DNA of 63,799 nucleotides, filler included, from Folioceros fuciformis (lineage: Eukaryota), in assembly GCA_049999805.1 (NCBI GenBank). It is 11 parts of 11 records of this genome, joined end to end, with 100 filler letters (N's around TTAATTAATTAA, not from the genome) between each part and the next. Parts side by side here need not be neighbours in the genome. Positions count along the whole stretch, not along the records: positions 47,980 to 52,510 come from JBNGIO010001241.1; 10 more parts are not named here. One strand, written 5' to 3'. Positions within the stretch are counted from its first letter, which is position 1. Each line of letters starts with the position of its first letter. This document shows positions 1 through 63,799 of this stretch, in pieces. A program made the translations under genes and the position numbers. Below the pieces are notes generated by a model that saw only the letters and a list, made by a program, of their open reading frames with translations, was not told where the DNA came from and did not search any database.

Positions 1-3000
1 ACCCCCGCAGGCGAATGGCAACAGCGTTCTCGTTTGACTTGTAAATTAGCCTGCATTTAATTCCACTCCCGTCCATCATTGCGGCCATCTGCAGCCGCAG
101 GAGGAGGAGGCATTCACGGCCCCACCCACACACCAGTGTTGCAATTTTTGGAAAACGCATACATCCATATTACGGGCAATGGCTGGTGGCCGAACGTGCA
201 TTATGATATTTTTCCCAGCTGAAGTATTCTTCCATCACAATCTGGGAGAGGTAGTCGGCGCTCACCTGTCAAGTTCCTTTTCGGGACATCGGCGAAGCTG
301 CCATTGTCCATGGACACTGATTGCTCCGTCTTGTGTCAACCAGCCTAGCCTAGCCTGTCCTTGTGGCGGACTGAGATTCGTCTGTATTCTACTATAGCAT
401 ATGTGTGGAAGGAAGTGCAGCTGGCCTAATTCTGGTAATCCGAGGGTTTGGTGGCACTGGCTGGAGTTATGGCCTAGGGTTTGTGGTCTGAGGGATGGTG
501 GAACTTGTTGGCGCTTGTTGGTTGGTCTCTCAGGGGAAACTATTGTTCAATGTGCTAGCCTGCGGGGCATGCTTGCGTTAGTGTGCCCGCAACTTGATCC
601 GAGGCGGGCATACGAGTGTGAAGATGCAAGGTTTTGAGCTGCTGTATCGGTCGGTACTTGATCACGCAAGTCATTACTTGTTTTGCCAGGTCTCGGTATA
701 CTCTTTCTTTGCTGCTTTTGCAATTTGTCACCAAGCTGGATCGGGTGCAGGACGTAGTGTCCTGCGTTAGCTAGCTGCTTCGTTTTTCTTGAATTGTACT
801 GATATTGCAGCTGCACTGGTTTAAGCAGCTCCAGCTCTAATTTGCAACAGGGACTAGCCTCTCAGGCTGATCCCTGCTCTTTCTTCTTCTTACTGGCCTG
901 CTTGGATGTGCTGGAACGTTTTTGGAACTAAGGTCCTGCAAGAGGAGTTTTTTGAGTCTCGTCACGTCGGGTCGTTGACATCGTGGATTCTTAACAGCTT
1001 TCATTCGGACCAGAGCTCTAGCCGTGTCTTGACGTGATCCCTGTTTTACCGTAGACTGTTAATGTGGCAAGTAGAGATCGTGATCCCGTGGGTGGGATGT
1101 GTGTCCGAGCAGTAGTGCCATTTGCACTGCTGCCATCACCTTGGCCTCCCCTCCCACCTTGTTATTCTCTGGTGCCAGCTCTGAATACGTTGGCTGCAAG
1201 AAGACCCCAAATCTCTAGACCGGTGCATGCATGCCGTGCTGGTTTCCTTTAGTTCCTCTGCCTAGATTGTTGACGTTGCAGGTTGCAGTTGTGGATTCAA
1301 GAGCAGACGTGTGTCCAAAACTTGAGTGCGATTGGCATTACTTCAGTCACCAGGCGTCTTTTGCCTCCATGTCACTTTCTGGTTCTAGGCCTAAGCTGTT
1401 AGCCTGGGTATGGAGGGCAAAGTCTCATAAATCCAGGTAGGGTCATCGAAGCTGTCACTATCAGGTGGTAGTCTTGGGCTGACCTTCAGGAACTAGGATA
1501 TAGCGGTTCCCAAAAATTCTGTGCTGATGTATGATAGCCAGCCCGCCTACACTGCTTTCTTGTTCTCGTGGTAAAGCACATGCATCCTCAATGACTTGCA
1601 GACAGGTTAGAATTGTCACTAACGCCTATGTCATTCGTTTATGGGCTATGCTGCCGAAACCTCGTTTGCTGCTAGCAGTGCCGGTTGTTTCTATACTTCG
1701 TACTGTCTGGAGCAATCGCTTCTTCTCAGACTATGGATTGTGCAGCACAGTGATCCGTAACTGAACATGCTTAATCGTGGTTGTAGGTTGTCTTCAGGCA
1801 AAAGTGCTAGTTATGACTTGGTGAATTCGATTACAACGTCAATCTTTTAATTTTATGGCTGTAGTAGGGAATGTTGTCTTGTAACTTCCCAATACAAACC
1901 TGGCATACGACACGTGTAGCTTCAGTTCTAGCGTTCCTGGTTGTAAGCACATACGTAGTAGGGCTGGATGCACAGTCTGAGACTTGGTGCTCTTCTGGCT
2001 ATTTATTGTCTACCTTTAAGCAGCATCGAAGTGGCCTTTGAGCGCAATCTTCCGAGGGTATTTGATGGGCGCATGAGTGTCAAATGCCCGTAGTCCGGAA
2101 CTTCGAGTTGCAGCTTCTAGATGCTGCGCAAACTTGGCGATGATCAAGTGGTCTGTCACGGTCGTCAGTGTAGACGTGGCAGACCGTTCGACAGAACTGG
2201 CGATGGGGCTTGCAGGTGCAGAGATTATTTTTAGGTCATCCAGGGTTCGTGCACAATGTGTGCAGGGAACAGGTTTTTGGAGGGATGGTCCAAGTTTTGT
2301 GCGTTGATATCAGCATTTTGTTTGTAGCGTGCGGACGAAAGACGATTTTGGAAGCCTTCGGTGACACCATGATGCAGTATGTTATGCTAGAGAACTAGCA
2401 GAGATGCCCACACTGCATGTCAGGAGTGTCTCCCAAGTTCTGTACCAGCAGCAGTACACAGGGTTTCTTGAATTGGCCGCCGTCGAACATACACAGCAGG
2501 CAGGCGCATTATCTCGGACAATGGAACCTCAAGTTTTCTCAGAGAATCTTTGCAAACCTTTGAAGCCCGGACCGGGCAATCGAGGTCTTTTGTGTCTATA
2601 CTCTATCTCGGAGGGGAGAAGACGGGTCCTTCAATCCTTGCAGAGATGGAAAGGACGACCGATACTTGAGACTCACGGTTGCAGAGTTATGAAGCCTGAG
2701 GTCCGAATCCTGTCCTTGCATCATCGAAAGGCAGGATGCGTGCCTCGCCGGGCACGCTTACGTGACTGTGCCGGGCCTGTTGCTTGGATTGTGGTACTGA
2801 GCACGCCCTCCCAGGAGAGCACAATCTGTCTGGAGAGGCGGCCTAGTTGTGGCTCCTCGGAGCCTGTAATAAGGTACCGTCTACCTGATCCTCGCCTTCC
2901 CTGTATTGAAAGCCTCGTCTACAGGCCCTATGCTACGTACATTGGTGAAGGTGAAGCTGCCACGGTTTCTTTTCCTCCGTGACCAATCCGGACACGTATC

Positions 3001-4218
3001 TCTCTGTCTGCCCGTGGCCCCTGAACGGATTTCACTGCGGCTCGCCTTGGACAGGGCGGAACATGAGAGCCAGGAGCACCCAGTTGGCAACGCTGTTCCC
3101 ACCATGAAGACAGCGTCACATGGTGGGCTCCGGGAGAGCCAAGGGCAGGGCATAGCGAGCACTTTTGGGACTTGATTCCATCCTCCTCGCTCTCCTGCTG
3201 GCTGGGGACTCATTATAAGAGCTGGCGTTGGGAAGCCCAGGCTATCCTCAATATTCCCACTCTGCGGAAGCCAGCATCGTACCAACCTCGTCAGCGCGGG
3301 GCCTGTCCTGGCCAGGCTGCACAGCACAGCTGTGACATGGGAAGTAATAAGCCAGGCCGCCCCGTGTGCTCTGACATCTGATAACCACGTCGGATGCTGT
3401 GCTGCGCTGGCAGATTGGTTCTTCCACGCTCACTCGTTCTTGCAGATTCCGTGTTTCAATGCGCACTTCTCGTTCTCTCACGGTCGAGTCAGACATCGGC
3501 ACAGCCCGCATGTTCGTTCGTTGAAACCTTCATCATCTCTCACGATTTGTGCCAGCCGTGAGTCTGGCTCAGTAATCAGCAGGCTGGGGCTATAGGCGGG
3601 AAGTGGCCTCCATCATTTCCTGGCAACAACGTACAGACATGCAACACACCCTGGACATGTACGTGTGGACCATCTTCCGTCCCTGTGCTGGCAGTCCGTC
3701 CACCTTGCCTCTCACTCAAGCACTCACCAGAATCCACAGGGCTACTAAATGCCAAGGGACCCTCAACCTAACTTGCCCAAAAAGGAACCGCAGATGGGAT
3801 GTTCGATGAGTGTCTGTGACACTGTCTGTCAGTTGGGCCGCAAGCATCCATCGCCATCGCCATCGTAGGCATCCCCCTCATGTTCTGGCATTAGATTTTG
3901 GCATCAGTGAGAATCCGGCTTCTCGTGACTCGACTCGTGGGTCGGTGCAAAGAGTGACTCCTGCATGGTGCCATTCCCCCGCCAGGCTCCAAGATGCATA
4001 TACATGTGTTGCCAACCTGCTTGCCCTCAAATTTACGGCCCTGTATGCAAAAGCGTGTCCAGCCATGGAGATCGTCACAACGTAGGGTAACCTAGTTTTA
4101 GACAACCTAACAAGGCACATGTATTAGCTAACAACAAATATACCTACCTAGCAAGTTAAGATCTCATAAAGTAACTGAATATATATGGACACCTCTACAA
4201 CCTATATAGAGGTGTGTG

Positions 4219-5001
4219 ATGGAAGGTGTTGCTTCATCAACTTCTGAACTTCCAATCGATACACCTGGTGATCCCCTAGTTCCTATCATTGAGCTGTCAA
4301 TCACTTTGCGGGCAGCCCGCAAGAAGGCAAGGGACTTTCGTCGTCGCTTGTCTCATCTTGCTGGTGAGCTTGCCCGCGAAAAAGAAAAATCCGCTCACCT
4401 TGAAGATGAAGTTTTGAGGGAGAGAAATCAATCGGCTACTCTTTTAAGGGAACTTGACGCTAGTAGGCAAAGGCTACATCAAGCTCAATTGCCCCTTCCG
4501 AGACAAATTCTTGTTGGAGACATAGGGTATCTGAATGATAGGATTAGTTATGTGGAAGCAGCACTGGAATGGTTACGGAGGCAAGAAAAGGTTCCTAACG
4601 AGTGTTCAATATGCATAGAGCACTATGATCATCTATCCAAAATAGTGAACATTCCTGGATGTGGTCATCAGTTTCATTTTGAATGCATTGAAAGATGGAG
4701 CTCAACCTTCTTGCCAAATGAAGCCACGGAGTGCCCATCATGTCGCCAACCATTTTCTTTGAAGGATGTAGCCCCTGCTGCTTGGCTTCCTCCTTTAGAA
4801 CATCCTCCTCTTGAATACGAACCTTCTTACATAGGCCCACAATTACCTCCAGCGCCCTTTCCAGACAATCAAGTGCCTTCATCCCATCAAACAATGCAAA
4901 TGTTACCTCTATTACCATCTCCAAACTTAGCTAGACAATCTTCTAGGGAAAGACGTTCAGAAGCAGTGGGATCTGATGCTTCATCAACAGTTGGAGATTA
5001 A
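4219..5001 (+). CDS. Intronless coiled-coil + RING-H2 zinc-finger protein (putative E3 ubiquitin ligase)
   Basis: ATG at 4219, open to 5001. CSIC-x15-CGHQFHFEC-x3-W...CPSC fits the C3H2C3 RING-H2 pattern. It has a heptad-like charged N-terminal half and a Pro-rich tail. Confidence 0.7.
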   Translation: MEGVASSTSELPIDTPGDPLVPIIELSITLRAARKKARDFRRRLSHLAGELAREKEKSAHLEDEVLRERNQSATLLRELDASRQRLHQAQLPLPRQILVGDIGYLNDRISYVEAALEWLRRQEKVPNECSICIEHYDHLSKIVNIPGCGHQFHFECIERWSSTFLPNEATECPSCRQPFSLKDVAPAAWLPPLEHPPLEYEPSYIGPQLPPAPFPDNQVPSSHQTMQMLPLLPSPNLARQSSRERRSEAVGSDASSTVGD

Positions 5002-5324
5002 ATATCATCAAAACTATCTACTTATGAAATTATCCAACGTATTATTATAAGTGCAGAATGTAGCTTACTAACATCTTTTATGGAACAATCACTTGTTCCA
5101 CACATTGTGTTCTTTGAGGGCTCAAGTAAGTTTCACAAGCATGGTGTAATAGCTTTATAAATTAATGAGCTCCCTAAGCCACTTGTGGCATGCACCTTTG
5201 AGCTTTAAAGTATGAGATTAGTGATTGCAGAGTTGTGTTTGATGATAATACAATCTCGATTGAATTCATAATGCATACGCTTGAAGAATAACTCGAGCCT
5301 AGCATTTATCACACCACAAACAGA

Positions 5325-6522
5325 ATGGTATGTGCATAATGTATGATACATGTTCACATAAGTTTTATTTTATTTGGTTGTACGTTTTTAATGTTCTCCT
5401 TCATTGTATGACTTTGATGAAAGAACATTATTATCATTATAGGCCAAAAAGGGAAAAGGAAAGAAATCTAACGCATCAGATTCAGGAGATGAGAAAAAAG
5501 GCAAGAAGGGCAAGAAAGGCTCTTCTAAGAAGGCCCCGGAAACACTAGAGATACCACCAGAGCCATTCCATCCTGAATTCCCACATTTGCCTGTTAACTA
5601 TAATCCATTAGTTCCAGGCATAGTGGGTATGCCAGCATGTTATAAGCCCAAGGCTCTAGGTTTTCCAAAATTTCCAATAGGCTATGTCATAAGGATACCA
5701 CCACCACCTGAAGAACCTCCCAAAGTAGTTGTCAAAATAGTAGCTAAGAAAAAGGAAAGAAAATCTGGAAAAATGATGTCCAAACAAGAAAAAAAAGCTG
5801 CAAGAAAGGCCGAGTTGGGTAATTATCAATGCTTTTGTTTGAAGAATTCATGCTATACACATGCAATGAAAGAATGTATCTTGTAAACAAAACATTTAAC
5901 TTGGGTATGGTTTCCAATTTTGCAAACAGAAAAGTTAAGGGAAGAAGCTAAGAAGGCCGAAGAAGGTCTCCTTATGAGTTTTTAAACTTCTTGTGTATAA
6001 TGTAAATTTATAAATGATAAAATATTTATAAATTTTTGTTGAAAACTGTATTGTCTAGAAAGATTAAAGCTAGAAGCTGAGGAGGTCAAACGATTTGAGG
6101 AAGAGATGGTGATAGCATGGACTCTTGAAGAACAAAGATTAAAAGAAGAAGCTGAACGTATAGCTCAGGAACATCAATCCATGGAGCCCTTTTACACAAG
6201 GAAGAGAGAAGGGATTATGGAGCAAGAGAAAGAAATGTCTCAATTTTATGAAGTACGTTGTTACAAATATTTCATACACACTCACATGCCTTTGATTATT
6301 TGGTCAAGAGTCATATCATATAATTTGAGTACTTCCAAATCACAAGAATCTTACTTTCAAAATCCCTATACCCTAATATGAAGTTTGCATAGTGGCATAG
6401 ATATTTGGAAAGCACAAGATTACCTTATGCAACAAATGAGGGCACTATTAATAGCTTTTTGGATGAATTGGCTAATGGCTATGATAAAGATATGGCATCT
6501 TCGATTGCAACATGTGAAGATG
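5325..6522 (+). CDS. 5' part of an IC97/CFAP94/DNAI7 (CASC1)-like axonemal dynein intermediate chain; truncated by contig end
   Basis: Phase-consistent GT-AG model: 5325-5327 (ATG), 5443-5818, 5930-5965, 6059-6252, 6393->6522. It reads MAKKGKGKK...KQEKKAARKAELEKLREEAKKAEEERLKLEAEE...EWHRYLESTRLPYATNEGTINSFL. A Lys-rich start, a charged coil and then EWxRY...P...xNxF resemble the Casc1 N-terminal region (from recall). Confidence 0.6.
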
Positions 6523-6622
6523 NNNNNNNNNNNNNNNNNNNNNNNNNNNNNNNNNNNNNNNNNNNNTTAATTAATTAANNNNNNNNNNNNNNNNNNNNNN
6601 NNNNNNNNNNNNNNNNNNNNNN
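6523..6622. other. Artificial contig linker (N44-TTAATTAATTAA-N44)
   Basis: The same 100-nt linker, with stops in all six frames, recurs at 17399-17498, 25435-25534, 30321-30420, 37845-37944, 44504-44603, 47880-47979, 52511-52610, 58458-58557 and 62473-62572. Confidence 0.98.
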
Positions 6623-6861
6623 TATATATATATATTAATCATAACCTTAATCACTCTTACCACTAATTAGTACAAACTCAATAAGTTGGATTAGCACTAA
6701 TTAATCTCAACATTAATCATGCTCAACAAGAACAAGAGCACTATAACAAGGCTCTTAAACTCAAATAAAAAAGAAAATCACAAAAACAACACAATACAAG
6801 TGAAGAGGGAGTTAGACTGCATATACTCTCTTTTGAGCATGGCGGGGGTGACATCTCAACA
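6623..6861. mobile_element. Nested/scrambled fragments of the same LTR family as 13571-13981 and 14441-14815
   Basis: 6623-6728 is the reverse complement of the LTR 5' part. About 6729-6827 is the reverse complement of an LTR internal part. About 6828-6861 is the forward LTR 3' end (ctcttttgagcatggcgggggtgacatctcaaca). Confidence 0.85.
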
Positions 6862-7410
6862 AAAAACCCTACAGAAACCTACACACCTACTATGGCCAAA
6901 AACCTTACAGAAACAGAAACCTACACACCTACTATGGCCAAAAACCTTACAGAAACAGAAACCTACACACCTACTATGGCCAAAAACCCTATAGAAACCT
7001 ACACACCTACTATGGCCAAAAACCCTACAGAAACCTACACACCTACTATGGCCGTAGGTCAAGCCTATAGCCGTTGGTCAAGCCTATAGAAGAAACCTAC
7101 ACACCTACTATGGCCGTAGGTCAAGCCTATAGAAGTCAACTTGTCTACCTTCGAAGTCAACCTGTCTACCTTCTTAGCAATTCTACTCCTCCTAGCACGA
7201 ATAATAGGGGTGACATCTCAACAAAAACCCTACAGAAACCTACAATAATAGGGGTGACATCTCAACAAAAACCCTACAGAAACCTACACACCTACTATGG
7301 CCGTAGGTCAAGCCTATAGAAGTCAACCTGTCTACCTTCTTGGTCAATCCTATAGAAGTCAACCTGTCTACCTTCTTAGCAATTCTACTCCTTCTAGCAC
7401 GAATAATAGC
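6862..7410. repeat. Tandem/compound repeat (36-42-bp unit aaaaaccctacagaaac[agaaac]ctacacacctactatggcc, plus re-iterated LTR end)
   Basis: Near-identical units are visible by eye. The LTR terminus ggggtgacatctcaaca recurs near 7207 and 7251. Confidence 0.85.
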
Positions 7411-8218
7411 ATAGAAGAGGCATGACAAGAAGAGAAGGAAGTTGAGGGAGCAGATGTTGACTGGATGGAAGAAGACTTGCGCAATAACAATTAGACACAT
7501 CCAAAGCTCAAGTGGAGTCTCAAAGAAGTGCATAAATTCTCCAGGGAGGAGCTTTGTCAACTTTAAGAGAGGATTAAGGAGCATGTGGAAGAACTTAACA
7601 AGGAGATTGCATGTCAGCTTGCAAAATGTTTACTTGCACAACAAGTTCAACTAGACAAACCTGCCAAGGACTTTTCAAATCATGACACAGCTTCAGTTTT
7701 TGGCTCTAGGCCTCTTGCTCAAACAACACCTCATCAACGCCTACTTCCTATGAGACATGTGCCTCCTACTCAACCTTTTGTGCTGGCTTACTAGCCATTG
7801 CTCCTAACTAAATGAGCCACCCTTGTCTATTTAGGAGACATTGGATTCAACTTATAAGAGATTCAAGCAAAAACAACATAGGCTTGAGCTTCTACATAAA
7901 TGCAACAATCACAACACTATCAAGCCCTTTGCAATATAATCTCTTAAATCAACATTAGTTTGATCTCTTTTATTAAGAGAGTTCGCAAAATTGAGTCCAT
8001 CTTGGAGTCTTCATGGTTTGTGGATGTTGTGCTTTATCTAGACCCCCACTCCTAAGCAATATAATAGGCACTGGCTAAAGCTATATATATGATGACAATA
8101 GTGGCAAGCGAGCATGATAGGAGAGGTGGTGTTAGCGACTCCAATGGTAGGTAAACCCATGCTCCATGATACATGATATATGGAGGTGCTATCGGTAGTT
8201 TTTATGTTCTACGACTTC

Positions 8219-8416
8219 AAGGGGCTAGTCTCGGTAGCCTTTGGTGGTTTATCTTTAGATCAGTTTCTTGATCCCAAGGTGCTAGTCCTAGTAGCCTTTG
8301 GTGGTTTACCTTTAGACAGGTTTCTCGATCCTAAGGGGCTAGTCCCGGTAGCCTTTGGTGGTCTTCAGAGCGGTTTCTCGATCCCAACCTGCTGCGCCCA
8401 AGGACGCCCGTGCTAG
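8219..8416 (+). repeat. About 57-bp tandem repeat (3+ copies) ending in a possible Helitron 3' terminus
   Basis: The unit ggggctagtcccggtagcctttggtggtttatctttagatcagtttctcgatcccaa is repeated. It is followed by an imperfect GC hairpin (gcgcccaaggacgc) and CTAG|T at 8413-8417. The Helitron reading is tentative. Confidence 0.55.
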
Positions 8417-8942
8417 TATCCCGAAGTGAATTGACGGAGTAGCCCACCGCGTCAGAGCTGCGCGCGCTGGTCTCTCAAATGAATTGGCGAGGTGTCTGAC
8501 CGCTGCGTTCAATTACTTGGTCAGACAATTGTGGGATACGCTAGAATGTAGGAGAATCATGATAATAAATCCGTCATAAGATGCTAACATGTAAGCACAT
8601 TTTACATATACACAGGGAAGTCTATGCGCCGAGACGGCAAATGAGCTGCAAGCCTGGCGCAAAATCTTCTACTTCAGACAGACCACTTTAGGGCTCACGC
8701 AGCCACACTACTAGGAAAACTCTGCTGCTGTACTTCTGGATCGGTAGTGACGAATGCTACACGTTAAAATAAAAGCCTTCACGTGTACGGCTCCAAAGAC
8801 AAATGACAGACGGCAGACTCTGCTCAATGGATACGCTCTGATGATGTAGGACCACAAAGAGCAGCATACACAAAGAGCAGCATATGGACCGTTCCTGCCA
8901 CTATCCAGCCAACCATAATTGTACCATATCTACGCAGCAACA

Positions 8943-11510
<2,568 letters not shown>

Positions 11511-12009
11511 TTAGCGTATACGTCCAACTTTTCTATATCGACCGACAGCTGGAGTCATTCCGCTGCCACCTGCCATGCCGTGCGGGCAACTCTCGGTGGC
11601 CCAGGGGAGGGTTAGGGATTATGTCCGATTTGTTTTGGAGGTCGGTTTTCTATATGTATCTATATATATTATAATATACAGTTGAGAGAGGATAGTAAGT
11701 GAGGAGTGAAAAAGGATGTTAAAATCTTTGGGAAAAAGAAGTAAGGATGTTAAGAATCTTATGGGACAAGAAATAAGGATGTTAGAAATTTTTAAGGAAA
11801 AAAAATGTTAAGAATCTTGAGAGAAAAGAAATAAGTTAAAATGGTTTTGTTAATACGAGAGCACGTCTAAAATTGCAACAGTTTGTTAGCACATACTATG
11901 GTAAGTAGGAGAGTAGGTCTAAAATTGCTACACAATGTAAGCATCTCATGTGGTAAGTTGGTATCTACTATTGTAAGTCAGTGTTTGCGTGCGGATCAGT
12001 GCTTCGATG

Positions 12010-13570
12010 GAGTGCTTAAAGGAAAGGATGCCATGCTTAAAGGAAAGGAGCAAGTAACTAGGTGTACCATGAGCCATTACTTATACCAAGCAAGTAGCTA
12101 GGCATACCATGAGCCATGATCCGTACCAAACAAGTAACTAGGTATACCAAGAGCTATGATCCGTATAGAGCAAGTAACTAGGTATACTATCAGCAATGAT
12201 TAGTACTTAGATGAGTACCTATAGGGATTGATGCTTAGATAGGGTGCTTAAAGGGAAGGATGTATATTGGAGCAAGTAACAAGGTATACCATGATTAGTA
12301 CTTAGATGGGTGCCTAAAGCAAAGGATGCCCGTTGGAGCAAGTAAAGTAACCAGGCATACCATGAGCCTTGATGTATTCTTAAATGGTGCCTAAAGTGAA
12401 GGATGCCCATTGGAGCAAGTCATTAAGTATACCATGAGCCATGAATGGTACTTAGATGGGTGTTTAAAGGAAAGGATGATTGGAGCTTAGATGGGTGCCT
12501 AAAGGGAAGGGTATCTTTTATAGCAAGTAACTAGGTCATGAGATTGATACTTAAATAGGGTGCCGAAAGGGAAGGATGCCCTTTGTAACAAGTAACTAGG
12601 CCATGAGATTGACACTTAAATAGGGTGCCGAAAGGGAAGGATGCCCTTTGCAGCAAGTAACTAGGTACTTAGATGGGGTGCCTAAAAGGAAGAATTCTCT
12701 TCGGAGCAAGTAACTAGGTCTACCATAAGCCATTATTGATACTTAGATGGGTGCCCTTTGCTATAACTAGGTCATAAGATAGGTACTTAGATAGGGGGCA
12801 TAAAGGGAAGGGATGCCTTTGGAGCCAGTAACTAGGTACTTAGATGGGGTGCCTAAGGGGAAGGATGTTCTTCGTAGTGAGTAACTAAGTACTTGGATGG
12901 GGTGCCTAAAGGTAAGGATGCCCTTGGAAGCAAGTAACTAGGTCTACCATAGTATAAGTTGTTAAGTACCAAGTCACTATAGGGAAGGATGCCTTTGAGG
13001 GAAAGATGCCCTTTGGAGCAAGTAGCTAGATACACCATAGTATAAGTTATTAGGTACTAAGTTCCTGTACTTAGATGGGATGATATGCCCTTTGGAGCAA
13101 GTATCTAGGTCTACTATGAGACAGGAGATTGGTACTTAGATGGGTATCTAAAGCAAAGGCTACCCTTTGCAGCAAGTGACTAGGCCATTAGATTGATACT
13201 TAGATGGGGTGCTTAAAGGGAAGGATGCGCTTTGAGGGAAAGATGCCCTTTGGAGCAAGTAGCTAGGCCTATTATGAGCCATGAGATTGATACTTAGATG
13301 GGGTGGCTAAAGAGAAGGATGCCCTTTGCAACAAGTAACTAGGTCATTAGATTTATACTTAGTTGGGGTGGCTAAAGGGAAGGATGGCCTTTGCAATAAG
13401 TAACTAGGCCATGAGATTGATACTTAGATGAGTGTCTAAAGGGAAGGATGCCCTTTGGAGCAAGCAACTAGGTCTATCATGAGCCATGAGACCATAAGAT
13501 AGGGTGCCTAAAGAGAAGATGCCCTTGGAGCAAGTAACTAGGTCTACCATGGTATCAGTTATGAAGTTCT
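12010..13570. repeat. Degenerate satellite-like array, unit about 60-75 bp
   Basis: Many imperfect copies of gtacttagatggggtgcctaaagggaaggatgccctttggagcaagtaactagg(...ccatgagattgat). Confidence 0.9.
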
Positions 13571-13981
13571 TGTTAAGCATGATTAACGTTGATATTAATT
13601 AGTGCTAATCCAGCTTATTGAGTTTGTACTAATTAGTGGTAAGAGTGATTAAGGTTATTATTTATATATATATATATATATAGCTTATTAGACTTTGCTA
13701 TGTTGTGCAAAAGAAGTATTGTAGGGTTTGGTTGGGGTCATTTATCCCATATTGGGCACGAAATGAGAGTGCCACCCATAGGTCCATAAAAGAAGGGATG
13801 AACCCACTTAGTATATGTAGTCTAACTCCCTCTTCACTTGTATTGTGTTGTTTTTTGTAATTCTCCTTTTTATTTGAGTTTAAGAGCCTTGTTATAGTGC
13901 TCTTAGTTTTGAGATTCTGCATCTTGCTTCAACTAACTTGTTTTAACCTCCTTTGACCATGGCGGGGGTGACATCTCAACA
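13571..13981. mobile_element. Solo LTR (411 bp) with 5-bp TSD GTTCT
   Basis: Starts TGTTAAG and ends CTCAACA (TG...CA, short inverted ends). It is flanked by gttct at 13566-13570 and 13982-13986 and has an internal (TA)n run. Confidence 0.9.
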
Positions 13982-14440
13982 GTTCTAAGTCCATAATGTG
14001 AAGGATGCAATTAGATCAATACTAGTAGATAGGATGGATGTGGATAGAAAACCCCAAGACTAAGAGGTTCCCATGTAGTGGTCACACCCATTGTTGCTGT
14101 AACCATCCCCTAGTCCGACCCCGTGAGTGCAAGAGCTATCTTCATTGATTGTCGATGAACACCCATGATCGCAAAAATTCCAAAGCAAAGGGTGGAGTGG
14201 TTATCCTTAGATAGGGAGAACCCCTCCCTTGAAAATGAGCATAGAAAAAAGACCGCAAGAGTGGAGTTCGAAAGTGCCACACCAAAACTTGTTTGCTTTC
14301 AACAATTGCACACCAAGATGAGCAAACCTAGCCCATCTTATAATCCTAGACTACCAAGTATTCTAAACTAGCTTTCAAAACATTGATGTTGTCATTAAGA
14401 CAAAAACATGGTAAAGGTCTCCTAGTGACCTGGTCCAGCT

Positions 14441-14815
14441 TGTTAAGCATGATTAATGTTGAGATTAATTAGTGCTAATCCAGCTTATTGAGTTTGTACT
14501 AATTAGTGGTAAGAGTGATTAAGGTTATGATTAATATATATATATATATAGCTTATTAGACTTTGTTATGTTAGGCAAAAAGGTATTGTAGGGTTTGGGG
14601 TCATTTATCCCATATTGGGCATAAAAGAAGGGATGAACCCACCTAGTATTTGTAGTCTAACTCCCTCTTCACTTGTATTGTGTTGTTTTTGTAATTCTCC
14701 TTTTTATTTGAGTTTAAGAGCCTTGTTATAGTGCTCTTATTTTTGGGATTTTGCATCTTGCTTCAACTAACTTGTTTTAACCTCTTTTGAGCATGGCGGG
14801 GGTGACATCTCAACA
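14441..14815. mobile_element. Solo LTR (375 bp), same family, with 5-bp TSD CAGCT
   Basis: Highly similar to 13571-13981 with TG...CA ends. It is flanked by cagct at 14436-14440 and 14816-14820. Confidence 0.9.
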
Positions 14816-14939
14816 CAGCTAGGGTAAGATCAACAATTTCTAAATCTAGTAGATTTATGAAACATGCAGTCCTCTTGCTATCTATGCCCATGCTATCTAT
14901 GCCCACTAGACATAGTGTGAGAGTGCCACCTCCTCCTTA

Positions 14940-16620
14940 CTCGAATCATCTTGCTGGTGCCTGGTGAGGTGGGGGTGTGATGGTGCCCCTAGGGCTGAGC
15001 CGCTTAACCCTCTTGATTTTGGTATTAGGGATGCTAGATGAGCCCATGAGAACAGGTCCAATGCCTCCTAATGATCCCCCAAAACAGGCAGGAACACGGT
15101 TGGCATTGCTACCTCCGCACCCTTGTCCGTTGCCAACTCCTCTTCCACCCCATGGCTAGGGTTACCTATGCCGCTGGTAGGTTTGCTCCTTGCCAGGCTT
15201 GTTGCTCCTCCAGTAGCTTCCTCCATCTTCTTTCGCTTTAATCTATGGTTCAATGGTCTTCTTGGTGGGATCACCTACAATCTCCATAGGTTGACCTTCT
15301 CCCTTTGTAGGATCAGTAATCATAGGTACCTCCCTAGCAAGTAATTCTGCTAAGTCGGAGACGGTCTCTAATGCTTCTTTGGCCCATTCCTCCTCTTCAT
15401 GCTTAGGTACTTCCTCCCATTCAAAATCTTGAACATCCATATCATCGTCCTCTTCCCACTACGCCAGTGGAGGGATGACCTTCTTCAACTTTACTTGACC
15501 ATCATTGTGTGGTTCAATAGCTCTCTTGCGAGCAATCTTCAGCAAATCTTGGCTAGTTTTTAAGATCTTGCTATGTAGATGAGCATGTTCTTGCCCCAAG
15601 GTCACTTCCCATTCTTCCAAATCCAAGGATTCTCCTTACGCTCGATGTTGTTTTGACCTCTTCCCAAAGGGCAAGATTCCCAAGGGAAAACATTCTCTTC
15701 TTGTAAAACTCTAGGGTCTTCATCTCTTGTGTTGCTTCGTCGAGTTGTGCCTGGTACCCTGGTTTGCTCCTCTGCTTTTTGAATAACCACTATATCTTAG
15801 CATCCTTGCTCCTCCCCTCCTTCCAGCTTCTCTCTAGCTGAGCTTCTAACCCCCTCATCTATGCTACTTATTCCCGTAGGCTGATTTCCATCTGGTGCTT
15901 CTCTACCTTTAAGGTCACGATTTGCTTCTTGATGTCCCCTAGATTTCCCTTACCCTTATCATACATGTCTTTGAGTTTCAAGGCTTTAGGACTTATCTCT
16001 TAAGAGTGTTATTCTAATAATATCCCAACTGTCAAAGATTACCTTAGTTCTACTCCAGCTTGCGAGTGACTACATAAAGGAATTAATTGGCTTCCTCTTG
16101 ACCCTTGGCATCGTCCTTTTCTAGTCAATTGAGTAGAGTCTGAGCCTTCTAAAAATCAATCTTACATAGTTGCTCACAACACTTTAGAATCCCATAGAGA
16201 GGATGCTCTCCCTTGTTTCCTCATTGGTATTCAATACCATGCCTCGCAGACTTCAACTCTTGTGTTAGTTCCGCTATGCCAACCATAATGGTTTTCTCTT
16301 CCTCCAGAACCTGCACATCGACCTCATATGGTACCAGATTGGTATGGTACCAGATTGATGGAGGAATCGATGATTCACCCTCTTCTTGTCATAATAGATT
16401 TCCCTCTTCAAGCCCTTTCGAGGGCACCTAGTCTTCTTCCTCCTCCTTATCACCCCCCCTATAAAGTAGGGTTGCTGCTCGTACAGGGGGTATTTCCTTC
16501 TTCCCATCTTGAACCATAGGCTCCACCAACCTCAGGCCCTCATCTCCTAGAGTGATCTCAACGAAGGGCCTTTTAGGTGTAGTATATTCTTCATTCATGA
16601 GCAGACCATAGATGCACTAG
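14940..16620 (-). pseudogene. Degenerate coding-like stretch (Glu/Lys-rich fragments), probably retrotransposon-derived
   Basis: A chain of short minus-strand ORFs (e.g. MDVQDFEWEEVPKHEEEEWAKEALETVSDLAELL) broken by stops and frameshifts. No intron pattern is evident, and it lies among LTRs and satellites. No domain was recognised. Confidence 0.35.
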
Positions 16621-18632
16621 GTACGTAACAAGACTAGGCTCCTCCTTCATTTGCAACATTGGGTTGCAACAACTTCTCCCTATGATAGCTCCTTCATTTG
16701 CAACATTGGGTTGCAACAACTTCTCCCTATGATAGCTGTAGGCCTCATACGTGATGAGACTCCAATTAACAGCGTTGAAAATAAATCGAGTTCGTCCTCA
16801 AATCTTTCTTTTGCCTTTTGCTCCAAATATATGGATGGCATCGCACCACCCTCCAAAACTGCCATCTAATGTAGGTTGAGGGTTTGAGAAGGCAGACGGC
16901 TATTACTACATGAATTTACACACTTGTGTTTTCTGAGGAAAGCGGACATTAATATAAGACGCGCTTGAAACATGATTTCCAAATCAACTGTTTTTCTAGT
17001 GCTCTATAGTACCAAGGTGCGCATTGCCTACTTACATGCATGTAGCCTATCTAGCGCAAGGTCTTATCCTTCGAATTGCAGACATTCTGGCCTTTCAGTC
17101 ATAGAGACAATAATGTAGGGTTGTCTCTGGTTAGGTTGCCATCGGATTTGGCTCTTCAAGTTCATTTGTTGGCGAAGCCTGCGATGGAGAATAGTTCATT
17201 TGTTGGCGAAGCTTGCGATGGAGAATATTTGTAAACAACGTCTAATGTAAAAGGAGTTTAAACATCCAAGAACGTAAATTGCCATTGGGGTTCGCACTCA
17301 CGCTTAAGGTCCTCACTCACGCTTAAGGTCCTCACTACTTACTCAAGGTTTAGATCATCAAAAGAAAGATGAGGAATAGTCAAGTCTCACTATAAAACNN
17401 NNNNNNNNNNNNNNNNNNNNNNNNNNNNNNNNNNNNNNNNNNTTAATTAATTAANNNNNNNNNNNNNNNNNNNNNNNNNNNNNNNNNNNNNNNNNNNNTT
17501 ATCATGCATGAAGTATGTCATGTTATTGTAGCAAATGGTATTGTTTTGTTGATACTTAATAATCAATATTTTATTTACTATTTTTATTTCATTAAAATTT
17601 TGAAATGGTCAAGTCAAAGTGTTCAAGATGCAAGATGCTTCCAGGGTGAAGTTCTTTTGAGTCAGGAAAATAGAAAGATCTTAGTCATGTCATGTATGGA
17701 GTAGTATATATATTGAATAGTATTAATATACATTCAATTTGGTGCATAATAAAACGTTTTAGAGATATAGTTTATCACATATGAGAATATATGCATACCA
17801 ACTATTTAACATATAAAACAACTTTTTAAACATAGATTAATGCTATAAAAAATGCAATTATATGATCTAAATAATAACAGATTTAAGTGCATTTAGTTAC
17901 CCCATTAGGGACCCTACATATATGTAAGGGATGAATTATGCCTATAAATTTATTTGCATTCCGGAAGTGGACTGTTCTGCAGTTAAAAATGTACAGCAGA
18001 GTGCTGACAGTCCCCTTAAATCCTGCCGTGAAATCTATGGCAAGATTCGGTGCTTGGCCACTCGTATGTACCTACTACTCATGTTACAACAAACGGTTCC
18101 CCTCGATGAGGGAAGTACCTTTGGACTACCCAGTAAGGCGCACGAATACAGTCCTATACATCGCCAAAAGCTGCGAAAGACAGTGTGGAGAAGGGATAAA
18201 ACGTAGACAGGGAGTTTTACCAAGGAAGATCAACCTCGTTTCTCTATGCATAGGCCAAAAACCAAGCTTGCTTGTCGAGGGCGTGATAAGTCTCCCCTAT
18301 GAAGGAGGAAAGAGGTTCCGATGGAGTCAGGAACTTCGTGGCACGTCCTGCAGATTTCATGTTCTCTTGGTTGTCAAGAAGGCCCGACGATGGGTACGAA
18401 CAGCAACTACTCATCAGTTAGGGTCAGGATACGCACCTGATCCCCTTGTTGTGCCCCAGCTAGTTGGCGTGAGCAGAAACATTGGACGTGGAGCTCAAAG
18501 CAGTTGAGAAAAAATGGTCAGCCTGTCCGGTGACAACCACAAGATCAGAGTGTAACTGGACAGCAGGATTGGTACCAGCACTTAAGAATGCATCGAGTTG
18601 ATGCCTTGCTAGTACCTGAGAAGGTGGAGGGG

Positions 18633-21600
18633 TTATTGGCCCCGCCTTGGAGAATCGAGAGTGGGTTTTGAACCTGCTGTGGGGGACTTTGTGGACTCAG
18701 CGGATCCGGGGTTAACCTTGTCCCCGGAACCAGCTTCCCAAGCATCCTTAGTTACCCGTGCTGCTGCAGCCAATCCAGGTACTCCGGGGCTGCTGCTTAC
18801 CGCAACAGACTGTTCTTGGCGCTGCCTTTCAGCTGAGCTGCTGCTCAGGAGTCCTTGGGCAGGGGCTCCGTGGGCTCCTCCACCCGCCTGCGGCCTGGAA
18901 CCATTGCTGGATATGGCAGTGGCCAGTGATATGGGCATCAAACAGAGTCCCTTGCTCTGCAGATACTGCATGGCAGTGCCCATGTCCTCCTCCATCAAAC
19001 GTGCCACCTCCCGTTCTGTCAAGGCAAGCCCCTCCGAGGCTGGACCCGAAGCTCCACCACTGCGACCAATGCTTGCAGCCACAAAGCTGCTGGGCCCCTG
19101 ATGACAAACAAAGTGGGAGCCAGGTGTCAGTGAAGCTCACATAGCCAGAGCCCGGATCTCTCGGCAGGGGTGCACCGCAATGGTAAGTGTACAACTACCT
19201 CGGAAGGGAGATCTGCAACCAGGGGAGCCACAGCACCAGCTCCACCGAGCCTGCTCATGCTCAGCACCTGCGGGAGTCGGAAGCATTTCATGTCATGTCA
19301 TATCATGAAAGTTTTGTCACTCCAGCGTTCACCTTCACGCACACCCTCTAGACACCTGCTATCAATTTGGGTCAGACTGTTTGCCAAGTAGGTCAGTCAG
19401 TACCTTGACTTGCAGCTGCAGAAACTTGACGTAGTCTATGATCTCGTCAAGCATCGAGGCCTTATCAGTCTGCAGAAGGTGAACAAAAAACAGGCAATGA
19501 ATACCCCACACGAGCACAGAATGCAGAAACAACCACAAGACACTACCTTGTTGGAGTTGGGGACGAGATCTTGCAACGCCTTCATTCTTTCAGCTATCCT
19601 TTCCCTGCGAAGCTGGTGATCCAACACAACAGGTTATCCCACGCTCTACAGTCCGGCCCAATAACAGCACAGGTGCGATGCAGCAGAGCGAGCCATACCC
19701 GCTCTGCAATGCTGTGCGGGTCCGTAGCTTGACCACGCCGTGCACGAACCCGAGGTCTCGCAACAACTGGAGCCGCAGGTTGGTGCGGAGCAAGGCTAGG
19801 CGGGGCTCCGTAAATCTGCCCCCCTTGCATCGGCGGTGAAAGCCCTTGCGATGGAGCATTCCCGTGCTGCACATCCAGGCAACCAGGAAACGTCAGACAC
19901 TCGACTTGACCTTCCTCCTCCCCACGTCGATGCACGAAGCATACAGAAAGTGCATGCGAATGAGGAAGAACTGTGGGATGTGTGCTCACCGTGCTCGCAG
20001 TAGGGCGGCCGTCCCGAGACATGTCTTCCTCATCCCTTCCTCTCTTCCCCAGCAGAGCTTCCGAGGTTGCGGCGTCTCCTAAGCTCGCCATGGGGAGCGG
20101 GGGAACTCCTCCCACGTAGGGTTGCCGCCATGTGGGAGCGATAGGCGGGGGAGACTGATCCCGAGAAGCCTGCTGCTGCTGCTGCTGCTGGTGGTGGCCT
20201 GGAGAACCTTCGCTGCCACTGCTCCCAACGGAGGGAGATCTCTGCAGCCTTCCGGAACCCGGTGCCAAGGCTGCACGCACAACAAGGTGAGGCCGCGAAC
20301 AGGAATCGGATGCCGATGCGGGTTCAGCTCCGGGAAGCGAGCTGATCTTCACTCCCGGAGAAGGAGGAAGAAGATAGAAGATTTCGGAAAGCCATGGTTG
20401 TTTCGTGTCGTACCTCCAAGGTCTTGGTGATGGACTTGATGCTGGAGCGGGAGCCGGGTGACCATGCTCGGGTCGTGACGCTCGTCCGTGCCATAGTGTA
20501 AGCTTTGTCCTGGAGGCATGAGAGACATGGTGAAGAGCTTGGGCGGTTGCACGGAGCCCACATCCGGTGCTGTGGAAGCGGCCCCGGTATTAGCATCGTA
20601 ATCCCAACTGTTGCGGCCCCCGATTTCAGACCACGGGGAAGAGAAGGCGAACATCTGATCCAAGAAATCGTCCATGGCAGGAGGCGGATGCGGGGGCTGA
20701 TGCTCCAGCTGTTCCAGATGGAGAGACGGGTGGTGCAGGGACATCATTCCCGCCATGTGCATGCTTCCGGTACCGATTGGGGAAGTGTGGAGTCCGGCGA
20801 GGGCAGATCTGAGGCCTCCTCCCGTGGGAAGATGCGGAGGCCGTGTGCTGAGCACAGAACCCTGGTGCATGCCACCCGGGGCAAAGCCGGGCGACGTGGT
20901 CAGTGCACTCAGCGTCGCCTGCACCGAAGCCGGACTCGGGACCGATGTCAGGAGAGGAGCATCTTGGTATTGTTGCTGGTGCTGCTGCTTCAGGCTTGAC
21001 GTTCCAGGATTGGCGAAGTCAGGCAAATGCTGTGTTCTGCATCAGCATCAGGCAATTGGCATCAAAAACGGCGACAGAAAGAGAGCCTGGTGATGGTGAT
21101 AGACAACGCTTCCATCCTCAAGCCAAGTCCCCTTTCTCGACCCTCACATAGAATCGAGTGGTGGAGCTAGAGATCTGGACGCGGGTGCAAACAATTGTGC
21201 GTGAATGCGCCATCGCCATCCTTCAAAGGCTTGACAATGTGCATTGTCAAGAAGACGACGGAGACGAGTAATGTGTGCCACAACAGACATGGCTCATTGT
21301 CCAGTAAACCACGGCGGACTGAGCTAGACAACAGACACACATGCCATTCTTGTGGACCTGTGGAGTCTGACCCTGACAACGACGAGCTGGAAGTGGCAAG
21401 ATGCTGGTTCACGGATATGAAACATGACAGGGAAGTAGTGTGAAGAAGGAGCCACCTGCAGAGGGTGGCTCCTTCTTAACAATCGAGATAGGCCGGATGA
21501 CACACACTGCTAGTAGATAGCGAGCTGTGGCGACAACAGTAATTTCCGCTGGCCGGACACTGCATTCGGATACCCAGAAGCGACAACGCGTAATTGCGGC

Positions 21601-22212
21601 ATTGTCTCTCAGACTGTGCCAACTGCCTACCAATGCTACTGCATTTTCATTGCCATTGGCGTGACGATAACCAGCTCTGCAATCGCACGCGCTATCGACT
21701 GCTAGGCAGCAACGGGGCAGGGCATCACACAATTTTCCGTTAGGCAGCAAAAGACGGGCAGCAGCTAGCAGATTGGAGCCAGTGCAATTGAGCACAATGA
21801 CAAGTACTGGTGCTGGGATTGAGATCCATCGGACGGAGTGTGAGAGAGATGTGCATCGAGTGCCATGGATTCGAACGACTATTACCGCCAATCCAGGCTA
21901 GAACACGGATCCAGCGGCAAAAGCAACAGACTCCGCATAAAAACACAGACAAACCAGGCAGGCAAGACAAGGATGGAGGAGATCTTACAGGGAGAAGGGA
22001 GATGCGAAATGCTGTTCTGGTTGCAAGTCCGTCTGGGCTTGCAGAAAGGGATTGGTGAGGCCCTGGCGGGAGCCAGCAGAAGTTGGGGAAGCAGCGGCGG
22101 AAGCAGGAGCAGGAGCGGGAGCGGGAGGAGAATGCGAGGGGCCAGGGGCGAGAGTGTGGTGGGTTTGGCTCTGCTGCTGCTGGGGCTCCTTGTGTTCGTA
22201 GTCATGTGACAT
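18633..22212 (-). CDS. LRL: LRL (ROOTHAIRLESS1-LIKE, bHLH subfamily XI) transcription factor; 8-exon model
   Basis: Exons 22212-21989, 21036-20414, 20270-19990, 19866-19699, 19612-19547, 19469-19404, 19267-19199 and 19097-18633, all GT-AG and in phase. It has [71 protein letters not shown], the LRL domain [32 protein letters not shown] and N-terminal DDFLDQM. The first exon is less certain. Confidence 0.9.
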
Positions 22213-22503
22213 GGTCAGCAGGAGCCTCTCTCCCCAGCAGGCTCCTCCTCCGGATCCTGCCCCCTCCGCCCTGGAAAATGCATTCTCTCTGCTCTCTCCA
22301 GCCGCTGCGGCCGAAGCTGAATCGGATGGCGGGGCGGGTGCGAGGCGGGTGCTAGGCTGGGCTGGCTGGGCTGTGCTAGAGCAAGTCCCAATCCCCGATG
22401 CGCTTTTGCTCCCGCCAGACCCAGCCCCGATCGAGCAGCGCCCAGTCGGTCTCGTCACTGTACACCAGGTAAGCAAGTCCCGGGAAGCGACAAGACAGCC
22501 AAC

Positions 22504-22536
22504 GCCAAAGCCAAAGCCAAAGCCAAAGCCAAAGCC
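22504..22536. repeat. (GCCAAA)n microsatellite upstream of LRL
   Basis: About five tandem gccaaa units. Confidence 0.85.
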
Positions 22537-25500
22537 CCCAGCTCCATTTCTTCACAGTGTCTCATTGTCCCTCTCACAAAGCAGCCCCGCCCCATCGCCA
22601 CATTGCTATGAGCATTAACTATGGCTATGGCCTTCTTAATTCTTTGATAAGTGGCGCTGTGCGCAGGAGTACAATGATCAAGGCAACGAGGGCGGCCAGA
22701 AAATAAGCAGCTTTGGCGTTGCTCGAGCACGGCAGTTGCAGCAATGTGTGGCTGTCATGAGTACTTCTACCTACATATCACCACGCCCTCTCCTTCGCCA
22801 TTTCTTTATACCTACATTTCAGCCTCCATGCTCCACAATCTGTACATGCGCATATCGTATGCTCATCTGGGTAGCAGCAGCCCAGGACAAACCAGGCCGA
22901 GGCCCAGGCTGAGGCCCAGGCCTAGGAGACAGCGCGTCCCACACATAATCTATGTACTTTTGCCGACCATGTGTGATGAAAAGTGGGTTGGGAGCATGGT
23001 GGAGTGCATGACGCATGCGAGGCTGTGCTCAGGTATGTTTTTAGGAAAGCCATCTGTGCCCTGCTCTGGTCTGCAAGAGGGAGCTGAGGAGACGACACTG
23101 TGCACACATGGACACTTGGAAAGGGACGACAGCTCATGGCAGGTGCCCGTTTAAGGCTCGGCCATGGGGCCCTTGACCTTTGGGGTTGCCCCACCTCAGG
23201 GAACATGCGTATCCGGGAGAGCTAATGTGTCGCTGACGGAGCTTAGGACACAAAATCTTAGCAGGGACAAGGGTGGCACGAGATTAGCTTCAGAGAGTAT
23301 CCTCGGATGTGTGTTCGGTTTACACAGATAGATATTATCTGCACAGTGTGTGCAAATAGCGCAGCAAAGGGCAGGCCCCTCGAGCTGCAGCAGGAGGGGA
23401 CTGTTGAGGCAGGTGCAGGGGCCCCTCCCACCCTCCCCCGCACCCCCCTCTTGGGGCGGGCCGTGGCCCCAGGAACAGGGGATGGAAGGGCGGAAGGGAG
23501 GAATCCATCGTTTTTGGGAGGAGGTAGGACAAGTTCAACCCTGGGGCCCAGCCAGGAGCAGGGTAGCGCATGCACCTGAAGCCAGGCTCTGTAAATGCCC
23601 ACAAAAAATGTGATGCAGATCTTGATAACAGCATCACGTCAGTGTATGTAATAGCGGCAGCAGCTGCAGAGTCGCTGATAATATTCCAGGAGTGAAAAAC
23701 AAAGCCAGGCCAAGACAGTGGTCATAAAGGAGGAGGAAGAATCTTGACAGAGAGGTGGAGAAAAGTATGCCAGAGAGGTGGCCGAGCAGCAGCTGCTGCG
23801 CATGCACTGCCATCCCCTGGGATTGTAAGTAATTTGTTGTACTACTTGGGGACACAACGCGCATCCCGAGAGAATTTTCGCTGCACCCGATTCCTCTACA
23901 CGCGCTCAGGGAGGGCATGCAGGCAGGAAGGCAGGCAAGCAGGCAGGCAGGGGCCCATCGTTAATTCAAACCAGATTTAAGCCCAGGAATGATGAATTCC
24001 ATTTGGGCCATTCCAATCTCCCTGCGTAACACCAGCTTTGCCTGGCACTCTGAGGCTCTCAGCGGCCGAGGTACCGGATTAGGTAGGGTCAGCCAGCGTA
24101 AAGCGCAAATGGGGGCATTGATGACCTTCGTCCGGGACCCAGGACCCCGGGGCCCGGCACCTCGGACCCGACTCCCGAGCCCTCGTGCCAACGGGATGTC
24201 TTAAAAAGCGCCTACAATAGCACAGCAAACGAGACAGCACAAGTCCTGCCATCCCCTGCGCCTGCTCCAGCTCCCTTTTTATTACCACCTCTGCTGTGCC
24301 CTGTTCTCTTGCTGTTCTCTGCTCTGCTCTCTGCGCACAGCGCACTCCTGCTCTGCCCACAGCCAAGTACATACATACATGTCTACATTCAACCAGATTC
24401 CTCCTTACCGCTTGCATCCTTGCCATTGCCAGCCCTCGGCCCCATCAACGCAGCTCCGCTCCGGCTTGCCCTGCATGTACAACTGCTGCCATTCCCAGGA
24501 CAGTACACAGTTAACAGTACAGTCCAGTCCAGTCCCGTCAGGCTGTACGTATCAGTGTACTCCGGACATACATACGTTTTTGCTCCACTCTCCACCAGAA
24601 ATGTTTTCCCTAGGCTTCCTTTTGGCATCAAAGAGATGTAAACAGTCTCCCCACACCTCCCGATGAAGGAACACTGTTATGAATCCTGAGTCCAGAGTTT
24701 CCTGGTTGCCTTGCATTAGTGGTGCATTCAATTCCTATTCCTACTCCTATTCCTGACTCTTCCCATCCGTTGGACTGTTCGTATGCAGACGATGGATAAG
24801 AAGTGGCCCTCGGCCTGAACTTGGACATCACTCATTTTTTAGGGTAAGATTCGTTTAGCTCTGGTTCATGCCTGTGTGTAAACACCTAGAGATGCCCCTC
24901 GCGCCTCGGTTGGGATGCCATAGCCAGGAAATGGAAAAGGCCATGGTGGTGATTACCCACAAAGGACATCGAAAAGCCGGGGTAGTGATTTGTGGGGACG
25001 TACATGCTTACCAACGTCTTGTTGTCACGCATGACCGAAGCTTATTACAGGAGGATGATGAGTGGATTCCTTGGTGTGTACGGAATTGTCGGCGGTATAA
25101 ATAGGCACGGAAATAGGGGAGGGCTGGAGCGGAGGGTGGAGGTTGGCTTCCTTCTCCTGGGCTGGAGGAAAGTTGGAAGTAACATCTCCACGTCTCCACA
25201 TCCATGACAAGTTGCAAGCGCAGCTTTCTGCATGGGGAGCGTCGAGAGAGAGGATTTGTCGGAAGCCCGATTCAGTCCCCTATGGACACTGCACCGACTC
25301 CGTCTACTCCCTATCAACAGTCTGGTCCTAGTAGCCCGCGTGCATGCACCCGTGACCCGTGATTGCAGCCGGCATCACTGGGTTATATCCTCTACGACGT
25401 GCCCTCGCCCCTGCCCCTACCCCTGCCCCTGCCCNNNNNNNNNNNNNNNNNNNNNNNNNNNNNNNNNNNNNNNNNNNNTTAATTAATTAANNNNNNNNNN

Positions 25501-28500
25501 NNNNNNNNNNNNNNNNNNNNNNNNNNNNNNNNNNGGGCCCGGATGCCGTGGATGCGCCAACTGGGAGACTCGCCCTTCGTCCAAGCTGGGGCGGCGAAGG
25601 AGGCGCAGGCAGCGAGGCCCTCTTGCCTCCTACCTCTACGACGTAGCTTCTCCTCCCGGGGCCTGCCAGACTCCCCGATTACTGTTGCCCTTGGCTTCAA
25701 TCAACCAGGCTCCTGCAATGGCAACACCGGGCTGTCGCCCACCCCGCTCAGGCCTGGCAGGCCTGCACCAACATTCTTGCCCGCCTTCTCCCGGCGCCTC
25801 CCCCGCCATGCGACTGCGCCAAGAAGTGCGCCACGGCCATCCTGCCCGGTTGGGACTACGACACTGGAAATGGAGCAGGCAGCGTCCCCCCCGAGACCGC
25901 CTCCGGGAAGGTGAAGCGCGAAACACGAGAACTCACGGCTTGAAGGCCATGCATGCTGCAGATGATTGCTCTCTCTGCCTTCTTCCTGGCTCCCAACTAA
26001 CCGTAACCGGAGCCGAACCGCCCACCGACGAGGAGGGAGGAAGGGACGGACCTAACCTTCCACTGGGTTAACGGTTGATGTCACGTGCATCTCACGTGCC
26101 GCAAATACGCTTCGCCATCGCCACTGTCCTTAGCGGTCCCCGGCAGAGAAAAGGAGTACATACATACATTCTCACACACAAAGCGGCCTGCCCTGCCGCG
26201 ATGTTGATGGAGGAGGAGGCTCGCTATTGATTTGTTTCAGCTTTTGCTCTTGCTTTGCCCTCGCGTCGACTTGCTTCTCCTACAGCGTGGACGCAATCCG
26301 GAGCGCAGCAGTGCGGCGGGGTGGCAGCTTGGACACGCTATGCTCCGCTGCGCTACCAGCGATGTTTTCTGTCCTTCATAAAATGGGCAGGGGTGGAGTT
26401 AGTAGGACCGCGTTGCTGGCTAGCGCCGGCTCTGGCTTTGCTTTGCTTTGCTTTGCTTGCAACTGGCGCCAGCCAAAGCAACGGCGCCACATAACGGCCG
26501 GCGGTTGTTCCGCTCTCGTAATATAATTCAATGCGCCCCGCCCATTGAAAGCCGGATGCGACGCCCCAGATATGGTTGTTGCAATGCTCCACAGCCGCTT
26601 CCCTTCCTCGTGACATGACCGTTAGGAGTTGGGACCGCCTCTCCCGCTGCCCATGTTCACTCTTCCGTTTCGGCAGGCAGCAGACTGCGCGGTAAGACGC
26701 CTTCACCTACTCGCTACCGGCGCGGTCTCTCGCCCGCCGAGTAAGAGTGGGCTGGCTCACCGTCGCTTCACTACCGGTACGTGAACTCTCACATTCATGA
26801 CCACGTACAGTAACATGTACCACCGTCGCGACCAGGCCCCGTCTCCGATGACCATTCCTCACTGTCACCGATCTGGCCGTACTCAACTCACTGGCACAGG
26901 GAATGGCGACGGGTCGAGGCTCCGTTCGCTCCCTTCATGACGAAAAAGGAGCACAAATCTGTAAGGACCGCGAGCTGTGGATCTCTTTATCATTGCCGTG
27001 TTGACTGCCTCACCGACTACATAGCCTCATTAGCGGCTGTGGAATCCTGGACCAATCCCGTCCCTCCGTCCAGCGCCACCTGGTTAGCACACATCCCCAC
27101 CCGCTTTCAGGACACCCAAGCACCCTCCAGCTTCAGACTTTCCACCACGCTGGGGCTCATGATCGGACTGTTGCTGCACAACACTCAGCTCGCTCGCTCG
27201 CTTCCCCGTCCCGTCCGGTACGTGGTACTTGCTCCACCCACCTCCAGCATGCACCACCACACTCAAGCCACTTGTGCCTTGCCTGGCCACTAGCACCATC
27301 ATGTCCTGGATGGTAGAAGGAGCCACCTAACATCGACTCGACAAAAGCCCTTTCTCAAAAGGATGAACTGATAGGTATTCCAGTACTAGTATTACAGCAC
27401 ATGCTGGTCACGGCTACCTGCGTGGTAATGCTCATAGCCACAGTACATAATCGCCCAGAGGTTCCTCGATGCTATCATCGTTGGAAACAACACTTTCAAA
27501 TTGGCTGGCGCTGGCAGCCTCTTAGTCTTTTCACCACCTCCGGTCGCCACTCGTTGGTGTCAAACCTGAAACCAGCAGGCACACACGCACACACAAGACC
27601 TAAGACACCGCAAATGCCACAGCCAAGAACCAACGATGAAACCAGCTTCGGACCAGTGCTGGCACACGACGAGGCCTTGCCTTCTTCGATGGTGTGATCA
27701 AATTCTTCAGGGAGTCTGCCGCTGCTCTCACGCCTGCCATGACAAAGAGAAGCGAGGGTTTCAGATAGCAACACCTACACAAACCAACGAAACGCACAAC
27801 CGAGCACCACGTCGTTCCCAAGCTGCTGTGGTCACGAGGCCCGCACGCTGTGGGAGAGGATTCGAACTTACACTTCAATCCGAAGTCTGCCACCATGCAC
27901 ACCGGGCACTCCAGACTTGTGTCGAACTTCACGTTGGTCCAGGGGGACACCGAGCTTTCAGCCGCCTTTTCACCTTCCTGCTTCTCCCCGGTGCTGGCGA
28001 CATCGCTGTCTAGCAGGCTCTTCTCCAAAGAATTGTCGGTCACAGCGTGGGCCATCGCGGGATCGCACCGAAATTGTGAGCCACACACGTACAGCTGCTA
28101 CCGAGTGAAGACAAACTTCTTCGTTTGCCCTAGTTTCCTTGGAATTGAGGCAGCCTTCTGTTTCTACCGGTAAGCCTTCGAGTTGCCAGCTTTTCAAACA
28201 GCGGTCACAGTCGTAACCCTGGGGACCGTATGCGGCCCCGCTCGGCGGGATTCCTCAGGAGGAGCAAAGCTGCTTTCGTGTTTCCAGGGCAAGGAACCTG
28301 GAATGAAAATAGCAGACGGGAATGACGTCGTCATTGAGAATAACAATCTCGGCAGTCTCCACTAAAACTGCTTGAACAGTGGCAGCTGTCGGGGATGCAA
28401 TGTGCACATTTCTTTAGAGTGTGGCAGGCTAGACTGCACATTTGTGTCTTCGTCAGGGATGACCTACCCCATTTCCACATCTTTTTTCCTGCTAGTTTCA

Positions 28501-29400
28501 TGGAAGCCTGATCAGGGTCGTTCGGTTGCTATGACGAGAGGCAGGGATCGAACATGTGATCCGCTGCATGGTTGATCTTCTCTGGCAGATCCCGATGCTC
28601 GTAAGTTACCAACCAGATTTTTGTGCACACTGTCGTTTGAGAATGACACTGTGGGTGGAAGTCAGTGATCGGTACACGTCTGCAAGCTTGAGCTACCTGC
28701 TATAGAAATTGGTTGCTGGACATGAGCTCATGTCAGCTATCTACGAGATGCTGGCAGGTGGGACGATGTTGTCAGATACATATGCTGCCGATGATTCTAC
28801 ACAGCCGCCTCCTGACAAGAAGCCACAAGAATCCTGCCACACCTGGTGGAAGAGCAACACTGTGCAAGATCTTGTGGGAAAAACGAACAGAGGCATGACG
28901 TCATCTTGAAGTTAAAGACTTTGAATTCTCGATTCAGGTGGAGCACTCTGCCAGACTACAACAGCAAGACGGAAGCTCCCTGGCATGGGCATGCTGGAAA
29001 GCTTCATCTGGCTCGTAGCCTCGTCAACACGCCCAGTTAAGGTTTACAAATGTTAACCCGCTGCCATAGTGGTACTAAAGCTCATCCCAGGATGGCAAGC
29101 TGGCAGATTGTCGTGAGAAATGTACTCAGTGCCCACCGATTGAAGAGGGAATACTCTTATTGCAGGATTGTCCATGACTTCTAATAGCTCTTCGAAATTC
29201 TTCGCAATACATGGCGGCTGTCAATACCTTTCCACCTTGCAGCCTTAAGCCTTAATTGGTGACTGCTTCTCGACAGGCAGGCTGTGAGACTGACTGAGAA
29301 GCTTGTACAACACCAGAAAAGCTTTGTACCCACATCTCAAGCAGTGGGACGACAAGCTTAATTGGGGGAAACAAAACCGTTCACAGAATCACCATATTCA

Positions 29401-30320
29401 TCAATCGTACCACTTCGTGCTCTTCCTTGCATGACTAGGTTCCGGGAAGGGAAGATTTACAATCTTGTTGATCTTGGCCTGATGTTTGCCTTCCACAATA
29501 TTAGCATCTGGTAACAGGATTAAATATAAAACAAGTGAGAAGAGGCTTCACTTTTCGTTTTTGTTTTCTGCAAAACCGCATATTGAAGATATTGAAATTC
29601 CTCTTGCATGGAATGGACTCCTCAAACTACTTACGTGCTTGTTCTAATCGATGCTTCTCCTTTTCAATCAAAGTGACTGCTTTCTTCTTGTTCATTTGAG
29701 CTTCCAACGCATGAAGAAACTCTTGCTTGCTCTGCACAATGGCCAAAAGATTGAGTTAAGTACGCATACATTCATTTAAATACTACCATTGTAAGTAAGT
29801 TTATTGAGTGATAGTCTACCATTCTTTCTTGTTGCTTTTCTTCTTGCTCCTCCCTTGCCTTTGCTTGAGCATCCAAGGTATATTGCTCCCTTGCTTTTTG
29901 TTTATCTTCTTTTTCTTTATGTCGTGCTTCATCTGAACAAGAATGACACACATAGGATATCATCTTAAAATCTGCAAGCTTGATCATACAAGAAGGTATT
30001 AACAATCTATGGCTTAAGAGAGAGCTATACCTTTTCGTCTTATATTATCCTGCCTGTCCTCATGACAAGCCTCAAAAAGCTTTCTCCTCTCCAAATCTTC
30101 ATGCCTTTTGATGGCATCTCTTCTCTCCCACTCTTCAGCAGCTTCTGCTTCTATAATAGCATTCCTTTTCTCCTCAATTTCTTGTTGTTTTGCTAATGCA
30201 GATTTCAATTCTAATGCATATTGTTGTGCTTCTCTACGTTGCGTAGCTCTCAGGTCTTGGTCTTCTTCCTCTTCCGCTTTCTCTCTCTCTTGCACCATTG
30301 CGCAAAGGTGGGCTTCAAAT
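29401..30320 (-). CDS. 3' part of a coiled-coil (trichohyalin-plectin-homology type) cilia/flagella protein, CFAP53-like; 5' end lost at contig edge
   Basis: Exons >30320-30031, 29932-29820, 29731-29635 and about 29507-29401, phase-consistent GT-AG. It encodes a long E/K/R/Q coil ending ...KINKIVNLPFPEPSHARKSTKWYD*. This C-terminal P-x-H-x-R-K-x3-WY pattern is what I recall for algal FAP53. Confidence 0.55.
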
Positions 30321-30420
30321 NNNNNNNNNNNNNNNNNNNNNNNNNNNNNNNNNNNNNNNNNNNNTTAATTAATTAANNNNNNNNNNNNNNNNNNNNNNNN
30401 NNNNNNNNNNNNNNNNNNNN

Positions 30421-33400
30421 ATACTAGGATTCTCTGAATGTCTTGACAACTATATCAAAGGGCCCACATCAGCCAGTGACTTCAAGTCTTTAACAACTGG
30501 CAGCTGACAGAACAGCAGTACAACATCAGAAACAAAGCTTAGTGTCATAAAATGGGCTCACTTTCAAGTCCATTTGAAACTTTTCTTGTGCCAGCATGGC
30601 AAGGAGTGACCCATCTTCCTTGTTTAGATAAATTCTGGCACTTTCCATGTCCATCTTCAGCCTGAATACCACCCGGGATTTGCCACGACCAAGCAATCCT
30701 TTAACAACATCCCGACCCTTCGGCTCTGCAGTATCTACATTCGACTCCCCATCATACATCAAATCCCTGTCTTGAGCAGGTTCTCCAATGTCTACCAATA
30801 TTTCACTCAGGGCACACCCAAACTCAATCAAGGTTACGATTGTTGGCCTGTTGCAGAAGAAATCCAAAGTTGCAACGCGTATGCTTATCTGGGTTTCAAG
30901 TTCCAAGGAGTTTGTTAGAATCCTAAGTGATGGCGTACTTCATGAGAAAAGTCAAAAATCATTCGCCATGAAGATGAGTCACCTGGGTATCGGTGCCATC
31001 ATACTCAGGGGAAGCAGATTCCCTGAAAGAAATTTTTATCCGAACAAAGTCAGCTGCTTCACCTTCATCATTATGATCATTTGTTTGGTCCAGCAGTGAC
31101 TCTGCTTTTAGCAAACTTGCAAATTCAAGTCTCCAGAAAGGCAAAGTCTTTACAGAAGGTGTGGTATCAAATGCAGATAGTTTTTCGGAGGGTTTAGAAG
31201 ATGGAAAACTTGAGAACACGGCTCTTGGAGTGGAAGAGTGAGAGTCTGGCGAGGTCCCACCAAAGTCTGGTAGTGCATCTCGAAAACAGTCATCGTCTTC
31301 TTCACCCATACTTGCACTGTGAGGTAGATGACTTGGTAGCCCTGTCTCCATTGGAGATAACTCGAAGTCATCCGCTTCTCCATTCACGGTCTTTGAGAAC
31401 AGTACGGACTTAGCAATGTACTGACAGGAAGGAGAAATGTGCCCTTGTAACTTATCCTCTATCTTTAGAGAGTGCAACTTGATGTTTACTGTCATGTCAT
31501 GCTGCCTTTGAAGCACATCTACCTGAATGTTCAAACAGTCAGAGCATTAGCACCGACAACAAAGTCCTTCTACCAGCAATTCTTTGTTACCTTCCCACCG
31601 TACGCCTGAAGCTCTGCAATGAGACGTTCTTCGGGGCTTGATCCAGGACTGATGTATGCAGTCTGAAAGAATAGTGAACATGACAAGAGTACAAGAATAA
31701 GCGTAGGTCCTGTATGGCAGCCGCAGAGGTGTCCCATCCTCATTTTTTAGGCTCAAGTATATTGGTGGCATTCACCAGCTTCATACTAGGCTCAGTAATA
31801 CCTACCGATCCACTCAAAAAGAGCTGTAGCTCATCCAAGGAACCCGCCACAAACAGGTTAAGCTGATCAGGTGGCTTCAGTCTTATTTCTTGCATCTCCC
31901 CTCCCAATGAAGCAGGCAAAGACAGTGCTGTGGATACCTGAAAATCCATTCACCAGTGCACATAAGCACACGTTCAACAATGTTCAAGTGAACTGCGACC
32001 TGCAGGTGACTGACTCCGATACTATCACCACTTACAGCAGCTTTGTTAGTTGCGAGGGTGAGATGATTTAGCCAGGCAGCTTTTACTTCCTCAGTTCTTA
32101 GTTGCATGACCGCAGTGCTGGACGATTCAATAACCTTCAAACACACTTTTCACTGTTAATCGACCCCACAGAAATATCTAGAATCCCAAGCATGAGCTTG
32201 TACAAGAGAACGCAAAAGCCATGTAACTCGCACCACATTTATTAGTCACTCTGTGACTGCAACCAGAACAGAAGGAACTTGTAAAAACATTTAACCTAGT
32301 GTTCTCGCACCTTCTGCAGCTCAGTCCCTCGGCTACAAACAGCAATGACATTATCTGATCCGCCAATCACTGCGGGTGGGATCTCCACGACCTGTTTGCC
32401 CACTAAACTGTGTACATCATGAAAAACTAATGGTGAGAACCAAGCAAGCACTCAACTCAATGAACGCATGGATCCTATCAGAGTGTAGCAATGTAATCAG
32501 AGAGTACCTGTAACACCTTTGATAGGTCGGGGCTGTATCTGACTCCAAAATATAAAGATAAGGACCTGTCAGAACAGCCCAACGAGACTGCCACTCGGCC
32601 ACTGTACTGCCTATTCCCTGTAATAGACAGTACAAATTAGGGACCTGAAAATCGCTACCAATAGGCAGACCAAGCCACTAAAGGGTCAGCCAGTCTCACC
32701 CCCCAGAGCAGGACCCGAACTTCACCCGCATGATCCCCTGGATGCCAAGATGCAACACCTTCTGATGCTGCAGCACTACTGCTGTGCTCATTTGGCTGCT
32801 CAACACCTGAGACCGCTTTCATCAAGCACATAAACCGCTCATATCTGGCAGGTGAGAAGTGCAAGCCCACACGAGGAACCTGAATAGCCACACGGGTAGA
32901 GGGGAAACTTGCGTGTGGAACTTGAATCTGCCACATTCAGCGGCAGTTTAGAATACTCAAACATTACTGCATGCACACAAGGGACCGCTTTGCAACTGCC
33001 CGTCACTGCACCTGATCAAAAACAACTGACATTCCACATCGATCTAGCACTGGAAATATCTGGCGGCCAAGTCCACCGCACTGGTCAAATTCCATGTCAA
33101 CATCGCCAATGAAATCCGAAGGTGCTTCTGACCAATCAAAGTGACCATCGGCCAAGAAGGCTGATATATCACTACCAACAATGTGAAAGCGAGAATAAAG
33201 GCCATCCCTATGCTTCCCATCCACATTATGTTCCTGCAAACAAAGCAAGAATTTAGATAGCAAGAAGGGCAACTCTTACATCTTCTGAAAGCTAGGGCTT
33301 CCTTTCATAGAAAACTCACAGCAGTGTGCAGCTTGAAATGTCCAAGATCAACAAGTAACTGAGTCTTCCGCCCAGAATTTCCCAACATGTCACCAGGTAT

Positions 33401-36400
33401 CGTAATCTTTGGAGCATCAAGATCTAAGCAAATGGAAAACCTGCCATCATCCATCACAACTCTTGATTGCTGAAACCATCAACTATGACAATTATCACCA
33501 CATTTTCAGAGAAGTTCAGATTTTCAGGTACATCTACATGTCTTGCCAGATGAAATCTGTGCTGATAAACATGAAAGGCTGCAGCACCCATCAGCATAAA
33601 TTGCCAACAAATTATAGATACTTGTCAAGAATAGACCTTTTGCTCTCTTCAAGAACAAGTTGCAACTGCTCCTGGGCTCGCCTAGTCACTTCTTCAAACT
33701 TGCTCTGCAGCCCATCAGATTCCAAAACTACAATAAAATGCCTCTGCATATGTACATGCGCAATAGAAGTGTCCCAGGACGGTTTAGCAGAACCTGCAAT
33801 GCTGCAGCAGTCTCGAATGCTACCTCAGGGCTCAGGGCTCGAGCACTTCTTAGAAAACCAAGAAAGCGGTCAAAACTTGCTCTCCAAACCTACAACCATC
33901 GATTAAAAAAGTTCATAGTGGTGAGTCCCTAAAGATCACTTCCCCATCCACAGCATGGTTGCAAAAAGGAAAGAACCTTACCGTTACATGCATTGGAGAC
34001 ATGGTCGCAGACAACTTCCAATCCAAATGCTCTTCTAGAGGAGAATGCACAAAAGTTGTCGTCAGGGCATGCTCCCTCCCTTCTCGACTGACACTCTGAA
34101 ACAAACATCCCTGCTCAGTGATGGCCCATGTATGGAGAGCACCAAGAACTGCTTATGCAAGTAGGAGCAGGAACCCCCATTTCGACAACAAGCTGCTTTT
34201 CACACTCAGAAATGCAGACCTCTAGAAGTGGACCTTCAGGAGCTGACAGGCCATAAAACTGCAACTGCAGATCACAGTCCACTGTTTTTGGATACAGTCG
34301 AAACCCGATGTGCAGATTAACAAAAGTTCCACAAAGTATCTCAGTTTTACTGCGGTCTAACACTCGGGCAGCACTTCTTTGGATAGTGATAGAATATGTG
34401 ATCTGCAACATGTTGGGAGCTTCCTGACTTGCTTCCTCGCCAGGTTTATAACTCATTAGTTCATTCAACGTTTTCCACTCCTCCTCAGTTAGCTGTCCTG
34501 ATACAGAAGACTCTATTTCCGTGGATGAAGTTGCTCGAGGATCTTTATCAGCAGCAGTACCCCTGAGATGACAGCAAGAACGTTCGATCAGCTTGTGTTG
34601 GAAGACTGAACAAGCAGCAACAAACATAATCTATGATGCTTCACTTGTCGTCACTAACCAGCCTAAAGACCACCACGTGCTTTTCTTCAGGCGTTCTCTT
34701 TCCCTGGCCGCTTCCTTTGATCTTGTGCTTTCCACTTTAGCATGTGCCAAGAATCTTGACAAAAACAGCAACAGCGCTTGAAATATAAGATTGTGTCTAG
34801 ATGCACGAGAATACATGAGAAAATGACTATCGAGCCTCTAGACTTGGCAAGCACCTCCACAAAAGAATGACCTCCACTTCTAGCTCCTCGTCCCATTTCT
34901 TGATCTCAGGGTTGCTGACTTTAGGGCTCTGCTGCAGGCAGCTTGCATACAATTGCACATACTTCCTTCGCAGCTGGCAGTAGTGCACAATTTTTGGCCA
35001 GGAAAAACGATACCTACCACCAATACAAACATCATCACGTCATATACATTGCTCGACAAGGGACACAATTCCCCCCCTCCAGATGTTGAGGGAGACAACA
35101 ACAACAGCTCCCAATGCAAGCTGCTATTAATTACCAAATCAATCGCTGTTGCTGCAAAACTGCCTGGCAACCATACAGCCACCAGGCACGGGGCGAAGTT
35201 GAAACCGATGCTGAGGGCCGAAACCGGGCATACTGCATCCTTGTTCTGTACCGTGATACAGATTCAAGGAGCTTCATACCATCACAGTACTGGAGCTGCA
35301 GAGACACAAGCCCCAGGGATGTCAATCAACATAAAATTATATGGTCTTCATTTGGGACCTGTGGCACTTCATGATCGGTACCTCTGACACAGTCACTGAG
35401 AGTTGATCCAGTACAAGAGACAACTCTTGTAGTGGTACATCTTTATCTCTCTTTTCTCGCTTGCCACGACGGTAATATCTCATTGTGCCATCAACAGGAT
35501 GCAGCAGATACTGACGACCACTGGACCACTTTGAAGGCAGTGAGCCCTCATGCACATCCTGTAATACACCGTCCTCGAAAATCTGTACAGTCAGAGAGAT
35601 CAAGTTACACTCAAGTCCCCTGATACACATATGGAACCAATTTTCAGCCTACGACATTACAAAGCACATAGAATATGAATAGAACCTCAGTCCATTCTTG
35701 TGGTGACATGTCTTCCCAACTTTTTCCCGGTTGCCATGGCTTACTATCTGAATCATGGTACACAGCGAACCGCAACAGCTGTAGAGACTGCAAACCCAGG
35801 TGAGAGCATCTATCAGTACATCCTTGTCTACTACATATTTATCAGCTTATGCAGCACAACAGGTAGGCAATAGACGTGCCGAGAAGACAGAGATCAAGGG
35901 CAACCTTGCAAAGCTTTTCCAACGCACCACTGGCGACAAAAGTTTCAGCTCCTGCTTCGTCAATAGTCACAGCAGCAAGAGTAGCCAATGTGATACCAGC
36001 ACAGAATGGATGCCCAGGATTGCTGAAATGACCATAACCCATGCGTGATGTGAATGACACAACCAGCATGAAGTTCAAATACAACAAGTGACAACATAAA
36101 GCCAGCACCTCACCTAATAGTATCTTCATAACGTATGTGCAAGTTTGTGATGGAAATCTTCAAGTTGCCAACAATAGTAGCAATCAATGATCCTAACCAT
36201 GAGCTCCTCTCATCTGACTGAAAAGAAGGTACCCACATGATTATCAGTTCCTGGACCCGGATACTGGCTACTAAAGAACAAAACGGAGCACATAGAGGTC
36301 CATCGCAAGCTGACAGAGAGGTAGAGAGGCCAACAGCTTCAGATGGGGCAGCCTTCTTATCCTTCGCTTCCAGCATTGCAACTTCAGCATCCTGACGAGA

Positions 36401-37291
36401 AAGACGACGTCCATTTACTTCCAATTCCATTCACGAAAGGGCTTGGAAAAGGTACTGAAAGTACTAGCGAGCTTGGTTCACGGCCCACACCTCAACCTTG
36501 CGTCTCTTGGCTTCAAACCACTGCTCCTCGTCTTCTTCCTGCCAGCAGGCCACACCCTCCACATGTAAGTCACAATGACATTACCAAAGAGACACGACGA
36601 ACTTCATACGCTGCTTCCCTGTGAAGAAGGGGCTCCAAGTCAAAACAACATATATCACTACCTCAGACGAATGTCCATCTCGCAAAGGTTCAGCTAGAAC
36701 AAAGATGCGGTCGAGAAGAACTACTACTGGCTCTTTCCCTAGCTTATTCCAAGGTACCTGCAAAGACATGCACACATTGTTCAAACTTGCCCCTGGAGCA
36801 TGGGAAATACTGTTACAGAAGGCCCACAAGGTCAACAATCGGCTTTTCTGCAAATACACACCTTCAGAGTCACAGATCCAAGAAAGCCAGCTTTCACAGT
36901 TATAGGCAGCTTCAGCGCATTCAACGCCTCAGCCTTCAGCTGCAAATCCTTGAGCACGACATCACCTGGAAGAACAGTTCAACGTCTCAGCAGACTTGTA
37001 CCGAAAAGGATGAACAGCTCTGAACCACCACGAAGGACAGGGCTAGCGGGCAAAGTTTACAAACCCTTCCAAACACTGATCTTCAAGGCCTCTATTGATA
37101 GTCCGCGGACATAGTCCCCTAAATACTTCTTCAGCAGGTTCAAAACCTGCCCAGCCATCTCGTCAGTTCAAGCCACGGGCACAACTCCAATTCTACACAA
37201 ATCTACTCCAAACCTACTCCTGCTTCCCATCCCACGGCTACAACTGCTCTGCATCTCCACGAGTCACGATACTCACGTGGGCTTCAAACAT
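30421..37291 (-). CDS. VPS13: VPS13-family bridge-like lipid transfer protein, N-terminal portion (many short introns); truncated by contig end
   Basis: The spliced start MFEAH|VLNLLKKYLGDYVRGLSIEALKISVWKG|DVVLKDLQLKAEALNALKLPITVKAGFLGSVTLK|VPWNKLGKEPVVVLLDRIFVLAEP is a chorein N domain. Also SWLGSLIATIVGNLKISITNLHIRYED, LDLDAPKITIP...LLVDLGHF, an internal PH-like exon (AEWQSRWAVLTGPYLYILES), ATLDFFCNRPTI and VKGLLGRGKSRVVF. Confidence 0.93.
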
Positions 37292-38189
37292 GTTGCCTTG
37301 GTCCCAACAGCATTTTCAGTCGGACTTCACAGCTCCGTGCCAAACCCGAGCACTCGACACCGAAGACTGCAAATCTATATAATCCACCTGCCTCTCTCTA
37401 CGAGCTCCGACGGTTCGCTACACATCCAACACCACCAGCATCGGCAATCAGACACCGAAACCACCGGCCTCATCCATCAATTCACCACGCACCCACAAAA
37501 TGAAATCAGCAGCACACCCAATCCAGCCCTCACGAGCTCAATTCAGCTGCGATCAGGAAAACCTCCGTCCCAACCAGCAGGCCTCCAAGGCGGGCAATCT
37601 GGCAACACCACTCTTCTGGCCCCCACCCACTGCACACAGCGACCTGGCATTACACCAGTGAGGCGACAACCACAGTGACCTGCTGGAGGCGCTCAGATCC
37701 GAGCCCGCATTCACTCACCAGCTCTTCCTCCCTGCTGAGTCGTGATGCGCACACGTGCGATCTTGGTCGCCAAGCTCCCTCGCCAAAATTCAGCGGGAAC
37801 CGGGACAGCGGACCTTGCAAGGCTGCACACATGGCCTGTCGCGCNNNNNNNNNNNNNNNNNNNNNNNNNNNNNNNNNNNNNNNNNNNNTTAATTAATTAA
37901 NNNNNNNNNNNNNNNNNNNNNNNNNNNNNNNNNNNNNNNNNNNNATTCAGGAGCGCTTGGTGGGCAGGTTGCAGGGCCAGGAGTCTTGGCCAGCCGTGGC
38001 CAGCAGGATGGAGGGAAGGACCTAAAGATGGGAGACTTTGGGGAAGAAGGCAGGATAATCAGAGGGAGATGATTTGACCCGGGACGGGAGAGGGATGTTG
38101 AGAGGCACCCCTGATCTTTGCTAGATGTGACGGGCTGATAATTGTGGGCAGCTAACGGTGTCAAGGGGCAATGAGCAATTAGAAGCAGG

Positions 38190-38500
38190 TGTAGATTAGA
38201 GTTAGGATTCTAGGTTAGGTTAGGTCTAGGTTAGGTTTAGGTCAGACCTAGGTCAGGTTAGGCTTAGATCAGACCTAGGTCAGGATAGGTTAGGTTTAGG
38301 TTAGGTCTAGGTTAGGTAAGGTTAGGTTAGGCTTAGGTCAAACCTAGGTCAGGATAGGTTAGGTTTAGGTCAGACCTAGGTTAGGTTAGGTCTGGGTTAG
38401 ACTTAGGCTAGGTCTAGGTTAGATTTGGGTTAGGTTTAGGTCAGATCCAGGTTAGGTCATACCTCGGTCAGGTTTAGGTCAGAACTTGGTTAGGTCAGAG
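38190..38500 (+). repeat. Degenerate (T1-3AGG / TCAGG / CTAGG)n low-complexity tract
   Basis: About 300 bp of ttagg, tttagg, ctagg and tcagg units. A related tract and flank occur at 47750-47879. Confidence 0.85.
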
Positions 38501-39333
38501 AGAGGAGGTAGGGTAATTGATTCAGGTTACCCTAGTAGACAGAGATGAGGGTAGGCAGATAAGAGGGGAGACCTGCCATTGAGAGGGGGCGGTCTATGGT
38601 GAGAGGTCCCCGGATTTTGTGGGTAGAACTCCTGGCTTAGGGCGCTGAGCCGGTTGAGGTCGACCCAAAGTCCTGATTCCCCTTGCCACTAGGGGAACGT
38701 GGGGATCCCGGGGCTGTCAAGATCCGTGTGGCCGGATCCGCAAGGGCTACATGATTCGCAGGTTGGCTGAAGTGAAGGAACAGGACCGTGAGATGAAGGG
38801 CTATCCAGTCCTAGATCCACACTATGCTTGAAGGCTGCAAGAAGTGAAGCCATTGTGCCCTAATTTCCAGGGGGGAGAGCTGAAGAAAAGGGAGGAAGAG
38901 TTGGAGTGGAATGCATAGAAGTGAAGAGTGAGCTCCTGAAGAGTAGGAGTGTGTGTTGAAGTGGAGGGTGAAGGACTGAAATGAAGAGGAGGGGACTGAA
39001 GTAGGAATCTTGGAGGACTGAAGTGAAGAGGAAGGGACTGAAGTGGGAACCTTGAAGAGTTGAGGTCAAGTAGAAAGTGGCTGAAGTGGGAATCAAGAAG
39101 AGCTGGAGGACTGAAGAACAGGAGTGTGAGTTGGGTGAGCTGACTTAGGGGGTAGGCTAGGCTTCTAGCCCTTTTGCTGTGAGTATATGGACAGACCTAT
39201 AGACCGGCTGATAGGTAGAAGTGTGATAGGTAGTGTTCCTTGGCACTAGTTCACTCCCTTGGGAGCGAACCATAGGACTGCAACGACAATAGGGGAATGT
39301 GTGGCCCCTTGGGTGGTTCTTGGGTGCAAGAAA

Positions 39334-40916
39334 TCATTCCACAATATGGCTGCAGACATCCTTTGGGACGTCTTCCACCCCACCCCCTCCTGCATCAGTG
39401 GCTACCTTGGCGCAAATCCGCTGAGCCTTGAACGAAAGCGGCGAAGAACCAGCTTGCACCGACACCAAGGCCCCCCGGACGGCTTGGATTACCGCCTCGG
39501 TAGCATCTCTCACCGCTAGGACCTCACTCTCCCACTCCATCTTGATGTGAGATTCTTGTGTCATCTTCCCCTCTACCCCAACCCCCGATTCTGTAGCAGC
39601 CACACTAGATCTATCCGGCAACAGCCCGTCGTCCAGAGCCCCAGGAGGGGTTTGTTGAAGGTGCCTGGAAGGATTGCTTTCCATATCTTCCACGACAGCC
39701 TCGCGGTTGAAGCCAGCCTCCGCCTGTTCCTTAAGAGTGCTCCCCTCGTCTCCTCTTGCCAGCTCGAGGAGGAGCCCATCGCCCTCTAACGAAATACTAG
39801 AAAGGCGATCAGTCGGTTCCAACGCCAGAGCATCATCAGGGGCCATGTGACCCGCACTACTATCTGCTTCCATTGACCCCTAGGAGCCTCTGTCATGCCC
39901 CACCCTGATCTTTTCAAGCTTTTCCTCCACCACCAGCTCCTCCTCACCTGGCATGGTCGGAGGGGTACCACCAGACTTCAGCCCATGACTGTACACAAGT
40001 TCTCTGCCTAATCCGGGACCCTGCTACCGACTTGAGTTGTGCTGGCGATCCTCGAACACATCCGGATGTGCCACCAGCTCCCCCGCCCCCCTCTTGTTCT
40101 CGTGCCCAATGAAAGAACCTACCTCCAGGTTGGGATCCTCCCGTGAAACTAACCCGTGGGGGACTGACCCAACTGTGCTTATCGAGCTTGTATCTTTCGG
40201 ATAGAGAGCCTGCCTCCAGTCTTGATTCCCATCACCCTTGCATGCTGCCAGCACATTCCCCCCGACCAAAGGCTTACCAGCGAGCACCGACCCTACTACC
40301 CCCGCCCTCGGGAACACTGTCCCGATCTACTTCAAAGGAGCTCCCCGGAGTGGGAAGCTCACTGCAAGCGGTCGAGACTACCTTAGAGACGCTGAGAGGC
40401 TTGGTGGCATCAAACACTGCTCTCAAGTCGTTCCTGGCCGATGCACTTTCGGGGGAGGCAAGTTGAGACCCGCGCAACGACTTGTCTGGTCTCTTGGTAG
40501 CAACATGGCACTCTGGACCCCCGATTGTACCTTGTCTCTCTTTATGAGGGGCACAGAAGTTGTTTACTGGCAACAGATCTGGCAGCGAGATTGACTTCTT
40601 CCTGTTGAAAATACCTCGCTTCCGTAAGAAACTCTGTTAGGGGGCCCAGCTGAAGGTCTGGCCTCTCTTTTGCTGAGCCCGATGCAGATGTTTGAGTATT
40701 GCCCGCCTGTGCTTGTACATGAACACAGTCCTCCACCGACGTCCGTACCTGAGCATTGTTTTCAGCTTCAACTTTTGTTCGGCGAGCGTTAGGTGGATTA
40801 GGGTCCTTTCCCCCTGCGTTTAGCCTCCTTGCACTCTGTTTACTAGAACACAAACCGACCACGGCCGCCCATGTGCCAACTGTTGAGGCTCCCCGTGGGG
40901 GGCTCATCGCTTCCAT
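39334..40916 (-). pseudogene. Fragmented intronless ORF, probably TE-derived (LINE ORF1-like?)
   Basis: Four successive minus-strand ORF pieces joined by stops or frameshifts. They are low-complexity, with a 'TWAAVV' near the start. No diagnostic domain was seen. Confidence 0.25.
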
Positions 40917-41477
40917 TGCGGCCCCAAGCTAGGCCGTTGCCAGCATCGCCTTCATCGCCCTCCCCATTATTTAGCAACCAGATCAAGCAAGGTCAGTGCG
41001 TGTTGTGTTTTCCAGACCTTGCAGATGCCTTTTATATGGGTATGACTAGGTTAGTTACTTTCGCTAAACAGCAATTGTCTGCTGAATGGGAACATCATTA
41101 CATTGCACCTTATTATCTTCCATTGCTAGTGCCCTTATGTCCTTTACCTCCTTGGCCTCTTGATTAGCTCAATTTTTGTAACATAATCAATCCAATTAAC
41201 ACACTTGTATAATGTCCTTTCCATTAGAATACCAAGGGCCATTGACCATCATGGTCAATGGCATAACATTATCGGAAACAGATATATTTTCTTAGGTGCT
41301 TCTCATACACATGGTACACTAGGTCATCAATATTCTTCCACTCATATGGGATTAAAGTATCAATGTTATGCTACTTAAACCTCATGTTCTTATTGCTAAC
41401 CTCGTTGAAGACATCACACAACAACTTTGGGCTTCCCAACTTCTCTTTCAACCCAAGTTCCTTTGAATATGTGTGCA

Positions 41478-41800
41478 ATGATTTTTCGATTCAACCCAAG
41501 TTCCTTTGAATATGTGTGCTGCCTTCTTGTTGCAAACCTCAAACCTACGAAAGTACAAAGATTCAACCAAATTCTAATCCATGTACTACTTTGTCGAGAA
41601 GCAAGTTCATGATTTCTCTAAGGCGATTAGCAATACGGGATTCCTACTTGAGCCTTGGAAAATTGTTCAATGTAGACACCACCATGGTATTCGATGTATG
41701 CCATCATATAATAGCCTTGATTTTACAACAAGGAAAACACCACTTACCATGGCTCAATTCCCAGGTTCAAGGAAATTAAAGCTTGCTTTCAAATTGCAAT
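41478..41800 (+). pseudogene. PIF/Harbinger (HARBI1/ALP1-like) transposase relic
   Basis: Across frameshifts it reads FRFNPSSFEYVCCLL...VEKQV / ISLRRLAIRDSYLSLGKLFNVDTTMVFDVCHHIIALILQQGKHHLPW. This matches the Harbinger HTH region consensus (FR...F.YIC.L; VEKQVAI.LRRLA.G.S...G..F.V...TV...HHL.WP). Confidence 0.75.
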
Positions 41801-42002
41801 ATGTAGGCCTTGAACAAGACACATTTTACAATTGAACCCCTCTTTAAACTCTCAAACACAGCTACTATCCTCATGTAGCTCCAACCCACATTAGCTCTAC
41901 CAAAAACGTAGACATACTCGACAACAAGCATGCAATATTTTATCTTTTCTTTAGATTTTACAACATGATGTCGTATTGCCAACATTATGATGGTAGTGCA
42001 GC

Positions 42003-42675
42003 ACTCGAGTTTGACATTGAAGTCATTATGGTGTGGTTGAACTAGCCGAAGATTTTACACTCAAGTTTAATACTAAGGTCATTATAGGGTGGTCGAACTA
42101 GCTGAAAATTTTACACTCAAGTTAACACCAAGGTCATTATGAGGCAGTTGAACTACTAGAAAATTTTACATTCAAGTTAACACCAAGGTCATTATGAGGC
42201 AATCGAACTACTGGAAAATTTTACACTCAAGTTAACACCAAGGTCATTATGAGGCAATCGAACAACTGGAAAATTTTATTCTCAAGTTTTACACCGAAGT
42301 CTTTATGACATGCTTGAACTAGCCGAAGACTTTATACTCAAGTTTAAGACCAAGATCATGATGGCTAGTTGAACCAGCCAAAAATTTTATATTCGAGTTT
42401 GACATGGAAGTCATTGTGGGGTGATTAAACTAGCCGAAAATTTCATACTTGAGTTTTACACAAAAGTCATTATGAGATGGTTGAACTAGTCGAAGATTTT
42501 ATACTCAAGTTTAACACCAAGATCATTATGGGGTAGTTGAACTAGCCAAAAAATTTACACTCGATTTGACACTAAAGTCATAATGGGGTGGTCGAACTAG
42601 CAAAAAATTTTATGCTCGAGTTTGACACCAAAGTCATTATGGGGTGGTTGAACTAGCCGAAGATTGTATACTCAA
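42003..42675. repeat. About 56-bp tandem satellite, about 12 imperfect copies
   Basis: Head-to-tail units like actcaagtttgacaccaaggtcattatggggtggttgaactagccgaaaattttac, with no unique spacers. Confidence 0.92.
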
Positions 42676-42702
42676 GGCGGGGCGGGGCGTGGGCGCAGCC
42701 CA

Positions 42703-43095
42703 CTAGCACCATAGCCGCGAGGGTGGGGCGCGGGCGCACCCTGGCCATAGCCTAGCCGCAAGGGTAGACCGGGGGTGCGAGCTTAGCCTTGGCCATAGCC
42801 CGGCCGCAAGGGCAGACCGGGGGTGCGAGCGCAGCCTTGACTGTAGCTTGGCCACAAGGATAGAGTGGGAGCACGGGGTGCCAACTCGGCCGCGAGGGCA
42901 TAGTGGGAGCACGGTGCGCCAATCCGGCCGCGAGAGCAGAGTGGGAGCATGAGGTGCCAACCCAGCCGCGAGGGTAGAGTGGGAGCACGGGGCACCAATT
43001 TGGCCGCGAGAGCAGAGTGGGAGCACGAGGTGCCAACCCGGCCGCAAGGGTAGAGTGAGAGCATGGGGCCCCAAGCTAGCCGTGAGGGTAGAGGA
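42703..43095. repeat. GC-rich about 39-bp tandem repeat
   Basis: Units like agagtgggagcacggggtgccaacccggccgcgagggt, with a gradual change of unit along the array. Confidence 0.88.
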
Positions 43096-43494
43096 GCCTA
43101 CCCGGTGTGGAGCCTACTTGGCATGAAGACTACCTAGTGGGGAGCCTACGCAATAGGAAGACTATCGGCGGGTACTGGCAATACGCATACCTGGCAAGTA
43201 GTTTAACCGACGGACAACTTAGCCGGTAAGTAGCTTACCCAGGTGGTATACAAATTGGTTATTAAATTAAATTAAAAAAGTCTAGAGGGCATTGCTTATG
43301 AAGATTAGTACTCTACGACACACATAGGCTAGTTAAGTTGTGTGAATGTCTAGTGTTGACAATGGCGAAAGCAATCATGAGTACAGATTGGAGTTGGAAT
43401 ACTTCTCACCAGTGATGGCCCACAGTTCAAGTATTCAAGAGGCATGTGGCGATGATGAGAAGAAAAAAAAGGTTGAACAACCACGAAGGCAACC

Positions 43495-44310
43495 ATGGAG
43501 AGTTTGGAGCAAGGAGGCAAGCATGAGGTGTTCACGGGAAGACTTAGGAGCTTGACGTTTGAGGACAAGATTAAGGCCATATTGAGAGAATTGAAATTAA
43601 AAAACCCAACAAGGTACATTTTGCATTTTGGGTTTACTCAAATGACTAGGTATCTTCGAGGCAAAGCGTTGGATGCTTACAGGAAGCACAAGACGGAGCT
43701 CACACGTTTCACTATGATGACTGCGAGTGAAATGTCAACAATAGTGAAGTAGTACAATCATGAGGATCTAGTCAAGGAGAGGATGGATATCTTAAGAGGA
43801 GAGTTTTCAAGGACGTCGTTAGAAAAGGTATATGAGATAACACATTTTGTGCAAAAGCAAGGAGAGACTTTCAAGATGATGTACAGGAGGCTAGAAAGGT
43901 TGGTGGAACACATCGAAATCCTCTATGGGAAGCATTGCTTCCCACTCACACTTCAACAACTTGCCAAGTTGTTGAAGTGTACTTGAACAACATTCCAGTG
44001 CAACTGCGGAACAAAGTGACTACACAACTGTGGGGAACATTTGGGCAGTGGTACACATTGAAGGATGCCTACGCAATTACTGAGAAGATGGATCCAATGG
44101 AAGCATACAGTAGAGCTTTTGTGGAGCAAATGTAAAGGCCAAGCAGCAACCAACCAAGACTTAGAGAGGGAGCAAGGCAGCAATTCAAATCTGGGGTGAC
44201 AAAAGTTTATGGTAGGCTAAGGCAAGCTAATAGGGCCATGAAGAGAATGAAGGATAGGTGTTACAGGTGTGAGAGCCCAAAACACAAAGTGAAGGAATGT
44301 TCTTACTCAG
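43495..44310 (+). pseudogene. Degenerate retrotransposon gag with CCHC zinc knuckle
   Basis: Fragments YLRGKALDAY, QKQGETFKMMYRRLERL (gag MHR-like) and VYLNNIPVQLRNKV. At about 44258-44300, CYRCESPKHKVKEC fits Cx2Cx4Hx4C. It is interrupted by stops and frameshifts. Confidence 0.75.
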
Positions 44311-46319
44311 TTGGAGGGGATAGAGCTCATGTGAAGTGCAACAGGTGATATTAAGTACGCCATACAAAATTTGTGTGTTGGCAACTACATCTAGAGTTAA
44401 AGCTAGCAATAGGCTAGCCTAGCAACAATGCTAGTGTTGCCTGTGTATGCAGCAACTGTTAGATGAATAATAGATTGTACCCCGTCCTAGGGTTAGATAT
44501 TTANNNNNNNNNNNNNNNNNNNNNNNNNNNNNNNNNNNNNNNNNNNNTTAATTAATTAANNNNNNNNNNNNNNNNNNNNNNNNNNNNNNNNNNNNNNNNN
44601 NNNGTTTAGAAAAAGGAAGAAAATCATGTAGAAAAATGAAAACCAATTTTCTATTTATTTTCTTGGCTCCTTTCCTATCTACTAGCCTATGGGATTTGAT
44701 TGGGTGTAAGTAACCTGGTCCTCAAGACGGATAAAGGGGGAGGGGGAGCCTTAAAGGTTTTTCTCTCTACTAACATTTATCCTATTGACCATCTTACATT
44801 CTCTTATCTCCTAGCCACTAATCTTAGCAAACATGACAAGGAATCGTCGCTCTTAGCCCTAAGCACGTCGCATTGGAGAGGATAGGGAGCAATCTCATGG
44901 GCGTGCCAACCAATGGAGAGTCACTCGAGGTTTTGGCTTCACTCCAACACCTCGCCATTACCAGATGTTCGGCGAGAATCGGGTGGATGCCCTCATACAT
45001 ACCTTGCAAGATCAAGGGTGGTCTCTGCCATTAGGATTCCATCTTCATCAGTTTGAGACAGCAGCAGATCACTTAGAAGTGCGCTTGAACCATCAACATT
45101 GGAGAGCACAAGAACGATTGAGAAGATCTGATTCTCTGTCTCAATCTCAGCCCAATTCTAGCCAAAATTCATCACAGAGAGGTGCTTCTCCAGGGGGCCT
45201 TGATTGACTCAGGCCCCACAGGCATCTGGATTCCTCAACTGACTGTGAATCGCCGAGGAGTTTTGTGCATTGGGTGGAGAGCGATGATGAATTGATCGTC
45301 ACCGAATCTCAACAATTTCGGCATTCGTCATGACAGGGGAGGCACAAGATCTTATTAGGCCCCCGGGGCACCCCATCTGCTGGAGTCGCCATCGACCAAG
45401 GAGGCGCGCCTACAGCGATCTCACTGCCGACCGCCATCCTTGCCGACCTCGAAGGTTCAGCACTCCCTACGAGAGGCGCGCCAAGCAGCCTTGGCAATTC
45501 ACTTGCGTAGGCGGTTGCGCCCGACGGCAAATCGTTATCCAACTTAAGTTGGATAATGGGCGCCCTTGAACGGGTGCCACCCGTTCGATGTAACAGTGCA
45601 CCCGTTTGACAAAATGGCGTGCCCGTTCCGCGAATAGGTGTCACCTTCGTTACGTCAAACGGGGCCTCTAATTCTTTTTCTTTCGCTCTTGTTAATTGTT
45701 TTGGGCTCTTTTCGAGCAGAAATTAGTGGAGATTTTGGTGGCAATCCTTCTCAACTCCGACGGCTCTTGGCTATGCAAAGTGTGCCTCCTACACACGATT
45801 TCAACACTAGGACATCGTCAATACCTGCCATCGTAGCTGTTAAGGAGGAACCAAGATCGTCCTCTCTGGCTTTCGAGACTTTGGAAGCTGCCTACAAGGA
45901 GTTCAAGTACAACGAGGCCGAAGCCCAAGCTTCTGCTCCAAAGCAATGCACTCTCCATTATCAAAATCTCTGGGAGTCGATCACACACATCAACACTAAT
46001 CTTGTGAATGTTGCTGAAATTGTTTGGCAAATTGATTCAAGCTTTGATAGGGCGATTGCTCTAAAAAACAATCTTGGAGCACAGGATATGGCTGATGCAT
46101 TGTCACTAACCCTAAATAGTAGTAATGTAACCAAAACTAAAGTAGTATTTCTAACATGGTTTTGTCTTTCACATTGAAGGAGACCAACTTCGACAATGTT
46201 AGTATGATGGTAGATCTAGCAAGCTCATCTAGATCTTGCCACTCATCTTGAGTCATGCTGTGGAGTCCACATGATGAACAGATCCCCTAGAAAATAGCAG
46301 AGTTTGTTTTTTTTGGGTT

Positions 46320-47879
46320 TCTAATTGAATTTCGTAGGGGAGTGGTTAGGAGATTAGATTAGATTAGCGGTTAGGTTAACGATGAGTCGATAGGGTCTAG
46401 GTAGGGTGTGTGGTAGGTAGGACACAGGCCCGATTCCTCAGGATAGGATGACTAGACGAATAGGGAACTCTAGAACTGGTCGTGGGGCGGTGAGTTGGGG
46501 TTTCCTGGGAGAGTTCTTGTGGAAGCTGGGAACGGAGATGGAGATAAAGGTGCCTAGGGCCGAGGCCCTGAAAGGAGGCGGCTACGCAGGACGGGGCTAA
46601 GACTGTGGGTGCTCTAGATCCGGAAGGGGGCCAGCTGGCCAGTAGGAACCAAACGGCCGGATCGGAGTCCTGTGATCGGCTGGTAGTAGGCGCAGGGGGA
46701 GCAGCTTGGTGGCAGCAGTCGGGCGACGCAGGGTTCAGGAAGTCATGGCCAGCTGGCCTGGATCGCGTCCATCAGGACGGCTGGCTAGGGGCTTCAGTCA
46801 ACCTGGCCAGATAAGTGACTAGCGGCAGTTGGTGGCTAGCAGATCCAACCCGCCAGGAGGCCAAGTTCGGAGCCAGTAAGCTGGATTCAGGCCGAGGCCC
46901 GGGGAAGTCAGAGGGCTAGCGAGGGTGATTCATGGCGAGCCTCGGATTAGCAAACCGGCTAGGAGCCGGCCAAGGCTGCCAGATCCAGGAGGCGGCCCTA
47001 TCCAGCCAGGCAGTAGGTGCAAGATCAGCGGCTGCTGTGGAAAAGCCGCCGGGCTGTAGGGGCTGAGTAGCAGCGGTCCTATGATCGGCTGGCCGGACCT
47101 GGGCTAAGCACGGGGCTAGCTGGCTGGATGCAGGGTGGCGCGAGTTCAGCCAGCCATGCATGCAGAGCTAGCCAGTTGGGTACGGTTGTAGACGGGCAAC
47201 CGGGCCAGCAGCGGCTGGCCAAGGTGGATCCAGCAAGCCAGTCGGCGGGCTGGATGTATCGGGTGGTCCTGCTAGATCAGTGCTGGCGGGGACGCAGCGT
47301 CCGAATTTGGGGGTGGCGCCAGATCCAAGGGAGGCGGCTGGTCGGGCTAGTCGGACTGGTCGGGGTGGACCTGGGTGTGCGGGTCGCCACGGCAGGGAAC
47401 CACCAACTAGCCGGCCTAGCATCCAGCAGCAGGCTGCCGCCTGTCGACTAATGGCCGGGGGAGATCCATGCCGACTGGCTGGGCTGTGGCCAATCGGCAG
47501 AAAAGGCAAGCCGAGTAGGTGGGCGGCCTGAGCGACTCGAGATCGGAGCTGGATCCGCAGCAGTAACAGGCCGGGGTATTGTCAGGCTGGTAGACGGATC
47601 TGGTCAGGGGAGGGTCTGCTGGCTAGTAGTAGCTGGCTGGCTGGTCATGGGTGCTAGGCAGCCAGGAGCATAGAGGGTAGCCAGCCTGCAGGCCAGCTGG
47701 TCGGGCTAGCCGGGCTGGCTGGTGGAACGGCGGCAGACAGACCCGATCAGACTTAGGGTTAGGTTTAGGTCAGAACTAGGTTTAGGTCAGAGTGAGGTGC
47801 GGCTTGGGTCAGAGAGAGATTGTTAGGTGGTGATTGGGGTAGACAGAGATGGAGGGTTGGGCCAGGGTAGTATAAGAGG
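46320..47879. mobile_element. GC-rich repetitive element related to 37945-38570
   Basis: Shares the blocks ggtttaggtcagaact, ggtcagagag, gtagacagagatg and ataagagg with 38470-38570. The interior is rich in ggctgg and gctag. Confidence 0.5.
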
Positions 47880-47979
47880 NNNNNNNNNNNNNNNNNNNNN
47901 NNNNNNNNNNNNNNNNNNNNNNNTTAATTAATTAANNNNNNNNNNNNNNNNNNNNNNNNNNNNNNNNNNNNNNNNNNNN

Positions 47980-48231
47980 TAGTTGGTTTTGAAAGTTCCT
48001 CATCGCCCTTTCGTCTAGTTGGTTTTGAAAGTTCCTCATCGCCCTTTCGTCTAGTTGGTTTTGAAAGTTCCTCATCGCCCTTTCGTCTAGTTGGTTTTGA
48101 AAGTTCCTCATCGCCCTTTCGTCTAGTTGGTTTTGAAAGTTCCTCATCGCCCTTTCGTCTAGTTGGTTTTGAAAGTTCCTCATCGCCCTTTCGTCTAGTT
48201 GGTTTTGAAAGTTCCTCATCGCCCTTTCGTC
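47980..48231. repeat. Perfect 7 x 36-bp tandem repeat (no spacers)
   Basis: tagttggttttgaaagttcctcatcgccctttcgtc repeated seven times identically up to the contig edge. On the minus strand it reads (DERAMRNFQNQL)n. Confidence 0.97.
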
Positions 48232-48498
48232 TGACAAATTTGGATAACAACTTAACAGCTCTTGCACATGTGGTGTTGCCACAACTTGAACCTACACATC
48301 TAGGTCACAATAGACATATTTTCTTATCTTCACACCACTTCGCAACATTGCTTCCAACCCTGAGCATATGCTACCCAACAACTCCACTAGTGTGATCCCT
48401 TCATTGGTAACATTCCACTCAATGATCCTTTGGTGCACTAGATGGTTGCTAGCAATCACACTCTGGTCTTGGCTGTATGATTCCGGTTGGTACTCCAC
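48196..48498 (-). pseudogene. Decayed C5-cytosine DNA methyltransferase N-terminal fragment (motifs I-II), retrotransposon-borne type
   Basis: One frame reads NEGITLVELLGSICSGLEAMLRSGVKIRKYVYCDLDV*VQVVATPHVQELLSCYPNL. ELLGSICSG is two point changes from an ELFGGICSG-type SAM-binding motif I, and YVYCD supplies the motif II acid. There is an in-frame stop at 48292-48294. Confidence 0.6.
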
Positions 48499-49676
48499 AT
48501 GCTCAACATGTCACCGGGCTTCAGAACGTTATTAGCTCCACAATTTGCATTTCTGGCCAGCACATGGACATTAGGCGAAGAACAATAAACTGCATTCCCA
48601 CCGTTGTAAGAGGATGAGGCCGACCTTTGCAGAGGTTGGCGACAAGATCAAGAGGATTCTCGTTTGAAGTAGCACCGCCACTAGAATCCATCGTGCTGCT
48701 TGTTGGCAACGAAGACTCACACTGCCACCTTAATTAACTCAGGAAACCTACTTAAAGCCACCGGTATGTTTTAACCCTAGGTACTAAACTCGTTTAGAAT
48801 ATAGCGGTGCCTACCGGGTTCTGCTCAATTTTCAGACGTGCAAGACTTGAACATCACCTAGGTATACCGTGGGAACAAGGGTAACGAGTTTCTTCATTTC
48901 AATCGGTAAGGCCCTTCGTTAACTAAGGAGTTAACATTCGACAAGATGTTGCTCGTAAATTTCGGGCAATAGAGTTTGTTGGGAGCGAGACGCAGTCTGG
49001 AGGGATGGTTCTCGCCTTCACTGGCCTTCACGGCTTTTGCAGGAGGATAACCTATATCGTTTCCCGTATGGAAAAAAGAGACAATTCTAGTCAACATACA
49101 TCTTGAGATCCCAACCATTTCCGTCCACGGAACATTCTGCACCAAAGCAGGCGCATTCGGAGGTCGGGGAAAGGGGAATTTCACAACGGGTTGAGAAACC
49201 ATTTGCACATGCACTGCGGCAAAAATCCTCAGCACTCAGCCACTAAAAAAATATGTACAAACAGCACATGAACAGATTTAGAAGTGTTGCCATTGCAACT
49301 TCATAATACAGGGTCAAATCATGCCAACTTCAGTGCTGCTGGCCTTGCTATAGGCTGTTGAAACAAATAGCACTCCGACAACCATCTAAGGATTACTCCG
49401 TTCACAGTATTTCCAGCTGCAGCCACAGTACAGGACGCTGCTTGCCTACGACCACGTGCTGGAAGATGAAGCTGCGGCCGAGCACTTGGTGAGAGGGAAG
49501 CACCTCACACCTGTTAAGCTCGCTCCTTACATCCCTGAAAGGCATTCCACAGATGTACCTTATGACGTGCGGGGAAAAAAACAGGAGTGACGGCAACTTT
49601 TGCAAGTTGAATGTACTTGACCCACAAGTGCCATTTGTCTTGAGGTAGTATAGAACGACAAGAAATGAAGCTCTTC

Positions 49677-50530
49677 TTACTCCGCCTCCGCCTCGCTGGA
49701 GTCCTTGCTCTCAAATCTGATGTCCAGAGTCCTCATCTCACCAAAAACATTTTCATCGTCATACCGGAATCCTTCAAACTCTTGCATCTCCTTGCTGTAC
49801 TCCTGGTACTCAGGTTTCACACGCCTAACTGGAATTGTGACTGAATACACCGTTCCAAGATCTGGATCTGTGGAGACGTTCAGCTGCACTTTGTCCTCTG
49901 ACTCGATCTCAACAAAGTCTGCAAGAGCCCCAACGATGTTGGTAACAATTCTTCTCTTCGCCGCATCATTCACGGAGCAGCGATCGGAGATGAGAATCAT
50001 TTTCAGCCTCTGCTTGGCAACCGCCGCGTTTGACGACGTCTTCCGTTTGACGGGGAAAAGTATTTGCCAAGCTCGAACCAACCTCTGCAGGAAGCCCAAG
50101 TCCTCTTCCTCTGGAAAATATTCCACCTCTGGCGGCTGCGCGAATGCTATTCCGGCAACCTTCCTGTCCTCCACCAGAGCTCGACATTGGTGGCTACTTC
50201 GAAGTCCTAAAGCTCCACCGTGACTTCTCAGACCGTCGCACTTAAAAGACGCGCCAGACGCCAAATCCTGCACGTGAGCGACCCGTCCTACGCTCATCTG
50301 CACACACGATCATGCCTCACTGTCGACAGAAAGAACCAAGCCTTAAGACAGCAATTTGGGAGAAAAACTACACCAGAACTTCCACAGCTGTTCAAGGAAG
50401 AGCGCAACAGAGGCCATCAGCCAATGCAGGAAAATGGAGGAAATCGGACCTTGCTGCAGGAGCCGACATCAGCGGAAAAGGGAGCTCCCAAGAATGTTCC
50501 CGTCGCATGACGGCACGCCAGGCTGGTCAT
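49677..50530 (-). CDS. MINE1: Plastid division topological specificity factor MinE; 2 exons
   Basis: Exon 1 50530-50450 (MTSLACRHATGTFLGAPFSADVGSCSK, transit-like), a GT-AG intron, then exon 2 50297-49677. It contains FLQRLVRAWQILFP, NAAVAKQRLKMILISDRC and EDKVQLNVSTDPDLGTVYSVTIPVRRVKPEYQE, the plant MinE signature. Confidence 0.93.
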
Positions 50531-53500
50531 AGCTCCTGGCAGTCGGTCGGACAGCACACGAACTGCTAGACGAAGCTGCAGGAAGGATGTGCGACTCGAC
50601 CAACGACAGCCGGAATAGGCAACCTCATACACCACAACCGGAACCCTAACTTGAGAAAAAGCTGAACGGTCGAGTCGACTCTTCGGTTGGAAACCACTCT
50701 CAATCCCTCAATCTTGACCCGGCCTCATGGAACCAAGAGGCCCTGCTTCGAGTTTGAAAAAAAAAAATCTCTGGACCACCGTGACCACTGACCAGAAAGT
50801 TTCAGAGGAGCGTATCCGTTACGTGTTCTGTCAGAGGCTTGTTCGTCCTTGGGCTTGTTCGTCCTTGATCAATTGTGCCTCCGTCCCTAAAATCTCCGTG
50901 TATAGCGGGCACGGGGGGGAGCCGTAGTGCGACGTTCGCCAGAATCGCCAACGGCGTCAGATTGTTTCATATGTGCAAATACATTTTCCCCCTTAACTTT
51001 ATGGCTTGGTTAAGAAACAAGTTGTGTGGCCGGGGCAGCACTATGGAATACCGAAAGGAAAGGGACATTGGTTGGACACATATGTTTTTTTTTTCAATTA
51101 CATACTTCATATATAAATATACCTCAGAATTTAATATAGATGCTCGTATTGTATATAGCTACATCACGGGCCCACCTCAATATGGTATACCATATTATGT
51201 TTTCCTCTATGTATAAGGTTATTGACTGATGGGGACACAAGGTTTTTTTAGTGGAGGAGGAGGAGTAATCGATCATGGAGTGTAGTATAGTGTAGCATGA
51301 TGTGTTCTTGTTGCTAAGGATCGCGCAAGAGCCAAGCAAACACTATTGGACTTGTAAGTCAACAAAAGATCAATTAAAGTGGACATATATATCATATTCA
51401 TTGATATGAAATACAGTGAGTTTTAGACAGACTATATTGATATACGGTCAAAGTGGAATAACAAAAACAAAGAAACATCTAAGAAATTATTCTAAAAAAA
51501 CTGAAAAATAAAATAAAAGAGCTAAGATCAAGGGAGAGAACTCACAATGCACCCAAAGAGGACTAAATAAATAATGCTTGTTTCGAATCTCTCTTTCCAA
51601 GAGATACATGGAGCGCATAACATACTATGGTAGAGTTTAAAAAAAAAAAAATCTTCGAGAGAGTGAGATGCAGAAATAGAGATAGATTAAGGCATAGTGC
51701 AAGTGAGTAGTTATAGTGTGTCAAGAGTGAGGTAGAGAGTCATTCATCAACCCATTCAAGCTTTAGTTGTGTTAATGTGCCTACTATTAGATCAAGCGAC
51801 ATGTCCAGGGATTTCAATAAAAGACTAAGCTACTGCAACTACCCTATTATTTAGAATTGAGCAACATACTTGTTCGAAGGAAGTTTATGTAATACTATAT
51901 ATGACTATATGAAATTGTTGTGTGTGTGTGTGTGACCACGTAGGAACCACCGAAGGATAATACGACTTCAAAAACTTGGAAAATGCCTTGCACATGGCAT
52001 GTGGTTCTCAACGACGAGTGGGTATTTAAATTCTTTTCATACCTTGGAAGTGTAAATATACTAGCCTTAAGTGTCCCGACCTACTTAAGAGAGTAGAGAT
52101 TAAGCTAAAATTTTTGCATTTAATAGGGATGGGAATGCCGTGAAAACGATCAAGATAATTACGTTACTTCATTGGAACGGAAGTATGTATCCAAAGATGA
52201 TATTTACCTTCCTTGCTGTGCTCTCCAGCCAAAGCCGGACCACGAAGCGCGTGGGCGGAGTGCGGGTTGACGAATCGTTGTCACGGCTCAGTTTGGAGTT
52301 TCAGATTTTGTTTTTTTAAAATTAAATGTATATGATTTAATATCATGAAATATTATATATTTATAGGTAATGGGGATTTTTATTTTTGCCACTGGAAGAG
52401 TTTCAGAGTTTGAAACTGTGAAGAATCTGAATTCCGCCTCGAGCGGAATTGGGAACATTACTCGTACAATCGAGTACGTATACATACATACATACATACG
52501 TACTTAGATCNNNNNNNNNNNNNNNNNNNNNNNNNNNNNNNNNNNNNNNNNNNNTTAATTAATTAANNNNNNNNNNNNNNNNNNNNNNNNNNNNNNNNNN
52601 NNNNNNNNNNAGGCTCTACCTGTCCGCAGGCATGGAGTGTGCTGTGCTGCGAAACTTTTAATTGGGCTGGGAAGGAGGGGTTGAAGGTTGCACCTGCAAT
52701 TCCTTCTCGAGCTTGGATTCACACAGCATCAGAGAGGGGGTGTGCTGGCAGCCGATTACTGTACCTACGTAAGGCCTCCTTTGGTTCACATACATACGGT
52801 GCCCACTATTGGCGCTGCCCGTACTTCTCAACCTGCTTCTATTTCCTGGTGTCTTTCACTCTGCCTTTCACTCTGCCTCTTCAACCAATCTCCTTCAACA
52901 TCTCCGCGCGAGGCATAGTAACGTATGTGGTCAGAGTGCTCAACTTGTTCAGGCCTGAGGAGGTGAAATGCAACCATGACATCGGGCCTGTAGCCTCTCA
53001 GAAAATCTAGAACAACCATGCCACAATGACAGGGAGAAGAGAAGGTCGTCCAGGCGAAAGAAAAATAAAACTATGAACACCGAACCCGCCAGGCGCACCT
53101 TCTTTGGCAGCATCATCCGACCCCATGAAGACTCCCCAGGCCACACCTCCCTGCATGCCACACAATGTGCGGGGATGTAAACCACAATTCGCCGAACCAT
53201 ATTCCAACTCCACAACCGCTGCTACAACCCGAACGTCACTCAGCTCATGCCAAGGCCACCTCCTCTGCCGGCCCCTCAAGCTCAAGAGCACAATTGCAAA
53301 CTGCGCCACGTTGCAATCGATAAAATTCCCTTCTCTACACCAGCGTGACAAGACTCAATCAAGAAGCACCGCATTGCAGACAGCGAAGAACAAGCGTAAT
53401 CAAAGCCGTGACAGCTGGACATCGGCACCAAACCAGTCGTGAAATCAACAAACACGAATCCATCCACAGCACGCGAGGTGCAAGGCACATCCCAGGCATC

Positions 53501-54599
53501 CAGTGTGTGCGGCCGCTCCATTCCCTTTGCCCAATTTCCCGCACGCCCGGATAGCAAGTGGTATTGCCGGAACCTATCCGTTGCTATCTCGGAGCCCAAG
53601 CCTAGGAAGCTTATCTTCAGTGCGTAGAGATATTGTGTCTTTTCATTCACCTTTACGGAAACTTAGATAGGAAAAACTGCTCGGCCGTATACTGCAGTAC
53701 ATACAGTACTTGCCATTGACCACCATGGGCGTGTCCTGTCCTGTACTGTGCTGTCACAGCTTGCCACACATGTGCTGGGCAAGGTGACAAGTCTCCTCCT
53801 GCAACGTGCGCCCCTCGTGTCGGAGAGGACGAGTGTCCATGAAGCAAGAAAAATGGATGGTGGCTCTGTCAGGTACATCGCCATGCCCAATTGTCCAGCT
53901 ACTGTACAATTCTCAACGGAGGATAGCTGCTTGTTTAGGTTTGGGCCTCGGTCTCCCCACTGGTGCGCAGGGTGGCTATGGACGTCAGGCACTCCTACTG
54001 TATTTGCATTTCCTTCCCTTCGCATCGAAGCTTTCCTTAATAACTGGACTCGAATTGACCGGATGCCCAGGCCATTGGTTCATTGGACGTGGCGGTGTGG
54101 ATGTGGTGGGTACACAGGCCCACAGGGCAAGTGCGACAAGACGTGGACGGGTTGACTGACAAGGCTTCTCGCTGAGAAAGGTGCGCCAGACGCTCCGCCT
54201 CTCAAGCGCGTGGTGCAGCCCTGCCTACAAAGCTGCCCAGGCTTCGTAATCCGTGGGCGGGTCGCTAGTGTTGGGCTGCCGGGCAAGGGTTCGGTGCGTG
54301 TGGAGATTGAGAGAGCCTGAGGGCCCGGCTGGTGCGTGCGCAGGCACAGTGTGATGCCTGCAGCTACAGCTCGTTTGCCGATGTCGACTGGAGTGCAGTA
54401 GGGGTGTTGGCAGGGTTTGTGCGATTGGCTTAAGAGGTGATGGCTGTTGTGGTCGGAACTTACATACATACTTGTGCCTTCACATTGAGGTTGTTGATGT
54501 GAAGTGTGTGCAAGATTGGCAAGTGGCAGCTGTGAGTGGGCGCTGACTCTGATGAGAAATGTTTGTTGGTTGGGGCTCGGGACGGCGCAGATGATGAAG

Positions 54600-56150
54600 C
54601 AAGCAGGCTTGGAGGTGGGAGACATGCAGTTGGAGGCGGTGGTCCCCATGGGTGGTAGGCGGTGAGTGAGGTGGTGGGATGACGGGTGGACATGGTCGGT
54701 GAGAGACGCGTGTGCTTGGCTAGCGGTAGTTTGGCGGAAGAGCGAATTTGATGGAGTGTGAGTGGAAGGACGGTGTGATGATGCGGGTTGGTGGCACCGT
54801 GCTTAGGTGAGGGACAAGTGTCGGTGAGGAAGCCGTGTGCTAGCGGTGTGCAAACTGTTTGTGTGAGGGACTGTGTTCCGGGCTGTGTTGCTAGATGACC
54901 CTCTGCCGACCGGGCAGATGCAGCGCCGCTTGGGTGTTGGGATGGCAGATCTATGTTTAAACTGAAACTGGTGAAGGGATTGTGCGGAGGGGCCAGGGCA
55001 GCGAAACTGTGGATCGCAGGATCCGGAGCCCGTGAATGAGCGGGTGGGGTAGCGGTGGATAGAGTGCCGTTAGGCGCGTGTGGTTGGGATGCGGTGAATC
55101 CATGCATAGACTCGCAGTGGACCGTGTGCGCTGGCAGCATAGTGACGAGTGTGGAGTCGAGTAGTTCTTCCGAGGTGGATTCAAAGTTGTGTCGCTAGCT
55201 AGTTCGTGGTCTGCCGACCGAGATGGAGGCACCGAATGAGTGTTGTGATGTCTGTGGAAGCTTTACTAAAATGTCTCCTGAGGTCATGGCAGTGACGGTG
55301 TGGGTGGCAGGATTCGGATCGCGTGAATGAGGTGCCCTGATACAACGGTGGGCACCCTCGGTGTGAGACGCCTGGGATCGGCTCGGCGGGGTGTGCTTTC
55401 ATGCGAGTTCTGCAAGATCAGCCCATTTGACGACTGTGCGGCGAAGGATGCTTTAATGATGCGAGATTGGTGCCATCGCGCTCAGGTGGGGAACAAGTTG
55501 TGGAACTTGTGTCCTGGCAGTGGGCAAAGTGACGTTTGTGGGATGGACTTTCGGGGTGGATTGGAAGTTTGGTGACTGGTTGCTCCTCTGCCGACGCGGA
55601 GGGATGCAGTCCGGGAGTGTCGCGATGTCTTATGTCCGTTTAGTCTTTGTGTTTTTTCTCCAGGGGTGATGATAGTGAAACTGTGGGTACCTGGGTGGCA
55701 GGATCTGGATGCCGTGAATTAGCTGGTGGGATAACGGTGGACACTTTTCTTCGTGAGACGCATCTTCTTGACGGGCGGTGTCGGTGCGATCGTGGTTATT
55801 TTGGAAGAAGAGCTCATTTGATGGAGTCTGAGGCGAAGAACGGGTTGGCTGGCGGTGCAGGCGTGCGTATGGTCAGAGCACATTCCATTTCATGACGCAT
55901 TGTGAGGGGAGGGGGGTGCGATGATGCGGGCCCGGTAGCTTGGTGCTGAGGTGAGGCACAAGTGGTGGTCAGGAAGGCGTGCCCTGGTTGTGCGCAATCT
56001 GACGGCTTGTTGGTTAGGACTTCCGGGTGGATTGAATGAGGAAAGTTTGTGTTGGTAGTTCATCATGTGCGCGCCTCGCCCACCGGGATGGATGCACCGG
56101 ATGAGTGTTGTGATGGGTGATGAGTGTTGAAGCTTTGGCGATGATGAGGC
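54600..56150. repeat. Old, diverged long-period repeat upstream of the ROCO gene
   Basis: Recurring blocks: ctgccgac-ggatgcaccggatgagtgttgtgatg (near 54900, 55210, 55590, 56080), ggatc-cgtgaat-cggtgga (near 55020, 55310, 55700) and gtgagg-acaagtg (near 54810, 55490, 55950). Confidence 0.55.
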
Positions 56151-56328
56151 AGAAAATGATGCGTGCTTGCCCAGGATATGGCCGTGACGCTGACACAGAT
56201 CGATGGTGGGTGCAGGTGATTGTGTAGAGTGGGATTCCTCATAGACTGCAATTGTCGTACATTTGCCCAAGCCGGTGGCTGGCTGGGTGGCTAGCGTCGA
56301 AGAGTGGTGGTGAAGTGCATCGGCTGGC

Positions 56329-58457
56329 ATGGCAAGTTCGAGCTCCAGTAGACTGAGGGCCCAGGTTCTGGAGGCGGATCTTATTGAGTGGCCGTTTCTT
56401 AGGGATTACATGGCAGTGCGTCTCTCCGAGGTTCCGAAAATTGTACCGAGGTTTCGGAATGTGGATGTGGATATGCAGGCATTTCCTCTTGAGTGGCAGC
56501 GGCTTCTGGCCGATCTGCGTGGCGTCCCTGGGCCATCGGCTGCAGATGGTTCCCACACGCCGCAGACGTTACGGCTGACGAAGTATCCTCCTCCTTATGT
56601 GACGTGGCGGGAATTTGACGATGATATCCAGAACCATCGTTGGGAAAGAGTGCAGGTGTGGCGAATGGTCATGCTACAGGTGTTGGATGCTGTTAGCGTA
56701 TGCCCGACTCTTGAGGATATTAGGCTAAGTGTGGTAATATCATCTGTACTGGACGTGGAAGGATGGGTTCGGTTCATGGTATCTTTATCCGGCAACCCCA
56801 ATCTAGCTACCCTGAAGTTATACACACCGGACAGGAAAGATCCTGCGTATTGGGTAGCTCTAGAACAACTACTGCTGCAAAGTCCTAAACTGAGCAAGCT
56901 GGTCATGTGTGGTAAGATAGAGTGGTTGCGGACGACGTGGAGTTTGACGTGGAAGGTGGACAACAGAAACGTGGACAAGTTGGAGCGGGGTAATGGTGAA
57001 CGGAAAGATAGTTACAATACAGATGTTCTCCACAACTGCAGCTTGATGTGGAGCAAGGTGCAGGATAATTCCTCCTCCGCATTGCGAGTGTTGCGCATGG
57101 ATCATGCGCTAATCATTGATGATGGGGTCTTGTCCATTAAAGCAGGTGATGCTGATGATGCTGCTGATGCTGATGGAGCAGTGGCATCATTTGTGAAAAT
57201 ATTGGAGGAAAATCGCGACGTCTGTTTACGAAAATTGTCTATTTCTCATAGAAACACCTTTAAAACAATAGGTGTTAAACGATGGGAGAATGTGGTAAAG
57301 AAAGTAGCAATGGCATTGTCCAGGAACCATTGTCTGCAAGTATTAAAGATAAATTCGCCAGTTGATCAACTGTCGGAGTGGAAAGAACTGCAACAATTCC
57401 TGCTCATCGCATTAGGTGAATCGAAAGGTGGAATGAATGAGGAGGTGGTAGTGGGCAATAGATCTATCACCCGCCTCTGCCTTCGGAAATGTCCACCTCA
57501 ATGTCTGACAGCATTGAAGGAAGTGTTGAGAGTGAATGCCAAGTTGGAAATATGTCATCTCCTCATGGAGGATGACGAGGTAAGATGGGGGAGGGGTTAT
57601 AAGTCAAAAGATATGGATAGTATATTCGATAAAGGACTGAAAGAATTACATGTAACTGGATATTGGCCAACGACCTTCTTGCGGATAGTGCTCACCTCTG
57701 TAGGGCGAAATACATCACTAGAAACTGTGGTCCTCGGTGCGGCAAATGCGAGGAAGCTGTTTGCAGACATGCCGCGTATTTTGAACCAAAATTGCACATT
57801 GAGAAACTTGGAAATAGATGACGAGCGGTGGCAAAACAGCAGCAGCTTTGCCTTGGTAGAGCAGATTGTAAATCGCAACCGCCGCCAAGCCGTATACTTA
57901 CCTACACTATACCGACAACAACTCCATTTTGATATTCCACAAGTGGGTAGACTTTTTCTTTGTGGACCTCCGCAAGCAGGTAAAAAAACATTGCGATTTT
58001 TTTGGTTATTACTCGTAATTACTTTCCTGATGTTAACGCTACTTATTCTTTGCTTGTTGTTATTTATATGGAATACGTGTGTGGTTAAATGTGTGTAGGG
58101 AAAACCACTATACGCCGAAATATGGTCCGTCATTTCCGTCATTTCAAAGGATGTACATATTTGTCAATACCATCCCGAATCCCATGGGTGATGACCAAAG
58201 GCATCGAAATCGAAAACATCATAACTCATGAGAAAGATTTTCAAGTAAGCATTTGGGATCTTGCTGGGCAAGTTGAATTTCGTATTCTCCATGATTATCT
58301 CTTTCCTAATATTCACCAAGCCTGCTTATTTTGCTTTGTGTTTAGTCCCTTTAACCATACATCAGGTCAGATGATGTCTATTGAAACGATGAGTGTAGAG
58401 TTTGAACAAGAGTTGTCATATTGGTTATCATTTATTGCGTCTAATGTCAAACAGGGA
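56329..58457 (+). CDS. TORNADO1-like ROCO protein (RNI-like LRR + Roc GTPase), truncated by contig end
   Basis: Exon 56329-57979, intron 57980-58098, exon 58099->58457. Splicing yields the P-loop RLFLCGPPQAGKTT, then TKGIEI (G2), SIWDLAGQVEFRILHDYLFP (G3) and ELSYWLSFIASN. Upstream are repeats of the type LxxNxxLxxLxI. Confidence 0.85.
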
Positions 58458-58601
58458 NNNNNNNNNNNNNNNNNNNNNNNNNNNNNNNNNNNNNNNNNNN
58501 NTTAATTAATTAANNNNNNNNNNNNNNNNNNNNNNNNNNNNNNNNNNNNNNNNNNNNGGAGGACATATATGTTGGACGGGGTGTAGGGGGAAGCGGTGAA
58601 T

Positions 58602-61600
58602 ATGACGTCGCCCGCGTCCTCAGGGCTGTCCATCACTGGCGGCAGGTCATTCCGGAATCTGGTGGGGCAGACCGGGCTGTCGAGCCCGCGAGGGGGACCC
58701 AAGTCCACCGCCACATCACCGGGGAGCGGCCATGCCAGGAGGACCTCCAGCGGGAGGTACTTGTCTCTGTCGCGAGACGACAATGAGAATGGCGGGGAGG
58801 TGAACTCGGAGTACCCCGGCTACATGGTGCAGATTCCTCCAACGCCGGACAACCAGCCGATGTCTGGGAATCCCGCCGCGCCGATCGACCCGGGTATTGC
58901 GGTGAAGGCGGAGCAGCAGTTTGTGGCCAGCACCATCTTCACCGGAGGGTTCAACAGCGTCACTCGAGGCCATGTGATGGACAAGATGATTGAGAGCGAG
59001 TCCACCCACCCGCAGATGGCTTGTGCTAGGGGTTCCACTTGTGGGGTTCACGGGTGCGACGGCAAGGCAATGCGGGATGAGAGAGGGGATGATCTCCTCC
59101 CCTGCGAGTGTAACTTCAGAATTTGCCGGGAGTGTTATGTGGATACCCTCAACAACACTGGGCTTTGTCCTGGCTGCAAGGAGCCTTACAAGATATTGGA
59201 CGGCAATGAGAGCAGGGGGATCGGAGGTGCTGGCAGCCGATCTAATGGGGATATGCAGCATGCGGCTCCCCTGCCGCTGGAGGACGCCAAGCTTGACAGG
59301 CGGCTGTCGTTGATGAAATCGAACAAACCGCCGCTGCTCATGAGCAACCAGACGTCGGAGTTCGACCACGCTCGCTGGCTGTATGAGACCAAAGGGACGT
59401 ACGGCTATGGCAATGCTGTGTGGCCCAAGGACGACAGTTACGGCAATTCAGGGATGAGCGGACCTCCTCCCAACTTCAACGACAAATCCCGGCGACCCCT
59501 TTCACGCCGGATTAATATATCGGCGGGCATTATCAGCCCTTACAGGTCTTTTTGTCTGACCGTAACCAGTGACCTGTGTGTTTTGTTCAAAGCTTTCTGT
59601 GGTAGTCCCTGGGTGGATTCTAAATGCTGTCATTCTCAACTGAGTCCAGTCTACCAGGTCTGTTGCTCGCGTCTGGAGCAAGCACCTGATGGTTTCGTCA
59701 TTGTAACACCTTGCAGGATACTTGTCTTCATTCGGCTAGTTGTGTTGGGATTTTTCCTCGCTTGGCGACTGAGGAATCCAAATGAAGATGCCATGTGGCT
59801 GTGGGGTCTCTCGGTAGTGTGTGAGCTGTGGTTTGCCTTCTCTTGGATTCTGGATCAGATGCCCAAACTGGTTCCAGTGAACCGGTCAACTGACTTGAGG
59901 GTGTTGAAGGAGAAATTTGAAACGCCATCTCCGAACAATCCAAGGGGGAAGTCTGATCTACCGGGCGTGGACGTATTCGTGTCGACAGCAGATCCCGAAA
60001 AGGAACCACCCCTGGTGACCTGCAACACCATCCTCTCCATTCTGGCAGCGGACTATCCTGTGGATAAGCTGTCCATCTATCTGTCAGATGATGGTGGGGC
60101 TCTTCTTTCCTTCGAAGCTCTTGCTGAGGCAGCAAGCTTCGCAAGAGTGTGGGTGCCATTTTGCCGCAAGCATGAGATAGAGCCGCGAAATCCAGAAACT
60201 TATTTCTTGATGAAGGGAGATCCTACGAAGAACAAGGTGAGGACGGACTTCGTGAAAGACAGAAGGAGAGTGAAGAGGGAGTATGACGAATTCAAGGTCC
60301 GCATCAACAGTTTGCCGGATTCCATACGCAGGCGTTCTGATGCATATAATGCACATGAAGAAATCAAGGCCAAGAGGCATCAAGTTGAATCCGGTGGTGA
60401 TCCCGCCGAGCTTCTGAAGATTTCCAAGGCCACATGGATGGCCGATGGCACACACTGGCCGGGCACTTGGAACAACTCAGGCAAGGAGCACGGCAGAGGA
60501 GATCATGCTGGCATTATTCAGGTATTTCCTGGTTCTTACTTTCGCAGTTCTCAAGTCGCAAACTTTTTCGCGCTGCAGGTGCACAGTCTGAGGACAGTGT
60601 CACTGACCCTTTGGAATGACCCGATTCTCAGGTGATGCTAGCCCCTCCGAGCTCCGAGCCTCTTTTGGGTGGCAACGATGAAGAAAACCTCTTTGACAGT
60701 TCGGATATCGACATTCGCCTTCCTATGCTGGTCTATGTTTCCAGGGAGAAGAGACCTGGTTATGACCACAACAAGAAAGCTGGAGCAATGAATGCCCTTG
60801 TGAGGACGAGCGCCGTCATGTCGAATGGTCCCTTCATCCTGAATCTTGATTGTGATCACTATATCTATTATGCTCCTGCACTGAGAGAGGCAATGTGCTT
60901 CATGATGGATAGAGGGGGAGATCGCATCGCGTATGTGCAGTTCCCACAGCGGTTTGAGGGTGTCGATCCGAATGATCGGTATGCTAACCGCAATACTGTG
61001 TTCTTTGATGTGAACATGAGAGCTCTGGATGGACTCCAAGGTCCTTTCTATGTGGGAACGGGGTGCATGTTCCGCAGGACTGCTCTATACGGCTTTGACC
61101 CACCCCGCGCAAAGGAGCACAGACTTTGCGGTGGTTGCTGTGGAGGTCGTGGTAAATCTCAGAGCAAACCTATGAAGAGAGAGGCCGAAGTTTCGTCGTT
61201 GAATGGGCTGAGCAGTGATGAGGATGACGTTGAGATCCAGCTGCTCCCCAAGAGGTTCGGGGCCTCTGTTGCTCTAGCGAAATCGATTCCCGTGGCACAA
61301 TACCAGGGTCAGCCTTTGGCAGATCAAGGTGTGCCCAATGGCAGACCAGCTGGAGCTTTGTTGGCCCCTAGGGAACCGTTGGATGCTGGGACACTGGCAG
61401 AAGCCATCAGCGTAATATCATGCTTTTACGAGGACAAGACGGAATGGGGCCAGAGGGTGGGCTGGATTTATGGGTCTGTGACAGAGGATGTTGTGACAGG
61501 CTTCCGCATGCATAACCGAGGGTGGAAGTCTGTCTACTGTGTGACGAAGCGGGATGCATTTCGGGGAACCGCTCCTATCAACCTTACGGACCGTTTGCAT

Positions 61601-62383
61601 CAGGTACTACGGTGGGCTACAGGCTCTGTGGAGATATTTTTCTCCCGGAACAACGCGCTGTTCGCCAACAGCAAGATGAAGTTTCTTCAGCGCATTGCCT
61701 ATCTGAACGTGGGCATCTACCCGTTCACCTCTATTTTCCTGGTGGTGTATACCTTCTTGCCAGCGCTCTCCCTCTTTTCGGGACAGTTTATTGTGAAGTC
61801 GCTGGACATCCTCTTCCTGGTGTATCTGCTGACCATCACAGTGACACTCTTCCTGCTGGCTATTCTGGAGGTGAAGTGGTCGGGAATCACTCTGGAAGAG
61901 TGGTGGCGAAACGAGCAGTTTTGGGTGATTGGAGGCACCAGTGCCCACTTGGCTGCTGTCCTGCAGGGTCTGCTGAAAGTTTTAGCCGGTGTGGACATCT
62001 CGTTCACTCTGACGTCCAAGTCAGGTGGAGACGAGAATGAGGACGAGTTTGCGGATCTGTACATCGTGAAGTGGTCTGCTCTAATGATACCGCCCATTAC
62101 TATCATGATGACGAACATCATCGCGATTGCAGTGGGATGTGCGCGAACTATCTACCAGACCACTCCGGAATGGAGCAAGCTATTAGGAGGGGTGTTTTTC
62201 AGCCTGTGGGTCTTGTTCCATCTCTACCCTTTTGCCAAGGGTCTCATGGGCAGGCGAGGGCGCACCCCGACCATCGTTTTCGTGTGGTCCGGCCTACTAG
62301 CCATCATCATCTCTCTGCTCTGGGTATCCATCAGCAACCCAAACGGCAATGGTATCGGAGGAGGCAGCTTCCAGTTTCCTTAG
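58602..62383 (+). CDS. CSLD: Cellulose synthase-like D (GT2); 3 exons
   Basis: Exons 58602-59545, 59717-60521 and 60632-62383. Motifs: [21 protein letters not shown], Cys-rich finger, [28 protein letters not shown] and C-terminal GGSFQFP. Confidence 0.96.
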
Positions 62384-62572
62384 AGGAGTTTGGGTTCTTT
62401 CCCATTCAGGTCCGTGATTTACAATGGAAGTAAAGATCAGGCCGAAGCGAGGATGAAGGAAGGAAGAGGTGGNNNNNNNNNNNNNNNNNNNNNNNNNNNN
62501 NNNNNNNNNNNNNNNNTTAATTAATTAANNNNNNNNNNNNNNNNNNNNNNNNNNNNNNNNNNNNNNNNNNNN

Positions 62573-63799
62573 GCCTTTTATTCTAGTGAGTATGAAATCT
62601 TCGACTACGTGGTCCAATGATCAAGCTCTCTAGAAGTTTACAAAGAAGAAGTGTCTTTACTGCTGGCGGGCACCTTTTAATGCACCAGCTCATAAAAACA
62701 GCTAATACGGTTGTTGTTCATGTCCCGTGAAATCTGAAATATACTAATTACTGATATATTGTGAATAACTATAGCTAGGATATATCTATTTATATATATT
62801 TTTCACTCCCACTTAGACTAGCTATGGTTATCTATCTACTCTTCGAGCCCCTCTCGTTTTGAGCTCGCTGTCTAGCACTTCACTTCACGCGCTATCGATC
62901 ACTCTTGCGATCCCGGTTCTTCGATGTTCTCTTGTCGTTCACACCTGCAATCAAAGTACCCGACTTCGCAGACTCATTCCGTCCGCCCTCCGGCACACGT
63001 TTGCTGTGGAATTTGCCATGTGCAGGCTCATTATTGACACTCTGTTCTGGCGGCGAGAATCTTGATGATGTCGCCAGCCCTAAAGCACTCACGAGCCTCA
63101 AATGCCTCTCCTTGGGCAGGGCCTTGGTTAGTAGATCTGCCACGTTCTGTTCGGTTGGCACATATTCAAGGTTGATGACGTTGTCTTCAAGCGCCTTTCG
63201 AACGAAGTGTTGTTTAACCTCAAAGTGCCGTGTCCTTGCATGTGCAATTGGATTTCTCGCTATAGCAATCGCGGACTGGTTGTCGCACCACATATTCGCA
63301 GGCTCAACCTGTTTGTATCCAAATGATTCAAGCAAAATTCTCATGTGCATAACCTCTTGCGTGGCCAAAGTGGCAGCAACATACTCTGCTTCTGTTGAAG
63401 AGAGCGCGACTATGGACTGTTTCTTCGAAGACCAGCTCACAAGACATCCTCCAACTTTTACATAGTAAGCTGACACAGATTTCCTCGAATCTCGGTCTGC
63501 TGCCCAATCTGAATATGACATGCATGTTATTCTCATTTTCTGTTGTTCTTCACTCTTTTTATACAACAATCCTATATCTGACGTGCCCTTTAAATACCTT
63601 AGGATGCGTTGTGCAGCGGACCAGTGCTGCAAGTCTGGGTTGGATAGAAACTGAGACACAACCGACGTGGCATATGATATATCGGGCCTGGTCCAATTAC
63701 TCAGCTAGAGCAGGCAGCCAACAAGCATGTGATATGGCACATCTCGCATCTTTGCTATCTCAGACTCAGTTTTAGGACTCATATCTTGTGTCAAAATTG
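62573..63799 (-). mobile_element. Ty1/copia retrotransposon 3' end: RT/RNase H, polypurine tract (PPT) and start of 3' LTR; degenerate
   Basis: TRPDISYA, HWSAAQRILRYLKGT, SDWAADRDSRKS, WSSKKQSIVALSSTEAEYVA, CDNQSAI and ADLLTKAL. A PPT-like AAGTGGGAG (62814-62806) is followed by TG at 62805. There is an in-frame stop upstream of RPDI, and YSDWA replaces the usual DSDWA. Confidence 0.93.

Follow-up and report, generated by a model that had tools for sequence, protein, structure and literature searches.

A dead Ty3/Gypsy fragment in Folioceros fuciformis marks a young and diverse family of retrotransposons carrying a DNMT3-type methyltransferase

The relic and its surroundings in the window

The window analyzed here is the whole stretch of 63,799 nucleotides from the assembly of Folioceros fuciformis (GCA_049999805.1), in which 11 parts of 11 records are joined end to end by ten artificial spacers. 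The relic of a DNA methyltransferase (DNMT) gene lies at the start of contig C1241 (JBNGIO010001241.1), which occupies window positions 47980-52510. The features of this region and one related fragment are as follows:

43188..44436, plus strand: second fragment of family C (Gag region) near the end of another window contig, 82% to the Gag region of contig C4960
47880..47979, no strand: artificial spacer between concatenated contigs (N run with stop linker); the sequence past it is not a true neighbor
47980..48232, minus strand: 36-bp (12-codon) piece of the DNMT gene, repeated in seven perfect copies where the contig ends; this number of copies may have arisen in assembly
48196..48509, minus strand: relic, comprising the linker and the N-terminal part of a DNMT3-type methyltransferase (motifs I-II and a helix) from a dead Gypsy copy of family C (blastn, 88-92% to five sister copies)
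48292..48294, minus strand: internal TAG stop in the translated relic frame
48358..48384, minus strand: decayed motif I (SAM-binding loop), aligned with the corresponding motif in family A and DNMT3A
49677..50309, minus strand: host frame for MinE (plastid division), 1.2 kb away from the relic and also on C1241 (Pfam MinE, E 4e-12)

The relic peptide is encoded by the minus-strand frame running from 48510 to 48235, which is intronless and carries a single stop, the TAG at 48294-48292, as the first-pass annotation had described. The limits proposed there for the relic (48196..48510) were nearly exact, since homology to the sister copies covers 48196-48509. Over these 314 bp, three copies align end to end at 88-89% identity, and two others align in part at 89-92%. 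Family homology stops at 48509 (blastn), and neither Gag nor protease was found upstream of the relic; because no family sequence lies beyond this position, the relic is considered cut at its 5′ side. When searched alone against Pfam, it matched no family at E values up to 10, and the expected methyltransferase profile match was obtained with longer copies of the family, L039 and C2064, both of which pass the cut-off of PF00145. The relic also matched the uninterrupted polyproteins of the family (E 8e-10 for family A and 1e-10 for family B), agreed with the family alignment at an hhalign probability of 99.1%, and was placed in family C with an SH-aLRT support of 99. Used as a query against its own genome (87 Mb in 7,240 contigs), it found at least 96 matching places, with 96 of the 102 candidates scored.

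The contig begins at 47980 with the seven perfect 36-bp units, each of which corresponds to DNMT coding sequence and is in frame; sister copies carry this unit once (87-89% alike). The exact unit occurs at nine places in the genome, seven in C1241 and two at the start of contig C2064, with matching orientation, and C2064 opens with 83 bases that match the array exactly. From there, the frame of C2064 continues through motifs IV and VI (Pfam DNA_methylase, E 1e-10), followed by reverse transcriptase (RT), RNase H, and integrase sequences with stops, frameshifts, and an inverted last part. The start of C2064 and the relic both fall in family C (SH-aLRT 99), and the overlap of the arrays suggests that they are most likely a single dead copy split by the assembler. 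The relic frame stops because the contig ends in this in-frame tandem duplication. The catalytic motif had rightly been recorded as missing from the visible relic, but its absence cannot be counted as a loss, given that the contig ends in the array and that C2064 extends the frame to motifs IV and VI. That the copy is dead was borne out by the internal TAG of the relic and by the disruptions of C2064. As candidate vector or adapter sequence, the array was ruled out, since it is DNMT coding sequence and gave no exact match to contigs of viruses or prokaryotes. Motif VI of C2064 is followed by another tandem duplication, of about 30 bp and likewise in frame (around 330-390), and the inverted part (3225-4960) is flanked by pieces that, by eye, seem to be of Copia type.

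Regarding the surrounding DNA, the MinE frame ties the relic to plant nuclear DNA through their shared contig; it is one open frame of 210 amino acids and apparently intronless. The fragment of family C at 43188-44436 also matched the Gag region of family B (tblastn, E 1e-21). Elsewhere in the window, a cellulose-synthase-like D exon was 83% identical to a lycophyte, 81% to liverworts, and 80% to a moss, Selaginella, and a conifer, and the named species among its 120 listed matches were all land plants. Long frames at 56314-58505 (plus strand) resemble what we take to be a TORNADO1-type gene with leucine-rich and Roc GTPase parts, while the RNase H end of a Copia-type element was recognized by eye at 62892-63704 (minus strand). 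Outside the window, the genome carries an intron-containing LCIB gene (L090, C1919:3650-5150), which, according to the available text of Li et al. (2020, PMC8075897), is found among land plants only in hornworts. Together with the land-plant matches of the exon, this gene makes it probable that the host is a hornwort.

Architecture of the elements and their methyltransferase domain

The relic is a plain dead fragment, and the family that it marks is real, young, and diverse, made up of elements similar to KnitGypsy-Dnmt3. A full-domain query of the genome gave at least 125 matches (122 of 191 candidates scored), which are not to be read as copy numbers, and the DNMT-carrying elements comprise at least four deep families, in line with the family of methyltransferase-carrying retroelements that had been postulated from the relic. 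The clearest example, on contig C5196, is a stop-free frame of 2,386 amino acids composed of a Gag-like region, protease, DNMT, RT, RNase H, integrase, and a PHD finger. Its DNA_methylase score of 21.3 bits is just below the cut-off of 22, and a sister frame reaches 25.1 bits. In L033, Gag, protease, RT, RNase H, and integrase follow the Ty3/Gypsy order; the Gag call relies on position, a Cys-His knuckle, and likeness to the N-termini of Klebsormidium and Calypogeia proteins, as Gag had no Pfam match. Five further copies of family A share 96-99.8% DNA identity, and the copies of family B, with the same domain order, are 97-99.6% alike, although short-read assembly can merge near-identical copies. 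A contig of 9,251 bp from a public run, which may be the source of the assembly, spans the 2,386-aa frame with 18 differences and no gap.

A land-plant C5 methyltransferase carried by a transposable element, as proposed by the first-pass annotation, was thus recovered in longer copies with motifs IV, VI, and VIII beside protease, RT, RNase H, and integrase, and can be refined to a DNMT3-type enzyme within a Ty3/Gypsy element. The integrase is of the DDE type (Pfam rve and H2C2), whereas the other neighbor that had been considered, a tyrosine recombinase, was absent from the polyprotein. Motifs IV and VI were both present as anticipated, but motif IV reads WEC and not PC.

The ends of the elements are organized as split repeats. 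In the complete copy on C6246, a repeat A (470 bp) is followed by the coding region, a purine tract, a repeat B (111 bp), and second copies of A and B; the element has TG...CA ends and is flanked by a target duplication of 4 bp. Identity between its A repeats is 97.2%, compared with 98.9% for those of C6012. The 4-bp duplication was found in both elements with both ends present (C6246 and, across an assembly gap, C6046). Family B shows the split-repeat ends and junction of family A and a 4-bp duplication across an assembly gap, and family C has the B-A-B tail at the 3′ end only; in all three families, the purine tract precedes the first B. Two complete identical LTRs were not encountered in these elements, their repeats being split (A...B-A-B), and by eye the bases after the first A in family A do not start with the usual TGG of a tRNA primer site. 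These elements are Ty3/Gypsy retrotransposons that insert by integrase, as indicated by the TG...CA ends and the 4-bp target duplication. At the B-A junction, families A, B, and C have in common a short palindrome with two bases between the CA end and the TG end. In a folding control, this junction formed a hairpin (z -2.9), as the palindrome predicts, and the A-B junction formed no structure (z -0.2). The B-A junction resembles head-to-head integrase attachment sites and may be the point at which the integrating ends are cut out. The palindrome (L048, which is C6246, and L036, L041, L042, and L046) is kept though the proteins of the families are only about 40% alike.

In every uninterrupted frame examined, the DNMT lies inside the polyprotein and is intronless. 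Among eight RT-bearing loci without a listed DNMT match, none had the protease joined directly to RT, as a DNMT-less version would; two contained a DNMT remnant, three were truncated (upstream DNA without a Gag, protease, or DNMT match), and three lay at a contig edge. Separately, the A-group copies L129, L130, L131, and L133 were observed to lack Gag and protease as well as all or most of the DNMT, with a Copia-like Gag occupying their place in L133.

At the family level, the DNMT domain has motifs I, IV (Cys), VI (EN), VIII (RxR), IX, and X in canonical order and a DNMT3 fold; the window relic itself shows motifs I-II only. The best solved relatives by sequence were DNMT3A/B/C (E 8e-11), with the bacterial M.HhaI at an E of about 1, and the fold model (pLDDT 91) matched DNMT3A/B/C in Foldseek with an E of 2e-18 and a TM of 0.82 on the target. 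Likewise, the Atlas assigned DNA_methylase clusters at 0.96. Among the 30 copies in this genome, which are mostly dead, the catalytic Cys is kept in 29, the motif VI Glu in 26 and Asn in 28, and each motif VIII arginine in 20, against a mean column conservation of 0.64. The Pro position of motif IV is occupied by Glu in 30/30. Within subfamilies, the median dN/dS was 0.21-0.52 (pairwise, 26/30 copies), a range that includes decay after insertion; between A-group subfamilies, pS was 0.72-0.84 and pN 0.20-0.33. These figures refer to the DNMT domain alone. With synonymous sites saturated and pN at this level, purifying selection is seen to act on the DNMT domain of at least four families. TAG accounts for 59 of the 90 stops in the frames of these copies, a share that would fit decay by host methylation. 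The observed/expected CG ratio was 0.32-0.37 in family A and 0.53-0.61 in family B, compared with 0.31-0.47 in nine of ten DNMT-less Gypsy frames, and hence extra CG depletion as a mark of self-methylation was not found in these two families. The tenth DNMT-less frame (L122, contig C6318) lacks CG depletion (0.99) and may be a recent arrival or foreign DNA. The PHD finger is nearest to KDM5 PHD1, WSTF, BAZ2, and UHRF1, a type that binds unmethylated H3K4, as the ADD domain does in animal DNMT3.

The host methyltransferases are separate from the transposon copies, and consist of two CMT genes, MET1-like frames, and a spliced DNMT3 with the PC motif; DRM and DNMT2 were not identified in the genome. 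The CMT and DNMT3 genes that were inspected contain introns. In a quick tree, the host DNMT3 (contig C4480) sat on a long branch of 2.19 changes per column and showed no close relationship to the transposon copies. The phylogeny foreseen as a check places the relic among the transposon copies, in family C, but leaves the host DNMT3 as a long, unplaced branch. With at least 125 matches and a polyprotein context, the elements do not behave as a few-copy, intron-containing host gene.

Relatives, origin, and published record

A profile search retrieved 568 representatives at E < 1e-30. The named homologues, five clusters among 30 proteins looked up, came from the liverwort Calypogeia fissa, Closterium (two), Klebsormidium nitens (GAQ93235.1), and Scenedesmus. 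Calypogeia fissa has two such proteins, on records of 66.6 Mb and 14.8 Mb, with Gag, protease, DNMT, and the start of RT, and the DNMT of the protein on the 66.6-Mb record is 53% identical to that of the F. fuciformis elements. No vascular-plant name appeared among 43 matches (8,000 candidates scored per search), in a setting where annotations usually mask transposons. Considering the 95 homologues with both DNMT and RT, the DNMT precedes RT in 15 and follows RNase H in 80. The species-identified members of the first type are all streptophytes, while the sole identified species of the second is a chlorophyte.

In quick trees, the A group of F. fuciformis joins Calypogeia and metagenome proteins with a support of 99 for the DNMT and 96 for the RT, and families B, C, and D fall apart from this group. 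Holding all F. fuciformis elements together was rejected (AU p 0.0017, 10 rows vs 16) for a group chosen after the first tree was seen; this rejection implies that at least two lineages predate the hornwort-liverwort split or that one moved between bryophytes. Additionally, eight DNMT-less Gypsy RTs of the host were separated from all DNMT carriers (support 100, with a thin outgroup), which makes a single old capture of the DNMT compatible with the tree. The F. fuciformis and Klebsormidium elements are alike in domain order and broad group; their deep branching differs between two quick trees (support 82-84), and the Klebsormidium protein, being partial, was left out of the RT tree. We consider it probable that the lineage of the relic consists of Ty3/Gypsy relatives of KnitGypsy-Dnmt3 that have long been resident in bryophytes.

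Such elements have been described from dinoflagellates and one charophyte alga in the available text of PMC5890265, and Morozov et al. (2019, PMC6338049; text available in part) regarded methylase-encoding transposons as absent from land plants such as tracheophytes. The species table of de Mendoza et al. (PMC5890265), as far as available, includes Selaginella and Physcomitrella, and the words Anthoceros and Marchantia do not occur in three supplements of that article. In their accessible parts, Sarre et al. (2025) and a 2026 preprint refer to "streptophytes" with no named land plant, and the supplements of the preprint might list bryophyte copies. No such element was found in the accessible literature on hornwort genomes and hornwort chromatin, nor any land-plant report of one in a literature made up mostly of papers free of subscription.

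The young copies (about 99% alike, with an uninterrupted frame) and their liverwort relatives change the picture from a capture in the Klebsormidium lineage to an old and widespread lineage. They also make it possible to ask what benefit a transposon draws from encoding a cytosine methyltransferase in a plant group whose methylome has been published (PMC10952607), and allow the role of the enzyme to be studied in a land plant. A practical consequence is that transposon copies can inflate the number of DNMT3 genes counted in bryophyte genomes.

Proposed role and comparison with known systems

The anatomy of the polyprotein and the selection on its DNMT domain can be read directly, and from them we infer the release, activity, and target of the enzyme. 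We lean slightly towards a role in marking the element's own copies. The protease would release the DNMT domain from the polyprotein, and the freed domain would be packaged together with RT and integrase and would methylate cytosines, most likely at CG, on the new cDNA, so that copies arrive pre-marked. The PHD finger would guide the integrase to silent chromatin, and the element might gain stealth or self-restraint, given a host in which repeats are silenced by MET1 and CMT. The activity of the related Symbiodinium domains in yeast (PMC5890265, available text) speaks for this role. Against it stand the Glu in place of Pro in motif IV (although the Cys is retained and the Glu form is the commonest among homologues), the survival of the motif VIII arginines in no more than 20 of the 30 copies, the inactive Klebsormidium domain, and CG ratios that give no hint of additional self-methylation.

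It is unlikely that the domain is instead kept for a non-catalytic job, such as binding cDNA or RNA in the particle or acting as a decoy for host silencing proteins. Such a job would fit the Pro-to-Glu change next to the catalytic Cys in all 30 copies, the absence of added CG loss, and the inactivity in yeast of the Klebsormidium domain, a result judged inconclusive by its authors (PMC5890265, available text). Yet a 17-sequence alignment shows no variation at the Cys, the motif VI E-N, or either of the motif VIII arginines, and the two forms of motif IV coexist among 247 homologues (GWEC in 115, GWPC in 51, other in 26, and unmatched in 55), which is unlike decay.

We regard as somewhat more doubtful still an active enzyme working in trans, with the host genome or foreign DNA (other transposons and viruses included) as its target in place of its own cDNA. 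Morozov et al. suggested anti-viral roles for transposon methylases (PMC6338049, available text), and the lack of element-specific CG depletion would suit a non-self target; against this, no domesticated, intron-containing, or RT-free intact DNMT copy was seen in the genome, the domain sits within the polyprotein in every uninterrupted frame examined, and the host owns a DNMT3. Finally, the notion that the elements stem from algal contamination or reached the plant contigs through misassembly, for which one could cite the many uninterrupted copies on short contigs (2-13 kb) and the algal origin of the nearest described relatives, is very improbable and largely refuted by the MinE frame on the contig of the relic, copies within contigs of 93-628 kb (SNF2-like and PPR-like frames, identified by eye, adjoin one of them), target duplications joining elements to their flanks, the liverwort protein of 53% identity on a 66.6-Mb record, and three runs from two studies under one organism label that contain 81-93% of the element's words and cover 30/30 bins (one of them may be the source of the assembly, and run X4, with a share of 0.10, was left out of this count). 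No RNA data set was listed among the runs carrying the element, and run X1 is at most a putative one.

Returning to the marking of own copies as the preferred role, it can be combined with the trees into a joint scenario that we offer tentatively, as possible and no further. One DNMT3 capture by a Gypsy element near the base of green plants would have passed down to the chlorophytes, where the DNMT follows RNase H, and to the streptophytes, where it precedes RT, would have entered land plants as at least two lineages, and would survive in hornworts, liverworts, and mosses. In F. fuciformis, it would be mobile as an active writer-plus-reader (DNMT3 with an H3K4me0-type PHD finger) that pre-methylates its own copies and integrates via the palindromic B-A junction.

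Among known systems, the closest is KnitGypsy-Dnmt3 of K. nitens, for which the available text of de Mendoza et al. (2018, PMC5890265) describes a DNMT3-type domain in a Gypsy element with A-coding-B-A-B repeats and calls it an acquisition in that lineage. Our elements share with it, as far as described there, the DNMT3-type domain in an intronless Gypsy polyprotein, the split repeats, and purifying selection. The protein GAQ93235.1, which is taken as the product of KnitGypsy-Dnmt3, has the same Gag-protease-DNMT order with 30% identity over 583 amino acids. In contrast to this algal system, the host here is an embryophyte whose genome alone contains at least four deep families, motif IV reads WEC where the Klebsormidium protein has FPC, and a C-terminal PHD finger is present, none being named in the available text on KnitGypsy-Dnmt3 (PMC5890265). 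The 4-bp target duplication and the palindromic B-A junction are described here from the sequence.

SymbioDIRS-Dnmt3 likewise has a DNMT3 domain in Pol and the same repeat arrangement, but its available description is that of a tyrosine-recombinase DIRS element, whereas the elements of F. fuciformis use a DDE integrase. The DNMT3 domains of Symbiodinium transposons carried out de novo CG methylation in yeast (PMC5890265, available text). A pol protein of Scenedesmus sp. PABB004 (KAF8056149.1) resembles our elements in its DNMT clade, integrase, and PHD finger, and differs in having the DNMT between RNase H and integrase. A large set of Gypsy polyproteins (P0003, P0004, P0257, and others) with this same placement was also observed and was not met in the literature consulted. 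Lastly, the plant DNMT3 (Yaari et al. 2019, PMC6453930, as far as available) and animal DNMT3A have the fold and the order of motifs I, IV, VI, VIII, IX, and X in common with the transposon enzyme, while the host DNMT3 of F. fuciformis is set apart by its introns and PC motif from the intronless transposon copies with WEC.
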